DNA from: Phycisphaeraceae bacterium
Lineage (GTDB): Bacteria; Planctomycetota; Phycisphaerae; Phycisphaerales; Phycisphaeraceae
Length of the DNA stretch: 64,000 nucleotides
NCBI GenBank assembly: GCA_963674705.1
Contig: OY771506.1
Span: 3,488,001-3,552,000 of the forward strand
Reading direction: 5' to 3'
Shown here: one piece after another, positions 1 to 64,000 of the stretch
How the letters are laid out: each line of letters begins with the position of its first letter
Position numbering within the stretch: position 1 is the first letter of the stretch
Made by a program: the position numbers and the translations under genes
Notes under the pieces: model-generated
Seen by the model: only the letters and a program-made list of their open reading frames with translations
What the model was told of the DNA's origin: nothing
The model's database searches: none

Positions 1-2537
1 TGTTTGGCGACGCGCTTACCCATCTCGGTATCGTCTACAAGATCGGGCAGGTCGTCGGCCAGCGATGAAGCGCAACTTGGTTCGAGCGCGATGATGGGCA
101 GGCCTTGCTTGGCGAAGACGTCGAGGTTCTGCATCGTTTGCGTGCCGAGGCGCTTGGCTTCCTTGACCAGTCCCTTGGAGATGCGAGGTCGTTGGCAACA
201 GCCTGCCTTGGCGATAGTGACCTTATAACCGAGGCCTTCGAGCAGTTCGACGGCGGACAGGCCGACGTTGGGTTCGTAGTAGTTGGCGTACGTATCGTCG
301 AAGAGGACGACGTGCTTGTTCGGTTCGGGCTCGTACTTCTTACGGCTTTTCAGTAGCGTCGCGAGCTTCTTGCTGGCGAGTTTGGGATAAGGCCGACGTC
401 GGTCGATGCCGGTGAGTTTTTCAAAGAGGACTTTGAAAGGCGGTAAGGACTGGACGAAGTTGGCGATCGGTGCGAGCGGGCCCGATGCGAGTTTGGCGGA
501 GTCGGGCGAACCGCCGATGAGTTTTGCGCCAAGCGGTGTGCCGTGCTTGTCGTAATGCATCTGCATGACATCGCTTTTGAGCTTGGCCATGTCGACGGCG
601 TTGGGGCATTCGCTTTTGCAGGCTTTACAGGAAAGGCAGAGCGAGAGGACATCCTTGACACGGTCGCTGGTCAGCGCGTCTTCGCCGAATTGTCCGCTCA
701 TGGCGAGGCGCAGCGCGTTGGCTCGACCGCGCGTGACGGCTTCTTCATCGCGGGTCGCCATGTAGCTTGGGCACATCGTGCCGGCGCCGTTCTTTCGACA
801 TGCGCCGATGCCGTTGCATTGTTCGACCGCGAGCGGGAAGCTGCCGTGTTCGTGGTAGTGGAAGTTGGACTTGACTTCGTGAACGTGCTGCTCGTAGCCG
901 GGCACGCCGTGACGCAGGTATTCGTGCATCTTTGGCGTGTCGATGATCTTGCCGGGGTTGAGCAGGTTTTCAGGATCGAACAGGTGTTTGACCTGTTTAA
1001 ATGCGTTGTAAAGTTGTGTGCCGAAGAAGCGTTCGAGGAATTCGCCGCGGACCAGGCCGTCGCCGTGCTCGCCGCACCATGAGCCTTTGTATTCGATGGT
1101 CATGGCGAAGGAAGCTTCGGCGATCTTGCGCATTTTTTCGACGTGGTCTGGCTTGTGCAGGTCAAGTAATGGTTTGGGATGCAGCACGCCGACGGAAGCG
1201 TGGGCGCAGAGCGAGACGGGGACTTCAAGTTCGTTGCAGACTTTCAGCAGCCGGTCGATGTATTCGGCGAGATGCTCGACGGGAATGGCTGCATCGTCGA
1301 TGAAGTCCAGCGGTTTGGCGGAGCCTTTGACGTTGGAGGCGAGTCCCACGCCGAGGCGGCGCAGCTCCCAGATGTTGGCTTTGCCTTGCGGCTCGGTGCG
1401 AAGCACGTGGGCGTAGCCGACGTTGCGCTCACGCATGGCGGTGATGAATGCGTCGGCGCGCTGGTTGGCCTGCTCCTGCGTATCGCCCATGAATTCGACG
1501 ATCTGCACGGCTTCGGGATTGCCCTCGAAGAAGTCGGCCATATGCGCGGTCGATGAGTTATGCCGACCTTCATCGATGATCTGTTTATCCAATAGTTCAA
1601 CGGTGGACGGGCTGTGCTCGAGCATCAGCGGGACGTGGCGCAATGATTCGATGATGTCATCGAAGTGGACGACGCAGACAGCGGTTGCCTTGGGATTGTC
1701 GACGAGTTTGACGGTGGCTTCGAGCAGGATACCGAGCGTGCCTTCACTGCCGACGATGAGGTTGCTGAGGTTCCATCGATTACCGTCGTGGTCCGGTCCA
1801 CTGTGTGAATTCGATTTGAACTCATCGAGGTTGTACCCGCTGACGCGGCGCATCATCTTGGGGAAGCGTGCTTCGATCTCATCGTAGTTGGCGCGGACGA
1901 CTTCGCCGACGGTGCGGTAGAGTTCGGCCTCACGTGATGAGCCGGCACTGCGGTCGGACCATGTGTCGGCATCGCAATCATCGAAGGTGAGGATTGTGCC
2001 GTCGATTAGCATGACCTTGGTGGCGATGACGTTTTCGATGGTTTTCCCGTAGATCAGAGAGCGTGTGCCGGAGGAGTTGTTGCCGATCATCCCGCCGATG
2101 GTGGCGCGGCTGCTGGTGGCTGGGTCCGGCGCGAAGTGCAGGCCGAGCGGGGCGAGCTGTTTGTTGAGCTGGTCGCGAACGACGCCTGGCTGGACGCGTG
2201 CCCATTTTTGTTCGGCGTTGACTTCCAGGACATTGTTCATGTACTTGGAGCAGTCGAGGATCATGCCGTGGCCGAACGTCTGGCCTGCAAGGCTGGTGCC
2301 GCCGCCGCGCATGGTGATGGGCATCTTGTATTGCGAGGCGATGCGTACGGCTGTGGCGACGTCGGCTTCGTCTTTAGGCACGACGACGCAGGCGGGCATC
2401 ATCTGGTAATGGCTGCCGTCGGTGGCGTGGATGCCGCGACTGACGATGTCGGTGTAGACCTCGCCTTGGACCCCGGCGTTGAGGGCGTCAGCCAGTGCGT
2501 CCATGTCTATTTTCGTTTGCGTTTCCGGGCTCGACAT
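1..2537 (-). CDS. FAD-linked oxidase / Fe-S oxidoreductase (GlcD/YdiJ-like); runs off the left edge
   Basis: Manual translation of the minus strand (missing from the ORF track because the stop lies outside the window): MDALADALNAGVQGEVYTD..HATDGSHYQMMPACVVVP..RGGGTSLAGQ..PDPATSSRATIGGMIGNNSSG (FAD-binding), then CNGIGACRK..MCPSY and CLSCKACKSECP (Fe-S). Start could be 2504, 2537 or 2552. Confidence 0.9.
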   Translation of the reverse strand, partial: MSSPETQTKIDMDALADALNAGVQGEVYTDIVSRGIHATDGSHYQMMPACVVVPKDEADVATAVRIASQYKMPITMRGGGTSLAGQTFGHGMILDCSKYMNNVLEVNAEQKWARVQPGVVRDQLNKQLAPLGLHFAPDPATSSRATIGGMIGNNSSGTRSLIYGKTIENVIATKVMLIDGTILTFDDCDADTWSDRSAGSSREAELYRTVGEVVRANYDEIEARFPKMMRRVSGYNLDEFKSNSHSGPDHDGNRWNLSNLIVGSEGTLGILLEATVKLVDNPKATAVCVVHFDDIIESLRHVPLMLEHSPSTVELLDKQIIDEGRHNSSTAHMADFFEGNPEAVQIVEFMGDTQEQANQRADAFITAMRERNVGYAHVLRTEPQGKANIWELRRLGVGLASNVKGSAKPLDFIDDAAIPVEHLAEYIDRLLKVCNELEVPVSLCAHASVGVLHPKPLLDLHKPDHVEKMRKIAEASFAMTIEYKGSWCGEHGDGLVRGEFLERFFGTQLYNAFKQVKHLFDPENLLNPGKIIDTPKMHEYLRHGVPGYEQHVHEVKSNFHYHEHGSFPLAVEQCNGIGACRKNGAGTMCPSYMATRDEEAVTRGRANALRLAMSGQFGEDALTSDRVKDVLSLCLSCKACKSECPNAVDMAKLKSDVMQMHYDKHGTPLGAKLIGGSPDSAKLASGPLAPIANFVQSLPPFKVLFEKLTGIDRRRPYPKLASKKLATLLKSRKKYEPEPNKHVVLFDDTYANYYEPNVGLSAVELLEGLGYKVTIAKAGCCQRPRISKGLVKEAKRLGTQTMQNLDVFAKQGLPIIALEPSCASSLADDLPDLVDDTEMGKRVAK

Positions 2538-2685
2538 ACCAGGTGTTTCCATCGACAGTGCGGCCCAAACACTGACTGCACTGACAGCGTCGGGTCGCCA
2601 TTTTTGAGTCGCGCATTTTAACGGCTATGCCCGAGACCTGCCGGAGGGGCATTTGCTTATATGAGACGCGGAGTCAGCAAGGGAT

Positions 2686-3093
2686 TCAGCGGACGATCTG
2701 GCGGTACTCGGCCCGATACGTCGTCGAGGAGACGTTGTCGTACACCCGGCCGTTGGAGAAGTACTGGTGATCGCGGGTGTAGGTGACGCTGGACTGCACG
2801 GTGGGCAGTTCGTAGCCACTGGTGGCGGCGAGCGTCTGGTCGTTGCGGGAGTCGTACCAGGCCAAGCCACGATCGATGCCGCGGGTTTCACGCAGATACT
2901 GAAGCAAGGGGGTATCCAGTACGAGGGATCGCGGCACGCCGTCGGTATCCAGTTGCGGGCCGAGGTCGGTCATGGGCTGAGGCTGCTCACAGCCAACCAG
3001 CGCCAGACAGCCGCCGAGGCCAAGTACCAGGACAAGAGGGCGTATAGCACGCATCGCTAAACTGTAGTGCGAAGTGCGTGCCGGGGTGGACAT
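2686..3093 (-). CDS. Hypothetical lipoprotein
   Basis: Hydrophobic signal ending in lipobox-like LVGC; real start may be the second Met (MRAIRP). Confidence 0.65.
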   Translation of the reverse strand: MSTPARTSHYSLAMRAIRPLVLVLGLGGCLALVGCEQPQPMTDLGPQLDTDGVPRSLVLDTPLLQYLRETRGIDRGLAWYDSRNDQTLAATSGYELPTVQSSVTYTRDHQYFSNGRVYDNVSSTTYRAEYRQIVR

Positions 3094-3279
3094 ATGTATC
3101 AGTTATGGGACGTTGATTTGTAATTTATTCATGGACCTATATTTATGAATATGTAATTTGCGCATAAAAAGCCTCGGCAACAACCGGTTGTGTCGGCTGT
3201 AGCTTTGAGGCAACGTGTGTGTTGTATGGCGGTAACCGGGGGGGAAGACCGGGGGCAGGGTGGATCGGCAGTGACCCGC

Positions 3280-3810
3280 TTAGCCGACGGTCACGTGGTC
3301 CTCACCGGGGCTCCAGTCGCAGGCACACAACTCGCCGGACTGCACGGCATCGATGACGCGCAGGGCTTCTGGGACGCTTCGGCCGACGTTGAGGTTGTTG
3401 GCGCAGGCCCACTGGATGATGCCCTCCGGATCGACGAGGAAGGTCGCGCGCAGGCAGACATTTTCTTCCGGATCGAGGATGCCCAGGTCCTGAGCGAGCT
3501 TCTGCGCGGCGATCAGCGGATAGGGCAGGTTTTTCAGGCCGCCGTGCGCCTGGCGCCATGCGAGGTGGGAGAATTCGTTATCCGTGCTGCCGCCGATGAT
3601 GACGACGTTCTTCTCGTCGAACTGGGCCGCCGCCTTGCCGAACTCGATCAATTCGGTCGGGCAGACGAAGGTGAAGTCCTTGGGGTAGAAGATGAACAGC
3701 TTCCAGCGTCCTTCATAGTCGCCGGTCTGGATAGTGGTCAGGTCATCGATGGTGAGGCCCGAGCAGGCGTTGCATTTGAAGGCAGGAAAAGCTTGGCCGA
3801 CAGTCAGCAT
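3280..3810 (-). CDS. ahpC: Peroxiredoxin (AhpC/TSA family, 2-Cys)
   Basis: FYPKDFTFVCPTE peroxidatic motif, VGRS, C-terminal GELCACDW. Confidence 0.93.
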   Translation of the reverse strand: MLTVGQAFPAFKCNACSGLTIDDLTTIQTGDYEGRWKLFIFYPKDFTFVCPTELIEFGKAAAQFDEKNVVIIGGSTDNEFSHLAWRQAHGGLKNLPYPLIAAQKLAQDLGILDPEENVCLRATFLVDPEGIIQWACANNLNVGRSVPEALRVIDAVQSGELCACDWSPGEDHVTVG

Positions 3811-4079
3811 CGTAGGAAACTCCGTACTGGTGGTGTGGATAAGGATTTTGGTTGGTTAAGCACAAGCCAAGGGGTCAATTTGCCCCAAGTCACAGGAGCG
3901 TAGGCGGTGAAAACACGGCAGTCAAACAGGTCTGATGATCGTAACTTCTTGCTAACAGTTAATTTTCCTTGTATTCAGGGCAATTGGTCGATAGATTGAT
4001 TGATTAGGAACCCGGATCCTCGCCGGGTGATGATTACACCATAGATGCCTGTTTAGTACCCACGGCATCAAACACCACC

Positions 4080-6644
4080 ATGCAAGGGGGCAAGATCATG
4101 AAGAACGCTGCATGTTTCGCGATTGCTGTGTCTGTAGCTGTAGGTCTGAATACGTATCCGGGAGAAGCTCAAACAACGCTCAATGTCAATGCCGGCCAGA
4201 CGCTGACCGGAGCGGATTTGCTAGCGGGGGAATTTAACGGCCAAACCTTCACGCTCGGGTCCGACCTGACGATCGAGATCAATGATGAGGGTGAGTTGGA
4301 GTTAAAGATGGGCAGCCCGGACGTTTCGTTTGCTGGAACGACGGTCAACATCAATGATGGTGGATTATTCAGCCAAACTTTGTCGGTTGACTTTACCGAT
4401 GCGACGCTGAATATCCTTGAAGGTGGATATGCCTATATCCATAGCCTTGAAAACAATGTCGCTGTCAATGTGCAAGGCGGGTTACTCGTCTCACTTAGCG
4501 ATATCAATGGCGGTTCAACTGTCAGCATGTCTTCAGGCAGAATGAAGTTTTCCTCTTTGTCAGGTGATTCGACCGGCATGGTGAACATGACCGGGGGCAC
4601 ACTGTTGCGATGTTCGAGAGTACGTGACGGCGCATCGACGACAATCTCCGGAGGCTTGATTGCGGAGAACTTCACCGCCTCGACAGGCGGCCAGGTGATC
4701 TTTGTCGGTGATGAATTTCAGTTGAATGGTGTTGATGTGACGGACCTGGAAGCGGGTTTGCCAGAGAACGGTGTGTTTACAGGCACGCTGGCTGACGGCT
4801 CGGTTTTCATCTTCAACAAACAAGCGGGTGACGATGATTTATATGGTTCCGGGACGGCCATCACGGGGGATTCTGTCTACGTTATAAGTAACGACATCAG
4901 TGACAAGATCGAGGCGGGCACAGTTACACTTCAACAAACCGCGATTGCACCTGCCGACACGACACCGATGACAATCAGCACCGCTTCCGATTTACATGGC
5001 CTGCGCAGCGGACAGGACTTGATGCTTGTCAGTGGTGGTGCATTGGGCGAACATTTTGCAGTGGTCGGCGCGACGCTGAGTATCAGCGGGGGAACGATCG
5101 GCAATGACCTGCAAGTCGCGTACAGCGATGTCACTATTTCAGGCGGTCAGGTTGGCGACTCCAACAGCATGGTCGGCGACTTTTTTGCTGTGTATGACGG
5201 CAGCAATGTGACCATCAGTGGCGGACACTTCGGCGATCGGTTGCAGGCTTTTACTGGCAGCTCGATCGACATCTCGGGCGGTGGGTTTGATGACGGTTTA
5301 TGCACATGGTCGGGCAGTTCAGTTACGCTGCATGGCGATGATTTTCAGCTTAACGGCAGCTCCGTTTCGGATGTGGATGCGGGAGTTACAGCAAATGATT
5401 TGTTCACCGCCACCTTGTCAGACGGGACGGTGGTTATCCTCAGTGGTCGTGAGTATAGAACAACAATCTCCGATGGCGTGACATCGATATCGACAGTTGT
5501 TAATGCATATGATCCGATAGCAGCCGATACCACGACACTGTCCACCGGGTCGCTCGGCGGAATTGATACGACGCCACAGTATGTATCCAGCGGTGTCGGT
5601 CCAAGAGGGTTGAGGCCCGGTCAGACGTTGACGCTTAGTGGAACGGGGCAGCTTCAAGATCACTTCGGTCTTGTGAACGCTACGCTGAACATTGATGGCG
5701 GTACTGTCGGTGATTACATGCGCGTGGCTCACGGCGACATCCAGATGTCAGACGGCCTGGTTGATGGGCGTGTGTTTGTTTATGACGGGGGCACGTTCGC
5801 AATGACCGGCGGTGAGGTTGCACAACAAATCAACGCCAACTACGGCGGCCGGGTTGTGATTTCAGATGGGATCGTCGAAAAGGTTTATGCTTATGAAGGC
5901 GGTGATGTGCAGGTCAACGGCGGCTTGATTGAATACATCACGATTGATGAGGGCGGGTCGCTTGATATGGCTGGGGGCGAGACGACCTACGGTGTTGATG
6001 TAAACAGTGCAAACGCCTCATTCAGCGGGGGCACGATAGGATCCATATTGAGCGTCAGTGGCAGCATACAGTCGCCTGGCCACGCGGTTATTACGGGTGG
6101 AGAAGTTTCAACTGTAAGTAGCAACGGATACGCCAATGTGGAATTATCAGATGGTTTTGTTACGACGGTAGCGAAGGCATCGGGGGATTCCCAGATCGAT
6201 ATAACAGGCGGGCAGATAGCCAAGCTGAGAACGGAGAATGGTGGGACTATCAATCTTTATGATGCCCAGATACTGGGAGATGTCTCTGCTCAATTTGCGG
6301 GGGTCATTAATATCTGGGGTGGTGATATTGCCGGAGAGTTTCAGGTCAGAATGGGGGGAACTATTAATCTGTACGTTCAGCAATTGATGCTGGACGGTGA
6401 GTTGGTTGATCTGACACTCGATGAGCCGTACATCATTACCGAACGGGACAGCATCCTGCTGAACGCGATACTGTCGGACGGCTCGTTGCTTGATATCACG
6501 CTCAACGCCATGCCAATATCGGGTGAAGATTACTTCTTGCCGCAATCGACCCTCACGGTAACGCTGGTGCCGGAGCCGGCTTCGTTGGTGCTGCTTTCAA
6601 CGGGCATCGGGGTGTTGTGTTTGAAGCGGCGAAGTGTGTGTTGA
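4080..6644 (+). CDS. Large secreted Gly-rich repeat protein with PEP-CTERM sorting signal
   Basis: N-terminal signal peptide; Gly-rich 'SGG/TGG' repeats; C-terminal VPEPASLVLL..KRR. Confidence 0.88.
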   Translation: MQGGKIMKNAACFAIAVSVAVGLNTYPGEAQTTLNVNAGQTLTGADLLAGEFNGQTFTLGSDLTIEINDEGELELKMGSPDVSFAGTTVNINDGGLFSQTLSVDFTDATLNILEGGYAYIHSLENNVAVNVQGGLLVSLSDINGGSTVSMSSGRMKFSSLSGDSTGMVNMTGGTLLRCSRVRDGASTTISGGLIAENFTASTGGQVIFVGDEFQLNGVDVTDLEAGLPENGVFTGTLADGSVFIFNKQAGDDDLYGSGTAITGDSVYVISNDISDKIEAGTVTLQQTAIAPADTTPMTISTASDLHGLRSGQDLMLVSGGALGEHFAVVGATLSISGGTIGNDLQVAYSDVTISGGQVGDSNSMVGDFFAVYDGSNVTISGGHFGDRLQAFTGSSIDISGGGFDDGLCTWSGSSVTLHGDDFQLNGSSVSDVDAGVTANDLFTATLSDGTVVILSGREYRTTISDGVTSISTVVNAYDPIAADTTTLSTGSLGGIDTTPQYVSSGVGPRGLRPGQTLTLSGTGQLQDHFGLVNATLNIDGGTVGDYMRVAHGDIQMSDGLVDGRVFVYDGGTFAMTGGEVAQQINANYGGRVVISDGIVEKVYAYEGGDVQVNGGLIEYITIDEGGSLDMAGGETTYGVDVNSANASFSGGTIGSILSVSGSIQSPGHAVITGGEVSTVSSNGYANVELSDGFVTTVAKASGDSQIDITGGQIAKLRTENGGTINLYDAQILGDVSAQFAGVINIWGGDIAGEFQVRMGGTINLYVQQLMLDGELVDLTLDEPYIITERDSILLNAILSDGSLLDITLNAMPISGEDYFLPQSTLTVTLVPEPASLVLLSTGIGVLCLKRRSVC

Positions 6645-6710
6645 GCCGTGTGATGTCGTGAAATAAGAGGATTTGAGCGCTTCAGGGGGCGTTTGGCGTA
6701 CAATAGGGGG

Positions 6711-7571
6711 ATGACGTTATCTGATGGGATGAAAACCGAGGCTTCGGCACTGCTTGCGCGGCTGGAAGCTGTCGTGCGCAAGCGGGGGCGGATGATTACG
6801 GCGTATTCCGGCGGGGTGGATTCGACGCTCGTGGCGGCGGTTGCGCGGCGGGTGTTGGGTAAGGAAAATGCGCCGGCGGTGATCGGGGATTCACCTTCGC
6901 TGCCTCGTTTTGAGCTGGAACAGGCGCGGAAGATCGCCAAGGACCTGGACCTTGAACTGATCGAGGTTCGGCCCGGCGAGCAGGATGATGAAGGATACAA
7001 AGCCAACGCGGGGAATCGCTGCTACTATTGCAAGACACATCTCTACGATGCTCTGAAACACTTGTCGAGTGAGTTACAGATCAAGTACATCGCCAACGGG
7101 ACGAATAAGGACGACCTGGGCGACCATCGGCCGGGACTGACGGCGGCTGAGGAAGCGCAAGTGATTTCGCCTTTGATCGATGCCGGATTCGGCAAGGAAG
7201 AAGTGCGTATCGTCGCGCAGGAGCTTGGGCTCGAGAACTGGGACAAGCCTGCAGCGGCGTGCCTGGCGAGCCGGGTGCCCTATGGCAGCGAGGTGACGCC
7301 GGAGTTGCTTAAGCAGATCGAGCGAGCAGAGGATGTGCTGCGTGCGATGGGGTTTGTCGGATTTCGCGTCAGGCATCACGACCAGGTCGCGCGGATCGAG
7401 CTGCCATTGGATCAGATTGATCGGTTGATGGATGACGAGGTAAGGCAGGCTGTCGCCGAAGGGATACGCGGCGCGGGGTATCTGTATGTTGCGCTCGACC
7501 TGGAAGGTTTTAGAAGCGGCAGCGGTAACCTGGCGCTGACGATCAGCGCCAATAATCGACGGGGTAAATAA
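6711..7571 (+). CDS. larE: LarE-family ATP-dependent sulfur transferase (PP-loop)
   Basis: AYSGGVDS PP-loop, RCYYCK, DDLGDHRPG, KPAAACLASRVPYG, RVRHH, DLEGFRSGS. Confidence 0.9.
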   Translation: MTLSDGMKTEASALLARLEAVVRKRGRMITAYSGGVDSTLVAAVARRVLGKENAPAVIGDSPSLPRFELEQARKIAKDLDLELIEVRPGEQDDEGYKANAGNRCYYCKTHLYDALKHLSSELQIKYIANGTNKDDLGDHRPGLTAAEEAQVISPLIDAGFGKEEVRIVAQELGLENWDKPAAACLASRVPYGSEVTPELLKQIERAEDVLRAMGFVGFRVRHHDQVARIELPLDQIDRLMDDEVRQAVAEGIRGAGYLYVALDLEGFRSGSGNLALTISANNRRGK

Positions 7572-7592
7572 GAACAACAAGCATCATGGAGG

Positions 7593-8549
7593 ATGATGAT
7601 GCGATACGTGCTAAGTTCGTTGATCTGCTGTGTTGTGTTGTTGAGTGGTGCAACGGTTTCGTTTGCTGACATGCATGGTCTTGATGCGAGGGACTATCAG
7701 CTTTGGGAACGGCACTGGCGTTTCTTTGCTCAGCGTTGCGCCAAGTTTGAGGATGAGTTCATCTGCTGCCCGTCATATCAGCAGCGTTATCCGAGTTCGG
7801 CGGGGATCACGCTTCGCGAAGCGCAGGCGAAGCTGACCGAGAAGGTGGATGTCGGCGGTCCTGGGGTGGTGATCACGAAGACGATCAATATGCCAAAGGC
7901 TGAGGCGCAGGCGATGGCGCTACCGCTGCCGCGGATGGCGGTGGGGGAGTACGGCTACCTGGAGTCGGTCGAGGTGGAGGAGGTACTTGGCACGACGTCG
8001 ATGTTCGTGACTGAGCCGACGCTGATCGATACGAGCACGGTGGGCAAGGAATACAAGGCGGACCGCGCCAAGGCCAGGCAGGCGGATGACCCGGACGCGG
8101 CCGAAGCGCTTCTTGAATACATGTACAGCCAGCGTGAAGCACTGGCGGAGCGGCAGAAACACAGTTCATTTAAGAAGGGTGAGATTCGGCTTGAAGGTTT
8201 TTCGACCAAGGGGCTGAGCGAGGGGGTTCGTTGGGATGGGCCGCGCGGCGGGGGATTGCAGGTGCTGATGGTTCGGCAGGAGGTGTACGGCCCGGAGCGA
8301 AGGCCGAAGCTGCGGTTTGTCGCGGTTGCGCTGGACAAGGTTGAATGGGGATTGGATGAACAGCAGTTCGTAGCGTTACTCAAAGAACGGGGGATGAACC
8401 CGAAGGGGTTTGTTGACCTGGTGATGGCGGAGATGGCCAAGGCGGACCCGGAGCCGGCACAGTTGGAGGTGTTCCAGCATCTACTGCCGCCGGTGCCCGA
8501 TCCATCGGAAGAAAAAGACTCGAAGGATTCAGCCAAAGATGAAACCTGA
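7593..8549 (+). CDS. Hypothetical secreted protein
   Basis: 318-aa ORF with signal peptide, preceded by GGAGG; no family recognised. Confidence 0.75.
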   Translation: MMMRYVLSSLICCVVLLSGATVSFADMHGLDARDYQLWERHWRFFAQRCAKFEDEFICCPSYQQRYPSSAGITLREAQAKLTEKVDVGGPGVVITKTINMPKAEAQAMALPLPRMAVGEYGYLESVEVEEVLGTTSMFVTEPTLIDTSTVGKEYKADRAKARQADDPDAAEALLEYMYSQREALAERQKHSSFKKGEIRLEGFSTKGLSEGVRWDGPRGGGLQVLMVRQEVYGPERRPKLRFVAVALDKVEWGLDEQQFVALLKERGMNPKGFVDLVMAEMAKADPEPAQLEVFQHLLPPVPDPSEEKDSKDSAKDET

Positions 8550-8668
8550 TTTTCGCGTCCTGAGGGCGGTTTCGCCGGTGGGGTATTTACCCGGTTAAAC
8601 AACCCTATTGAAGTGAGAGGCGTGCGGCCCTAGAATCGAGCGCGTTCGCGAAGCGAAAGGGTTTTAGT

Positions 8669-9184
8669 TTGAAACGTAAGTGCGACAAATGCTCACGTCC
8701 TGCCACCCACCACTCGGTGGAGATCATCCAGGGGCAGAAGATCGTGAAGCATCTGTGCGAACAGCACGCGGCCGAGGAAGGGTTGGCGATCAAGTCGATC
8801 CACACGCCGATCAATGAACTACTGACGAATTTTGTGAAGGTCCACAGTGCCGCGCCTCCGACGGCCGCGGATATGCCGCTTCAGGGCCAGGTCTGCCAGG
8901 AATGCGGGTTGACGTTCAGCCAGTTCCGCAAAGATTCGCTGTTGGGCTGCCCGGATTGCTACAAGGCATTTGAAGATGCGCTATCGACGATCATCGAGCG
9001 TGCTCATGAAGGCGGGACGCACCATATCGGCAAGGTGCCGCGTCGTGCGGGGGCCGGCGAGCAACGCCAGGCGCTACTGATGCGGATGCGCAAGCAGCTT
9101 GATGATGCGGTGCTGGGCGAGGACTACGAACGAGCGGCACAACTGCGTGACGATATCCGTAAGTTCGAGGGGGAACTGACTTGA
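8669..9184 (+). CDS. mcsA: McsA-type activator of protein-arginine kinase (CXXC motifs + UvrB/C motif)
   Basis: CDKC, HLCEQHA, CQECG, LGCPDCY, HHIGKVP, EDYERAAQLRD; TTG start; overlaps mcsB. Confidence 0.9.
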   Translation: MKRKCDKCSRPATHHSVEIIQGQKIVKHLCEQHAAEEGLAIKSIHTPINELLTNFVKVHSAAPPTAADMPLQGQVCQECGLTFSQFRKDSLLGCPDCYKAFEDALSTIIERAHEGGTHHIGKVPRRAGAGEQRQALLMRMRKQLDDAVLGEDYERAAQLRDDIRKFEGELT

Positions 9185-10254
9185 ACCTGAACAGCTACAC
9201 CGACCACGCCGGTGAATGGCTGCGCGGGACCGGGCCCCACAGCGACATCGTGATTTCAAGCCGGGTGAGGTTGGCACGCAACCTCGCGGGCTTTCCTTTC
9301 GTGAATCGTGCTACGACCCGACAGCGGTACGAGATGCTGGCTATCTGCAAGGAGCGGATCGTCAGCGATCGACTGGCGCCGAATATCCTGTGGGTCGAGT
9401 TAAGCGACAGCCCGAAGATCGATCGGCAGTTGCTGGTTGAACGACACCTGATCAGCAGGCAGCACGCCAACGCGCCGGACGATCAGCCCCGGGCCGTGGC
9501 GGTGGGCGCGGACGAGACGTTTGCGATCATGGTCAACGAAGAGGACCACCTGCGGATGCAAGTGCTCCGCAGCGGGATGCAACTGAGCGAAGCGTTCGAC
9601 CAGATCAATCGGATCGACGACATCCTCGAAGACCGCATCGACTATGCCTACGGCAAGCGCTACGGCTACCTGACCGCGTGCCCGACGAATATCGGCACGG
9701 GCCTGCGCGTCAGCGTGATGCTGCACCTGCCTGCGCTCAAGATGACGGGTGAGATCGACAAGGTCCGCCGGGCTGCACGGGATATGCATTTAGCGGTGCG
9801 CGGGCTTTTTGGCGAAGGCTCCGAAGCTTTGGGCGATCTCTACCAGGTGTCCAACCAGACGACGCTGGGGCGCAGCGAGGAAGAAATACTGGCGGACTTC
9901 CAGAACACGATCGTGCCGCAGATCATCGCGTATGAGCATCAGGCGCGGCAGGCGCTGATGAAGCACCGCGAAGCCCAGTTCGATGACAAGCTGTGGCGGG
10001 CGTGGGCGATCCTGACGCATGCCCGGGTGATGGGCGGCGAAGAGGTGTTGTCGCTGCTGTCGCAGCTTCGGCTGGCGGTGAACCTTGGCCGCATTAACCG
10101 CACGGACATCCGGACGATCAACGAGCTGTTCCTGCTGACGCAGGCGGCGCATTTGCAGAAGATTTCCGGCACGGAGATGGATGCCCCGACACGCCGGGCC
10201 GCCCGGGCGCGGCTGCTGCGGCAGCGGCTCGGTGGAGATGCGGAGCATTCCTGA
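9181..10254 (+). CDS. mcsB: Protein-arginine kinase
   Basis: ISSRVRLARN, MVNEEDHLRMQ, GYLTACPTNIGTGLRVSVMLHLP, QVSNQTTLG. Confidence 0.95.
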   Translation: MNLNSYTDHAGEWLRGTGPHSDIVISSRVRLARNLAGFPFVNRATTRQRYEMLAICKERIVSDRLAPNILWVELSDSPKIDRQLLVERHLISRQHANAPDDQPRAVAVGADETFAIMVNEEDHLRMQVLRSGMQLSEAFDQINRIDDILEDRIDYAYGKRYGYLTACPTNIGTGLRVSVMLHLPALKMTGEIDKVRRAARDMHLAVRGLFGEGSEALGDLYQVSNQTTLGRSEEEILADFQNTIVPQIIAYEHQARQALMKHREAQFDDKLWRAWAILTHARVMGGEEVLSLLSQLRLAVNLGRINRTDIRTINELFLLTQAAHLQKISGTEMDAPTRRAARARLLRQRLGGDAEHS

Positions 10255-10449
10255 GTCCTGCGGCCGTGTTTTTTCGTGTTGATTTACCGTAAAAACAGCA
10301 GGGGAAAGCTTTTCCACAATACGCCGGTCTCCTTTTTCCCTTGCTAACATGCTTAAAGTCCCTAGACTGTTTTGCGATGGTACCTCTTGTCGGGGTCATT
10401 CAGGGTAAGGGGATGCTGGAGGTCCCCGGGGCGGAAAAGGAACTTGCCT

Positions 10450-10923
10450 ATGGGTCTGCGCGAATTCATCAGCTATGAAACTGTTGCCGATCTTCACCTG
10501 AGGCCGGCGTTGACCGCTGTGCCGGAGGTGAGCCTGCGTCAGGCGATCGAGTTGATGCGGGATAATAAGCTGGGCTGCATCTTCGTCGTCGACAGAGACG
10601 GAAAACCACTGGGTAAATTCAATGAACGGCAGGTGCTTCGTGTGACGCGCGACAAGGTCTCGCTTGATGAACCGGTGGGCAATCACACCGTGCCGCTGCC
10701 TAAAAGCGGCATCGTGCGGTTGGACACGCCCGTTGAAGAGGCACTGTTTGGCATGCGTGAAAACCGTATGCGGTTCATGTGCGTCGTCGATCACGATGGC
10801 AAGGTCATCGCTTTGACCGGCCAACGCGGATTGATGGAGTACGTCGTCGATCACTTCCCCAGACAGATCAAGGTCCAGATGATGAGTACGAAACTGCACC
10901 TGAATTCACGAGAGGGGGCATAA
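10450..10923 (+). CDS. CBS-domain (Bateman) protein
   Basis: Two CBS-like units (AIELMRDNKLGCIFVVD..GK; MRFMCVVDHDGKVI). Confidence 0.8.
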   Translation: MGLREFISYETVADLHLRPALTAVPEVSLRQAIELMRDNKLGCIFVVDRDGKPLGKFNERQVLRVTRDKVSLDEPVGNHTVPLPKSGIVRLDTPVEEALFGMRENRMRFMCVVDHDGKVIALTGQRGLMEYVVDHFPRQIKVQMMSTKLHLNSREGA

Positions 10924-10925
10924 GC

Positions 10926-11414
10926 ATGGCACGTAAGCGAAACCCTGTTACTCCCGGTGAATTTGAAGACCCGCTGAACAACTACGACCCGCCGATGTAC
11001 CAGGACGAGTTGGAACGGCTTTTGTGCGAGACGGAAGTCAAGTCGATGCGCATCACGCCGGTGCATTGCGTCAGCAAAGAAATGACGGTCAGCGCTGTGC
11101 TGGACCTGATGTGGGCGAAAGAGACATCGTGCGTCGTCGTGACCGACGAAGCGAACAAGCCGTTGGGCGTGTTCTCGTCGAAGGATGTGCTGTACAAGAT
11201 CGCGGGCAACGATGCGTTGTATAGCCAGCCGATCGAGGCGGTGATGTCGCCGAACCCGCGGACGGTGTACGCGACGGATTGCCCGGCCAAAGCCTTGAAC
11301 CTGATGGCGATCGGCGGCTTCCGACATATCCCCGTCGTAGATGTCGACGGCAAAGTCGTCGGCATGCTCGCGCCACGACGGACGACGGAGTTCCTCGAAG
11401 CGCATATGCATTAG
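10926..11414 (+). CDS. CBS-domain protein, tandem paralog
   Basis: SCVVVTDEANKPLGVF, VMSPNP, GGFRHIPVVDVDGKVVG; starts 2 nt after the previous stop. Confidence 0.85.
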   Translation: MARKRNPVTPGEFEDPLNNYDPPMYQDELERLLCETEVKSMRITPVHCVSKEMTVSAVLDLMWAKETSCVVVTDEANKPLGVFSSKDVLYKIAGNDALYSQPIEAVMSPNPRTVYATDCPAKALNLMAIGGFRHIPVVDVDGKVVGMLAPRRTTEFLEAHMH

Positions 11415-11443
11415 ATTGAGGATTGTTTTAATTGAGTGATTAA

Positions 11444-11476
11444 TAAACAGCCCCATGCAGAAGCGTGGGGTTTTTA
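11444..11476 (+). terminator. Hairpin/terminator after the CBS pair; second copy at 14645-14673
   Basis: AGCCCCATGC-AGAA-GCGTGGGGTT followed by Ts. Confidence 0.6.
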
Positions 11477-11484
11477 TGTTTAAT

Positions 11485-11560
11485 GTATAGCCGCGACCAT
11501 TGGTCGCGCTCTTTGAATAACGCAAAACATGAAGAGCGCGACCACTGGTCGCGGCTATAC
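11485..11560. repeat. REP doublet (REPIN-like), family A
   Basis: GTATAGCCGCGACCATTGGTCGCGCTC ... GAGCGCGACCACTGGTCGCGGCTATAC inverted pair; same unit at 17961-18038. Confidence 0.85.
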
Positions 11561-11604
11561 CGTTGGTCGTTCAGCAGTTCGACGGTTTTGTATTGGGGGT
11601 TGGG
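11559..11604 (-). pseudogene. Degenerate duplicate of the mutY 3' end
   Basis: 40/46 nt identical to 14691-14736; reads LPNPQYKTVELLNDQR vs MutY LPNPQRKAVELLNDER. Confidence 0.8.
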
Positions 11605-11683
11605 TAAGCAAGTAGCATGGGTTTCCATCTGACGTAGGGAGCGCTTCGCTTAACGCCACCCTGCCCGTCAATAATGTACTTAT

Positions 11684-13175
11684 CCCGAACGCCACCAACT
11701 TAAGCGGCAAGTGATTCATCGTCAATGACTTCGGCGTGGTACTCACTGCGGGGTTTGGTCATCAGGCGATGGCGGTCTTTTCTTCGTTTAATCACGCGCG
11801 GCTGATCGCGGTCCGGCCTTCGGGGATTGATCAATAGCTTCGACAGCGGTGCCTGCGGCGCTCGGTAACGCAGCACGTCCAACGCATCGATAAAACTCAC
11901 ACGCTCCGGCTGCACGCCTTGACTGCGCGCCGCTTCGAGCATCAACAGCCTCACCAGGTTGTACACGATCATGTACGACCACAGCTCCTTGATCACGCCG
12001 TCACGGCTCCTGCAACGCAGCACATCCATCTTCATCGTCGTCTTCAGGTAACCCAGATTCGTCTCGATCTGCCAACGCGCTTGATAAAGATCGGCCAGTG
12101 CTTGCTTGCCATACTTCCGGGGGTCGGTCAACGTCGTCACGAGCGTGACCTGTTGCGTGCGATAACCTCTGCGCTTCACGGCGTAGCGCAACTCACGCAC
12201 GACCAGCGCCCCCGGAAGTTCGGCGTACTGTTCGGCGCTCATCCATGTCGGGCGCTTGTTGGGCTTGATATATTCGACGAGTTGATCGGACCTGCCGAAC
12301 CGTTTGAGGTAGCGCGACGCCGGCACACCCTTGCGTTGATCCTTGCGTTTCTGCTTTTTGTGTTTGCGTCTGGGTGTGAAGCTGACGATCGAACGCTGAT
12401 GCACGCGGAACAGGCCGTGCAATCGGGACTGATATAATAGCGCCAGGTGCGCGTACGAGCCGAACGCGCGGTCGCCGACCAGCACGTCGCCTTCTTGCAT
12501 CGATGGGTGAAGCCGGTGGGCGTCGGCCAGGTCGTAGCGGTTCCACTTCGCCTCGATGAAGTCAACGATCAGACCCGTCGCCGCGTCGAACACCCACAAC
12601 ACATGCATCACCGGGAAGCCGCAGCCGGCCTTGACATTGCCCGGCTGACCGAACGCGCGTTGCAACCCGGACGTATCCGGCATCGACACGCCCGTGCCGT
12701 CGATCAGCAACACACGATGCCCGTGCCACAGGCCGATTGCTTGCGTGTGTTCACGCGCGCGGTGGGTGAGCATCGCCGCGAGATAACCCAGCACATCCAC
12801 CGGCAGCCGCGCGCGGGCCTTGCAGTAAGCCGTGACGCTGAATCGCATCCCCGCCACCCGCGCCAGACACCGGCACGACACGTTGGCGAACAACACCTGC
12901 AGCAGCATCAGACGGACGGTGACGATCGGGTCCAGCAGCCGCCGACGCCAGACATGCCCCGCCGCCGCGCAGGCCTCGAGCACCAGCCGATGATCCAGAT
13001 GTTCTAAAGGATTATCCTTGAAACGCGCGACGGCCCATGCGATACTGGTCATCCGTGACCTCCTGTGATGTTGTTGTTAGAACACCACCATCATCGCAGG
13101 AGGTTCATTATTGCGCCAGTGCGGCGTAACGCGCGCTACAGAAATAACTTACGGCTTAAGTTTGTGGCGTTCGGG
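11684..13175 (-). mobile_element. IS4-family insertion sequence
   Basis: Terminal inverted repeats CCCGAACGCCACCAACTTAAGC (11684-11705) and GCTTAAGTTTGTGGCGTTCGGG (13154-13175), 1 mismatch in 22; the exact tip may be 2-3 nt inside; encloses a DDE transposase. Confidence 0.88.
11700..13052 (-). CDS. IS4-family DDE transposase
   Basis: AYCKARARLP, LIDGT, GDRAF, Y..RW.IE...K (YQARWQIETNLGYLK) signature. Confidence 0.93.
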   Translation of the reverse strand: MTSIAWAVARFKDNPLEHLDHRLVLEACAAAGHVWRRRLLDPIVTVRLMLLQVLFANVSCRCLARVAGMRFSVTAYCKARARLPVDVLGYLAAMLTHRAREHTQAIGLWHGHRVLLIDGTGVSMPDTSGLQRAFGQPGNVKAGCGFPVMHVLWVFDAATGLIVDFIEAKWNRYDLADAHRLHPSMQEGDVLVGDRAFGSYAHLALLYQSRLHGLFRVHQRSIVSFTPRRKHKKQKRKDQRKGVPASRYLKRFGRSDQLVEYIKPNKRPTWMSAEQYAELPGALVVRELRYAVKRRGYRTQQVTLVTTLTDPRKYGKQALADLYQARWQIETNLGYLKTTMKMDVLRCRSRDGVIKELWSYMIVYNLVRLLMLEAARSQGVQPERVSFIDALDVLRYRAPQAPLSKLLINPRRPDRDQPRVIKRRKDRHRLMTKPRSEYHAEVIDDESLAA

Positions 13176-13186
13176 TCTGACCCCGT

Positions 13187-13768
13187 TTATTCTCCGTTTC
13201 TTCCCAAATCAACTCGATTGAGTACACTCACAAGATAATCCCCTTCATTGGGTGTAAGACCACGGAATAACAAGTGCCTTTTAATACCGCCCGAAAACCG
13301 AATACAGTCTAATCTGCCGAGATATCTTGGGTAATATCTTGGTGTATATTCTATATTTTTGATAGTACTTCTCTCGAATCTATGCTTGAATATAACTTTT
13401 ATTTCGAGATACCGCTCATTTACCATGAATTCTGTTCTCGACCGGTAAATCCAAACGCCAACAACAAACAGTGGTATTATCGGGATGATTAATCCTAGAG
13501 TCGCCAACAGCCATTCCAAATTTAAGCGATGCAATTCTAGCCACTCGTATAAGTAATCCTGAATTATTTCAGATTTATTGAATGTCATCAGAAGCCATCC
13601 TAAAACAAATGCAATCAATACCATAATGGATATAACAAATATATATTCAAGGCAAAATGATGCACGTGATACTGTGATTTTCAAGTCATTTCCACTTCTA
13701 GTGATAACAATGCAAGAAGGTGGGTGCAGGTCATCGCTTTGGATCGAATCATACATACTGGTTTCCAA
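13187..13768 (-). CDS. Low-GC hypothetical membrane protein (2 TM)
   Basis: 193-aa ORF in AT-rich DNA with two hydrophobic segments; stop abuts the GGGGTCAGACCC motif. Confidence 0.65.
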   Translation of the reverse strand: METSMYDSIQSDDLHPPSCIVITRSGNDLKITVSRASFCLEYIFVISIMVLIAFVLGWLLMTFNKSEIIQDYLYEWLELHRLNLEWLLATLGLIIPIIPLFVVGVWIYRSRTEFMVNERYLEIKVIFKHRFERSTIKNIEYTPRYYPRYLGRLDCIRFSGGIKRHLLFRGLTPNEGDYLVSVLNRVDLGRNGE

Positions 13769-13823
13769 TATCAGAATGTGATCTGTGGGTTATATTCTTT
13801 TTTGCCCCCACATTGGTAACTGA

Positions 13824-14097
13824 TTAGTCCCTCGTATCTATGTATGTTATGTTATCTTCAAATGGATTCACAGCTAGGGCTGTAGTTTCGTATGTAATTT
13901 TCTCATCAATTATAGTATCCCATCCATTATTATTATTTCTAACTAATTTTTGCACACGCAGTTCATATCTACCTTCAATATCTGATTGTTTGACAACGTC
14001 ATACCGTACAAGTACATTTCCGGGTTTCGGATTTAACGATGGCATATTACTATTATATGGCACTGTGATGGCGTTCTTAACATTATCATCAGGGCAG
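13824..14097 (-). pseudogene. 5'-truncated low-GC ORF fragment
   Basis: AT-rich open frame begins right after the motif at 14098-14121; the upstream part of the track ORF (to 14240) is GC-rich transposase DNA read in another frame. Confidence 0.5.
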
Positions 14098-14115
14098 AAA
14101 AGGGGATAAGTACAT

Positions 14116-14325
14116 TTATTGAGGTGTATTTTTGGGGGGTCTGCCTCTTGGACGCAGGGTTGATTCAAGTCCCAGTCGCAAGGCGGTACGTCGTTGCCAA
14201 GATTCGTCGCCCCAAGGTCGGCCACGTCGGATACATTCACGGATGGCTTTGAGTTCCTTATTGTTTTGTGGCAGATTCACCAGACGACGCCAGTGTTTCG
14301 GGCGACCCACCGGCCAATCCGCCTT
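14116..14325 (-). pseudogene. C-terminal remnant of a Y1/HuH (IS200/RAYT-like) transposase
   Basis: WPVGRPKHWRRLVNLPQ..ELKAIRECIRRGRPWGDESW..LGLESTLRPRGRP resembles the typical tail of this group; the catalytic N-terminus is absent. Confidence 0.72.
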
Positions 14326-14688
14326 GCGACGCGTACCATGGGCGTGTCTCCGTTGGGCTTCGAGGACGATTAGACAACGCCATCGTAGCCGCGACGGAGA
14401 CTTTTCATTGATAAACTATGGATCGCTGTTTTGGACAAGAGTGGGTGGTGATATTTCTTATCCATACTTGTAAGACGGAATTGGGCAAGGAGCGCTTCAG
14501 ACTAATATCCGTCCTGTTCGAAAACTCCGTTCCGCATAAAACCGGCGAGGAAAGGGGACATTCTGCTTTATTAACGATTTCATCGGCCTTCCCCGCGGTC
14601 AAAACAGGGCACCCACCAGCAGTTTTTGAAGATGGAGTCATTCGTAAACAGCCCTGCGCGGAAGCGTGGGGTTGGTATTATTTATGCT

Positions 14689-15813
14689 TTACCGTTCGTC
14701 ATTCAGTAGTTCGACGGCTTTGCGTTGGGGGTTGGGCAGGGGCAGGTCGTCTAGTTGGATGAGTTTGCGCCATTGGCCGGCGCCCCGTTTGAGGCGGCCG
14801 GTGGCGGCGGTTGCGCGTAAGAGGTGGAAGTGGATGGTGCGGTGGGTGGTCTGGTGTTTGAAGTGGGTGGTGTTGGTGAGGTCGGCGATGGTCAGGCCCA
14901 GTTCGTTTTTGATGTAGCGTCTGATGGCGGCGGCGTCGGGTTTGGCGGGTTGATCTTCGAGGGTGGGCAGTTGCCACATGTTGGACCACAGCCCGGTCTC
15001 GGGGCGTTGCTGGAAGAGGAATTGGCCTCGGCGCTGGATGGCGAGGATGTGGTGGTGAACAGCGACGGGGGCTTTACGCTTAGGCGAAACGGGGATGTCA
15101 TCGGTTCGGCCTTGGTCGAACGCATTGCAACACTTTGCTAACGGACATCTCAGGCAGGTGGGATTGGCCTTGGTGCAGATAAGCGCGCCCAGTTCCATCA
15201 GTGACTGGTTGAAGTCGCCCGGGCGCGACTTGGGGACAAGCTGCTGAGCCAGTTGCCAGAGCTGGTCGCGGGTGTTGGGTTGGTCGGTTGGTTTATCGAT
15301 CAGGAAGAGGCGCGTCAGGACGCGGGCGACGTTGCCGTCGAGGATCGGGGCGGGGCGGTTGTGGGCGATGGAGGCGATCGCGCCGGCGGTGTATCGGCCG
15401 ATCCCCGGGAGTTTTAGCAGGGCTTCGACGGTGTCGGGTACTCGGCCGTCATGCTCATCAATAATCATCTTCGCGGCAGCGTGCAGGTTCCGTGCCCGGC
15501 GGTAGTAGCCCAGGCCCTGCCAGAGCCGCAGCACCTGCTGTTCGTTGGCCTGAGCCAGGTCCCGGAGCGTCGGCAGCTCTTGCATGAAGCGATTGAAGTA
15601 GGGGATGACCGTGGCGACCTGCGTCTGCTGGAGCATCGCCTCGCTGACCAGCACGTGGTACGGGTTCGGCGTCCTGCCTTTACTGGCACGCCAAGGCATC
15701 ACACGCTGGTGCTTGTCGTACCACGCGAGCAGACGCCTGCGGATAGTCGCAGCACGCGAGCCGGCGTCGATCGAGCTTTCTGAGTCGATGAACTTTGTTC
15801 GTTTGTGTGGCAT
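14689..15813 (-). CDS. mutY: A/G-specific adenine glycosylase
   Basis: VSEAMLQQTQV, WQGLGYYRRARN, LPGIGRYTAGAI, DGNVARV, C..(6)C..C..(5)C Fe-S motif, NUDIX-like C-terminus. Confidence 0.96.
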   Translation of the reverse strand: MPHKRTKFIDSESSIDAGSRAATIRRRLLAWYDKHQRVMPWRASKGRTPNPYHVLVSEAMLQQTQVATVIPYFNRFMQELPTLRDLAQANEQQVLRLWQGLGYYRRARNLHAAAKMIIDEHDGRVPDTVEALLKLPGIGRYTAGAIASIAHNRPAPILDGNVARVLTRLFLIDKPTDQPNTRDQLWQLAQQLVPKSRPGDFNQSLMELGALICTKANPTCLRCPLAKCCNAFDQGRTDDIPVSPKRKAPVAVHHHILAIQRRGQFLFQQRPETGLWSNMWQLPTLEDQPAKPDAAAIRRYIKNELGLTIADLTNTTHFKHQTTHRTIHFHLLRATAATGRLKRGAGQWRKLIQLDDLPLPNPQRKAVELLNDER

Positions 15814-15944
15814 ACAGTGTGTGTTTGTGAGTCCTGTCTACGGATTGGAGGCGAGTACAGCGAACGTCCGATCATCATAAGGCCCCCGCGTGTAGGGGGG
15901 AGATAAGCAGTATAGGTCCACCCGTTCACATAAGGCCGATACGT

Positions 15945-16334
15945 ATGGTAGCCAACCGTCAAGCTTTGCCGCCTGTCCGTAATTCAGTGACACACAAGTT
16001 CCAGATCATGGGTGCCGAGGGGTACCTGACGGTGGGGCTGTTTGAGAATGGCGACCCGGGCGAGGTGTTCATCAAGATGGCGAAGGAAGGCTCGACTCTC
16101 TCCGGGCTGATCCAGGCGTTCTGCCGGGCGTTCTCGCTGGCGATCCAGTACGGTTTGACGCTGGAAGAGGCCTGCAGGCGGTTCAAGGGCATGCGTTTTG
16201 AGCCGATGGGGCCGACATCCAATCCCGACATCCCCGAGGCGCTTAGCATCATCGATTACGTCGCCCGCTACCTGGAAATGAACTTCGGGCAGCAGTCTGA
16301 GCGACGTATGGGGCAGCGTGATCGGTTGCTATGA
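15945..16334 (+). CDS. Stand-alone class II ribonucleotide reductase C-terminal (TSCPD-like) domain protein
   Basis: RQALPPVRNSVTHKF..EGYLTVGLFENGDPGEVFIKMAKEGSTLSG..RFEPMG..SIIDY resembles the NrdJ C-terminal domain. Confidence 0.8.
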   Translation: MVANRQALPPVRNSVTHKFQIMGAEGYLTVGLFENGDPGEVFIKMAKEGSTLSGLIQAFCRAFSLAIQYGLTLEEACRRFKGMRFEPMGPTSNPDIPEALSIIDYVARYLEMNFGQQSERRMGQRDRLL

Positions 16335-16522
16335 GTCGCAAATCTCGGGGGTCATTTATATTTCTGGACGTGTTTGGTGCTATTCGTCGGCAGCAAGCTG
16401 CCTCGCTAAACGTGCGAAAGTGCGCTGTTGCGTTGCAGTTTCAGACGGGTAAAACAACGCGCCTTGACCGGGCGGGGCGGGGCCTGTAACTTTCGGCTTT
16501 AGTCCACAGGCCCGGTCCTTCA

Positions 16523-17947
16523 ATGGATGACCAAACCAAACATAAGTGTGGCGTCTTCGGCATCTGGGACGACCCTGACAGTGCGCATAAGTGTTACACC
16601 GCGCTCTATGCCCAGCAGCACCGCGGGCAGGAGTCAGCGGGTATCGCTGTGGTCGAGGATGGGATCCTCAACGCTCACACCGGCATGGGGCTCGTTGCCG
16701 AAGTCTTTGACGATCAGACACTGGCCAAGCTGACCGGTAGGGCGGGGATCGGGCACAACCGATACTCGACGACCGGTTCCAGCCGTAGCTGCAACGCACA
16801 GCCGCTGTTGCGTGAATACGTCGGTGGGCAGGTGGCGCTGGCGCATAACGGCAACCTGATCAACGCGGACCTGTTGCGGCGGGAGTACGAATCACGCGGG
16901 CATATGTTCCAGACCTCGACCGATACCGAGGTGATCCTGGTATTGCTCGCATCGCATCACCTGGCGAAGGACGACCCGCTTGCGGAGGTGCTGCCGCACC
17001 TTCAGGGGGCGTACTCGCTGGTATTTTTGTTTGAAGATCGGATCGAGGCGGCGCGCGATCCGTGGGGCTGGCGTCCGCTGGTGCTGGGGAAGACCGAAGC
17101 CGGAGCGCCGTGTGTCGCGAGCGAGACGGTCGCGCTTGATGCGATCGGCGCGGAGTTTGTGAGGGAGATCGAGCCGGGCGAGATCGTAACGCTTTCGGAT
17201 AAGGGCGTTGAAAGTCGGCGCTTTGCCGAGCCGCAGCCGCCCGCTCACTGCATCTTCGAGCACGTATACTTTGCCAACCCGTCGTCGATGTTGTTCGGCG
17301 ATACGGTGCAGGTCGTGCGGGAACGTCTGGGCGAGAAACTGGCGGAGGAAGCGCCGGTGGAAGCTGACTGCGTCATCCCGATGCCGGACTCCGGTCGCAG
17401 CGCGTCACTGGGTTATGCCCGCAAGAGCGGTCTGCCTTACAAAGAGGGCATCGTCCCGAACCGTTACGTCGGCAGGACGTTTATCAAACCGAGCCAGGCG
17501 CAGCGCGAGGTTGCGGTTCGGCTGAAGCTGAACGTGGTCTCCGACATCGTCAAGGGGCATCGGTTGATTGTCGTCGATGACTCGATCGTTCGCGGTACGA
17601 CAACGCGCTTCAAGATGGCGCAGCTTCGACGAGCGGGCGCAAAAGAAATCCATCTGCGGATCAGTTGCCCGCCGATCCGGCACGGTTGCTACTTCGGCGT
17701 GGACTTTCCAGACCCGCAACACCTGATCGCCAACGGCAAGAGCGTGGAACAGATCGCGCAGTTCCTCGGTGTTGATTCGCTGCACTTCCTGTCTTTGGAA
17801 GGTATGCTCTCCTGCGTGAGTTTGCCTGCAGACAAATACTGCACCGCCTGCTGGACCGGCAAGTATCCGATCGATGTGGATCATCCGGTCAACAAGCTGG
17901 ACCTGGAACGACATCAGTTGCGCATGTTCACGCCGGGTAAGGGGTAG
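16523..17947 (+). CDS. purF: Amidophosphoribosyltransferase
   Basis: Short propeptide then CGVFG, QHRGQESAG, GHNRYSTTG, CIFEHVYF, VDDSIVRGTT, Fe-S cysteines. Confidence 0.97.
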   Translation: MDDQTKHKCGVFGIWDDPDSAHKCYTALYAQQHRGQESAGIAVVEDGILNAHTGMGLVAEVFDDQTLAKLTGRAGIGHNRYSTTGSSRSCNAQPLLREYVGGQVALAHNGNLINADLLRREYESRGHMFQTSTDTEVILVLLASHHLAKDDPLAEVLPHLQGAYSLVFLFEDRIEAARDPWGWRPLVLGKTEAGAPCVASETVALDAIGAEFVREIEPGEIVTLSDKGVESRRFAEPQPPAHCIFEHVYFANPSSMLFGDTVQVVRERLGEKLAEEAPVEADCVIPMPDSGRSASLGYARKSGLPYKEGIVPNRYVGRTFIKPSQAQREVAVRLKLNVVSDIVKGHRLIVVDDSIVRGTTTRFKMAQLRRAGAKEIHLRISCPPIRHGCYFGVDFPDPQHLIANGKSVEQIAQFLGVDSLHFLSLEGMLSCVSLPADKYCTACWTGKYPIDVDHPVNKLDLERHQLRMFTPGKG

Positions 17948-17960
17948 ACGGTTCTTGGTT

Positions 17961-18038
17961 GTATAGCCGCGACCATTGGTCGCGCTGCTTGTGTTCCGTG
18001 AACATATCTCGGAGCGCGACCAATGGTCGCGGCTATAC
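17961..18038. repeat. REP doublet, family A
   Basis: GTATAGCCGCGACCATTGGTCGCGCT ... AGCGCGACCAATGGTCGCGGCTATAC between convergent genes. Confidence 0.85.
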
Positions 18039-18053
18039 AGGAATCGAGTTCGC

Positions 18054-20222
18054 TTATTTGATCGGATTCTCGGCGGCGGTCAGGGGGCCGCGCAGGCGGG
18101 CGATGGTTTCGCGGGACAGTTGGAACCAATCCTTGTCATTCGCATCCTGTGAGTTTTGCATGGAGACGGTGACCAGGTCCGAGGCCATGCGGACGATTTT
18201 CAGTGTGATCGTTTGGCCGTCGGTGGTGGTCAGTTCGATGGAATAGTCAATGTCCTGCGGCAGCAGGCTCATCGGTTGCGTGTAGCGGTCGGCTTGCAGG
18301 CCCGAGAGCGTGTCGAACACGGCGGCGGCTTGCGGCTGGTCGACTTCGCCGTTGTCAATGGTGTATTGCCTGCCGGTGCGCGTGAGGGTGACGGCTGTGA
18401 TGTCGCTGGCGAGTTTGACGGAACTGATCTGGTCGATGTTCAGGTTGATGACGGTGCGGCCGCGGAACTCGGCATTGAGTTTTTCGATCACATCCTGCGG
18501 GAGGACGAACGCGGTATCGATGCCGGTCATCAAGGCTCTACCGGTGTTGGGCGAGGCTTTGAGAGTGATCGGTGCGCCGCCGACCGGTTCGATCGTCCAT
18601 TCGATCCAATCGCCCATGGGTTCGACCGGATCGCTGAGCCAGGTTGAAGCTTTGAGTGGGTTGAGCAACTCGGGCAGGGCATCGATCGCGTCCTGTTCGA
18701 CGCTGTCGAAGCCCATAAGTTTCCATGTGATGGATTGATCGTCGTTGGTGGTTGGCTCAAAGGTGAAGACCTGGCCGTCATCGCGCTTGAGCGTCATCTT
18801 CGTGATGGATGAAGGTTCGATATCGAAGATGGTCCGGTCGCGCAGGGCGAGTGTTGAACCTAGGAGGGTGTCGAGTTCACCTGCGGGGACGAGGTAGGCG
18901 ATGGCTTCGCCTTCATTGACGATAGCACGTTTATCGCCTTGATCGTAAACTTTGAACACGACGTCGCTGTCTTGCTCAGCGAGTTTGATGCGGACGGTTG
19001 CGGTGGGTGTGCCGAGGGTGCTGAGGTCGGTTACGTAGTCGGTGGATTGCAACTCGCATAGTTTTTGGACCATGTCTTGCGAGGCGATGTAGTCGGCGTT
19101 GTAGCCGGGGGCGGGATCGCCGAAGACGTAGCCGGTTTGCAGGTCGCGGACCAGGTGCAGCGTGGTTCGACCGTTCTTCTCGACTGTGAGTTCACGCACG
19201 TCGTAGGTTTGAGCCGGCACGGCTTGCGTATCGCAGAAGTCCATCTGCGTCCTCATCAGGCTGTCGATGGTGGCAGCGTTGACCGTAAAGATGACACCGA
19301 TGGGATCATCCGTCGTAGAGATCGCGGCGTAACGGTTCTTGCCTTCCAGGTCTTCGCCGCCGATGTAGAGCGTGTGTTTGACTTCGGTGTCATTTGCGCC
19401 CGGCTCAACGATCTGTAGCCGCATGTAATCCGTATCAAGGCCGTACAGCGCGAGGTTTTGAGGATTATCTTCAACGAAGTCGTTGATCCAGATACCGCCG
19501 AGTGACGAGAACCACTGCTGGATAGCGGCTTGGCTGACGCGATGCGATATCTTCGAATCGATCTGCCATTTGCCGTCTTTCTTTTGCAGATGGATATTGT
19601 CAGCACTGGTCAGGAACAGGTCAGCGGACGTCGCTTCGGCGGCATCGGGCAGGTCGAGCGAACGCGAGCGCCAGTCATCAACGCTCTGGTCGAGCACCGC
19701 CCCGTGCAGGTTGTTCTCGACGATGTAGGCGTCGGGCTCGCCATCAATCTGGATGTAGGCGTGGCCCCCGAGTGTGTGTTTGCCGAGTTTGAGTGTGGTA
19801 TCGGTGTCGCCGTGGTGGAAGCTGAGCGTGGCGCGCGGGGTGTCCAGGCCCATCTGTTCGGGCGTCGGTGCGTCTTCATCATCGGGCGAGACACGTTCGA
19901 CATAACGCAGGTTCGCCAGGTTGTATGTGATGTTGTCAGGCGCATGCGTATCGAGCGGGAAGCGAACGGGCTCGGTCTGGAACCAGTTGTCGGCTTCCTT
20001 GGTCAACGTGATGCTGTTTTGTCCTCGATCAATCGTGATGCGATCGATCGTGTCGGCATCGAGGTCAGTGAAGATAAGTTCGCCCTCGGGCTGGTCGTTG
20101 GTTTGTTTCTGCTTTTGTTGGTGTACTTCGTAGCTGCTGACCTTGCCGAACTCTGCGAAGTAGAAGTACCCACCGACTACCGCGAGCAGGATCAGGAGTA
20201 TGAGCGTGGTCTTGTAGTTCAT
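18054..20222 (-). CDS. DUF4340-family protein (repeated periplasmic domains)
   Basis: N-terminal TM (MNYKTTLILLILL..GGYFYF); repeated 'W....P' and 'YGLD/MGLDTP' units; last gene of the Gld-like ABC operon. Confidence 0.8.
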   Translation of the reverse strand: MNYKTTLILLILLAVVGGYFYFAEFGKVSSYEVHQQKQKQTNDQPEGELIFTDLDADTIDRITIDRGQNSITLTKEADNWFQTEPVRFPLDTHAPDNITYNLANLRYVERVSPDDEDAPTPEQMGLDTPRATLSFHHGDTDTTLKLGKHTLGGHAYIQIDGEPDAYIVENNLHGAVLDQSVDDWRSRSLDLPDAAEATSADLFLTSADNIHLQKKDGKWQIDSKISHRVSQAAIQQWFSSLGGIWINDFVEDNPQNLALYGLDTDYMRLQIVEPGANDTEVKHTLYIGGEDLEGKNRYAAISTTDDPIGVIFTVNAATIDSLMRTQMDFCDTQAVPAQTYDVRELTVEKNGRTTLHLVRDLQTGYVFGDPAPGYNADYIASQDMVQKLCELQSTDYVTDLSTLGTPTATVRIKLAEQDSDVVFKVYDQGDKRAIVNEGEAIAYLVPAGELDTLLGSTLALRDRTIFDIEPSSITKMTLKRDDGQVFTFEPTTNDDQSITWKLMGFDSVEQDAIDALPELLNPLKASTWLSDPVEPMGDWIEWTIEPVGGAPITLKASPNTGRALMTGIDTAFVLPQDVIEKLNAEFRGRTVINLNIDQISSVKLASDITAVTLTRTGRQYTIDNGEVDQPQAAAVFDTLSGLQADRYTQPMSLLPQDIDYSIELTTTDGQTITLKIVRMASDLVTVSMQNSQDANDKDWFQLSRETIARLRGPLTAAENPIK

Positions 20223-20234
20223 GATTCAGTGCCT

Positions 20235-22334
20235 TTATGCTCTGCGTCGGACGCTCCAGACGATCACGCCAAGGATTAGTGCTGACATGGGCATGCCTAC
20301 GAGCAGGCCTGACTGGTACCAGGCAAGTTTGCTGTCGGACATCGGTTGAATACGCGGTACGTCCTGCGATCGCGGGCTGGCGGCGATCATGTCTTCCATC
20401 CCGGCCAGCCAGAACACGCTGTTGACAAAGAGTTCGCTGTTGCCGGGGACGACAGCGCCGGTTAATTCAGCGGTGCCTTGACCGAACAGGCCCCAGCCGG
20501 TGATGTCATCCGTCGCCCAGACCTGTTCCGCGATCGTGACCAATCGCGCGCCGTCTTTTTCGGAGGCATACGCGATGGTGTAAGACGGGGCGCTGTTTTC
20601 TTCATCAAACTTGGCGTTGCGGACCGCGTCGGGCGTAGAGAGATCGGTGGTGGTCCAGAGTTTGTCGCCTTTGATCTCGACAAGCAGGTAGTGCGCTGCG
20701 CCTTTGTCATCCTCAACCAGGATCGGGCTGGGGCTGTAGAACATCGCCTGCATGCCGTCGAGCGCGGTGGTGATCGGCAGGGCGCTGGGCCAGGTATCGA
20801 CCGGCATCTGCAGGGATGTCATCGAACGACGGTTTGCCAGTTGTACTTCCTCGAGGATGAGCCGGTCGGTCTGTGGTTTGATGCCCCAGGTGTTGAGCTC
20901 GTCGACGATGGGATTGGGCATGCCGTAGAGTGATGTTGGATCGGCGGGGACCATGACAAGTGCTGCATCACCTGCGGCCAGACGTTCTTTGAGCAGGTCG
21001 CCGATGTGTTGGCGCGGGTTCATGCCCATCATCATGGGTGTGCCCATCGGTTGGCCGTAGGCGGGCGGGACGATCCAGATGATTTTCTGCCCGGGCTTGG
21101 GTTCGGGGCGCGGCAACGGTGGGGTGGGTTGACCCATCGAACTGATCTGGCCGGTGGGATTCCACTGCCTGACATCGAAGTCGGCGTTTTGCAGGCGCTG
21201 GGCGACGTTGTTGTAGTTGCCTTGTGCGCCGAGTGCTGCGCCGGAATTGGAAAGAACGAAAACGACCAGCGGCGGCTGATCGATGGTCATGCTCAATAGC
21301 GCGCCGGTGAGTTTTTCTTCGATCAGGTATTGCGGCTGGGTTTGGCCGGTCTGCTCGATGTTTCGCAGGTCCTGCCGCCACATCTCGCTGATCGGGATCA
21401 CCTTGACCTTGTTCGGCCCAAGCGCAACGACGGATGCCCCACGGTTTAACGTCAGGAACACCTGGTTGTACCGCGGCGAATCCTTTGCCTCATCCATCTT
21501 CTGCAGGGGTTCAGCCAGCAGGGTCTTTGCCTGCTTGCACAGTTCGATCGCTTCAAGCAGGCGTTCTTTTTCTTCGTTGCTCGTGCTGACGTTTCGGATC
21601 AGCGGGCTGCCGCTTTGCGTGATGACGTCAAGCAGCGTGTTGTAGTCGGTGATTACCCCCTGGAGTTGCTCTTTAACACCGGCGTAGTTAACCAGGACCT
21701 GGTCCATCAGTTCCTCGGCCTGCTCGTCGACTTGATCGACTCTCTCATCGAATTCCTTGGAGCGTGTGGCAGCGGCGCGGAAGAATTTTTGAGTACCTGT
21801 TTCGGGTGTGTTGGGGTCGTTATTCACGCCGGCGGTGAGCGCTTGGGTGAGTTGGGTATTGATCGGACGGACCTGGTGCATGGCATCGAGGCCGAGCGCA
21901 ATCGCTTCCTTAACGGGCGTCAGTTCGTCGGCGAAGGCATCGACGATCGCGTTGTTCAGGGCCTCAGCTTTTTTGATGCTGCTGCGCGGGTCCATGTGAT
22001 CGACCGCCAGGTTTTTACTGAATCGGCCGTACACATCGGTCAGGTCTTTCACGTCTTCGTAGACGCGGGCGGTATCTTCATCCGGCGCGCTATCGGGGAT
22101 AAGCGTGACGAGTTTGTATTCGCCGTCTAGCTTGTTCAGGACGGTTTCGGTCTGCTGCGAGAGGCTGTATCGTCCGCCTTGCGTCGTATCGAATCGGATG
22201 TACTGCCGCGCAGCGATCCAGTTAATCAGGATGGTGATCCCGACGGATGCGAGGATGGCGACGACGACGTTTGTGCCGTACTTGATCCTGCGGATCGTGT
22301 GGGTGTTAACGGATTTGTGTGGTTTATCTGTCAT
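20235..22334 (-). CDS. GldG-like ABC transporter auxiliary component
   Basis: TM + RFDTTQGGRYSLSQQT motif; GNSELFVNSVFWL and C-terminal TM ending RRRA. Confidence 0.82.
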   Translation of the reverse strand: MTDKPHKSVNTHTIRRIKYGTNVVVAILASVGITILINWIAARQYIRFDTTQGGRYSLSQQTETVLNKLDGEYKLVTLIPDSAPDEDTARVYEDVKDLTDVYGRFSKNLAVDHMDPRSSIKKAEALNNAIVDAFADELTPVKEAIALGLDAMHQVRPINTQLTQALTAGVNNDPNTPETGTQKFFRAAATRSKEFDERVDQVDEQAEELMDQVLVNYAGVKEQLQGVITDYNTLLDVITQSGSPLIRNVSTSNEEKERLLEAIELCKQAKTLLAEPLQKMDEAKDSPRYNQVFLTLNRGASVVALGPNKVKVIPISEMWRQDLRNIEQTGQTQPQYLIEEKLTGALLSMTIDQPPLVVFVLSNSGAALGAQGNYNNVAQRLQNADFDVRQWNPTGQISSMGQPTPPLPRPEPKPGQKIIWIVPPAYGQPMGTPMMMGMNPRQHIGDLLKERLAAGDAALVMVPADPTSLYGMPNPIVDELNTWGIKPQTDRLILEEVQLANRRSMTSLQMPVDTWPSALPITTALDGMQAMFYSPSPILVEDDKGAAHYLLVEIKGDKLWTTTDLSTPDAVRNAKFDEENSAPSYTIAYASEKDGARLVTIAEQVWATDDITGWGLFGQGTAELTGAVVPGNSELFVNSVFWLAGMEDMIAASPRSQDVPRIQPMSDSKLAWYQSGLLVGMPMSALILGVIVWSVRRRA

Positions 22335-22367
22335 GTCAATCCCGTGTCGGTCGATCGTTCATTCAGC

Positions 22368-23087
22368 TTAGCGCCAGCGTTTGCTGTGCAGGGTTTGTGT
22401 CGCGAGGAAGAGGAAGAGGCTGATCCCGCTGACGAAGAAGACGATGCGGCTGAGGTCGATGACGCCCATCGCAAAGTCCTCGTATTGCTGGTAGATGTTG
22501 ATGTAGTAGAGCGGTTGCTGCGCCCACTGCGGGAGCCAGTCTGTGCCGCGCAGGAAACGTGAGGGCAGCACCATCGCGAGGATGATGGTGACGGTCACGA
22601 TAAAAGCGATGATCTGGTTCTGCGTGGTCGCCGAGGCGAACGCGCCGATCGCGAGGTAAAGCCCGCCGACCAGCAGCAGGCCGAGGTAACCGGTGAGGAC
22701 CGGGCCGGGGTCGGGGCTGGCGTTGAGGGTGAGGATGAAGGTGAGGATCAATAGCGGCACCATGAGCGTAAGCAGGAAGCCCATCGCGCCGAGCCATTTG
22801 CCTGTGACGACCTGCGTATCGCTGACCGGCAAAGTCATGAGCGATTCGATCGTGCCGGCCCGGTATTCTTCGCTTAATAGTCGCATGCTGATCGCGGGGA
22901 CGAGGAACATCATGAGGATCGATACGGTGCCCATGAGGTTGCGCATCTCCGCGGGTGTGCCGGGCTTGAATTCGATCAGGAAGAACACAGCCGTGCCGAA
23001 CCCGAACACGCCCAGCACGACATAAGCGATCGGGCTGAAGAACAGGCTGGACAGTTCACGTTTCGCGATGGTGAGGGTTTGGTTCAT
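22368..23087 (-). CDS. ABC-2 permease (GldF-like)
   Basis: IAKRELSSLFFSPIAY, PAISMRLLSEE..GTIESLMTLP, GKWLG, TQNQIIA. Confidence 0.9.
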   Translation of the reverse strand: MNQTLTIAKRELSSLFFSPIAYVVLGVFGFGTAVFFLIEFKPGTPAEMRNLMGTVSILMMFLVPAISMRLLSEEYRAGTIESLMTLPVSDTQVVTGKWLGAMGFLLTLMVPLLILTFILTLNASPDPGPVLTGYLGLLLVGGLYLAIGAFASATTQNQIIAFIVTVTIILAMVLPSRFLRGTDWLPQWAQQPLYYINIYQQYEDFAMGVIDLSRIVFFVSGISLFLFLATQTLHSKRWR

Positions 23088-23090
23088 GCG

Positions 23091-23198
23091 AGGGTGTAGG
23101 GTGTAGGGTTTAGGGTGTAGGGTGTAGGGTTTAGGGTGTAGGGGATTTTATTTTCTGCTTTTCTGCTTTTCTGTTTTTCTGCGTTTTCTGCGTTTTCT
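23091..23198 (+). repeat. Short tandem repeats: (AGGGTGT/AGGGTTT)x7, then (TTTTCTGC)n
   Basis: Read directly: 23091-23144 heptamers with a 21-bp super-period; 23151-23198 8-9-mers. Confidence 0.92.
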
Positions 23199-23206
23199 CC
23201 CCCCCC

Positions 23207-23240
23207 CCAACGCCGGTCCTGAGCGAAGCGAAGGTCCGGG
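23207..23240 (+). repeat. Dispersed palindromic repeat; inverted copy at 61907-61940
   Basis: CCAACGCCGGTCCTGAGCGAAGCGAAGGTCCGGG; 32/34 identical to the reverse complement of 61907-61940. Confidence 0.8.
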
Positions 23241-23288
23241 CGGTTTTAAGCAGGTGAACAGTAGATCACACTCATCTATTCTCCTGCT

Positions 23289-24233
23289 CTATACACCAAC
23301 CGCCTCCGGTTCGCGGAACAGTTGCAGGTAGTAGTCTTCGAGGTTGGGTTTGCGTGTGGTGACTTCGCGGACGGTCCAACTGTGTTCGTTGGCTTTGTGT
23401 TGCAGTGTTGTAGCTAAATTATCGTTGTTTGTCGGGGCGACTTCGGCGCGGCACCAGCCGGCGTGGGGGGTGACGTCGACATAGCGCACACCGGGCACGG
23501 CCCGCAGCGTTGAACTCACAGCTTCCGGGTCGGCTTCGATATCCATGATGATTCGGTCGCCGCCTTCAACTTTGACGCACAGTTCGTCCGTCGTGCCGTC
23601 CGCGACAAGCTCGCCTTCCTTGAGGATCAGCACGCGGTCGACGGTCTTTTCGATTTCATGCAGGATGTGGCTCGACAGTAGGATCGTGTGTTTGCTGCGC
23701 AGTTCGGCAAGCAACTCGCGGAAGTGTTTGATCTGGTTCGGGTCGAGCCCGGCAGTCGGTTCGTCGAGGAAGAGCACTTCCGGTTCGTGCAATAGCGCCT
23801 GGGCGAGTCCGACACGCTGACGGTTGCCTTTGGAAAGCTGTCCTATCAGGCGACGTCGGATTTTCGTCAGGCCGCAGCGGTCGCAGACATCGCCGATACG
23901 GCGGGTGCGGTCGGTCTTGGTCATCTTCAATAGCTTGCCGCGGTAATTCAGGAATTCCTCGACGCGCATCTCCGGATACAGCGGCGTCGACTCGGGCAAG
24001 TACCCGATGCTGGAGCGTGCGGCATCCGACTGCTTAAGGATGTCATGCCCGGCCACCGTGGCCGAACCCGACGTCGGCGGCAGGTACCCCGTGAGCATCC
24101 GCAGCGTCGTGCTCTTGCCCGCACCGTTAGGCCCGAGGAAACCGACGACCTGACCCTTCTCGATAGAGAAAGTCAGTTCACTGACGGCACGGGTAGGCCC
24201 GAACCACTTGACCAACTGATCAGCTTGAATCAT
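23289..24233 (-). CDS. ABC transporter ATP-binding protein (GldA-like)
   Basis: GPNGAGKST, LSKGNRQR, LFLDEPTAGLD, SSH. Confidence 0.95.
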   Translation of the reverse strand: MIQADQLVKWFGPTRAVSELTFSIEKGQVVGFLGPNGAGKSTTLRMLTGYLPPTSGSATVAGHDILKQSDAARSSIGYLPESTPLYPEMRVEEFLNYRGKLLKMTKTDRTRRIGDVCDRCGLTKIRRRLIGQLSKGNRQRVGLAQALLHEPEVLFLDEPTAGLDPNQIKHFRELLAELRSKHTILLSSHILHEIEKTVDRVLILKEGELVADGTTDELCVKVEGGDRIIMDIEADPEAVSSTLRAVPGVRYVDVTPHAGWCRAEVAPTNNDNLATTLQHKANEHSWTVREVTTRKPNLEDYYLQLFREPEAVGV

Positions 24234-24410
24234 TTACATACCCCTGCCCCCGGAATCATATTCCGGAGCCTATCCCCGGCTGGTGTCTTTGTTTACTCAT
24301 TGCGAGCCATATAGTCTCCCCTACGCAGGCAGATGGGTCAAGGTTCGGCAGGATCAGGGGTTAGTGGGGGTTTATATCGGAGATAGGTGTGCGTTTTGGC
24401 GACGAGCAGG

Positions 24411-24611
24411 CTCCGAAGGAGCCAAGGGTTGTAGCCACGGGTGAAGCGCAGCGCAACCCGTGGAGGGTGAATCATAATCATTGACTCGCTCCGGCAGGTG
24501 CGAAGGGGCATCGCCTCCGCCCCTGCCGGGGCGGGATATTCTGTGCGTCCTGTTTTCCACGGGTTGCGCTGCGCTTCACACGTGGCTACAGTCCGTCGCC
24601 CCGATGGGGCG
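24411..24611. repeat. Composite GTAG-REP element flanking the IS200-type tnpA (copy 1)
   Basis: GTAGCCACGGGTGAAGCGCAGCGCAACCCGTGG (24431-24463), inverted partner at 24557-24589, plus CCCC-GAA/GAT-GGGG hairpins. Confidence 0.88.
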
Positions 24612-24636
24612 TAGGAGGACCTACTGCTACACGCGT

Positions 24637-25089
24637 TCAATCAAATACGTATTGCTCATCGAACTCGATCCCGTGTGCTTGTAGCATCCGGATCAGTTCA
24701 GATTTGAAGTCTTCATTGGCGTGATGCTGTGCTTGATTCGCGATGTATTTTTTGACTGCAGGTTCTTGTGATTTACTGACCGAAAAGGCGCTGTAACCTT
24801 CCTGCCACGCGAAGGTACCGAGCGTGGGAAATGTCTCGTGCACCCATCGTGAAGATCGTGACTTCACGGTTCGCATCAGGTCAGAAATCGATGCGTCAGG
24901 TCGCCAGCGTAGAAAGAGATGTACGTGATCGGCTACGCCGCCGATGTCGTACAGTGCGCCCTTTTCGGCGCGGATAATACCGCCAAGGTAGGGGTACAAA
25001 CGTTCTGCGAGGTCGGTTGTTATCCATGGTTCGCGGTGTTTGGTTGAAAATACGACGTGTAAGAGAATCTGAGTATAAGTCCCCGGCAT
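24637..25089 (-). CDS. tnpA: IS200/IS605-family HuH (Y1) transposase, REP-associated
   Basis: MPGTYTQILLHVVFSTKHR, DHVHLF (HuH), FAWQEGYSAFSVS, KYIANQ (catalytic Tyr); no tnpB nearby. Confidence 0.93.
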   Translation of the reverse strand: MPGTYTQILLHVVFSTKHREPWITTDLAERLYPYLGGIIRAEKGALYDIGGVADHVHLFLRWRPDASISDLMRTVKSRSSRWVHETFPTLGTFAWQEGYSAFSVSKSQEPAVKKYIANQAQHHANEDFKSELIRMLQAHGIEFDEQYVFD

Positions 25090-25187
25090 ACGGCTACCCT
25101 TCGTAGATTGTGAGTATATGGATAGATAGGTCACGATACTTCTTCTGTGAATGTAGCGTAAACAGTGGTTGATGCTGTTGCAAAACA

Positions 25188-25394
25188 CCCCGAAGGGGGT
25201 GATGGACTGTAGCCACGGGTGAAGCGAAGCGCAACCCGTGGAAGATGAGGGGTGTAGATAATTTTAATTCGCCCCGGCAGGGGTGAAGGAAACACTCCTC
25301 CGCCCCTGCAGGGGCGGGATATTTTGTGCATCATATTTCCCACGGGTTACGCTGCGCTCCACCCGTGGCTACAACCCGACGCCCCGATGGGGCG
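25188..25394. repeat. Composite GTAG-REP element flanking the IS200-type tnpA (copy 2)
   Basis: GTAGCCACGGGTGAAGCGAAGCGCAACCCGTGG (25209-25241), inverted partner at 25340-25372; same layout as copy 1. Confidence 0.88.
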
Positions 25395-25485
25395 ATGACT
25401 GTTGACATTTAGTTTCATGCTGAGGTTACTGAACTGAAGTGTGTGATACAAAATCTACTTGGAACAGATATGATGCTAAAAGCAT

Positions 25486-25770
25486 ATGAAGTCACAACAG
25501 GCTAAAAGCAGATCCGCTTCGTTCACGTTATGGGTCAGTGTATCTATCGTTGTAATGCTTGGCCTTATTGCTGCTGACATATTCTGCCTTTACTGTGCGT
25601 ACGACAACATTTCAACTGCAAGGAATACAGATGATCTGTTTGCCCTTACGCTCTATACGACTGGTATTAAATGGTTAATAGCTACTGGAGTATTGGGGGC
25701 ATGTACTTTAGCAGCGATATTAATTGGATTTACGTATTTCTATTACGGCCGGTCAAGCATGCAAAAATGA
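25486..25770 (+). CDS. Low-GC small membrane protein (2 TM)
   Basis: 94-aa ORF with two hydrophobic stretches in AT-rich DNA beside the REP array. Confidence 0.5.
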   Translation: MKSQQAKSRSASFTLWVSVSIVVMLGLIAADIFCLYCAYDNISTARNTDDLFALTLYTTGIKWLIATGVLGACTLAAILIGFTYFYYGRSSMQK

Positions 25771-25801
25771 AGTAAAGTCTGGCCAGTATGGCCTCACTCG
25801 A

Positions 25802-27670
25802 CTAATCCGTTGTTCTGACGACATCCATAAACACCTCCCCGTACCGCTTCAGCTTCGTCTGACCAACACCGGGGATCTGCAAGAACTCTGCGTCGGTGGT
25901 CGGGCGGTTGCGGGCCATGGCTCGTAGGGACTGGTCGCCGAAGACGACGTAGGGGGGGACGTTCTGGTCGGTGGCGAGTTTTCTTCGCAAGGTGCGCAGG
26001 GATTCGAATAGCTCTTGATCGGCGTCGGTTAATGGCGTGTCGTCGGATGAAGCTGCTTTTGTGCTTGATCGCGACTTCAACGGTTCGGCGGCGGCGCGGG
26101 ATTGGGCGATTTCGACTTTGGTTTCGCCTTTCAGGATGGCGAGGCTTCCGGGGGTGAGGTGGGCGGTGCGGTATTCGTCGGCGGTCAGCGCGAGTTGGTC
26201 GTGTTTGATGAGGGTGTGGGCGATGAGGTTCCAGTAGGCTTTGGGTTTGTCCTTGCCGATGCCGTGGACAGAAAGTTCATCGTGGTGGTTTTCGAGAACG
26301 CGCTGGGCGCGTGAGCCGCGCAGGACGTCGGTGACGTAGGTCAGGCCGAAGCGTTGTTCGGTGCGGGCGATGGTGGAAAGCAGTTTTTGGGCGTCTTCGG
26401 TTGCATCTGACAGGACCGGGGGCTTTCGACAGTTATCGCAATGGCCGCAATCGCCGGGGTGCTGCTCACCGAAGTGGCCCAGCAGGGGGATGCAGCGGCA
26501 CCTGGTGGTGTGGGCGAATTTCGCAACTTTTTCGAGCTGTTCGTAGGCGTGTTCGCGTTCGCGTTCATCCTGTTTCTGCTCGATGAAGTATTCGATCTTC
26601 GCGCGGTCGGCGTGAGAGTAGAACAGGATGCAGTCGGCTTCGAGCCCGTCACGACCAGCGCGGCCGGTCTCCTGGTAGTAGCCTTCAAGGTGGCGAGGCA
26701 TGTCGGCGTGAATCACAAATCGCACGTCCGGTTTATCGATGCCCATGCCGAATGCGATCGTTGCGACGATGACGCGCGTGTCGCCGTAGATGAAGTCGTG
26801 TTGATTGCGTTCACGTTCTTCAGTTTCGAGCCCGGCGTGGTAGGGCAGTGCGGCGATGCCTTGATCTCGCAGCTTCTGAGCCATGCGGTCGACGCGTGCC
26901 CGGCTCTGACAGTAGATGATGCCTTCATCGTCGGGATGCGTCAGCAGGTAATCGACGATCTGTCTGAAGGAGTGTTGTTTGGGGCGGACTTCGTAGTAGA
27001 GGTTGGTGCGTTCGAATCCGCCGTGATGCTCGGCCGGTTCGCGAAGGTGCAGCATGTTCTTGATGTCATCAGCGACGCGCGGCGTGGCAGTGGCGGTGAG
27101 CGCGATGAGGGGCGTATCTTTGAAGCGTCCGCCGAAGTTCGTGCGGAGCGTACCGAGTTGGCGGTATTCGGGGCGGAAGTCGTGGCCCCACTCGCTGATG
27201 CAGTGTGCTTCGTCGATGGCGAAACGTGCGACGTCGAGCCTGGCGAGCAGACGACGACCGGCGGCACTCATGAGGCGTTCGGGAGCCATGTAGATGAGGT
27301 CGTATTCGCCGGCGAGGGCCTGTTTCTCGCGGTTGGCGGCTTCATGTGGATCGAGCGTGGAGTTGAGCAGCGTGGCCCGTATGCCGTTAGCGCAGAGCAG
27401 TTCGACCTGGTTCTGCATCAGGGCGATGAGCGGGCAGACGACGATGGTGGTGCCTTCAGTCAGCAGGGCGGGAAGCTGGTAGCAGAGGCTTTTACCGCCG
27501 CCGGTGGGCATGACGACGAAGACGTCCCGGCCGGCGATGACGTCGGCGATGGCCTGATCCTGGATGGGGCGGAGCCTTTCGTGGCCGAAGAATTGCTTCA
27601 ACGGACCGGTGAGGCTAGCCGGATCGGGGCTATGGCTGGCATCCTGCACTGTGCCATGGGTTTGCGTCAT
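25802..27670 (-). CDS. recQ: ATP-dependent DNA helicase RecQ
   Basis: MPTGGGKSLCYQLP, IDEAHCISEWGHDFRPEY, YYQETGRAGRDG, Zn cysteines, RQC and HRDC domains. Confidence 0.97.
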   Translation of the reverse strand: MTQTHGTVQDASHSPDPASLTGPLKQFFGHERLRPIQDQAIADVIAGRDVFVVMPTGGGKSLCYQLPALLTEGTTIVVCPLIALMQNQVELLCANGIRATLLNSTLDPHEAANREKQALAGEYDLIYMAPERLMSAAGRRLLARLDVARFAIDEAHCISEWGHDFRPEYRQLGTLRTNFGGRFKDTPLIALTATATPRVADDIKNMLHLREPAEHHGGFERTNLYYEVRPKQHSFRQIVDYLLTHPDDEGIIYCQSRARVDRMAQKLRDQGIAALPYHAGLETEERERNQHDFIYGDTRVIVATIAFGMGIDKPDVRFVIHADMPRHLEGYYQETGRAGRDGLEADCILFYSHADRAKIEYFIEQKQDEREREHAYEQLEKVAKFAHTTRCRCIPLLGHFGEQHPGDCGHCDNCRKPPVLSDATEDAQKLLSTIARTEQRFGLTYVTDVLRGSRAQRVLENHHDELSVHGIGKDKPKAYWNLIAHTLIKHDQLALTADEYRTAHLTPGSLAILKGETKVEIAQSRAAAEPLKSRSSTKAASSDDTPLTDADQELFESLRTLRRKLATDQNVPPYVVFGDQSLRAMARNRPTTDAEFLQIPGVGQTKLKRYGEVFMDVVRTTD

Positions 27671-27813
27671 AAGCTAGAGCGTACACGATTGCGGAGGGGT
27701 GCACAGATGGGGGTAAAAAACGCCGATGATTTGAATAGATACCCCCCGCCTTGCCGCGAGGCGTAAGCACGGGTATTCTTCCCAATTCGTTTGTACTCAG
27801 GAGTATGTGAGGA

Positions 27814-28287
27814 TTGACCGTGCGGCTGACTGATATCCTGCAACCAGATTGCGTGAAAGTGCCGTTAGAGGGAGACTCCAAGCAGTCGTGCATCTACGAG
27901 TTGATCGATCTGTTGGTCGATCACACGGAGGTGCAGGACTCGGATGCCCTGAAAGAGGCGGTTTGGCAGCGTGAGTTGACCCGGACGACCGGGATCGGCC
28001 ACGGGATCGGTATCCCTCACGGTAAAGCCGCTTGCTGCGATGAGTTACGCATGGCGATCGGTCGGCCGAAGGAACCGCTGGAGTTCGGGGCGATCGACGG
28101 CAAACCGGTCAATCTCATCATCCTGCTCGCATCCCCGCTGGATAAGACCGGTCCGCATATCCAGGCACTCGCCAAGATCAGCCGGCTGCTGGTCAGCGAG
28201 GACCTGCGCGATGCCCTGCAGGAAGCGCCCACCGCGCAGGACCTGTACGACCTGCTGCTGCGGCATGAGAACCAGGCGGCTGTTTAG
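27814..28287 (+). CDS. PTS EIIA domain protein (Ntr/fructose type)
   Basis: RELTRTTGIGHGIGIPHG, FGAIDGKPV. Confidence 0.9.
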   Translation: MTVRLTDILQPDCVKVPLEGDSKQSCIYELIDLLVDHTEVQDSDALKEAVWQRELTRTTGIGHGIGIPHGKAACCDELRMAIGRPKEPLEFGAIDGKPVNLIILLASPLDKTGPHIQALAKISRLLVSEDLRDALQEAPTAQDLYDLLLRHENQAAV

Positions 28288-28380
28288 GGTTCTGGTATCA
28301 GCAGCTTCATCAAAAACTGGTGAGTTACACAATCGCTATCCGGAAGCGATCGCTGTTCATTTTATTTGGCGAGAGATTGC

Positions 28381-31300
28381 TTACGGCTTTGAATCCGGCG
28401 GGTAGATACGAATGGGGCCACGTATATCGCGTAGCATCTGGGCTGCGGATGAAGCGTAGCCTTCGTAGTCTTGCGGGGGGTGAATACCGGGGATATTGCT
28501 GACCTTTGTGTCAATGAGCAAACGATGTTGCTCGGTTTTTTCCGTAAAGCGGTGGGTGAAGTAAGGTGAATCTTGCGATTGCTCGGGGCGTGCTGCCTCG
28601 AAGCGCCAGCCGTCGGGGGGCGTGATCGATATACGGCTTTCCATGGTGAGGCCCTCTTCAAAGGTGAAGGGGGTGGTGCGTGTGGCCATGGCTACGGGCT
28701 CGAAGTAATAGCGTTCCCACAGAGCGGGGAGTCGACCGATCAAGTGGCCGTCGACAAGATCGAACATGCGATCGATCTGGTAGTTCATTTTTACGATGAG
28801 CGGATTATCGGCTTCATGCAGGTGCTCGATATCTAGCGAAGTTAAGCGTAATGGAGCGTATGACTGCAAGAGGGATTGCAAGTATCGCAGCCGTTCTTCC
28901 GGGCGATCCGGCTCGAAGTATTGCCGCATGTAACCGGCTTTCCAGCCCCGCATCGTGAGAGTTTGCTGGATATGCACATCACCGTCTGCTGTGACTTGTA
29001 AAACGCTGTCGGACTGGATGTGATTGTCAGCGGGTTTTGTTTCGTCTGTTTTGATCAGGCGTGGGTTGTCCGGATCAAGGACAAAGATCCACATGTTGGC
29101 TAGGCCTGGCGGGATGGTGCCGACCATTGGGCAGTATTTGCTGGTGCAGTCCAGGAATTGGCCGCCGTTGATATCGGGGACGTAGACCACCATGTGATTG
29201 AACTGATCGAGTGACGGTAATTCGGGCATCAGTTCGTTGTCGGTGTCTACCAGCGCCAGGTGCGCCTTGATGCCCGCGGCTGTCAGCAGTTGCCAGAGGA
29301 GCAGGGCGTGGTCTTTGCAGTCGCCATACTTGTTGGTAAGGGTTTGGTCAGTCGCATTTGGCATTCGTCCGCGCGAGCCGAACTCGATGGCCGTGTAGCT
29401 GATGTTGTCGCGGACGTATGCGGCGAGGCGGTCGGTTTTTTGTTCGTCATCCGTGGCGGTTTGGAAAGATTCGGAAACGAGCTTGGTGACATCCTCGGTG
29501 ATGGGAAGACGATCTTCGATCTTTTCCAGGTATTCACGACCGAGTTCGGGCCAACTGGCTGACGCGTCGTTGAGCGTGAGGGTTTCGATCCAACGGCTTA
29601 GCGGTGGTTGCAGGACTTCCCATACGTACAGCGGGGCATTATGAATGGCCCATGCTTTGGCTTCGGGGGTGTTCGTGATGTACTCGTAGGCTCCCGTGTC
29701 GTGATAACTGATCGTATCCACATCACCGCTGACGTAGAGCAGCCAGTATCGGCGGGGTTGAGTTGCGATCGCGTAGGAACGTTTGAAGGGGAAGCTGTCG
29801 TAGTCGGCCAGCGTTTCGGTGGTCACCTGGAAACTCAACTCACAACCCGCGACAAGACCCGGTACGGGGACAACGAGCTTCTTGTCATCGGTGCCCATCT
29901 CGTCCTGATGTGTGTCGACGGTGTAGTATGCTTCGAGGTCGCCTGTGGCGAGGAGCTTGCCGTCGGCATCTCGGACCTGCACGTTATTGACGTATAGTTT
30001 TTCCGCTTGCGCATCGAATTCGAACTCCAGCGTGCTGTAGCTTTCGATGCCTGCCCGGTTATTGATCTTGATGACGCGTTCGGTGGTTATCCGCAGGGGC
30101 TCGTTTTTCTCGTAGTGGTACCCGATGATGTAAGACAGGTCGTAGGTGTCCGCGTCCTGCGGTGGTTGCCAGTCGCGAGACTCCAGATCGGCGATCGCAT
30201 TCTTGACATCAGCCGGGGGTGTGACGGGATCGATCGGGCTGCGAACGAGCGTGTTGTCACCTTCGCCCAAAATACTCGAGACGTAGTCGAGGTACTCTTT
30301 GGTGCTGTCGTCTTTTTGTAATTCATAGGATTTGGCGAATGAACTTTTCGCGCGGCGGTACCAGCTTAAACCGAGCTCCGCTTCCCCCTTCAGGTAGTAG
30401 ACGCGGGCGGTGGTATAGCCTCTTTCGATAAGGTCCTCGATGACAGCGATCGCCTGGCGGTCCTGGTCGGCGTCGATGTGGATAGAAGCCAGTTCCATGT
30501 GCAGGGTTTCATCGAACGGGCCTTGCCCGGCGGCGTCATGGATAAGAGCGATGGCTTCGTCGTATTTTTCCTGATCGCAGAGCAGCCATGATCGCAGCAA
30601 TGTGAAGTGTTGATTCTCGTGTTTCGCTTCGTATTCTTCGAGAGCGGCTACGGCCTCATCGGTCCTGTCCAGTGCCCTGAAAGTCTGGATGTAATCCACG
30701 AAGTAGTCTTCGTCTTCGTAGTCTGTATCGAAGACTACTTTGTAAAGTTCGATGGCCTGCTCGTAGCGGTCTTCTATCTGGCCCAACTGAAAAGCGTAGT
30801 TGGCCTTGAAAGCGGGTTCGTCCTGATAGTCATCGAGATGCTGCTCGGTGAAAAGGCGTGCTTCTTCGGCACGGCCCTGATTTTCAAGCGCGTGGATGGT
30901 GTTTTCTGCGTATAGATAGTAAGACGGGTCGGTCTTCATCGCGGAACGGAAGGCGGCCTCCGCCAATTCGTATCGGCCGTCGTTGTAGGCACGCAGACCG
31001 ATCTCGTTCAACAGGTACGATTCGGCTTCAACAAGCCGCTGCATTGTTGCGCGGTCTTGTGTGGGTTCGGCGAATCGGAAACGATCCATCGCGTCGCGGA
31101 TTTTCGGTAGATACTTTTCATCATCGGATGTCACCCAGCCGACCAGCATGTACGCCCGGTATTGATTGCGAAGAACCCGGATGTGATAGATGTACTCGGT
31201 ATCCTCATTGACTCTTCTGGCATCGAGGGCGAAACCTTTTGTGCCGTCGGTTTCAATCGGTCCGGCGTCCGTGATTTCCTTGCTGGGGTAGTCAAAGCCG

Positions 31301-31989
31301 TAGGCGCTGGTTAAGACTGTGATCAGGTCGCGGTCGGTGGGGTTGATATCCTTTAGCGGGATCGTGATAACGGATATCGCGCCGTACTGGCCGTAGAACG
31401 CGGATGCGGAGGAGTTGGGATCGTCTTCGGCGACCGATTCCCACGTGTGCCAGGGGCCGCTGGGCAGATTGACCGAGACACCAATCTCCGGTGCGTCGAT
31501 ACGGCTGATCTTGTGAACGATCCCGGAATCCAGCTCTTGCAGCTTATTGACGGCTGCGGTCAAGGCTCCGCCTATGAATATCAGCAGCATCAGGCTTGAT
31601 AGCGAGATCCCCCAGATAGCTTGTCCACGGCCTTGGACCCAACGCCCTTTTTTAACGGCATACTGAATCAGTCCAACGATGCCCAGGATTAAGGAAGTCA
31701 GGAATAAACCACAGATCAGAAAAAGAAGTATTCCGATGATAACCTTTACCGAGAGGTTGTCGATATCTCTTAGTGCGTTGCAGACCGTCGACAGCAACCA
31801 GCCGATCAGAACGAACATCAGCGAGAGCACGCAAAGCGTGTTCGTTTCCTGGCGTCGCAAAATCATCACACATTTAATGATGCCTGCGAATATCAACAAC
31901 CCAAGCACGAGGGCGACGATATTGCTGAATAAAGCCCCTGAGTCGGCGGTCGCGGCGAGGGACCCGGAAGTACTGCCGGAGTAGAGCAT
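28381..31989 (-). CDS. Membrane-anchored TPR + DUF3857 + transglutaminase-like protein
   Basis: 4 N-terminal TMs, TPR-like helices, VPGLVAGCEL, GDCKDHA (Cys), FNHMVVYV (His), FLDCT (Asp). Confidence 0.85.
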   Translation of the reverse strand: MLYSGSTSGSLAATADSGALFSNIVALVLGLLIFAGIIKCVMILRRQETNTLCVLSLMFVLIGWLLSTVCNALRDIDNLSVKVIIGILLFLICGLFLTSLILGIVGLIQYAVKKGRWVQGRGQAIWGISLSSLMLLIFIGGALTAAVNKLQELDSGIVHKISRIDAPEIGVSVNLPSGPWHTWESVAEDDPNSSASAFYGQYGAISVITIPLKDINPTDRDLITVLTSAYGFDYPSKEITDAGPIETDGTKGFALDARRVNEDTEYIYHIRVLRNQYRAYMLVGWVTSDDEKYLPKIRDAMDRFRFAEPTQDRATMQRLVEAESYLLNEIGLRAYNDGRYELAEAAFRSAMKTDPSYYLYAENTIHALENQGRAEEARLFTEQHLDDYQDEPAFKANYAFQLGQIEDRYEQAIELYKVVFDTDYEDEDYFVDYIQTFRALDRTDEAVAALEEYEAKHENQHFTLLRSWLLCDQEKYDEAIALIHDAAGQGPFDETLHMELASIHIDADQDRQAIAVIEDLIERGYTTARVYYLKGEAELGLSWYRRAKSSFAKSYELQKDDSTKEYLDYVSSILGEGDNTLVRSPIDPVTPPADVKNAIADLESRDWQPPQDADTYDLSYIIGYHYEKNEPLRITTERVIKINNRAGIESYSTLEFEFDAQAEKLYVNNVQVRDADGKLLATGDLEAYYTVDTHQDEMGTDDKKLVVPVPGLVAGCELSFQVTTETLADYDSFPFKRSYAIATQPRRYWLLYVSGDVDTISYHDTGAYEYITNTPEAKAWAIHNAPLYVWEVLQPPLSRWIETLTLNDASASWPELGREYLEKIEDRLPITEDVTKLVSESFQTATDDEQKTDRLAAYVRDNISYTAIEFGSRGRMPNATDQTLTNKYGDCKDHALLLWQLLTAAGIKAHLALVDTDNELMPELPSLDQFNHMVVYVPDINGGQFLDCTSKYCPMVGTIPPGLANMWIFVLDPDNPRLIKTDETKPADNHIQSDSVLQVTADGDVHIQQTLTMRGWKAGYMRQYFEPDRPEERLRYLQSLLQSYAPLRLTSLDIEHLHEADNPLIVKMNYQIDRMFDLVDGHLIGRLPALWERYYFEPVAMATRTTPFTFEEGLTMESRISITPPDGWRFEAARPEQSQDSPYFTHRFTEKTEQHRLLIDTKVSNIPGIHPPQDYEGYASSAAQMLRDIRGPIRIYPPDSKP

Positions 31990-32105
31990 ATTTTTTCTGC
32001 CCAATAATTGAGAAACACTCGGAGCGATCCTCCGGTCATAACACCGGAGACGACAGGTCAAGTGTAACGGCCAGCGGCCAAGTATCCAAGCTGTTAAGCG
32101 GCAGA

Positions 32106-32678
32106 TCAGGCCTGAGAATTGTCGGCGTTGTAGAGGCTCATGGTTTTGCCGATGCCGTCTTTGAGCCAGGATTCGATGGCGTCACAGGCTTTATCGAGAG
32201 CGGGGTCGAGCTCGGCGAGTTGCTCTTCGGTGAATCGACCGAGCACGAAGTCCTTGCGTGAGGCGCGGGTGGGGGATTCGACGCCGATGCGCAGGCGTGG
32301 GTAATCTTGCGAACCGAGTTTAGCTTCGATGTCTTTGAGGCCGTTGTGTCCGCCAGGGCTGCCGGAGGCACGCATGCGGATCGAGCCAAGGGGCAGGGCC
32401 GCTTCGTCGACGACGACCATGATGTCTTTGAGTTCGAGTTTGTAGAAGTTGACTGCTTCGGCGACGGTGGTGCCGGAGCGGTTCATGTAGGTCATCGGCT
32501 GAGCGAGCAGGCAACGGTGTCCCGCGACCAGGCCGTCGAGCACGCCGGCGCTGAAGCGTGTTTTGACGCCCGTGATGCCGTGTCGATTAGCCAGGCGTTC
32601 CAACACCATGAACCCGGCGTTGTGGCGGGTCTTGGCGTATTCGGGCCCGGGATTGCCTAAGCCGACGATCAGGTGCAT
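32106..32678 (-). CDS. pth: Peptidyl-tRNA hydrolase
   Basis: LIVGLGNPG..Y..TRHNAGF, TYMNRSG, GGHNGLK, RLRIGV. Confidence 0.97.
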   Translation of the reverse strand: MHLIVGLGNPGPEYAKTRHNAGFMVLERLANRHGITGVKTRFSAGVLDGLVAGHRCLLAQPMTYMNRSGTTVAEAVNFYKLELKDIMVVVDEAALPLGSIRMRASGSPGGHNGLKDIEAKLGSQDYPRLRIGVESPTRASRKDFVLGRFTEEQLAELDPALDKACDAIESWLKDGIGKTMSLYNADNSQA

Positions 32679-32789
32679 GGTAATAACTGTCTGTTCGTAT
32701 CTGAGGGCTTGCTAAAGCAGACAATGGCAGATGGATTACCGGGTGGTATCCATCTGCCATCATCCAATAACTATTCATTATCCACTGAC

Positions 32790-33434
32790 TTACTCGTCGC
32801 CATTTTCGCCTTCGGGCTTGCCGATGACTTGCGGTTCGTCTGCACCGGCTTCGGCTTCGGCTTCCTCTTCTTCGGTGGCCTTGGTCACAGACAGGTGGGC
32901 GATCAGGGTATCGGGATCACTCACGGCGGTGACACCGGCGGGCAGCGTCAGGTCGGAGACCAGCAGCGAATCGCCGACGGTCATCTCGGACACATCGAGC
33001 GAGAGTTTCTCGGGGATCGCATCGGCGCGGCACTTGATCGCGATCGTGCTGGCGCTCTGGTCGAGCAGGGCGCCTGCTTCCTTGAGGCCGGCCGCCTCGC
33101 CGATCAGTTCGACCTCGACTTCGACTTCCACTTCTTCGCTCAGGTCGACGCGCGTCAGGTCCAGATGAATGATTTGGCGGCCGAGGTGGTCCCACTGCAC
33201 ATCTTTGACCAGGCAGGGTTCAGCTTTGCCTGCGATGTCGATCTCGATCAGGTGCGCGTTGTGATGCAGGATTTCGATCAGTTCCTTGGCGTCGACGGCG
33301 ACATGGACGGGGTCCTTCTTATGGCCGTAGATCACGCCGGGGATTTTGCCTTCGGCCCGAGCGCGAGCGGCGTAACGTTTGCCGGTCTTGTTGCGGACCT
33401 CTGCTTTGATGTTGGGTTGTGTTGCGGTGCTCAT
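32790..33434 (-). CDS. rplY: 50S ribosomal protein L25 / Ctc
   Basis: RAEGKIPGVIYG, KDVQWD..IIHLDL, acidic tail; typical prs-rplY-pth synteny. Confidence 0.95.
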   Translation of the reverse strand: MSTATQPNIKAEVRNKTGKRYAARARAEGKIPGVIYGHKKDPVHVAVDAKELIEILHHNAHLIEIDIAGKAEPCLVKDVQWDHLGRQIIHLDLTRVDLSEEVEVEVEVELIGEAAGLKEAGALLDQSASTIAIKCRADAIPEKLSLDVSEMTVGDSLLVSDLTLPAGVTAVSDPDTLIAHLSVTKATEEEEAEAEAGADEPQVIGKPEGENGDE

Positions 33435-33482
33435 AGGTTTTACTCTCCGTATTTAAAGCGTTCCGTTGTGTTTAAAAAAGGT

Positions 33483-34466
33483 TTATCTTTTTGTTCCGCC
33501 GCCTACCCGGAACAGGCACGAGACGGACTGATTGTGGTGGATGCGGCTGATGGCCTGTCCGAGCAGTTCGGCCACGGACAATTCGACGAGTTTGTCCTGG
33601 ATCGGGCTGCAGCGCGAGCCGCAGGGGATGGTGTCGGTGACGATGACCTGGCTGATCGGCGCTTCTTCCAGCCGTTCCATCGCCAGGCCGACCAGTACGG
33701 GGTGCGTACATGCTGCGATGACGTCGCGTGCGCCCTTGCTGGTGACGAGTTTTGCGGCTTCGCAGATCGTGCCGGCGGTGGAGATCATGTCGTCGACCAT
33801 CAGGACGGTCTTGCCGTTGACATCACCGATGATGTTGGCCGAGACGACTTCCGTACCGCTGACACGGCGCTTGTCGATGATGGCGATCTCGTCGCCCAGC
33901 GCGGTGGCGAACTGGCTGGCTGTCTTGACGTTGCCGACATCCGGGCTGACCAGGCACATGGGCCCGACCTTCTCGCGGAGCTTGCGTACGTAGTCGAGGA
34001 TGACCGGCGCGGCCGAAAGATGGTCCACGGGGATGTCGAAGAATCCCTGGATCTGTGCGGCGTGCAGGTCGAGCGTCAGCACACGGTCGGCGCCGGCGGC
34101 GGTAATGAGATTGGCCACCAGCTTTGCGGTGATCGGTGTGCGGCCGGCGTCCTTGCGATCCTGCCGGGCGTAGCCGAAGTAGGGGATGACCGCGGTGATC
34201 TGCCGGGCGCTGGCGCGTTTAAGGCAGTCGATGTAGATCAACAACTCCATCAGGTGGGCGTTGACCGGGTGGCAGGTGGACTGGACGATGAAGCAGTCCC
34301 TGCCGCGCACATCTTCCTCGATCTTGACCAGCACCTCGCCGTCCGGGAACAGTTCGGTGTGTCCCTGGCCCATCGGCAGATCGAGCGATCGACAAATGGA
34401 TTCGCAGAGCGTGCGGCTGGCTCGGCCGCAGAATATCTTCAGTTGGTCTTTGTCAACGTTGCTCAT
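33483..34466 (-). CDS. prs: Ribose-phosphate pyrophosphokinase
   Basis: FPDGE, PYFGYARQDRK, DLHAAQIQGFF, VDDMISTAGT. Confidence 0.97.
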   Translation of the reverse strand: MSNVDKDQLKIFCGRASRTLCESICRSLDLPMGQGHTELFPDGEVLVKIEEDVRGRDCFIVQSTCHPVNAHLMELLIYIDCLKRASARQITAVIPYFGYARQDRKDAGRTPITAKLVANLITAAGADRVLTLDLHAAQIQGFFDIPVDHLSAAPVILDYVRKLREKVGPMCLVSPDVGNVKTASQFATALGDEIAIIDKRRVSGTEVVSANIIGDVNGKTVLMVDDMISTAGTICEAAKLVTSKGARDVIAACTHPVLVGLAMERLEEAPISQVIVTDTIPCGSRCSPIQDKLVELSVAELLGQAISRIHHNQSVSCLFRVGGGTKR

Positions 34467-35287
34467 GCTGAGGGGGCTCCCAACGTTTCGCGTGACAGTC
34501 TGCGTCGGAGGATCTCGTCGACCTCCTTGAGTTGCTGCGGTGTGTTGATACTGAGCACATCTTCCGGCGGAACGGCCTCGACAACCTCTACACCCCGCCC
34601 CTGGTGTTTAAGGATCGTCGGCACGTCCGTGACGTAATACTCGCCTTGCTGGTTGTGCGGCTGCACCTGGTGTAAAGCTCCGAACAGCGCCGTGCTCTCG
34701 AAGCAGTAATAGCTGGGATTGACTTCTCTGATCTGAAGCTGCTCTTCGTTGGCGTCCTTCTGTTCGACGATCGCTTCCAATGCACCGTCGCTGGAGCGGA
34801 TGATCCGGCCGTAGCCTGTAGGGTCTTCGATCACGCTGGTGGCGAGGGTGGCAGCGGCCTTGCGCCGACGATGCACTTCCAGGAGCCTGCCGAGTGTGCG
34901 GGCACGGATCAATGGTCCGTCGCCTGCAAGGACGAACAGGTCCGTTGCGGGCTGGTCCTGGAACAGGTGTTCGGTGACCTGCACGGCGTGTGCGGTGCCT
35001 TTCGGTTCGGTCTGCTCGGCGAATTCGATGCCGTCAAAGCCGTCCATCGCTCGCTTGACGTCGTCGCCTTTGTAGCCCACGACGACGATGCAGCGGGAGA
35101 CGCCGGCTTCCTGGCAGGCCCGGATGACCCACCAGAGCATGGGCTGGTCGGCAACGGGGACCAGCACCTTGGGCAGGTCGGCCTCACCCATACGTGTTCC
35201 TTTACCGGCGGCCATGATGACGGCTTGGGGGGCCGGGCGTCCGCTGAGGTCGAAGTTGTTCGGGTTTTGAGTCACGTACTTCTCCAC
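34463..35287 (-). CDS. glmU: GlmU-like nucleotidyltransferase, N-terminal (uridyltransferase) domain only
   Basis: AAGKGTRM..PKVL, GTAHAV, GDGPLI, PTGYGRIIR, NQQGEYYVTD; ends without the hexapeptide acetyltransferase domain. Confidence 0.85.
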   Translation of the reverse strand: MEKYVTQNPNNFDLSGRPAPQAVIMAAGKGTRMGEADLPKVLVPVADQPMLWWVIRACQEAGVSRCIVVVGYKGDDVKRAMDGFDGIEFAEQTEPKGTAHAVQVTEHLFQDQPATDLFVLAGDGPLIRARTLGRLLEVHRRRKAAATLATSVIEDPTGYGRIIRSSDGALEAIVEQKDANEEQLQIREVNPSYYCFESTALFGALHQVQPHNQQGEYYVTDVPTILKHQGRGVEVVEAVPPEDVLSINTPQQLKEVDEILRRRLSRETLGAPSA

Positions 35288-35320
35288 CGGTCAGAACCGG
35301 GTTGGGGGCTGGCTGTGGAA

Positions 35321-35391
35321 CAGGCCCGCAAGGATTCGAACCTTGAATACCAGTACCAAAAACTGGGGTGTTACCATTACACTACGGGCCT
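35321..35391 (-). tRNA. tRNA-Gln (TTG)
   Basis: AGGCCCG acceptor stem pairs with CGGGCCT; anticodon arm CCAGT-TTTTGGT-ACTGG; GGTTCGAATCC T-arm; CCA not encoded; usual position upstream of glmU/prs. Confidence 0.95.
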
Positions 35392-35708
35392 AGCGGTCTG
35401 CGAAAAAAGCCGTATTTATTGGCTCTGAGACCCACAGGCGAGCCGTATCTGACGGCTGCTCGGAAGGGGTCCGGCCTTTATACGACGAACTCGAAGGGGC
35501 GTACCGCCGGTCGGTTACGATCAAACCCTTCTATTGTCCGTGCCTGGGCGGTTAGGCCTCGTCACGGTCGGCTCTGCCGTTAAAGTCAGCTGAAAGTGTA
35601 GGCCTAAGACCGAAGCTGTCAAATGAACGCCCATCATCAAGCATTTTGTAGGCCCGGGCCGGTGAGAATCGGCTACACTGAGCTCTACCCCTTCCGGAGA
35701 TTCGCCTC

Positions 35709-36932
35709 ATGGGTCTATTAACTCATATCTTCAAGCCGTCGCCTGATAAGTTCGTCCGGATGACGATCAGGCAGCTAAGGCGCGTCGGCATTACGGGTGA
35801 GATTCAGTACGACGCCGGTGCGTTTGCGCTGCGGTTTGAGAAGGACGGGGAACCCGCGTGGCTGAACCTGCAGAACATCTATGCCGAGATTTGTGCCGCC
35901 CCGGCTACCAAGCGGGGAGCGATGCTTGAGCTGTTTGTTCGCAGTTTCACAACAGGGCCATCGACCAAGCAGGCGACGCTTGATGAGATCAAGGGCCGAT
36001 TCCTGCCCCGCATCCGGCCGAACGCTTACTACGGACTGATGGATATCCAGACCAAGCTCCAGAAAATGGACCCCCTTAAGTATCTGGCATTGGATTTTGC
36101 TGAAGGGGTCAAAGCCGAACTGGTCATCGATTTTGACGACTCGATTCAAACGCTCGGCCAGGAACGGCTGGATGAGTGGGGGGTCGACTTTGAGACCTGC
36201 ATGACCTGGGCAAGGGAGAACCTCTGGCGGATCAGCAATGATGACTTTATTGAGATGACGCCGGGGCTGTACCGGTCTCCGTGGCAGGATAACCACGATA
36301 CCGCGCGCGTATTTCTGGAAGACCTGATCTGGCAACTCAAGGTGGAAGGCCGACACGTGGTGACGATGCCAAACCGTGACCTGTTGCTGGTCGGCGGGGA
36401 TGGTGATGCTCAAACGCTTTCGTTCATGCTGGACGCGACGCTCAAGGCTTACGAACAAGAACGCCCGATGGTCGCGGTGCCTTACGTGCTTGAAGGGCGT
36501 TCGTGGACCCCGTTGACACTGCCCGAGGATCACCCGGCCGCGATCACGCTCAAGAAACTGCACCTGACGCAACACGGCCGCGATTGCAATCAGCAGAAGG
36601 AAATGCTGGATCGGCTGTTTGAACAGCAGCAATCCGATCTGTTTGTCGGCACCTTGCTGACACAGGAAGACGAAACGACCGGTGCCTGGCGCAGTATGGC
36701 TGTCTGGGGCGAAGGTGTAGATATGCTGATGCCGGTCGTGGACGATCTCGCCTTTGTCCGCGAAGGCGCAAGCGGCGCCGATCTGCTCGGACTCGCCCCG
36801 TGGGATCGTGTTCTCGAAGTAGCTGGGGATTTGTTTGAAAAAACAGAATACGAACCGACACGCTACCGCCTTCGACACTGGCCAAGCGAATCGCAGCTAG
36901 CGGAGATCGGGCCGAAGAAGCCGGAGAAGTAG
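35709..36932 (+). CDS. Hypothetical protein, possibly DUF1444-like
   Basis: 407-aa ORF with host-like codon use; FLPRIR, ARENL, MPNRDLLLV resemble DUF1444-like proteins (tentative). Confidence 0.75.
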   Translation: MGLLTHIFKPSPDKFVRMTIRQLRRVGITGEIQYDAGAFALRFEKDGEPAWLNLQNIYAEICAAPATKRGAMLELFVRSFTTGPSTKQATLDEIKGRFLPRIRPNAYYGLMDIQTKLQKMDPLKYLALDFAEGVKAELVIDFDDSIQTLGQERLDEWGVDFETCMTWARENLWRISNDDFIEMTPGLYRSPWQDNHDTARVFLEDLIWQLKVEGRHVVTMPNRDLLLVGGDGDAQTLSFMLDATLKAYEQERPMVAVPYVLEGRSWTPLTLPEDHPAAITLKKLHLTQHGRDCNQQKEMLDRLFEQQQSDLFVGTLLTQEDETTGAWRSMAVWGEGVDMLMPVVDDLAFVREGASGADLLGLAPWDRVLEVAGDLFEKTEYEPTRYRLRHWPSESQLAEIGPKKPEK

Positions 36933-36937
36933 CAAAA

Positions 36938-37006
36938 GTAGGTCCGGGCCTGCCCGTACAATCAAGGGACCTTACGTTAACCATGTTCGGGCGGGCCCGG
37001 ACCTAC
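36938..37006. repeat. GTAG-type REP doublet, family C
   Basis: GTAGGTCCGGGCCTGCCCG ... CGGGCGGGCCCGGACCTAC between convergent genes. Confidence 0.8.
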
Positions 37007-37017
37007 GGGGCGAAGTT

Positions 37018-38010
37018 TTACCGGCTCATGTGCAGGATCTTCCCCGGGCTTTCGGGTTGGCCGGTGCGGATACTTAATAGGCAGGCGAGGCAGCAGGCCA
37101 TGGCGTTGGTGCGGGTCTGGGGGGTGGCGACGGGGCGAGCGAGGGCGGGGCTGTCGAGCAGGCGTCGCCACTGGTGGGCGAGCATGTCGGTGAAGCCGGC
37201 GGGGATATTGTCGGTCGTTGATTGATCGAGTGCTTCGCCGTCGGGATTGTGCAGTGAATAAGTTGTGTCGGTGACGCGCAGGGAAGCGCTGTCGCCTTGC
37301 ACGCGCAGGATGCGGCGGGTGATGGCGGCGTTGTCGCTGACCTGGAGCAAGGCGGCTTGCGAGTCGGGCATGCGAGCGTGGATGGCCATGCCACCGGTAA
37401 GTTTGTTGAGTGTTTCAGGTGCCTTTTCGAGCGGGCCGATAAGCGAGGCGTCGATCACCTCGGGCATGAGCGTGTAACCGAGGACGGTAAGCCATGCGTC
37501 GTAGAGGCGGGCATATAGGGAGCCGTGTTCGGGCCTGCCTTCACTGATGAAGTTGACGAGGCGTTTGTCGCCAAGCAGTTCGCTGGGATCGGCAGTCGCG
37601 AGGTAGCCGGGCGACTGGCTGAAGACAGGGACTTGGACGATGGGGCCGTTGGCTTCGCTACTGCCGAGCGAATCCGCGGCGTAGAGGCCCTGCAGATCGG
37701 TCGCGATGGGTTCGAGCGTGAGGACGACGGTGTTCTGGTCTGCCAGTACGTGCAGGTCTTCGGGGGTAACGCCCTGATGACTGGTTAAAAGCAGGTACGC
37801 AGCGGGGCGGTCGATGCACATCTTGCGCAGGTCGTCGAAGCTGTCACAGTTCAGGTTCCTGGCAAGATCGCTGACCTCGGCGACTGGTGGGCCGCCGACG
37901 CCGATGGGTTTGACGGCCGAGCCCATGAGGTTCATCACGTCTGCGACCAGCGGCGCGTGAAGTGCGTCGGTCCAGGTGTTGACTTCCGGTGCCAGGCGTT
38001 TGCTTGCCAT
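37018..38010 (-). CDS. Hypothetical protein (weak Gfo/Idh/MocA-like layout)
   Basis: Long ORF; 'FDDLRKM', 'LTLEP' and C-terminal 'LSIRTGQPESP' recall the oxidoreductase fold without a clear NAD motif. Confidence 0.7.
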   Translation of the reverse strand: MASKRLAPEVNTWTDALHAPLVADVMNLMGSAVKPIGVGGPPVAEVSDLARNLNCDSFDDLRKMCIDRPAAYLLLTSHQGVTPEDLHVLADQNTVVLTLEPIATDLQGLYAADSLGSSEANGPIVQVPVFSQSPGYLATADPSELLGDKRLVNFISEGRPEHGSLYARLYDAWLTVLGYTLMPEVIDASLIGPLEKAPETLNKLTGGMAIHARMPDSQAALLQVSDNAAITRRILRVQGDSASLRVTDTTYSLHNPDGEALDQSTTDNIPAGFTDMLAHQWRRLLDSPALARPVATPQTRTNAMACCLACLLSIRTGQPESPGKILHMSR

Positions 38011-38057
38011 GCGTAGAAGATACCAAGATAGTGCGATCGTGTTTGAGAGATTGAGCG

Positions 38058-38063
38058 TATAAT
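38058..38063 (+). promoter_or_regulatory. -10 box of the rnpB promoter
   Basis: Perfect TATAAT 6 nt before the predicted RNA 5' end. Confidence 0.6.
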
Positions 38064-38069
38064 TCACAC

Positions 38070-38579
<510 letters not shown>

Positions 38580-38580
38580 A

Positions 38581-38617
38581 ACAAAGCCCGCGGTTTAAAA
38601 GCCGTGGGCTTTGTTTC
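38581..38617. terminator. Bidirectional intrinsic terminator
   Basis: ACAAAGCCCGCGGT-TTAAAA-GCCGTGGGCTTTGTTT between rnpB and the convergent gene. Confidence 0.8.
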
Positions 38618-38639
38618 ATTTCAGATTGTGATTGATGCG

Positions 38640-40841
38640 TTACTTGGTCAGCAACTGCACCGCGTTGGAGGTCGGCAACGACAGGGCGCCGTGGGCACGG
38701 GCCGCTGCGATCGCCAGTTCGCCATCGCTGTTCTCTACCAGATCGAGGATGCGGTCGGTCGTGCCGACTTCGAGCATGTTGCCAAAGTAAGTGGCGGATT
38801 CGGCAAGGTGATCGAGCATGGCAAGCTGAAGCTGGCCATCAGTGCTGAGAGCCGAGTCGGCCAAGGCGGCCTGGGCATCGGCATCGTCGATCAGAGCCAG
38901 CACGCCGGCGGCGGCGACCTTCACTTCGTCTCGCTCGTCCTTCAGGGCCTGGATCAGGGCAGGCTCGGCTTCCATAACGTTGAAGACATCGCTGTCGACT
39001 GCGACCTCTCGCAGGAGCCTCAGAGCGGTCAGGGCGAACTGCGTGCTTTCTTCGGCACTGATGGCGCTACCCATGTAGGCGTTGGTCGCGGCTTGAACGG
39101 CGGTCGCCAGATCGTCCGTGTTGTCGCTCATCAATGCGGAACTGACGCGGGTGTCATTGGGGCCCAAGGCGTTACCGAGCCGGACCTGTTCTTCCTGGGT
39201 CTGCAGCGCGAGGATCGGCACGGAGCCGGTCTTGTAATCGTTGACGGTCTCGTTGCGGATCTGGATGACCATATCCGGCTTAACGGCGGTAACGATCAGG
39301 TCGACACCGGGCACTAGATTCAGGTCAGTGGAAACGTCTGCCATGCTCAGGCCGCCGAAGGCTTCAAAGCCCAGGTCGCCAAGAATGGCCAGCAGGTTGT
39401 TGACTGTGTCCTGGTCGTCAGCGAGGACGAGGGCGTAACGGGCGTCGCTTTGACGCACGGCTTCGGAAAGCACGGCGGTGACGCGGTGGGCACCCGGGAA
39501 GGTTTCGGACGGGCGGACCTTCGCCAGGGCTTCGGCCGCACGGAAACGCACGCGGCGGTCGGGGTAGGACAGGGCGGCGAGCAACGGCTGTTTGGCTGCG
39601 CCACGGTTGATCAAGGCATCGGTGCCTGCGGTGTTGGCAAGCGCTTCGATCGCGTCGAGCGCCAGTTCGGCGTCGGTATCGGCAATCGCACGGGCCAGTA
39701 CGTCGTGCAGACGCTCGGGGCCTGCGAGCATGGCGTAGAAGCCGGCGGGCTGAAGGTCGCTGGAGTAGCTCGGGTCGACCTTGTCTTCGGGCAGGCGGTT
39801 TTCACGACGGAGGTTGGCCATGAGGTAGAGGCTCAGGGCCGGATCGAGCGAGTTGTTCAGTTCCAAGGCTTTCTTGGATGAACGCATCGCTAGCACGTCG
39901 CCGTAGATCTCGCCGGGGACGATGATCGGGATCAGGCCGATCTTCGGGCCGTAGGTCCAGACCAGCCCGGACTCGATCGAGGCGTCGTAACCGGGGATGT
40001 TTTTGTTGGCGGAGGTCGCGGTGGTGTATTGAGATTCACCGAGTTGAAGCAGCCATTCAGCGGCGCTGAGGTTGGTGGGCTGACGGGTGGAAGCCATCAA
40101 CGCGTCGTAAGCGACCTGAACCACCTGGCGTGCTTCGGGATCAACGGTCGGCGATTCGAGCACCTGCTTCATCGCGGGCAGCGCCTGCGGGTAACCAATC
40201 TCTGAGAGCACCTGAGCGATGTGGCTCATGGTGATGGGGTCCAGATCGGGGAGTGCTGCGGACAGCGGGGCCACCAGAGGCTGGCCGATCGTCACCATGG
40301 ACGACAGGATGTAGGGATGCAGACGCGACTGGTCTTTATCCAGCAGCACAGCGAGCATCTGCGGCGCCGCGTACTGGCCTGCGGAGGCAAGACGCTGCGT
40401 CGCGTTGCGGTAAGCACGCTGACCCTGCGAGAGCAGTTCGATGTCCTGCTGGATGCGATCCGGGTTGCGGCTCAGCTCGATGCGTGCAGCCTGGATGCGA
40501 TCGTCAAGCGTCTTGGCGACGGTGACGAGGTTCGCATACTCGCTGTTGGCTTCACCCATCTTCGATGCGCGAGCGAGGGTGTTGACCCAGTCTTCCCGTT
40601 CGCTGGATTCGACGGTAGCGAGCAGCGTCGCGTTATCCGCCTGATCCAGCAGTGCCTGGCCGGTCGCTAACGCGAGGTCCGGCTTGGCGATCAGGACATA
40701 ATGGTTAAAGTCCTCCCAGAGCGCTTCAGGTGTCTGCGACTGGGCCAATAACGTACTGGGTATACAGGCTAGAACGGACAGCCAAAGACCCAACAACATA
40801 CGTTGCGTTCCCGACATGGATAAACTCCAGTGTGATTGCAA
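38640..40841 (-). CDS. Exported HEAT-repeat protein
   Basis: Signal peptide; repeated 'L..AL..D..VR..AA.AL' units. Confidence 0.8.
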   Translation of the reverse strand: MQSHWSLSMSGTQRMLLGLWLSVLACIPSTLLAQSQTPEALWEDFNHYVLIAKPDLALATGQALLDQADNATLLATVESSEREDWVNTLARASKMGEANSEYANLVTVAKTLDDRIQAARIELSRNPDRIQQDIELLSQGQRAYRNATQRLASAGQYAAPQMLAVLLDKDQSRLHPYILSSMVTIGQPLVAPLSAALPDLDPITMSHIAQVLSEIGYPQALPAMKQVLESPTVDPEARQVVQVAYDALMASTRQPTNLSAAEWLLQLGESQYTTATSANKNIPGYDASIESGLVWTYGPKIGLIPIIVPGEIYGDVLAMRSSKKALELNNSLDPALSLYLMANLRRENRLPEDKVDPSYSSDLQPAGFYAMLAGPERLHDVLARAIADTDAELALDAIEALANTAGTDALINRGAAKQPLLAALSYPDRRVRFRAAEALAKVRPSETFPGAHRVTAVLSEAVRQSDARYALVLADDQDTVNNLLAILGDLGFEAFGGLSMADVSTDLNLVPGVDLIVTAVKPDMVIQIRNETVNDYKTGSVPILALQTQEEQVRLGNALGPNDTRVSSALMSDNTDDLATAVQAATNAYMGSAISAEESTQFALTALRLLREVAVDSDVFNVMEAEPALIQALKDERDEVKVAAAGVLALIDDADAQAALADSALSTDGQLQLAMLDHLAESATYFGNMLEVGTTDRILDLVENSDGELAIAAARAHGALSLPTSNAVQLLTK

Positions 40842-41074
40842 GTCAGGTAATCACATCAATCTATCGCTGATCCGCGGGAGCGTCAAACGCTGGGAAGGCT
40901 GAACGGATGGGGGAGGTGGGCTGGCGGGAATGAGTTGCGGCTGGGGGAGTGCTGAGGGAGGAAGGCTGAGTGCTGAGGTAAGGTTGGTAATGCCAATCGC
41001 CTCCTAGCTATTGGATCGTATCAGCCTTTAAATTATTGGCTTATGAACTGCTTAGGGTGTGTAGTTGTCGCTGA

Positions 41075-41989
41075 CTAGACGTAATGCTTCACCCAGTCAA
41101 ACTCGCCGGGCTCCCATTCCTGGGTGACGCTTTTGGCTTCGTCGAACAGGGCTTCGACCTCGGCCACGGGTAGGGCGGGGGGCTGGGCTTTGATGATGCG
41201 GACGAGTTGTTCGAGTTGGGTCAGTGAATCGCAGCCGATGACGGCCGAGTCGATGTCCTGGTTGATGGAGAAGCGCAGGTAGGGCGTGATGTCGGCGGTG
41301 TGTTTGGCGCGGCCGGCGCCCATGACTTTCATGCCGAGCACGGCCAGGTTCCGCTTGCGCGCTTCGGGGATGATCTGCTTGAGGTAGCTGTAGTGGTAAG
41401 CCTCATTGAAGATGCCCACGGGGATGAGGATCGCCTCGAAGGGGTAGGCGTCCATGGCCTTGATGTGGTTATGCTTGAAGCAGTGGCCTGAGGCGCCGAC
41501 GTGTTTGATGTGGCCGGCGTCGCGGAATTCTTCGATTGCTTTGAGCACGCCGTCGGGCTTCAGGGCGTTAGCGGTGTCCTGATCGTCTTCGATGCCGTGG
41601 ATGTAGAACAGGTCGATGCGGTCGGACTGGAGGGACTTCAGCGACTGCTCAATGTCTTTGCGAGCACCGTCGTAATCACGTTTATATGACTTGGTGCAGA
41701 TGAAGATGTCGTCGCGATGGCCTTTCAGAGCCAGGCCGAGTCGTTTTTCACTTTGGCCGTTGCCGTAGCCGGCAGCGGTGTCGAACGTATTCACGCCGAG
41801 TTCGATCGCACGGTGGACCAGCTCGACTGCCTCGGCTTCGGGAATCTGCGTATCCCACTTGACTCCGCCGAGTGTCAGCAGCGATGCGTTCCAGTCGAGA
41901 CCGCGCAACTCGCGTTTGGGCATGGTTGCGTGCAGTGTGTCTTGTTCGTTGAAGGTTTGAGTGGTCATGTCAATTATGATACCGGGCAT
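41075..41989 (-). CDS. Aldo/keto reductase
   Basis: GVNTFDTAAGYGNGQSE, ICTK, DRIDLFYIH, GMKVMG. Confidence 0.92.
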   Translation of the reverse strand: MPGIIIDMTTQTFNEQDTLHATMPKRELRGLDWNASLLTLGGVKWDTQIPEAEAVELVHRAIELGVNTFDTAAGYGNGQSEKRLGLALKGHRDDIFICTKSYKRDYDGARKDIEQSLKSLQSDRIDLFYIHGIEDDQDTANALKPDGVLKAIEEFRDAGHIKHVGASGHCFKHNHIKAMDAYPFEAILIPVGIFNEAYHYSYLKQIIPEARKRNLAVLGMKVMGAGRAKHTADITPYLRFSINQDIDSAVIGCDSLTQLEQLVRIIKAQPPALPVAEVEALFDEAKSVTQEWEPGEFDWVKHYV

Positions 41990-42043
41990 CGATCAGCAAT
42001 CACGCATGAATCGACAAAACCATGTTAAATACATGACGAGCCT

Positions 42044-42976
42044 ATGATGGTAGAGCGTGTAACTTGTTACTTGGGAAAGTGGAGGTCCTCCGTGATCAAC
42101 TTCTTTGCTGCGGTTCTGGTGATCGGATTTGTGTCTGTAGGTTTTGCAATGGCGGAGTCATCACCAGCGCAGCCCTATCCGGGCTATGAACTGATCTGGC
42201 AGGATGAGTTTGATGTGGATGGCCCGCCGAATCCTGCGAACTGGACGTATGAAGAGGGCTTTGTCCGCAACGAAGAGTTGCAGTGGTATCAACCGGAGAA
42301 CGCGCAATGTGTGGATGGGAAACTCGTGATCGAAGCGAAACGCGTTGATTTGCCGAATCCGAATTACGAAGCGGACAGCGACGACTGGCGCTTGAATCGG
42401 CCGAGGATCGAATACACCTCGGCGTGCGTAAGGACGATGGGCCTGCAGCAGTGGTTGTACGGCCGATTCGAGATACGTGCGAAGATCGATATCGGTGCTG
42501 GGCTCTGGCCCGCGATCTGGATGCTAGGATCGGCGCGCGGTTGGCCGGGCTGCGGCGAGATCGACATCATGGAGTATTACCGAGGCAAGATATGGGCCAA
42601 TGCCGCATGGGCATCAGGCACGGGCGGTCGATGGGGTTCGAAGTGGGATTCGTCAGCGACGCCAATCGAGGAACTGACGGACAAGTCGCCAGCCGAATGG
42701 GCGTCTGAGTTTCATGTCTGGCGGATGGACTGGGATGAGAATCAGATCAAGCTCTATATCGATGATCGGCTGCTGAACACGATCGAGTTGGACAAGACCG
42801 TGAACGGGACCAAAGACGGCGCCAATCCCTTTCACGAACCGCAATACATGCTGCTGAACTTCGCGATCGGCGGGAACAACGGCGGCGACCCGAGCGGAAC
42901 GGAATTCCCACGGCGGTATGTGATCGATTATGTGCGGGTGTATCAGAAGTCAGAAAATCCCGGACAGAATCGTTGA
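42044..42976 (+). CDS. Secreted glycoside hydrolase family 16 (laminarinase-like)
   Basis: WQDEFD, YGRFEIRAK, WPAIWML, catalytic GEIDIMEY, IDYVRVYQ. Confidence 0.93.
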   Translation: MMVERVTCYLGKWRSSVINFFAAVLVIGFVSVGFAMAESSPAQPYPGYELIWQDEFDVDGPPNPANWTYEEGFVRNEELQWYQPENAQCVDGKLVIEAKRVDLPNPNYEADSDDWRLNRPRIEYTSACVRTMGLQQWLYGRFEIRAKIDIGAGLWPAIWMLGSARGWPGCGEIDIMEYYRGKIWANAAWASGTGGRWGSKWDSSATPIEELTDKSPAEWASEFHVWRMDWDENQIKLYIDDRLLNTIELDKTVNGTKDGANPFHEPQYMLLNFAIGGNNGGDPSGTEFPRRYVIDYVRVYQKSENPGQNR

Positions 42977-43000
42977 ACGGAATCACATCCTCTGGATACG

Positions 43001-43032
43001 AAAAACCGCGCCGGCTTCTGGCCGACGCGGGT
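43001..43032 (-). terminator. Probable intrinsic terminator
   Basis: CCGCG-CGGC hairpin with A-run on its left (T-run on the minus strand), between convergent genes. Confidence 0.55.
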
Positions 43033-43080
43033 AAACGTGGAAGGAATACAGGAGTACTATTAGTAGGTCGTCATATGCGA

Positions 43081-43965
43081 TCAGCGACGGCGTCCGCTTG
43101 CGATTGCCAATGCGCCCAGGCCCAGCAGCGCGAGCGATGCCGGTTCGGGGACGAGTGTGATGGTCACGCCACCGTTTTCTTCGACAACGCTGAAGGCCGC
43201 GGCATCGTTGGCGCCGTTGTACTGGATCGTGTTGTTGCTCAGGAACAGGTCGGCGTCGAGTTCAGCGATCGTGTAGTTCTCGAAGCGCAACGTGCCGGTC
43301 GAGCCGGGTAAGAAGTTGAGCGACTTATCGAGTGCGTCGCCGCCGTAGAAACCTGAGTAGAAGGTGGAGCCGTCGAGGACGATCGTGCCGCCCGTGAGTA
43401 GGACGCTGCCCGGGCCGTCGGCGAAGGAGATCAGGTTCCCGACAACCATCGTGCCGGCGGACATGGTGAAGTCATCGATCGGTTTGAATTCGTTGCCGAC
43501 GTTGAGCGTACCACCGAGGACGTTCAGTGCACCGGTGTTGGTCGGGTCATAGATGACGTTGTCGTTGAGGTTAAGCGTGCCTGCCGAGACCTGGAAGACC
43601 GAAGCAGCATCACGGATGATGTTGCCGGCCGTGCCTTGGTTGAACGTGCCACCCGCGACATCGACCACGCCACCGGTCATCTGGATCCATGCGATCCCAA
43701 CGACTTGCGTCCAGCTGCCACCGGTGATCTGAAGCGTGCCGCCGTTGTGCAGGGCGAGGTCGCCGCCGGGGGTGTAGGTGACGTCACCCGCGGTGATCTG
43801 TGCGGTATCACCGTTGGCGGTATCAGGCAGGGCGTCGCCGATCCAGTTGGTATTAACGGTGTACTCACCGTCCGTGCCGTTCCAGACGACCACGTCTGCG
43901 GTTGCGTAGGTTGAGCCCAAGCCGATTGCCAGGGCCGTTGCTAAAAGTTTGATAGGGGTCTTCAT
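43081..43965 (-). CDS. PEP-CTERM protein
   Basis: AGGAGGAG SD, signal peptide MKTPIKLLA..ATA, C-terminal VPEPASLALLGLGAL..RRR. Confidence 0.9.
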   Translation of the reverse strand: MKTPIKLLATALAIGLGSTYATADVVVWNGTDGEYTVNTNWIGDALPDTANGDTAQITAGDVTYTPGGDLALHNGGTLQITGGSWTQVVGIAWIQMTGGVVDVAGGTFNQGTAGNIIRDAASVFQVSAGTLNLNDNVIYDPTNTGALNVLGGTLNVGNEFKPIDDFTMSAGTMVVGNLISFADGPGSVLLTGGTIVLDGSTFYSGFYGGDALDKSLNFLPGSTGTLRFENYTIAELDADLFLSNNTIQYNGANDAAAFSVVEENGGVTITLVPEPASLALLGLGALAIASGRRR

Positions 43966-44043
43966 TTTCTCCTCCTGGTAAGAATTGTGCGTAGACAAGA
44001 TCTTTTTGCGTTCTCTGTTGATGCCCACGAGGGCGGGTAAGTG

Positions 44044-45048
44044 TTATGAATCTCCTGAAAGTGTCGCGGTGGATTCCAAGGGTTCGAACCAGCAGTCGAG
44101 TTTGATCTGCCGGGCTTTGTCTTGCTGGTGGATCAGTTCAAGCAGGTGCTGTAACGCCTTTCGACCGAGCAGTTCTGCATCCTGGCAGACCGCGGAAAGC
44201 TGTGGGAAGGAGCCGAAACGGTCGTGCGTGTCGTCGAAGCCAATGACGGATAAGTCGCGTGGGATACGCACGCCCATGCGCAGCGCTTCGTTGCAGAGGC
44301 CAAGGCCGAGCGCCGGGTCGGACATGAAGATGGCGGTGGGGCGGTCGGACAGGGCCATGAGTTGGCGGAGTATGGCGCCGCCGCCGGATGGCTGGGCAGG
44401 GTTGCGCACGATCCAACGTCCATCGGTGGGGAGTTCGGAACGCGAGAGAAAACGTTGGTAAGCGTCGAGCCGCTTGGCGTGGTCGAAGTCGTCCACGACG
44501 TTCAATGCGATCGCGATCTTGCGGTGGCCCAGGTCGACTAAGTGTTCCAATGCCCGTTCGATCGCGCTGTCTGCATCGCTGTACACACAACCGACACGGT
44601 CGTTGTCGATACGGTCGGCGATGGCGACGGTGGGAAAGCCTTCCTCCGCCAGTTCGTCGCACATGGTGTGTGTCGCGGTGGTCGTGCGGAGTAACGCACC
44701 GGCCACGCCCCGGCGCAGCATCATCTGGCCTAACGACTCACCCGGGCCGCGCCCCCGAGCGGCGTTGATGATCATCAGGTCGTGATCGGTCTGGTTCAGT
44801 TCTTCAGCGATACCATGCAGTACGGAGGAGTCGAAAGAGGAGTCCAGCGAGGATTGGCCGCGGTAGACCAGAGCGATGGAAGTCGTGGCCTTACGCGAAC
44901 CGATCGCGGAGGAGGCCCGCATGCTGTTGGCTGCCTGCAGCACCTTTGCTCGTGCCTTGGGGCTGACGTGCGGCTGGTTGTTCAATACACGTGATACCGT
45001 GCCGACCGACACGTTGGCGGTTTTCGCGATTTCTCGAACGCTGGGCAA
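44044..45048 (-). CDS. LacI-family transcriptional regulator
   Basis: SVREIAKTANVSVGTVSRVLN HTH, GHRKIA, IPRDLSVIGFDD; TTG start after GGAGAGGAG. Confidence 0.93.
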   Translation of the reverse strand: MPSVREIAKTANVSVGTVSRVLNNQPHVSPKARAKVLQAANSMRASSAIGSRKATTSIALVYRGQSSLDSSFDSSVLHGIAEELNQTDHDLMIINAARGRGPGESLGQMMLRRGVAGALLRTTTATHTMCDELAEEGFPTVAIADRIDNDRVGCVYSDADSAIERALEHLVDLGHRKIAIALNVVDDFDHAKRLDAYQRFLSRSELPTDGRWIVRNPAQPSGGGAILRQLMALSDRPTAIFMSDPALGLGLCNEALRMGVRIPRDLSVIGFDDTHDRFGSFPQLSAVCQDAELLGRKALQHLLELIHQQDKARQIKLDCWFEPLESTATLSGDS

Positions 45049-45072
45049 AGCTCCTCTCCTGGTGATGCAATT

Positions 45073-45092
45073 AATTGGGACAAGTTCCAATT
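45073..45092. promoter_or_regulatory. Candidate autoregulatory operator
   Basis: Imperfect palindrome AATTGGGACAAGTTCCAATT 25 nt upstream of the LacI-family start. Confidence 0.45.
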
Positions 45093-45458
45093 ATGTACCA
45101 ATATTCTACAATGTCTATCTCCCTGTTCAATGAGGTTTTGGACGATTTCATGAGTTTTCAGGTGTTTCATCCCGGAAACACACATCTGGAGGGGCTGTAC
45201 GGGCAATCTGAGCCGCCGTGCCCTCACGGCGGACCGCGTCGAGGGTGACGCGGCTTTGTTACAGCAATCGAACAGCACATTCTGTCGTGGTGTGGCCGTG
45301 TCCGCCCCCTCCCTCTGATTTGGGGCTGAATTGTCGTTATCTACTTGTCAAAGAACGGATTGCGCGATGTCCGCTTTCCGGGGTAGGACGTCCGGGCCCG
45401 CGTTTACTGTCCGTTGATGCGTCAGGCGGACACAGGTGCGGCCATAGGTGACGCGATG

Positions 45459-45490
45459 AAAAAAAGCGTCGTCCCTTATAGGGTGCGACG
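45459..45490 (-). terminator. Intrinsic terminator downstream of the ferredoxin-PAS-SpoIIE operon
   Basis: Minus strand CGTCGCACCC-TATAA-GGGACGACGC-TTTTTTT. Confidence 0.65.
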
Positions 45491-45619
45491 ACGGATTGGT
45501 GCGCACAATGGGGGATGACCGTGAAGTGCGGCAGTCGCTATGTTTGGATTGAGAACGCTCTATACGCCCGTATCGCGGCATCAAGTAGGAAGCGGTTGTT
45601 TTTAACTGAGGGGCTTGAG

Positions 45620-46789
45620 TCAGCAGTATTCGACCTGGACGCGTTTGTGCAGACGTTCCAAGAGCTCGACGTAGCGGTCGATCAGGCCCTTGCGGAGCGA
45701 GACTTCGCGGGGCAGCAGGGGGTTCTGGTAGTACTCGTTGATCTGCTGGCCGACGATCATGTAGATGTGGTCGGTTTCGAGGATGGCTCGGGCGAGCATG
45801 ACAGCACCGTTGTGTTCGTTGGGCAGGCGGGAGATGACCGTGTTGCACTGCTCGATCATCTCGAGCGCTTTGTTCATGGTGAGGATGCCTTCGGTCACCA
45901 GGTCGATGCCGGGCAGTTTTGCGATGGGCGGGATGTCCGGGGTCATGCTTTCGATATCGACTTCGGCGAGTTGGCCGAGGTATCGACCCACGATATTGCC
46001 GGTGGTGCCGCCGCAGACGACCTTTCGGCCATCGAAGTTCAGGACGCGCTCAGCGATCTTTGCATCGTCGGCTTCGTTTAAAGGCGGGCCGGTGAAGAGG
46101 ATCATGGCGCTCTTATGCCGAACGAGCATCCCCGCGAAGCTGGCGTCGTCTCCGATGTTATCGCGGTAATGATTCGCGACTTCGTGCATAAGCCCTTCGA
46201 CGATCCCGCGTGCGACCGGTCCGGCGAGCATGGCCTGTTTTTCCGTGCTCCTGGCGACGTTATCCCAGCCCCAGCCGAAGTCCATCGAAGCGCCGAGGCC
46301 GGCGTGCGGAACGCCGTCGCTTAATAGTGCGATGAAGTCGCCGAGTTCGAGCTTGCCCTCGTAGACTTCGATGGTTTTGCCGCTGATCTCCTGCCTGCGG
46401 TAGCCGGGTTGGTTGAGCCGTCCCTGCTTGAGGTGGATCGGGGCGGGGTTGTCGAAGTTGGCGATCATGTAATTGAGCGTGCTGTTATCGACAACGATGA
46501 CGGAAAACGTCGCGTAAGCCAGCAGCCTTTCCTGGCAGACCGGCAGCGTGCTGATGACGGTATCCAGCACATCCTCCAGCGAGATGTTTTCGCTGAGCAT
46601 GGTGACGAGGATTTCCGCGGTCATGGTGGAGAGGATGTTGGCTTTGACGCCGCTACCCAGCCCGTCGGAGAGGACGAGGACGGTTCTTTCGTTCGTTCGC
46701 CTTACGCGCACGCCATCGCCGCAGAGCTCTTCGCCTGTCTTGGTCAGTTGCTTGCTGTGGATGTCGAGGAAGAAGGGCACGTCAGTCAA
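45620..46789 (-). CDS. SpoIIE/PP2C-family Ser/Thr phosphatase (HfsC-like)
   Basis: EELCGD, LSDGLGSGVKANILS, TLPVC..AYATF, SDGVPHAG, GDDAS, VCGGTT, DLVTEGILT. Confidence 0.9.
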   Translation of the reverse strand: MTDVPFFLDIHSKQLTKTGEELCGDGVRVRRTNERTVLVLSDGLGSGVKANILSTMTAEILVTMLSENISLEDVLDTVISTLPVCQERLLAYATFSVIVVDNSTLNYMIANFDNPAPIHLKQGRLNQPGYRRQEISGKTIEVYEGKLELGDFIALLSDGVPHAGLGASMDFGWGWDNVARSTEKQAMLAGPVARGIVEGLMHEVANHYRDNIGDDASFAGMLVRHKSAMILFTGPPLNEADDAKIAERVLNFDGRKVVCGGTTGNIVGRYLGQLAEVDIESMTPDIPPIAKLPGIDLVTEGILTMNKALEMIEQCNTVISRLPNEHNGAVMLARAILETDHIYMIVGQQINEYYQNPLLPREVSLRKGLIDRYVELLERLHKRVQVEYC

Positions 46790-47306
46790 TCTCGCGTCGG
46801 AGGGTTTCCATCAACTTGATCAGACTCACCTTGGTTTCGGCAGTGGCTTCACCTAAGAGGCTTGCGATTTCCTGTGCGACCTTCATGTGCTTGTCAACCA
46901 CGGCCCCGACCTGCGAAACGGCTTCGTCCCGGACGTTACGCAATTCTTCAGCGCTGCGGCGTCTCTCCGTCATGTCGATGAAGATACAGGCGACCACTGT
47001 TGGGTTATCCATCTTGAACAGGCGCAAATCGAAAACCTTTGGCGGATTACCTGCACGAAGTTCCTTGGACCAGGTGGTATCTTCACCTCGTTTGAGGCGG
47101 TCGAACGTCTGCTCGAACATCGAGGCGTCTTCGAGGACCTCGGTGATCTGTTTGCCTAAAACTTCACCGCGCGTAACGCTGAATAACTCGCAGAACGCCC
47201 GATTAACCAGCAGGACCCGTCGGTCGGCATCCACAGCAACGACGCCGTTGGGATCGTGATCCCACAGCTTCTCCCAGATTGATTTGTTGGTTTCGATGCC
47301 GCTCAT
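46782..47306 (-). CDS. PAS-domain protein with HydS/HfsB-like C-terminal helix
   Basis: [18 protein letters not shown] (PAS); tail [30 protein letters not shown]. Confidence 0.85.
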   Translation of the reverse strand: [174 protein letters not shown]

Positions 47307-47623
47307 TATTTACCCTTGGCTTCGATCAGTACGAGCAGTTCCCGCTCGAAGATTTCGTCGATGGTTTCGGTTGTGATGCCGGTGGCGAGGTAGCCGTCGT
47401 AGTACATGACGATGCCGTCGGTACAGGGGCCCAGGCAGAACGAGCCCTTGAGTTTGACCTTGTCATCGACGCAGTATTTTGCCATGAGCTGCCGCAGGCG
47501 TTGCAGGACGGCGTGAGCGCCCTTGTGGTGGCAGGCTGAGCCCACGCAGAGGTATAACGCATCGCGTTCGAGCATGCCTTCCAGGGGCGTTTTCTGGTTG
47601 CAGATGGGCGGGTCTTCACTCAT
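47306..47623 (-). CDS. Thioredoxin-like [2Fe-2S] ferredoxin (NuoE/HfsA-like)
   Basis: CVGSACHHKG and GSFCLGPC give four Cys ligands. Confidence 0.88.
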   Translation of the reverse strand: MSEDPPICNQKTPLEGMLERDALYLCVGSACHHKGAHAVLQRLRQLMAKYCVDDKVKLKGSFCLGPCTDGIVMYYDGYLATGITTETIDEIFERELLVLIEAKGK

Positions 47624-47734
47624 GGTGATTGGTGGTGGTGCGGCGTTGCGGTGAGTCAGCGATTATATCGGCAAGATGACAGGGCAGTCTGATACTGGGC
47701 GATTAACCCGTAGCTGTGTTATGCTTGTTAGCTG

Positions 47735-48370
47735 ATGCAAGCCATATTTGAGATAGCCAGGGACTTGATGGTGCGCGGCGGCGTGGTGATGTGGCCGTTG
47801 CTGGCGCTGAGTCTGCTGTCTGCCACGCTGATTTTCGAGCGGTGCTGGTTCTTCATGTTCTCGAACCATCCCGGGCGGATGGCAAGAGTGCGTTACATGG
47901 CCCGGTGCCTGCGCGAGGGCAATCACAACGAAGCTCAAGCGATTGCCAAGACGGACGGGGGCATCTACGGCAAGGTGGTTCAACGGATTTTATTCGAGAA
48001 GCCTACGCAAGCCTCGGCGATCGAGGTGGTGGAGTTCTACCGGCCCAAGCTGGAGCGTTTCATGCCGACGCTCTCGACGATCATCACGGTCGCACCGATG
48101 CTGGGTATCCTCGGGACGGTGCTAGGGATCATCAGCAGCTTCCAATTATTGTCTGATCCGGGGGCGGTGTCGGACCCGCGGTCGGTCAGCCTTGGGATTG
48201 CTGAAGCACTGTTCACGACCGCGGCGGGTTTGGTGGTCGCGATCCTGACCTTGTTTCCCTACAACGCTTTACGCGTGCAGGTGGAACGTTCACTTTCTGC
48301 AATCGAGACACTCGCCTGGGCGGCAGTGGATGATGAAAAATCTGAAAAGTCTCAAGATTCTGTGGGTTAA
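47735..48370 (+). CDS. MotA/TolQ/ExbB proton-channel family protein
   Basis: GGVVMWPL, APMLGILGTVLGII..F, GIAEALFTTAAGL. Confidence 0.92.
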   Translation: MQAIFEIARDLMVRGGVVMWPLLALSLLSATLIFERCWFFMFSNHPGRMARVRYMARCLREGNHNEAQAIAKTDGGIYGKVVQRILFEKPTQASAIEVVEFYRPKLERFMPTLSTIITVAPMLGILGTVLGIISSFQLLSDPGAVSDPRSVSLGIAEALFTTAAGLVVAILTLFPYNALRVQVERSLSAIETLAWAAVDDEKSEKSQDSVG

Positions 48371-48599
48371 ATCCTCACAAGATGTATACAATCACGCCGT
48401 AAACCGTTACCGATAACGTATCGGACAGCATTCGTACGGGGTACCCGGTCAGTGGGCGTGAATGTAATCTTAGAATTGCACGAGTATTTACTGCTTATCG
48501 GGTCTGTATGGCTTGTGTCTGTTGCCGATATATATGAAACCCTCCGGAAGGTGCGTGGGCTGAACCCGCGATAAGAGGGCGGACCGATAAACACAAGGA

Positions 48600-51227
48600 T
48601 TGAAAATGCTCCACCCAAGCCAGGCACGGATTCGTAGTTTTGAAGTTGTCCCGTCACTACCTGAGCCGTTGCGCCCGCTGATGCGCATCGCTAACAACCT
48701 GTGGTGGACATGGCATCCCGAGGCGGTTGAACTGTTTGTTCGACTGGATCGCGATCTTTGGAAGGAAAGCAATCACAACCCGGTGAAAATGCTGGGGCTG
48801 GTCTCACAGGCCACGCTCGATGAAGCAGCGGCTGATGAAGGTTTTTTGACATCGCTATCGATCGCGGTAGAAAACCTCGAACGTCATGAAGGACGCACCC
48901 CCTGGCTGGAATCGGTCAAAAAGGAATCCAAGGGTTACACGGTCGCGTACTTCTGTGCAGAGTTCGGCATGACCGAATCGCTGCAGATCTATTCCGGTGG
49001 CCTGGGATGCCTGGCGGGTGATCACCTGAAGTCCGCCAGCGAGTTGGGGCTGCCACTTGTCGCGGTTGGTTTGCTCTATCGCAACGGTTACTTCCAGCAA
49101 TACCTCAACAGCGACGGTTGGCAGCAGGAATACACACCCGATCTGGACTTCTCCACGTTGCCGGTGGACCCGGTCAAGGATAAGTCGGGCGAGCAGGTGA
49201 AGGTGTCCGTTCGACTGCCCGGCCGCGATGTTTCCATCGGCCTGTGGAAAGCGGTCGTCGGGAAGATCCCGCTGTACCTATTGGACACAAACCTGCCTGA
49301 AAACCAGGAAGCAGACCGCCACATCACCAGCCAGTTGTACGGCGGTGATATGGAGATGCGTATCAAGCAGGAAATCGTTCTGGGTATCGGCGGCGTGCGT
49401 GCGCTGGAAGCGATCAACATCACGCCGGACGTCTGTCACATGAACGAAGGTCACTCAGCGTTCATGGCGTTAGAGCGGATTACGAGGATCATCGAGCAGC
49501 GCGGCGTCAGCTTCGACGAAGCCCGCCAGCTTGCCGCAGCCAGCCACGTCTTTACGACGCACACCCCGGTGCCGGCCGGTATCGACCGGTTCCCACCCGA
49601 CATGATTCAGCGCTACTTCAAGAGCTACCACAGCTCGCTGGGGCTGGATATGGAGGGCTTGCTGGCGCTCGGCCGTGAGAACGTCTTTGATAAGAACGAG
49701 TTCTTCTCGATGGCGGTGCTGGCGATCCGTACCAGCCGTTGGGCGAACGGCGTGAGTCGGTTGCACGGGGAAGTCAGCCGGGGCATGTGGAACAACATCT
49801 GGCAGAACGTGCCGCAGGATGAAGTGCCGATCACGCACGTGACCAACGGTGTTCACGCACGTAGCTGGCTCTCCGGTGATCTGATCTTCCTGTTCGACCG
49901 TTACCTCGGTTCACGCTGGCAGAACAATCCGGCCGACCATGCGGTCTGGCAGGCGGTTGAGAACGTGCCGGATGAAGAGCTGTGGCGTGTGCACGAACAG
50001 CGTCGCCGCCACCTTATCAATTGGACACGCGAGAAACTGGAACAGCAGCTTCATGCCCGTGGCGCAAGCCCGGACCAGATCAAGGCGAGTTGCGAGGCGC
50101 TGGACCCAACCGCGTTGACGATCGGGTTCGCCCGTCGGTTTGCCACGTATAAGCGCGGCACGCTGCTGCTTCGTGACTGGAAGCGAATTGAAAGGATCCT
50201 GACCGACACGAAGCGTCCGGTGCAGATTCTTGTTGCGGGTAAGGCCCACCCGGCCGACGGCGGCGGTAAGGACCTGATCCGTCAGATCGTCCAGATCGCT
50301 TCGCAGTCGGATGCGGGACATAAGATCGTGTTCCTTGAGAATTACGATATCAATGTCGCGCGCAACCTGGTGCAAGGCTGCGACGTCTGGCTGAACACGC
50401 CACGCCGTGGTATGGAAGCGTCGGGCACCAGCGGCATGAAAGCAGCGCTCAATGGCGTATTGAACTGCTCGATCATGGACGGCTGGTGGGACGAAGCGTA
50501 CGAATCCGATCTTGGCTGGGCGATCGGCCGGGGCGAGGAATACGCCAACCCCGCGACGGCGGACGACCTGGAAAGCCAGGCCTTGTACGACCTGCTTGAG
50601 AACAACATCATCCCGACCTTCTACAGTCGGGATAAGAACGACCTGCCCGTGAAGTGGGTCGCGATGATGAAGGCGTGTATCTCCAAGCTTGCTCCGCAGT
50701 TCAACACCAACCGCATGGTGCAGGAATACACCGAGAAGCTCTATCTGCCGGCCCTGGATAAGAGCCGTAAACTTGCGGCAAACAACATCGCCGGTGCGAT
50801 CGAGCAGGCCAAGTCGATCGAACACCTGCGTGCGAACTGGGGCGCACTGAAGATCGAAACGGTCGAGGCGGATACCACCGAGCCGCTGGGTGTTCGCCAG
50901 TCGCTCAGCGTCAGCACCGTGGTCAACCTTGGCGGCCTTCAGCCGGACGAGGTGCGCGTGCAGCTCTATAGCGGCCGGCTGGACAACGAATCCCGGTTGG
51001 TCAACGCCAAGTACAGCGACATGACCCACGTCCAGGACCTGGGTGACGGTCGGCATCAGTACACCGGTAGCGTTCTGACCACCACCAGCGGACGCCACGG
51101 CTTCGCGGTGCGAATCCTGCCGGGTGGCACATTGTTCGACGGACTGGTGGTCCCGGGCCTGATCCTGTGGGATGTGGCTGAGGCGCCGGTGCCGAAGCAG
51201 AAAGTCAAGGCCGAGAAGGTTGCTTGA
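48600..51227 (+). CDS. glgP: Alpha-glucan (glycogen/starch) phosphorylase
   Basis: YSGGLGCLAGDHLKSAS, GFARRFATYKR, EASGTSGMK (PLP Lys), DGWW. Confidence 0.97.
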   Translation: MKMLHPSQARIRSFEVVPSLPEPLRPLMRIANNLWWTWHPEAVELFVRLDRDLWKESNHNPVKMLGLVSQATLDEAAADEGFLTSLSIAVENLERHEGRTPWLESVKKESKGYTVAYFCAEFGMTESLQIYSGGLGCLAGDHLKSASELGLPLVAVGLLYRNGYFQQYLNSDGWQQEYTPDLDFSTLPVDPVKDKSGEQVKVSVRLPGRDVSIGLWKAVVGKIPLYLLDTNLPENQEADRHITSQLYGGDMEMRIKQEIVLGIGGVRALEAINITPDVCHMNEGHSAFMALERITRIIEQRGVSFDEARQLAAASHVFTTHTPVPAGIDRFPPDMIQRYFKSYHSSLGLDMEGLLALGRENVFDKNEFFSMAVLAIRTSRWANGVSRLHGEVSRGMWNNIWQNVPQDEVPITHVTNGVHARSWLSGDLIFLFDRYLGSRWQNNPADHAVWQAVENVPDEELWRVHEQRRRHLINWTREKLEQQLHARGASPDQIKASCEALDPTALTIGFARRFATYKRGTLLLRDWKRIERILTDTKRPVQILVAGKAHPADGGGKDLIRQIVQIASQSDAGHKIVFLENYDINVARNLVQGCDVWLNTPRRGMEASGTSGMKAALNGVLNCSIMDGWWDEAYESDLGWAIGRGEEYANPATADDLESQALYDLLENNIIPTFYSRDKNDLPVKWVAMMKACISKLAPQFNTNRMVQEYTEKLYLPALDKSRKLAANNIAGAIEQAKSIEHLRANWGALKIETVEADTTEPLGVRQSLSVSTVVNLGGLQPDEVRVQLYSGRLDNESRLVNAKYSDMTHVQDLGDGRHQYTGSVLTTTSGRHGFAVRILPGGTLFDGLVVPGLILWDVAEAPVPKQKVKAEKVA

Positions 51228-51268
51228 CGGACCTGTTAGCCCAATATTGGATAGACTAAAATAATATC

Positions 51269-51312
51269 AGCGACGCTCCCGGATCCAATCGGTCCGGGAG
51301 CGTTGTTATTTG
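51269..51312 (+). terminator. Intrinsic terminator after glgP
   Basis: AGCGACGCTCCCGGA..TCCGGGAGCGTTGTT followed by ATTT. Confidence 0.75.
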
Positions 51313-51360
51313 TGCATGAGGTGACTTGCGGCCATGTCTGGTCGTGGTAGCCTCATAGCG

Positions 51361-51786
51361 ATGGCTGACGATCCCCTGTTCGAGACTTCGGGCGACGAAC
51401 TGTTGATTAGCGTCTATACCCGTCAGGGCAGGACGCTGGATGACTTGCCGTACACTCCCGAGTTTGAAGCGATCTACGAAGCAATCACAGGCGGCGGCGA
51501 ACCACCGGTGACACGACAGGCGATGTTCCATCGGCTGCACAACCTGCGAAAAGCAGGCAAGCTGCCACGGCTCGGTAAGGCACATGGATCGCGTCCACGC
51601 CTGACGCCGGAAGACGAAGCATTGATTGCGGAACTTGTTTGCGATCAGGTGGGTGAGTTATCCAAGCGGGATCAGCTTCTGTACACACGAGCGTTTGACA
51701 GTATCGTTACCAACTTCAACGCCCGCGCCGGGCTGAGCCTGACGGCCCACGATGTCTGGCGCATCATTGCAAAGCTAGCCAAATGA
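51361..51786 (+). CDS. Hypothetical protein with internal two-fold repeat
   Basis: DDLPYTPEFE..LHNLRK vs DQLLYTRAFD..IAKLAK; overlaps the next gene. Confidence 0.75.
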   Translation: MADDPLFETSGDELLISVYTRQGRTLDDLPYTPEFEAIYEAITGGGEPPVTRQAMFHRLHNLRKAGKLPRLGKAHGSRPRLTPEDEALIAELVCDQVGELSKRDQLLYTRAFDSIVTNFNARAGLSLTAHDVWRIIAKLAK

Positions 51787-52319
51787 TTAGAGCCTGGGAT
51801 GTAAACGAATCGACTATTACTGCTCAGTTCCTGGAACAGCAGCGCATTGATATGCGTGAGTGCCTTGAGAAGATCGAGCACTGTTTTTCACAATTAAGCG
51901 ATGAAGATGTCTGGTGGCGTCCCTACGAAGAGCACAACGCGCTGGGCAATATCATCCTGCACCTTTGCGGGAACCTGGGGCAGTGGATTATCAACGGCGT
52001 GACAGAGAATCCTGACACTCGAAATCGGCCGTTGGAATTCTCAACACGCGAGCCGGTGCCGAAGGATCAACTGCTGGACTGGTTACGGCAGACGATCCAG
52101 CAGGCAGACAAGGTGATCACGGCGCAAAATGAGAAGACTCTGCTTCAACCGCGGACCGTGCAAGGTTTCAGCGTATTGGTGCAGTCGGCGATCCATCATT
52201 CGGTATCACATCTGTGTGGACACACACAAGAGATCATCTGGGTCACACGCTTGCGCAAAGGGCCAGAATACCTCTTCCGCTGGTCGCCCAGCACACCGGA
52301 AGAGGGCGCAACCGCCTGA
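51783..52319 (+). CDS. DinB/DUF1572-family protein
   Basis: NALGNIILHLCGN, RNRPLEF, H...H..EI metal-binding pattern. Confidence 0.85.
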   Translation: MIRAWDVNESTITAQFLEQQRIDMRECLEKIEHCFSQLSDEDVWWRPYEEHNALGNIILHLCGNLGQWIINGVTENPDTRNRPLEFSTREPVPKDQLLDWLRQTIQQADKVITAQNEKTLLQPRTVQGFSVLVQSAIHHSVSHLCGHTQEIIWVTRLRKGPEYLFRWSPSTPEEGATA

Positions 52320-52337
52320 TCGCCTACAATAGCGCGT

Positions 52338-53285
52338 ATGCGAGAGCTGGAACTACTAGCCCATGTGTATAAGGCCAATCCCGATTTGCCGGGATCGGTA
52401 TCGATCCCGCCGGGTGATGATATGGGCGCGATTGAGGTCGGCGGGACGATGCTGCTGGTGACTGTAGACCAGGTCGCGGATGGTGTGCATTTTGATCTGA
52501 CCGATACGCCACGGGAGAAGATCGGCCGCAAGTCGATCACACGGAACCTGTCAGATGTCGCGGCGATGGCGGCCAAACCTGTCGGGGCGGTGGCGGCGGC
52601 GTGCTTGCCTAAAGGCTATGGTGAGGGGCGAGCCAAGGCGCTGTTTGATGCGATGCGACGCACGGCCGAAGCGTATGGATGCCCGTTGATCGGCGGGGAC
52701 ATATCCACATGGGATCAAAGATTGATCCTTACCGTGACGGTCTTTGCTGAGCCGGCCGGTATAGAGCCGGTTTTACGCAACGGGGCTAAAATCGGTGACA
52801 CTGTATACGTCACCGGCACGTTGGGCGGCAGCATCGAAAAGCTGTCGGAGCGGGATGGATACGTGCATCATCTGGACTTTGAGCCGCGTATCGATCTGGC
52901 CCGGAAACTGGCGGGTGATCCTGCGACTCGGCCCACCGCGATGCTCGATCTGAGTGACGGCTTAGCCCAGGACCTGACGCGTATTTGCGAGCGGTCGAAT
53001 GTTGGCGGGCGTATCGAAGTTGATCGATTGCCGATCAGCCAGGCAGCACTTACTGCCGCGAAGAAGTCAGGCAAGCCCGCCTGGCATCATGCGCTTGGTG
53101 ATGGTGAGGATTACGAATTGTGTTTCACCGTATCAACGCAGAACATGCCCAGCCGGATCGATGGTGTGCCCATCAGTGCGGTGGGTAAGATCGTCGAGAA
53201 GAAATCGGGGCCGGCAATAAAAGCAGTGTTGGCAAGCGGTGAGCAGGTCGATATTCAGGACATGGGCTGGGAGCACAGGGATTGA
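52338..53285 (+). CDS. thiL: Thiamine-monophosphate kinase
   Basis: GDD, NLSDVAAM, IGGD, DLSDGL, GEDYELCFT. Confidence 0.94.
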   Translation: MRELELLAHVYKANPDLPGSVSIPPGDDMGAIEVGGTMLLVTVDQVADGVHFDLTDTPREKIGRKSITRNLSDVAAMAAKPVGAVAAACLPKGYGEGRAKALFDAMRRTAEAYGCPLIGGDISTWDQRLILTVTVFAEPAGIEPVLRNGAKIGDTVYVTGTLGGSIEKLSERDGYVHHLDFEPRIDLARKLAGDPATRPTAMLDLSDGLAQDLTRICERSNVGGRIEVDRLPISQAALTAAKKSGKPAWHHALGDGEDYELCFTVSTQNMPSRIDGVPISAVGKIVEKKSGPAIKAVLASGEQVDIQDMGWEHRD

Positions 53286-53806
53286 CGGACGGACAAGCAA
53301 TTATCGAGATCGAATCGCACAGCGTTGAGCAGACGATGGCGATCGGGAAAGCGGTCGCCGAGCAGGCACAGCCGGGCGATCTTGTTGCGTTGATCGGCGA
53401 ACTGGGCGCAGGCAAGACGCAGTTTGTCCGTGGCATGGCTATGGGTCTGAACATTGACCCCTCTCGCGTTTCCAGCCCGACATTCGTCTTCCTGCAGGAG
53501 TACGATTCGACTGATGCGGACGCTCCCGTACTCGCGCACGTCGATGCTTATCGTTTATCCGGCAGCGATGATCTTGCTACGATCGGCTGGGAGGGTGATG
53601 GTGAAGAGCTTAGAAGTGGGGCGATACTGGTTGTCGAGTGGGCCGACCGGATACCGGATGCCTTAGGTAACGACTATCTCGAGGTTCGTATTACGCATGA
53701 CGGTGACGGCAGAACACTAACATTCAGGTCCTTCGGCAAGTGGGATGCACACATGCAAGAACTGCGTCAAGATTTCATAGCTACGATACAGTCGTGTACG
53801 GAGTAA
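53282..53806 (+). CDS. tsaE: tRNA t6A biosynthesis ATPase
   Basis: GELGAGKT, SSPTF, HVDAYRL, VEWA. Confidence 0.95.
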   Translation: MTDGQAIIEIESHSVEQTMAIGKAVAEQAQPGDLVALIGELGAGKTQFVRGMAMGLNIDPSRVSSPTFVFLQEYDSTDADAPVLAHVDAYRLSGSDDLATIGWEGDGEELRSGAILVVEWADRIPDALGNDYLEVRITHDGDGRTLTFRSFGKWDAHMQELRQDFIATIQSCTE

Positions 53807-53817
53807 CGAGGATCAAG

Positions 53818-54000
53818 ATGGCTGAAGCGGATAAGTCCAAGAATGTATGCCCAATCTGCAAAGCGCCGGTCAAGGACGACAGCCCGACGTTCCCGTTTTG
53901 CAGCGATCGTTGCAAGAAGGTTGATCTTGGCCGATGGTTTGACGGTAAATATTTGATAAGCCGCGCGGTTGAAGAGAGCGACCTGGATGAGGGGGAGTGA
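53818..54000 (+). CDS. yacG: DNA gyrase inhibitor YacG
   Basis: CPIC..FPFCSDRCKKVDLGRW. Confidence 0.93.
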   Translation: MAEADKSKNVCPICKAPVKDDSPTFPFCSDRCKKVDLGRWFDGKYLISRAVEESDLDEGE

Positions 54001-54085
54001 CGCATTGCTAATCGCGAATGTTTAATCGCTAATCTGAAGTAGACGCGCGAACTCACATCAGCGATTAACGATTAGCGATTAGACA

Positions 54086-54577
54086 TTAAATATCTTCTTC
54101 CGCCTGTTCCGCTTGCTGGGCTTCGGGGCTGATACCGTAGATGACGAAGCGGTGGCTGACGGGCTCAAAGCCGTGCTGTTTGCAGAGCTGGTCGCGCAGC
54201 TTGGTTAATTCGTTAGCAGAGAATTCGATGATCTGGTTGGTCTCGACGCAGACAAGGTGGCCCATCGGTTCTTTGCCGAAGGAAAGCCGGTAGTGGGCCT
54301 GGCGTGAGTCGATCAGGACCTCGGCGATGATATTGGCTTCAAGCAGGTGCTTGAGCGTGCGGTAGATGGTGGCTTTGCTGACGCGGTGATCGGCTTCGCG
54401 CATCTCCTGGAGCAGTTCGTCGGCTTCGAATACGCCGGATTTGGAGAGCACGGCGTCCAGGATCAGGGCACGTTCGGTGGTGAATTTGAGACCTTGCCGT
54501 TTGAGGAAACGGCGGAAGATCGCACACATCGGCATGATCATCTGATCTTCTTGCGGAGCGTTCTTGGCTTTGCTCAT
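54086..54577 (-). CDS. fur: Fur-family transcriptional regulator
   Basis: GLKFTTER, VSKATIYRTL, HLVC..IIEF, HRFVIYG. Confidence 0.88.
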   Translation of the reverse strand: MSKAKNAPQEDQMIMPMCAIFRRFLKRQGLKFTTERALILDAVLSKSGVFEADELLQEMREADHRVSKATIYRTLKHLLEANIIAEVLIDSRQAHYRLSFGKEPMGHLVCVETNQIIEFSANELTKLRDQLCKQHGFEPVSHRFVIYGISPEAQQAEQAEEDI

Positions 54578-54693
54578 AGGTGTATTGTAGCCGAGGCGAA
54601 CCGGCCCGCACAGCCGGGCTGGCTGAAGTGTTGACTCGCTGGTATCTTGCCCTGTCCTGAAGCTCTAGGATTCATTTTTAAGGGAGACTTGCC

Positions 54694-56013
54694 GTGGCAG
54701 ATTCGGCAATCATCGTAGGTTTGATCGGCTGTGGCACGGTTGGTGGGGGCGTGGCCAAGCTCATCAAAGGCCAAGCGGACCTGTACGCCAAACGTATCGG
54801 TAAACCGATTGTGCTGGGCCGTTTACTCGATAAAGAGAAAGACCGTGTCATCGCCTCCGGCCTGGTCGATGCGGATATCGTCACCGATGATGTTGATGCA
54901 TTCTTCGATACACCTGGCATGTCGATCGTGATCGAACTGGCAGGTGGGACCGGCGCTGCAAGCACATTCGTCCGTCGGGCACTGGAATCCGGCAAGCATG
55001 TGGTGACGGCCAACAAGGCGCTGCTGGCGGAGCAGGGGCCGGAGTTGTTTGCGCTGGCGCGAAAGAACAATGTGAGCATCGCGTTTGAAGCGTCCTGCGG
55101 CGGGGGGATCCCCTGCGTGACGGCGATACAGTTCGGGTTGATGGCCAACCAGATCAATGCGCTTTACGGCATTCTGAACGGGACGTGCAACTACATCCTT
55201 ACGGAGATGACCGGTAAGGGCAAGACGTACGACTCAGCACTCGCCGATGCCCAGAAGCTTGGTTATGCCGAGGCCGATCCGACGCTGGACGTCACCGGCG
55301 GGGACACCGCCCACAAGATCGCGATCCTCGCGTCGTTGGGTTTTGGTGTGAAGATGACATGCGACCAGGTGCCTAACCGTGGGATAGATACACTCGACCT
55401 GAACGATCTGCGTTTCGGAGCCGAGTTGGGTTACGACATTAAGCTGCTAGCTATCGCGGAGCGTGAACCGGGGCAGGACGCGGTGAGTGTGGGAGTCGAG
55501 CCTTGCTTCATCTCCAAGAGTGAACTGCTGGCGCAGGTCGGTGGTGCGTTTAACGCGTTATCGGTGTGCGGCCACGCGGTGGGGCATACGCTTTACTACG
55601 GCCAGGGCGCCGGCCAGATGCCGACCGCCAGCGCGGTGGTTGCCGATGTGATGAACATCGCGGCGGGCTGGTACGGCCAGGCGTTTAACAGCATGAAACT
55701 TACGCCCGACACCCAGGAGCCCGTCAAGCTGGCTAATCCGGATGACCTGGTCAGCCGGTTCTATCTGCGTATCAACGGTCAGGATAAACCCGGTGTGATC
55801 GCGAAAGCGACCTCGGCTTTAGGGGATAAAGGCATCAGCCTTTCGGCAGTGTTGCAGCACGAAGCCGAAGACGGCAGCGAGACGGTTCCGATTGTTATCG
55901 TGACCCATGATGCAAAACGCGGCGATTTGCTTGAAGCTGTAGACCGTATCGCGTCGATGGATGTTATAGAAGATGATCCGGTCATTATTCGGATCGTAGA
56001 TATGCCCGGTTAA
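54694..56013 (+). CDS. hom: Homoserine dehydrogenase with ACT domain
   Basis: GCGTVG, VVTANKA, FEASCGGGIP, NGTCNYIL, GYAEADP, DKPGVIA. Confidence 0.96.
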   Translation: MADSAIIVGLIGCGTVGGGVAKLIKGQADLYAKRIGKPIVLGRLLDKEKDRVIASGLVDADIVTDDVDAFFDTPGMSIVIELAGGTGAASTFVRRALESGKHVVTANKALLAEQGPELFALARKNNVSIAFEASCGGGIPCVTAIQFGLMANQINALYGILNGTCNYILTEMTGKGKTYDSALADAQKLGYAEADPTLDVTGGDTAHKIAILASLGFGVKMTCDQVPNRGIDTLDLNDLRFGAELGYDIKLLAIAEREPGQDAVSVGVEPCFISKSELLAQVGGAFNALSVCGHAVGHTLYYGQGAGQMPTASAVVADVMNIAAGWYGQAFNSMKLTPDTQEPVKLANPDDLVSRFYLRINGQDKPGVIAKATSALGDKGISLSAVLQHEAEDGSETVPIVIVTHDAKRGDLLEAVDRIASMDVIEDDPVIIRIVDMPG

Positions 56014-56429
56014 GACGAACACCGACTTGCCGGGGTAGAGCCATCGTGTGGCTTATACGGCTTTTGTGCCAGTGCGCACAGGAGGTCGGGAAGTTGACTG
56101 GAAAACGCGCCACGCGGCATGACACGGTCGGCTCCCACGCCAGCAGCGTCTTCCATACGCTGCACCTCGACATGTGGGGCGAACGCCAACACGCTTGGCG
56201 CTGCCTCATGTTGTCTGGCCAATTCAATCAATCCAATGGCCGCATCACCGATCGTCAGGTCCACGATGACGGCGGTGACGGGTTCGTTGGCTTTACCATC
56301 ATCCACCTGGTCCAGGCGCTTTTGAAGTGCCTCGGCGTCGCGCGCCGGTCGGCAGATCAGTCCGAGCGATTCGGCGGTCGAGTGGATCTTGGTCGCGAAT
56401 ATCAGGTCGTGGCAGCAGTAGACAATCAT
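56010..56429 (-). CDS. Single-domain receiver-like protein
   Basis: DLIFATKI, VIVDL, AFAPHV, GADRVMPR..F: degenerate CheY-like fold. Confidence 0.7.
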   Translation of the reverse strand: MIVYCCHDLIFATKIHSTAESLGLICRPARDAEALQKRLDQVDDGKANEPVTAVIVDLTIGDAAIGLIELARQHEAAPSVLAFAPHVEVQRMEDAAGVGADRVMPRGAFSSQLPDLLCALAQKPYKPHDGSTPASRCSS

Positions 56430-56495
56430 GAAAGCATCATAGCAGTCGTGTTTATGTGAGCGAGTGATTTGCACAACTAAAGTGAGTTCCGTGTT

Positions 56496-57821
56496 ATGAA
56501 TCGAGCACCCGAAATGACCGCATACACAAGTGAATCCGTCCAGGCAGAGTTGGGTTTCCGATACGACCCGTCAGACCTGTATCAGCAGGTGATCGGGCTT
56601 GTGCTTAAGTCGGCAGAGATACTCGACCTGCCAAGGCACCTCCGGTTGATCATGGCACAGCCTAAGAATGAATTAATCGTTCACTTCCCGGTAAAGATGG
56701 ACGACGGCAGATTCCATCTGTTCAAGGGTTACCGCGTTCAACACAACAACATCCTCGGGCCATACAAGGGTGGTATTCGCTACCACGAGAGTGTGAGTCT
56801 GGATCACGTCAAGTCGTTGGCGGTGCTGATGACGATGAAGTCTGCGCTGGTGCATCTGCCGTTTGGGGGAGCGAAGGGCGGGGTGCAGGTCAATCCCCGT
56901 GAACTGTCGCAGGATGAATTAATGCGTCTGACCCGACGGTTTACCAGTACGATCGGTGACAACATCGGGCCCGACCATGATATCCCCGCGCCGGATGTGG
57001 GCACCAACGCACAAATCATGGCATGGATGGCGGATACGTTCATCAACTTCGTCCCCGGCACGCAACGCTGGACCGGCCAGGCGGTTGTCACGGGTAAACC
57101 GCTGGAGTTTGGCGGCTCGCAAGGCCGTGAAAAGGCGACCGGCCAGGGCTTGGTGTTCGTGCTTGAAGAACTGCTGCCCGAGATGGGGATGCGCTTCGAC
57201 CAGGTCAGCTACAGTCTGATCGGCTACGGCAACGTCGGTTCCTGGACCGCCCGACTGATGCAGGACCACAACGCCAAGCTTAAGGCTGTCATGGACCATA
57301 CCGGTTCGATACGTAATGACAAAGGCATTGATGCGCTCGCGCTGGCGCAGTATGTCCTGGTTGCAGGTGGTGTTGCGGGGTATCCGGAGGCCGAAGCGAT
57401 CAGTGAGGAACAGTTCTACAGAACCCAGGTAGACCTATTCATCCCCGCAGCTTTGGAACAGATGCTCGATGTTGAAAACGCGCAGATGGTGGACTGCAAG
57501 GCCGTTGTGGAAGGTGCAAATGCACCAACGACCCCGATGGGGCAGCAGGTCCTGGCCGACCGTGGTATCGAGGTGCTCCCGGCGGTTTTGTGTAACTGTG
57601 GCGGTGTGACCGTCAGTTACATGGAATGGAAACAGAACCGTGCGGCGGAATCGTGGAGCGAGGAAAAGGTAGATCGTCACCTGCGTGAACATATGGTTGC
57701 GGCAGCCAACCGTGTGAAACTTGCTGCACATCGTTACAGTTGCGACATGCGGACCGCAACGTATTGCGCGGCGCTTGAATACATCGGCAAGGTGTATCAG
57801 ATCAGGGGTATTTTCCCGTAA
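56496..57821 (+). CDS. gdhA: Glu/Leu/Phe/Val dehydrogenase (glutamate dehydrogenase)
   Basis: GPYKGGIRY, GGAKGG, DIPAPDVGT, GYGNVG, EGANAP, GGVTVSY.EW. Confidence 0.92.
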   Translation: MNRAPEMTAYTSESVQAELGFRYDPSDLYQQVIGLVLKSAEILDLPRHLRLIMAQPKNELIVHFPVKMDDGRFHLFKGYRVQHNNILGPYKGGIRYHESVSLDHVKSLAVLMTMKSALVHLPFGGAKGGVQVNPRELSQDELMRLTRRFTSTIGDNIGPDHDIPAPDVGTNAQIMAWMADTFINFVPGTQRWTGQAVVTGKPLEFGGSQGREKATGQGLVFVLEELLPEMGMRFDQVSYSLIGYGNVGSWTARLMQDHNAKLKAVMDHTGSIRNDKGIDALALAQYVLVAGGVAGYPEAEAISEEQFYRTQVDLFIPAALEQMLDVENAQMVDCKAVVEGANAPTTPMGQQVLADRGIEVLPAVLCNCGGVTVSYMEWKQNRAAESWSEEKVDRHLREHMVAAANRVKLAAHRYSCDMRTATYCAALEYIGKVYQIRGIFP

Positions 57822-57836
57822 AATGCCGCTTGCGGC

Positions 57837-58472
57837 TTATCGATACAGTTCGTGTTCATGGATGTACTGTTCGACCTTGGGATGTACCAATCCCGCGATG
57901 GATTCACCTCGCGCGATGCGCTGCCGCACCTCGGTCGAACTGATATCCATGGCCGGCACATCCACTAGCCTTGAAGCCCATTCGATTCGCGCTTGTTCAT
58001 CGGGTAGTGATGCCAGCAGTGATTCCCGTGTGTCGGGAGGGCGGACCATAACGATCGGTTGCGCCAATTCGATGATGCGCTGCGGTTCGCGCCATTGATC
58101 GAAGATCCTTACTTGATCTGCACCGATCAAAAGGTTTAGCTTGACTTCATTTCCCAATCGAGTCCGCAGAACTGCGAGTGTGTCTACCGTGTAACTCGGG
58201 TCGCCCGTTGCTCCACGATCTAATTCATCTGTGAAAACTTCCGCATGCTCCACGTTTTCGAGCGCCAGCCTGAGCATTGCTAAGCGGTGGACTGGATCGG
58301 TCTGGACTTTATCGAGTTTATGCGGAGCTTTTGCGGCCGGGATGTAGGCGACGATATCCGCGCCCACCGCTTCTCGTGCGGCCATCGGCAGCATTACATG
58401 CGCCACGTGAGGTGGATCGAAGCTGCCGCCGAAGAGGATGATATGCCTGGGGTGCAAGGGATATAGGCTCAA
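57837..58472 (-). CDS. nadD: Nicotinate-nucleotide adenylyltransferase
   Basis: GGSFDPPHVAH, SYTVDT, IGAD, ISSTEVR. Confidence 0.95.
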   Translation of the reverse strand: MSLYPLHPRHIILFGGSFDPPHVAHVMLPMAAREAVGADIVAYIPAAKAPHKLDKVQTDPVHRLAMLRLALENVEHAEVFTDELDRGATGDPSYTVDTLAVLRTRLGNEVKLNLLIGADQVRIFDQWREPQRIIELAQPIVMVRPPDTRESLLASLPDEQARIEWASRLVDVPAMDISSTEVRQRIARGESIAGLVHPKVEQYIHEHELYR

Positions 58473-59539
58473 GGTACGGGGTTCAAGGGAACATTGTTCT
58501 TGCTGCTATCTAGAAACAGTTCGTCGAGTATATCCCATTCTTCGGGCTGCATCTCCCATTCACTGTAGATCGCGATTCCCCGGTAATTGTCCGGCAAGGT
58601 ATCGAACTTCATCAGTCCGTCGTGTATCCCGGATAATCCATTACGCAGATTTTCTACAGCGGGGTCGTGATATTCGACATCAGCATCGTCGTAGGCAGGC
58701 AGGCCCAGGAGCACATCCGTATTGCCCGACCACTCAAGGACCTCTCGCGTCCATGCACTCATCAGGGATCGATAAAACTTGGCATTTGTCAGTGAGGTGT
58801 CATACATCATCACGACGAGTTGATCCGCGTGTGAGGCGACTTCATTGAAGTAGGTTTCTTCCCAATGCACCTCCGGATAAGGGTGCCAGCGGGTAGGTGG
58901 GGGATAGGCGGCGACTGACAGAATCTCATCTGGCTTGAGTTGTGCGCGCAGTTCTTCCAGTAGCGTGATAAAGTCCCGGTTCCCACTTGGGCATGGTTCG
59001 ATATTGATGTGGATTCCGGCAAATTCAGGGTAGTTATCCAGTAATTCGCGGATAGTAATGCAGAAGTTTTGACGCCACGCTTCTTTTTCAGGGAATGCCT
59101 GGACACCCCATGCGCCGCCGATCCAAGGCATTACACGAAAGCCTTCAAATTCGTTAAGAAACAATACCGTCTGGTCTTGATCGATCGGTGGCAGTCGGCC
59201 GTCACTTTCGGTTGGTGCGACGTGGGGATAGACATCTGTGAAGTGCTTTTCTCGCAGTTGTTCGGCAAGTTTTCGGATATGTGTCTTGTCGCGGAACTCG
59301 GGGATGCGGTCGGTTTTGTTGTACTTCTCAAACCAGCCGGCATCGCCTAACCAGCCGTGTTGAAGCCAGATGCCATTGTGGTTTTTGTCGTGTCGGCCGT
59401 CGGTAACGGTGGCTCCGGGTGACCAGAGCAGATAGCCCAAGCCCGCAATCAAAAGAAGCAAAGAGGCCGGCACAAGCGTCCGCCATGGCGGTTTTCTTAG
59501 CCTGCTGATTATCGAGTTTGTTGCAGGTTTATCACTCAT
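58469..59539 (-). CDS. Membrane-anchored GH18-like TIM-barrel protein
   Basis: N-terminal TM; FAGIHINIEP (degenerate DxDxE), DQLVVMMYD, LLGLPAY, GIAIY. Confidence 0.7.
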   Translation of the reverse strand: MSDKPATNSIISRLRKPPWRTLVPASLLLLIAGLGYLLWSPGATVTDGRHDKNHNGIWLQHGWLGDAGWFEKYNKTDRIPEFRDKTHIRKLAEQLREKHFTDVYPHVAPTESDGRLPPIDQDQTVLFLNEFEGFRVMPWIGGAWGVQAFPEKEAWRQNFCITIRELLDNYPEFAGIHINIEPCPSGNRDFITLLEELRAQLKPDEILSVAAYPPPTRWHPYPEVHWEETYFNEVASHADQLVVMMYDTSLTNAKFYRSLMSAWTREVLEWSGNTDVLLGLPAYDDADVEYHDPAVENLRNGLSGIHDGLMKFDTLPDNYRGIAIYSEWEMQPEEWDILDELFLDSSKNNVPLNPVP

Positions 59540-60552
59540 GGGTTGACTTGGTTCACCGGCTTATCTTCGACGAATGCCCTCAGATTGTCCGCGGCGATCT
59601 GCATCAGGCGGTGTCGAGGCTCGACGGCGGCCCAGGCGTTGTGGGGGGTGATGATGCAATTGGGGGCGCTGAGCAGGGGATTATCCGATGCGGGGGGCTC
59701 GGTACTCAAGACATCAACCGCTGCCCCGGCGATCAGGTTGTTACTCAAGGCTTCAGCTACCGCTTGTTCATCCAGCAATGGGCCTCGGCCGGTGTTAATC
59801 AGGTAGGCCGATGGTTTCATCTGTTTGAGCCGATCGGCGTTGACCATGTGTTTGGTCTGCTCGGTCAGCGGGGCATGGAGCGTGATGACATCGGATTGCT
59901 TGAATAGATCCTCGATGTCGACCCATTCAGCGGGTACCTCAAGCTCTCGCTTTGTTCGGCTGTGGATCAGCAGTTTCATGTCTAGAGCGTGGCCGATCTT
60001 CGCAACGCGTTGCCCAATGTCCCCGGCCCCGACGATCCCCAGCGTCTTGCCGGCCAGTTCGTAGATCGGCCCAAGCGTGAAGCTGAAGTCCGGACAGTTG
60101 ACCCATCCGTTCAAGCCTGTGCCGTGCACCGCCCGGTCATGTTCAGCCACACGGTTCGTCAGTTCGAGCAGGAGAGCGAAGACATGCTGAGCCACGGCCG
60201 CGCCGCTATAACCGGGCACATTTGTCACTACCACACCGGCTTTTCTCGCCGCTTCCAGGTCCACCACGTTCACCCCCGTCGCCAGCACACCGATGTACTT
60301 CAATTCGGGTAATTGTGCGATCGTTTCGGCGGTCAGTGGGGTCTTGTTCGTCAGCAGGATCGGTACGTTTTTTGACCGTTCTAGAATCTTGTCATTGGGG
60401 GTGCGATCATAAACCGTCAGGTCACCCAGTGCAGCGACAGGCTTCCAATCAGGCTCATCCTTTGGGATTAGTTTGCTGGGCTCGGCGCGGGTGAGTGTGT
60501 AGCCATCGAGAACGACAATTTTTTGCGGCATTTCAGTCTCCAAAACGCACAT
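59536..60552 (-). CDS. D-2-hydroxyacid dehydrogenase (glycerate dehydrogenase-like)
   Basis: GIVGAGDIG, LHAPLT, INTGRG, DVLSTEPP, ITPHNAW. Confidence 0.93.
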   Translation of the reverse strand: MCVLETEMPQKIVVLDGYTLTRAEPSKLIPKDEPDWKPVAALGDLTVYDRTPNDKILERSKNVPILLTNKTPLTAETIAQLPELKYIGVLATGVNVVDLEAARKAGVVVTNVPGYSGAAVAQHVFALLLELTNRVAEHDRAVHGTGLNGWVNCPDFSFTLGPIYELAGKTLGIVGAGDIGQRVAKIGHALDMKLLIHSRTKRELEVPAEWVDIEDLFKQSDVITLHAPLTEQTKHMVNADRLKQMKPSAYLINTGRGPLLDEQAVAEALSNNLIAGAAVDVLSTEPPASDNPLLSAPNCIITPHNAWAAVEPRHRLMQIAADNLRAFVEDKPVNQVNP

Positions 60553-60557
60553 ATTAT

Positions 60558-61127
60558 TTAAAGTATGCCGATTTCACGCTTGATCTGCGACCAGCGCGGT
60601 TCCTGGCTCTCGTCGAGGATAACGGGTTTGAAGCCTAGCCGCAGGTAGGTCTTGATCGCAGCCAGGCGAAAATCTTCGGTGTTCAGGAACATGTATTGAT
60701 GACCCTCGTCCCTAGCGTATTGCATGACCGCAAGGCTGACCACGTATGCCAGGCCGCGGCCGCGATGTTCCGGAGCGGCGCAAACCCAGCCAAGTTTTGA
60801 AAACGTTCCTGTTGCATCTTTGTAAGCGTATGCGTTGGCTGCTGCGATCGGCTGATCATCCAATGTCGCGAACCAGATACTTTCACGAGGCAATGGATCA
60901 TTTTCATCCTGAAGCATGCGATTGAGCCTGTCTCGGTTCCAATCCCCAAAGTCCGACACGTTGAGAATGGACAGCCATGCCTGCTCATCCCCTTCGCGGT
61001 AGGGTCGTAAGCCATAGCCATCTAACACCCTTTGCTTGGGTAGATCTGATAGCCCGTCCCGGCGCATCCGCAGCTTGCTGACGCCAGATTCGAGCCATAG
61101 TTCCCACGTGAGTTGATAGGGCTGCAT
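60558..61127 (-). CDS. GNAT-family acetyltransferase
   Basis: VCAAPEHRGRGLA, RLAAIKTYLRLGF; start uncertain. Confidence 0.85.
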   Translation of the reverse strand: MQPYQLTWELWLESGVSKLRMRRDGLSDLPKQRVLDGYGLRPYREGDEQAWLSILNVSDFGDWNRDRLNRMLQDENDPLPRESIWFATLDDQPIAAANAYAYKDATGTFSKLGWVCAAPEHRGRGLAYVVSLAVMQYARDEGHQYMFLNTEDFRLAAIKTYLRLGFKPVILDESQEPRWSQIKREIGIL

Positions 61128-61258
61128 CGATACCTCGCCAGCGTGACAAAAACAGTCGTGATCGTCTTCTAATCGAGATATTACTGTACCTGTACGCGTT
61201 CGGGCTGTCCGGAGCATCTGCTCTGGAAGCAATCGAGGGTTGGCCATATCATGCACAC

Positions 61259-61864
61259 ATGGCGATTTATCTTGATGACCAACCTGCGGACCTGGCCGGC
61301 GAAAGCCTGGCGGACATTCTGGCCTCGGCAACGGAGGGCCTGGCTGTGGACGGCCGGGTCGTGGTCGAAGTCCAAGTCGATGGGCAGCTCATCGGCGGAG
61401 ACGACCTGAGCGACCATGAGAACGACAATATCACCGACTCCGAGGTTCGCCTGACATCTGCCAACCCTAAAGAACTGGCTGTCTCGACCCTGACCCAGAT
61501 CCGTGAGCAGTTGCCACAGGTCGGGGCGCTGCACGAGCAGGCGGCCGAGGAGCTTCAGGCAGATAATCCCACTGAAGCGTTGCAACACATCGCCCAGACC
61601 ATCGAGATGTGGATGCAGACGCAGGAGGCCGTGCTGGGTTCGGCCGGTGTCGTCGGGCTTGGGCTGGATGATGTGAAAGTCAACGGCGAACCGATGTCCG
61701 GATTTACCGAAGAATTGATCCAGCAACTGCAAGGTCTCAAGGAATTGATCATCAGTAAAGACACCGTTGCGCTGGCGGATGCCATGGCCTACGAGTGGCC
61801 AGCCATCGTTCAGCGATGGGATGAACTGATTGAAGTATTGATTGATGAGATTGAAGGAAAGTAG
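61259..61864 (+). CDS. Acidic hypothetical protein
   Basis: 201-aa ORF with host-like codon use; C-terminal DTVALADAMAYEW. Confidence 0.75.
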   Translation: MAIYLDDQPADLAGESLADILASATEGLAVDGRVVVEVQVDGQLIGGDDLSDHENDNITDSEVRLTSANPKELAVSTLTQIREQLPQVGALHEQAAEELQADNPTEALQHIAQTIEMWMQTQEAVLGSAGVVGLGLDDVKVNGEPMSGFTEELIQQLQGLKELIISKDTVALADAMAYEWPAIVQRWDELIEVLIDEIEGK

Positions 61865-61906
61865 AAGCAGGTATCACAGGGGATACAATCCCGATACCCG
61901 AAAACA

Positions 61907-61989
61907 CCCGGCCCTTCGCTTCGCTCAGAACCGGCGTTGGCCCCCGGAAGTGCTAGACACCCAGACCCTAGACCCCAGACTCAACACCC
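61907..61989 (-). repeat. Dispersed palindromic repeat plus heptamer tract upstream of nuoC
   Basis: 61907-61940 is an inverted copy of 23207-23240; 61953-61989 CTAGACA CCCAGAC CCTAGAC CCCAGAC. Confidence 0.75.
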
Positions 61990-62559
61990 ATGCCAAAACT
62001 AGATCATCCGACACTGCCGATCGTGAAAGAGAAGTTTGCTGACCGCAAGTTGTTTGCTACGGAATTTCGTGGGCAGACGACACTGATCGTGGACAAGGCC
62101 GACCTTCTGCATGTCATGGCGTTTCTGCGTCACGATGAGCGTTGCCAGTATGACTTCCTTTCGGATGTGACATGTGTTGATTACATGGACTATCCGGGCA
62201 ACGTGGAGACAGCGGAAGGTGCTCCGAGTGGGCGGTTCGGTGTGGTCTATAACCTGGTCAGCTACCCGAATAACACACGGCTGTTCGTAAAAGTCATGCT
62301 TGATCCGACGCTTGACACCAAGGGGATCGAGGATGATCCCGGCTTGCATCTACCAAGTATGTGTGGGATCTGGCCCGGCGCCGAGTGGACCGAGCGCGAG
62401 GTGTTCGACATGTTCGGCATCCGCTTTGATGAACACCCGGACCTGCGCCGCATCCTTCTCTGGGAAAGCTATCCCGCTCATCCGCTACGTAAGGATTATC
62501 CGGTCAAGGGCCGACAGGAGCGCGAAGAATACGTGGTGATCGACCGCGATAGCGCGTAG
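61990..62559 (+). CDS. nuoC: NADH-quinone oxidoreductase subunit C (isolated)
   Basis: LSDVTCVDY, EREVFDMFGIRF..HPDLRRIL, HPLRKDYP. Confidence 0.94.
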   Translation: MPKLDHPTLPIVKEKFADRKLFATEFRGQTTLIVDKADLLHVMAFLRHDERCQYDFLSDVTCVDYMDYPGNVETAEGAPSGRFGVVYNLVSYPNNTRLFVKVMLDPTLDTKGIEDDPGLHLPSMCGIWPGAEWTEREVFDMFGIRFDEHPDLRRILLWESYPAHPLRKDYPVKGRQEREEYVVIDRDSA

Positions 62560-62602
62560 TTTAGAGTAGTTGAGAAGTAGAACAGGAGATCAGTAGATTC
62601 TT

Positions 62603-63460
62603 TCACCTGTTCACCTGCTCACCTATCTTCATCCCGCACTCCGGGCATTCGGTTCTTCCCGCTGCGACCGTGCCGCGCAGGTCGTAGCCGCAGTTTTCAC
62701 ATGAGGGTAATAGCCTCGTGCGACGGTATTTTTCGCGCCAGTAGAGCAGGATGATCCCCGGGCCGAACGCCCATAGTAATACCGTGCCTGCAAGTACGAG
62801 CGTCGTATAGGTTCCGCGGCAGCAGTAGCATTCACGCTGTCTCGCTGCCCAGATATGGACGGGCACAGCAATGAACAGCTCCAGGATACTGCCAACGATC
62901 AGGGCACGGATCATCTTCCCGAGTTGCGTGTAGCGGTCACCTTGTCGCCAGTAGATGAAAAAGATGACCGCCCAGAAAATCCAGATGATGAGCATGCCCG
63001 CCCAGATGTAGAAGACGCCTTTGCCATCATGTGCTTCCATAACCGGTTGCCAGAGGTTGGGTAGCTCCATCAGCAGGGCGATCCCTCCGGTCGACAGCAG
63101 CATCGCCATGATGGCCGCGGTGATAATGGCCGTTTTCAGAGGTCGGCCTTCTTGTGTCAGTCGAACGGTGAAACCTTTGCCCGGACGAAGGAACGCCCAT
63201 TGTGCCAGCATGAGCAAGCCCATGAACAGAACCACATTCACGGCGTATTGCCAATCTTCCAGTTCCCATAGGGCCCCGGGGGTCAGGGGCGTCCCCATCA
63301 GGCCGGCAAAGATCGATTCGTGACCAAATGGAGAAGCGCCGAACACATGCTCGCCCCAGTAAGGCGAGGTGATCCAGCCCAATCCCAGGATCACATAGAG
63401 CAGCCCGGCTATCAGGATCAGCCGACGCATGCGGTATGCTTTGTGTTGGCAGTGCGTCAT
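62603..63460 (-). CDS. Multi-TM membrane protein with C-terminal zinc ribbon
   Basis: About 6 TMs; CYCC; CENCGYDLRG..CPECG. Confidence 0.8.
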   Translation of the reverse strand: MTHCQHKAYRMRRLILIAGLLYVILGLGWITSPYWGEHVFGASPFGHESIFAGLMGTPLTPGALWELEDWQYAVNVVLFMGLLMLAQWAFLRPGKGFTVRLTQEGRPLKTAIITAAIMAMLLSTGGIALLMELPNLWQPVMEAHDGKGVFYIWAGMLIIWIFWAVIFFIYWRQGDRYTQLGKMIRALIVGSILELFIAVPVHIWAARQRECYCCRGTYTTLVLAGTVLLWAFGPGIILLYWREKYRRTRLLPSCENCGYDLRGTVAAGRTECPECGMKIGEQVNR

Positions 63461-63546
63461 CGGCCTCTCCGCGGTAGTGGGGGGCGAGTTGCTATTAAGA
63501 AGACGGATTGCCCCTCGTTAAGAATCGGATAAATCAGGATTCCCGG

Positions 63547-63576
63547 TTGACAATACCCCATTCTGTGCGATACTTT
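63547..63576 (+). promoter_or_regulatory. Sigma70-type promoter for the leader/aroF transcript
   Basis: Perfect TTGACA (63547-63552); TG-c-GATACT (63566-63574) or TACTTT as -10. Confidence 0.65.
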
Positions 63577-63582
63577 GGGGTT

Positions 63583-63654
63583 ATGAACGAGCGGTACTTC
63601 TTTTTTGGCTACTTTTGGTTTGACCGGACGCACGCCGCGTTGGGCAAGATGTAG
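63583..63654 (+). CDS. Aromatic amino acid attenuator leader peptide MNERYFFFGYFWFDRTHAALGKM
   Basis: 23 codons; 8 of 9 consecutive codons are Tyr/Phe/Trp; lies between the promoter and a terminator upstream of DAHP synthase. Confidence 0.85.
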   Translation: MNERYFFFGYFWFDRTHAALGKM

Positions 63655-63681
63655 TCAACCGCCTGGACTTGACGAATCACC

Positions 63682-63710
63682 ACCCCGACGCGGAAGCGTT
63701 GGGGTTTTTT
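63682..63710 (+). terminator. Attenuator terminator
   Basis: ACCCCGACGC-GGAA-GCGTTGGGGT-TTTTT, 110 nt upstream of the aroF start. Confidence 0.85.
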
Positions 63711-63820
63711 AATTGGGTACGAGGCAAGCCGATGATGTGGTATTGGCGCAATATGAACTTTACACGGGCAGGGGCGTACGATGCGCCCCTCGCCCGACAG
63801 GAACACAAAGGAGCGTAGCG

Positions 63821-64000
63821 ATGATTGTTGTCATGAGGCCGGATGCGACGGAACAGGAGGTGGACCACGTGGTCCAGCTGGTTAACGAAATGGGACTGAC
63901 CGATCACGTGATCCACGGTACGGACCTGACCGTCGTGGCGGTGATCGGCGACGACCGCAAGAAAGACGGCTCCGTTCTCGAACGTGCGGCGGGTGTCGAC
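63821..64000 (+). CDS. aroF: DAHP synthase type I-beta, N-terminal regulatory domain; runs off the right edge
   Basis: AAGGAG SD; MIVVMRPDATEQEVDHVVQLVNEMGLTDHVIHGTDLTVVAVIGDDR matches the ACT/ferredoxin-like N-terminus of I-beta DAHP synthases; catalytic domain lies outside the window. Confidence 0.82.
   Translation, partial: MIVVMRPDATEQEVDHVVQLVNEMGLTDHVIHGTDLTVVAVIGDDRKKDGSVLERAAGVD

Follow-up and report, generated by a model that had tools for sequence, protein, structure and literature searches.

The window analysed here, a stretch of 64,000 nt from the 5.54-Mb single-contig genome of a Phycisphaeraceae bacterium (a planctomycete of the order Phycisphaerales), ends inside a forward-strand gene, aroF, which is preceded by a promoter, a short open reading frame and an intrinsic terminator (Table 1). 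All parts of this leader were confirmed to lie where the original prediction, made from the letters of the window, had placed them. The aroF gene starts with ATG at 63821, and the complete gene (positions 822-1880 of L002, an extract of 7 kb around the site) encodes 352 aa. Its product contains the domains PF00793 (DAHP_synth_1, 248 bits) and PF18152 (DAHP_snth_FXD, 72.5 bits) and scored above the cut-offs of the NCBIfam model NF006421 (453.8 bits; cut-off 335) and of TIGR01361 (356.9 bits; cut-off 267.75), and far under the cut-offs of the KDO8P synthase models. This is the combination by which a DAHP synthase of type I-beta is recognised, and it bears out the gene assignment of the original prediction. 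No other DAHP synthase gene was detected in the 5.54 Mb: TIGR00034 and PF01474, the models of the other DAHP synthase classes, had no match in the genome, and the second PF00793 match turned out to be KdsA (TIGR01362, 334.3 bits). As the sole DAHP synthase found, the aroF product therefore feeds all three aromatic branches.

Table 1. Features of the aroF leader region (positions in the window).
Feature	Position	Strand	Basis and details
Sigma-70-type promoter	63547..63574	+	-35 TTGACA 63547-63552, 16-nt spacer, TG 63566-63567, -10 GATACT 63569-63574
Predicted transcription start, inferred 5' UTR of 0-2 nt	63581..63583	+	8 nt from -10 box to ATG
Leader ORF, 23 codons plus TAG (63652-63654), encoding MNERYFFFGYFWFDRTHAALGKM	63583..63654	+	ATG 63583; conserved aromatic-rich uORF
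Control codons 5-13, TAC TTC TTT TTT GGC TAC TTT TGG TTT (Y F F F G Y F W F)	63595..63621	+	Read from sequence
Region 1, 5' strand of the putative anti-antiterminator hairpin	63619..63631	+	Minimum-energy fold; pairs with 63637-63648
Region 2, antiterminator strand CCGCGTTGGG	63635..63644	+	Pairs with CCCGACGCGG 63684-63693, 10 bp
Intrinsic terminator	63682..63710	+	10 bp between arms 63682-63691 and 63696-63705, GGAA loop, T run at 63705-63710
Shine-Dalgarno sequence of aroF, AAGGAG	63808..63813	+	Read from sequence
aroF, type I-beta DAHP synthase with N-terminal ferredoxin-like domain	63821..64000, truncated by window end	+	Domain and family models

The short reading frame, already described in the original prediction as rich in Phe, Tyr and Trp, specifies one of these residues in eight of nine consecutive codons, with a single Trp codon, ahead of the DAHP synthase gene; it thus presents a cluster of control codons for the amino acids of the regulated pathway within a short ORF. 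A density of at least 8 F/W/Y in 10 residues was reached by just four stop-to-stop frames of the 5.54-Mb genome (six frames), the leader ORF among them. Another aromatic-rich frame, at C1:1605331 (MFFFIFGFLWY…), lies in an AT-rich stretch before a long frame that shows no link to aromatic synthesis, and was set aside. A genome scan for a promoter ending 5-11 nt before the start of an ORF of 8-45 codons that is followed by a terminator returned three distinct sites, including this leader. The exact leader peptide was absent from a collection of 15 billion proteins. In the related leaders the codons TTT (249 vs 112 TTC) and TAT (69 vs 48 TAC) are favoured; in the long ORFs of this genome, TTT accounts for 26% of the Phe codons and TAT for 33% of the Tyr codons.

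The TTGACA promoter named in the original prediction was recovered by a promoter scan with 10 of 12 consensus matches and an extended -10 box, as the sole promoter-like site in 63300-64000 (0.2 expected from shuffles). In 78 of 81 related leaders a promoter with at least 8/12 matches occupied the corresponding place, as against 0 of 81 sites ahead of aroF; among random positions, 37 of 3595 had one. Transcription begins about 7 nt past a -10 box, and in the same 78 of 81 leaders the end of the box lies 6-13 nt upstream of the start codon (6 nt in 31, 7 nt in 13, 8 nt in 8, 9 nt in 16, 10 nt in 7, 11 nt in 2 and 13 nt in 1). An SD-like word was seen before only 1 of 81 uORFs, whereas 80 of 81 aroF genes carry one, and none precedes the leader ORF of this genome. 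Because the -10 box abuts the start codon and an SD-like word precedes only one of the 81 uORFs, the mini-gene is probably translated from a leaderless mRNA with a predicted start site, which lends support to the leaderless reading first suggested for it. Elsewhere in the same genome, a second leaderless-looking leader, which is Leu-rich, precedes a leuA-like gene.

A search for conserved uORFs and covarying stems upstream of aroF in related genomes had been proposed together with the original prediction. Aromatic-rich uORF, terminator and abutting promoter were found together at 24 of 27 aroF loci of the sampled relatives, and among 80 aroF loci on public genome contigs 65 had the uORF and 60 all three features; as related sequences share ancestry, such counts are not independent. 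A rule combining uORF and terminator held for 78 of 98 distinct aroF upstream regions and for none of the 98 reverse complements, and the uORF was missing from 17 of the 98 regions. A covariance model (R1) matched 68 of the 80 loci from public contigs. Searched against its own genome, R1 gave one match with E = 1e-20; the next best, at C1:3853110 (E = 0.65), is at chance level and was rejected as a second leader. Across the order R1 matched 45 of 151 genomes, with a single leader in each, and 30 of 39 in family f1 and 14 of 19 in family f5, and it had no match in f2 (0/40), f3 (0/39), f4 (0/11) and f6 (0/2). Every one of the 29 matches that were fetched sits 21-165 nt upstream of aroF. Two weak matches outside the order were discarded, L145 as false and L141 as a different leader with a poly-Cys run. 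Similar leaders precede DAHP synthase genes in other families of Planctomycetota, including genes for type I-alpha enzymes, and these leaders probably lie on leaderless messages as well.

Between leader ORF and gene, a terminator was detected by rule in 78 of 81 leaders. In the window, the anticipated GC hairpin with U-tract has seven G-C among its ten pairs and six T residues; its stem was paired in 95.7% of cells on A1 and 96.7% on A2, with six and seven pairs, respectively, changed on both sides. Region 2 can pair with the terminator 5' arm and thereby exclude the terminator, as had been proposed from the sequence, and the energy of this duplex (-20.9 kcal/mol) was equalled by 0 of 300 dinucleotide shuffles. 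The antiterminator was paired in 88.3% of cells on A1 (39-46% for slid controls), with seven cells changed on both sides, and in 85.7% on A2 (slid controls 36-44%), with 21 such cells, values matched by 0 of 500 shuffles. Terminator and antiterminator thus both covary in relatives. For 74 of 78 leaders, the best upstream partner of the terminator 5' arm was located beyond the last core aromatic codon and within 15 nt downstream of the stop; 58 of the 78 had an antiterminator duplex that no more than 10 of 200 shuffles could match, and the median energies were -20.5 kcal/mol for this duplex vs -17.4 kcal/mol for the terminator hairpin. Among the first 24 leaders, two, L026 and L027, had no convincing antiterminator. 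The third pairing of the original prediction, between a strand in the control codons and a strand at the stop codon, was seen in the minimum-energy fold, in which GGCTAC (63606-63612) pairs with GTAGTC (63651-63657). The hairpin of regions 1 and 2, the putative anti-antiterminator, is weakly conserved, with 70% of cells paired on A1 vs 40-47% for slid controls, and 55-58% on A2 (slid controls 37-48% over A1 and A2).

In the window, the distance from the first base of the last aromatic codon to the start of region 2 is 16 nt, and that from the end of region 2 to the stop codon is 8 nt. Both values are the modal distances over 78 leaders, indicating that the spacing of aromatic codons, antiterminator and stop codon is held. 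Ribosome footprint sizes are established values, and given these textbook sizes the spacing is such that a ribosome stalled on the aromatic codons would free, and a ribosome at the stop codon would mask, the antiterminator strand. The distance from start codon to T-run end is 120-150 nt in 77 of the 78. When a ribosome was masked on an aromatic codon and the transcript was folded up to the 3' arm, the 5' arm paired with region 2 in 75-76 of 78 leaders, and with a ribosome masked at the stop codon the terminator was intact in all 78. With no ribosome, region 2 paired with the 5' arm in 70 of 78 transcripts ending before the 3' arm, the hairpin of regions 1 and 2 not being dominant, and equilibrium folding of the full leader left the terminator intact in only 64 of 78. 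When a stalled ribosome was masked instead, full-leader folds retained the terminator at most stall positions; it was broken at only one of the eight aromatic stall positions in the window sequence, and at none in 26 of the 78 leaders. The comparison of folds with and without a blocked stretch, also proposed with the original prediction, had a mixed outcome: the terminator formed with the ribosome at the stop codon, but full-leader folds with a stalled ribosome mostly kept the terminator too. As these equilibrium folds do not yield a clean switch, any switch must be kinetic.

From uORF conservation, terminator and antiterminator covariation and the kept ribosome-footprint spacing, which together support the trpL/pheL-type logic of the original prediction, the leader is best explained as a ribosome-mediated leader-peptide attenuator controlling the only DAHP synthase gene found, with a probability of roughly 0.88; the switching itself we infer from sequence. 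RNA polymerase would start at the AUG or within 2 nt of it, and the ribosome would load at the 5' end, unaided by a Shine-Dalgarno sequence. When charged tRNA-Phe, tRNA-Tyr and tRNA-Trp are plentiful, the ribosome would reach the UAG at 63652 and its footprint would cover region 2, so that the terminator could form and transcription would end at the T run. Under shortage of an aromatic aminoacyl-tRNA, stalling would occur within the control codons, above all on the last codons Y-F-W-F; the stalled ribosome would cover region 1 but leave region 2 free, since the latter begins 16 nt beyond the last aromatic codon. The free strand would then pair with the emerging 5' arm of the terminator, no terminator would form, and the polymerase would enter aroF. 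In ribosome-free RNA, a long imperfect hairpin (63606-63657) may sequester region 2 and termination may prevail, which is the least supported step of the model. A contig of 230 nt from a hypersaline-lake metatranscriptome (run X1), which corresponds to 63628-63857 of the window with six mismatches and spans the terminator, was not counted as evidence because it is a single low-depth contig from a relative, DNA carry-over is possible, and contigs show neither transcript ends nor a single transcript.

The same attenuator might effectively be a Phe sensor, in which the Tyr and Trp codons are tolerated neighbours that add little. Phe codons do dominate, the average leader having 4.5 Phe, 1.4 Tyr and 1.2 Trp codons, and for the aroR leader of Corynebacterium glutamicum, with its core of Phe-Tyr-Phe, Phe limitation is summarised as having raised transcription and Tyr supply as having been without effect (Neshat et al. 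2014, as summarised in PMC11802643). However, the core is conserved by position: over 81 leaders, the last codon is Phe in 74, the next-to-last Trp in 56, the one before Phe in 55 and the one before that, where Tyr is commonest, Tyr in 29. The residues flanking the core vary while the Trp is kept, and stalling at the kept Trp and Tyr positions would place the ribosome over region 1. Of the 81 leaders, 72 contain all three aromatic residues, ahead of a gene whose product, in this genome, is the sole DAHP synthase found and serves three branches. We regard a Phe-only sensor as possible but less likely, and the position-specific conservation lends some support to the reading of the original prediction, in which one leader would sense Phe, Tyr and Trp.

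Position-by-position conservation of the core, stronger than in many classical leaders, would also suit a nascent arrest peptide (…G-Y-F-W-F…) which, like TnaC, would respond in the ribosomal tunnel to free aromatic amino acids and not to tRNA charging, and would work through the same RNA switch. This is very unlikely, since the core varies across genera in F/Y/W and in length (FAYSGFWFWF, FYYFWFWF, WFFFYFF, FDWFAFYF), and such free variation fits selection for a codon class rather than for one arrest motif. Moreover, the residues after the core track the RNA pairing and show no peptide pattern, and sensing of the free amino acids would induce at plenty, the wrong sign for a biosynthetic gene. 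Alternatively, mini-ORF and terminator could form a separate small gene, for a hydrophobic micropeptide or a small RNA, with aroF transcribed from a promoter of its own; the 110 nt between T run and aroF in the genus leave room for one, and conserved elements are present there. Against this, neither 63711-63820 of the window nor the sequence adjoining aroF at any of the 81 loci held a promoter-like site, in 14 of 78 leaders the T run begins no more than 45 nt from the aroF ATG, a covarying antiterminator with fixed spacing would serve no purpose in a stand-alone gene, and the element was found only beside aroF, all of which makes a separate gene extremely improbable. Based on the position of the T run and the lack of a promoter at aroF, expression of aroF would instead depend on read-through of the attenuator.

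An Rfam cmscan of 63400-63900 with E up to 10 gave no leader (Phe_leader, Trp_leader or other), T-box or riboswitch family, and the 7 kb around the site had no match at gathering scores. Five weak small-RNA matches (OmrA-B, NsiR1 and others) reached 10-19 bits where the gathering scores are 39-77, i.e. below half of gathering, and were attributed to chance. The Rfam families Trp_leader and Phe_leader represent E. coli-type attenuators. A translation-independent RNA switch (a riboswitch, a T-box or a protein-bound leader such as that of TRAP) with an incidental ORF, which the terminator/antiterminator pair taken alone would fit too, is hardly credible given that no such Rfam family matched and that reading frame, promoter-adjoining start codon and aromatic run are kept while the nucleotides drift, synonymous changes included (FFFGYFWF is encoded by four synonymous DNA versions).

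The predicted attenuator resembles trpL-trpEDCBA and pheL-pheA of Escherichia coli in its control codons, a strand predicted to pair either with the terminator 5' arm or with upstream sequence, a stop codon placed to mask the antiterminator, and its intrinsic terminator. In the Yanofsky model, trpL and pheL possess a 5' UTR with a Shine-Dalgarno sequence, and each answers to a single amino acid and governs an operon specific to one branch; the planctomycete leader as predicted differs in these respects. The DAHP synthase genes of E. coli are described as being controlled by repressors that bind aromatic amino acids (PMC11802643, as far as available). A closer counterpart is aroR-aroF of C. glutamicum, for which a leader-peptide attenuator before a DAHP synthase gene has been reported (Mentz et al. 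2013, PMC4046766); in the available parts of that literature it shares the aromatic-codon leader before DAHP synthase and a stalling that is said to raise read-through. Its core is given there as Phe-Tyr-Phe with no Trp, whereas the planctomycete leader has eight aromatic codons of three kinds. C. glutamicum also belongs to another phylum, and its genome, searched as a control, gave hits to the type I-alpha model TIGR00034 and the type II model PF01474 and none to TIGR01361, unlike the planctomycete with its type I-beta aroF.

In Deinococcus deserti, likewise of another phylum, a leaderless "DAHP synthase leader peptide" MKLRSAFFYWFGVPRA is annotated (2014, PMC4007540, tables S2 and S9). According to the accessible parts of that source it was predicted from a leaderless transcript with a mapped 5' AUG, lies upstream of DAHP synthase and has the core F-F-Y-W-F with all three aromatics, as in our leader, and it is shorter (16 aa vs 23 aa). 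Those parts present it as a prediction from transcription-start mapping and hold no structural or comparative analysis, whereas the planctomycete leader has comparative and covariation support. Leaderless leaders are further described from actinobacteria, namely the short-ORF attenuator of ilvBNC in C. glutamicum (PMC11857589) and the polycysteine short ORFs of mycobacteria, which attenuate operonic gene expression (bioRxiv 10.1101/834739). As far as these sources were available, such peptides too are translated from the mRNA 5' end without a ribosome-binding site, with different amino acids sensed and different genes controlled. The original prediction had held that such an attenuator is not described in planctomycetes. 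Our literature searches agree, with no report of leader-peptide attenuation or of such a DAHP synthase leader in Planctomycetota, but the kind itself is in print for Corynebacterium and annotated for D. deserti.

The planctomycete aroF leader is thus real and is a new member of a known attenuator type, leaving the textbook mechanism unchanged. Gene regulation in Planctomycetota is little explored, and here two families of Phycisphaerales appear to place a ribosome-sensing switch of the classical kind at the committed step of aromatic synthesis, the switching being deduced from broad comparative support. The analysis provides a covariance model, together with a rule for annotating a small ORF that had been overlooked and whose peptides are absent from the collection of 15 billion proteins. 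It also offers a natural setting in which to study the coupling of leaderless translation with transcription, and a candidate amino-acid-responsive part for the engineering of bacteria that are hard to manipulate.

A two-stage multivalent sensor can be imagined, in which the leaderless Y-F-W-F attenuator would sum up the charging of all three aromatic tRNAs at the sole entry point of the pathway and is followed by a second, conserved mini-ORF acting as a Tyr/Trp translational checkpoint that couples ribosomes onto aroF, the whole being an old, Planctomycetota-wide device and not a recent local one; we consider this extension of the attenuator model unlikely. It draws on a mini-ORF located 3' of the terminator, which begins with M-x-x-Y-W in 11 of 12 members of the genus. 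In this genome the second mini-ORF extends from 63732 to 63818, runs through a covarying GC hairpin and stops 2 nt before the aroF ATG.

The 361 intergenic nt that separate a divergently oriented gene for a membrane protein from the plus-strand gene after it were found to hold five ordered parts (table). Promoter and terminator were the sole such sites that consensus scans returned in 63300-64000, and the leader is among just four stop-to-stop frames genome-wide (six frames) with at least eight F/W/Y in ten residues. Rfam scans of leader region and locus gave no family matching the element. The original prediction was an attenuator of DAHP synthase; anatomy, conservation, covariation and geometry confirm that observation and support a real, well-conserved and probably leaderless leader-peptide attenuator.

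Parts of the aroF upstream region in window coordinates
Feature	Position	Strand	Basis
Sigma-70-type promoter	TTGACA 63547-63552, 16-nt spacer, TG, GATACT 63569-63574	+	Sequence and consensus scan
Leader ORF, 23 codons, encoding MNERYFFFGYFWFDRTHAALGKM	63583-63654	+	Direct reading
GC-rich 10-bp hairpin with T run (terminator)	63682-63705, T run 63705-63710	+	Consensus scan
Spacer of 110 nt between T run and aroF		+	Direct reading
Shine-Dalgarno AAGGAG of aroF	63808-63813; ATG 63821	+	Direct reading

As aroF extends beyond the window, it was completed from the genome (L002:822-1880, 352 aa). Its product is, as anticipated, a DAHP synthase, namely of type I-beta with an N-terminal ferredoxin-like domain (PF00793; PF18152; NF006421, 453.8 bits; TIGR01361, 356.9 bits). 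Profile searches of the one-contig assembly (5.54 Mb, 96.6% complete) found no second DAHP synthase: the other PF00793 match was rejected as KdsA (TIGR01362, 334 bits), and type I-alpha (TIGR00034) and type II (PF01474) enzymes had no match in the genome. Just past the window end, 9 nt after the aroF stop, starts the gene of a 384-aa GNAT acetyltransferase (L002:1890-3044, plus strand; PF13527, weak likeness to Eis), which is probably co-transcribed with aroF and would thus be under the same attenuator. The product of the divergent gene (62603-63460, minus strand) is a multi-pass membrane protein of 285 aa that carries a CxxC…CxxC motif in its C-terminal part and has no Pfam or NCBIfam match.

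We were interested in whether relatives carry the same leader. AroF was matched (E <= 1e-60) in 27 of 41 searched genomes, the window's own included, and 24 of these 27 loci combined within 500 nt upstream an aromatic uORF (at least five F/W/Y in ten residues), a T-run hairpin and an abutting promoter; in the other three (L018, L021, L028) aroF is preceded by a tRNA or a different gene. Of 80 independently collected aroF loci on public genome contigs, 65 had the uORF and 60 all three features. These two uORF figures, 24/27 and 65/80, are the unbiased ones, because a further 29 pooled loci had been selected by a covariance model of the leader (R1, built from 23 leaders and omitting L004, whose leader is identical to the window's); over all pooled loci the uORF occurred in 81 of 98 distinct upstream sequences and in 0/98 of their reverse complements. 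R1 itself matched 68 of the 80 public-contig loci, in each case upstream of aroF and in the same orientation, and had one match in the window's own genome (E = 1e-20; runner-up 0.65). Across the order it matched 45 of 151 genomes, once each except for one genome with an extra weak match (E = 0.006), and the match lay 21-165 nt upstream of aroF in all 29 fetched cases. Matches were restricted by family (f1 30/39, f5 14/19; f2 0/40, f3 0/39, f4 0/11, f6 0/2); f2, f3, f4 and f6 also gave no AroF match at E <= 1e-60 in their 13 genomes of the 41-genome sample.

The terminator is conserved by way of compensatory changes, with 95.7% of alignment cells paired and 6 pairs changed on both sides in a first leader alignment (A1), and 96.7% and 7 pairs in a second (A2, 68 sequences). 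For the proposed antiterminator, a 10-bp duplex of region 2 (63635-63644) with the terminator's 5' arm (63684-63693), a slightly stronger energy of -20.9 kcal/mol was calculated vs -18.1 for the terminator hairpin, and 0/300 shuffles were as good. On A1 88.3% of its cells were paired, compared to 39-46% with the partner slid 1-3 columns, and 7 cells had changed on both sides; on A2, which had been fitted to a structure other than this pairing, the values were 85.7%, 36-44% and 21 cells, with 0/500 shuffles equal. Joint changes include GACGCGG/CCGCGTT to GATGCGG/CCGCAT, and CCCTGACGCGGC pairs with GCCGCGCCAGGG. The peptide over region 2 is not kept (ALG, AQG, RQG, ATG, AAG, …), whereas the pairing is. 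Shuffles, slid controls and both-side changes hence bear out the antiterminator, and both stems covary as expected from the original prediction. The predicted outer helix (63606-63612 with 63651-63657) fared less well: 72.6% of its cells paired on A1, but mostly inside the genus, making it a weaker element. A hairpin of region 1 (63619-63631) with 63637-63648, present in the window's minimum-energy fold, is likewise weaker, with 70% on A1 and 55-58% on A2.

In 78 leaders, region 2 mostly starts 13-17 nt (mode 16) past the first nucleotide of the final aromatic codon in the core and mostly ends 5-10 nt (mode 8) ahead of the stop codon, which, judged from sequence, is the spacing that a ribosome-footprint model needs; from start codon to end of the T run 77 of them measure 120-150 nt. 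Equilibrium folding of the full leader left the terminator intact in 78/78 with a ribosome masked at the stop codon and in 64/78 without one, and in 52/78 there was at least one aromatic codon at which a ribosome broke it (in the window's own sequence, 1 of 8 positions). In the transcript before the 3' arm, the 5' arm paired with region 2 in 75-76 of 78 leaders when a ribosome was stalled, and still in 70 with none. The modelled folds thus support the antiterminator, but favour neither a strong lock between regions 1 and 2 nor a clean thermodynamic switch. Because the latter is missing from the equilibrium folds, the decision would have to be kinetic, like in the classical systems.

A leaderless start, considered probable from the beginning, was backed by the promoter spacing. 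In 78 of 81 leaders the -10 box of a promoter (at least 8/12) lies 6-13 nt upstream of the uORF start (6 nt in 31, 7 in 13, 8 as in the window in 8, 9 in 16, 10 in 7, 11 in 2 and 13 in 1); the same test was positive for 0/81 aroF starts and 37/3595 random positions. An SD-like 4-mer was present upstream of 1/81 uORFs vs 80/81 aroF genes. As transcription usually starts about 7 nt past the -10 box, this is strong indirect support for a predicted leader AUG no more than a few nt from the mRNA 5' end. Consensus scanning of the window revealed no promoter-like site between terminator and aroF, and none adjoins aroF in the 81 loci. The distance from the start of the T run to the aroF ATG is at most 45 nt (minimum 25) in 14 of 78 relatives, leaving space for a Shine-Dalgarno sequence alone. 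aroF is therefore predicted to depend on read-through of the putative termination site.

Mean codon counts per leader are 4.5 for Phe, 1.4 for Tyr and 1.2 for Trp, and 72 of 81 leaders have all three. When the 81 leaders were aligned on the last core aromatic codon, the profile read backward from the end was Phe (74/81), Trp (56), Phe (55), Tyr (29, the commonest there) and Gly (31). The final four codons, Y-F-W-F, from which a ribosome stalled there would extend to region 1, include all three residues; this fits a multivalent sensor at the sole DAHP synthase found. Shared ancestry could also have produced this core pattern. TTT (249) is used more than TTC (112) in the leaders, and TAT (69) more than TAC (48); in long ORFs of the window's genome, the only one for which usage was taken, TTT makes up 26% of Phe and TAT 33% of Tyr codons. 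For the aroR attenuator of C. glutamicum, Tyr supply is described as having no effect (PMC11802643).

Conservation, covariation and geometry support the proposed reading as ribosome-mediated attenuation of the same type as E. coli trpL and pheL, the model-setting cases (PMC11802643). A Phe-Tyr-Phe leader peptide has been proposed ahead of C. glutamicum aroF (Mentz et al., 2013; PMC4046766) and is reported to act under Phe limitation (Neshat et al., 2014; PMC11802643). Leaderless leader peptides have been described for C. glutamicum ilvBNC (PMC11857589) and mycobacteria (bioRxiv 10.1101/834739), and mapped leaderless transcripts of Deinococcus deserti came with a list of 14 putative leader peptides (De Groot et al., 2014; PMC4007540). 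Full-text searches found no paper on leader-peptide attenuation in planctomycetes or Phycisphaerae, or on planctomycete leaderless starts; as subscription journals were mostly outside their coverage, absence is unproven. The data support a further case of an established kind of control, in a phylum with none found in print.

Outside the order, weak R1 matches and direct scans showed that 5 of 40 sampled loci (L198, L201, L203, L207 of family f25; L211 of f54) carry an aromatic uORF with terminator ahead of a type I-beta gene. Here longer uORFs (cores …GGSFFYSFWFSY…, …GRFYGFGFWYP…, …FRRFFWFTS…, …WHFFGYWFTT…) and terminators precede ferredoxin-domain enzymes, and in L203 the -10 box again ends 6 nt ahead of the ATG. 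Another type I-beta locus, L143 (G391, family f85), had a weak R1 match. Among 28 type I-alpha loci a leader was clear in two genomes of one genus (G362, G446) and weaker in G434 and G452. In the former (L144/L168, G362:C2, about 858957-859087; L167, G446), which belong to another Planctomycetota family, an aromatic leader V…GFYFGYSYFGWRQPGRRGAA and a terminator precede a DAHP synthase of type I-alpha (TIGR00034, ~460 bits), suggesting use of the same device with a different enzyme class. The weak R1 match L141 (G217:C33:42776-42907, minus strand), from a class-level relative, is a poly-Cys mini-ORF, MAACTCCCCTCCCSCERSDPPGG, with 11 Cys and a terminator, probably a cysteine-sensing leader.

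A scan of the window's own genome for the complete arrangement (TTGACN; 16-18 nt; a -10 box whose end lies 5-11 nt from ATG/GTG; ORF of 8-45 codons; hairpin with T run) returned three distinct sites: the aroF leader, a Leu-rich ORF (…GLLLSLKL…) and C1:4721967. At G000:C1:2716422 (plus strand, outside the window), TTGACA, 18 nt, TACGAT, 9 nt and ATG are followed by an ORF of 27 codons, MNHRNSPITASKFVGLLLSLKLMECAG, in which a stretch of eight residues has five Leu, and then by a terminator; the next product begins MSQSTENDSSSRTPIRIFDTTLRDGEQSPG and is presumably 2-isopropylmalate synthase. By its layout this is probably a leaderless Leu attenuator.

Two further elements lie between the aroF terminator and the gene. 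A GC hairpin (63765-63796, plus strand; CGGGCAGGGGCG … CGCCCCTCGCCCG) is strong, lacks a T run and lies 12 nt before the Shine-Dalgarno sequence, whose sequestration was not seen in the fold; it is kept in the genus by compensatory changes with very different loop lengths. A second mini-ORF (63732-63818, plus strand; ATG ATG TGG TAT TGG…, MMWYWRNMNFTRAGAYDAPLARQEHKGA) stops 2 nt before the aroF ATG. Its M-x-x-Y-W start with invariant GGTATTGGC recurs in 11 of 12 genus-level spacers, but the ORF differs in length, with 7, 8 or 28 codons or a continuation into aroF. In the fold, a small hairpin has the start codon in one arm and the Y-W codons in the other. The element could serve as a second checkpoint for Tyr/Trp or be just an RNA motif.
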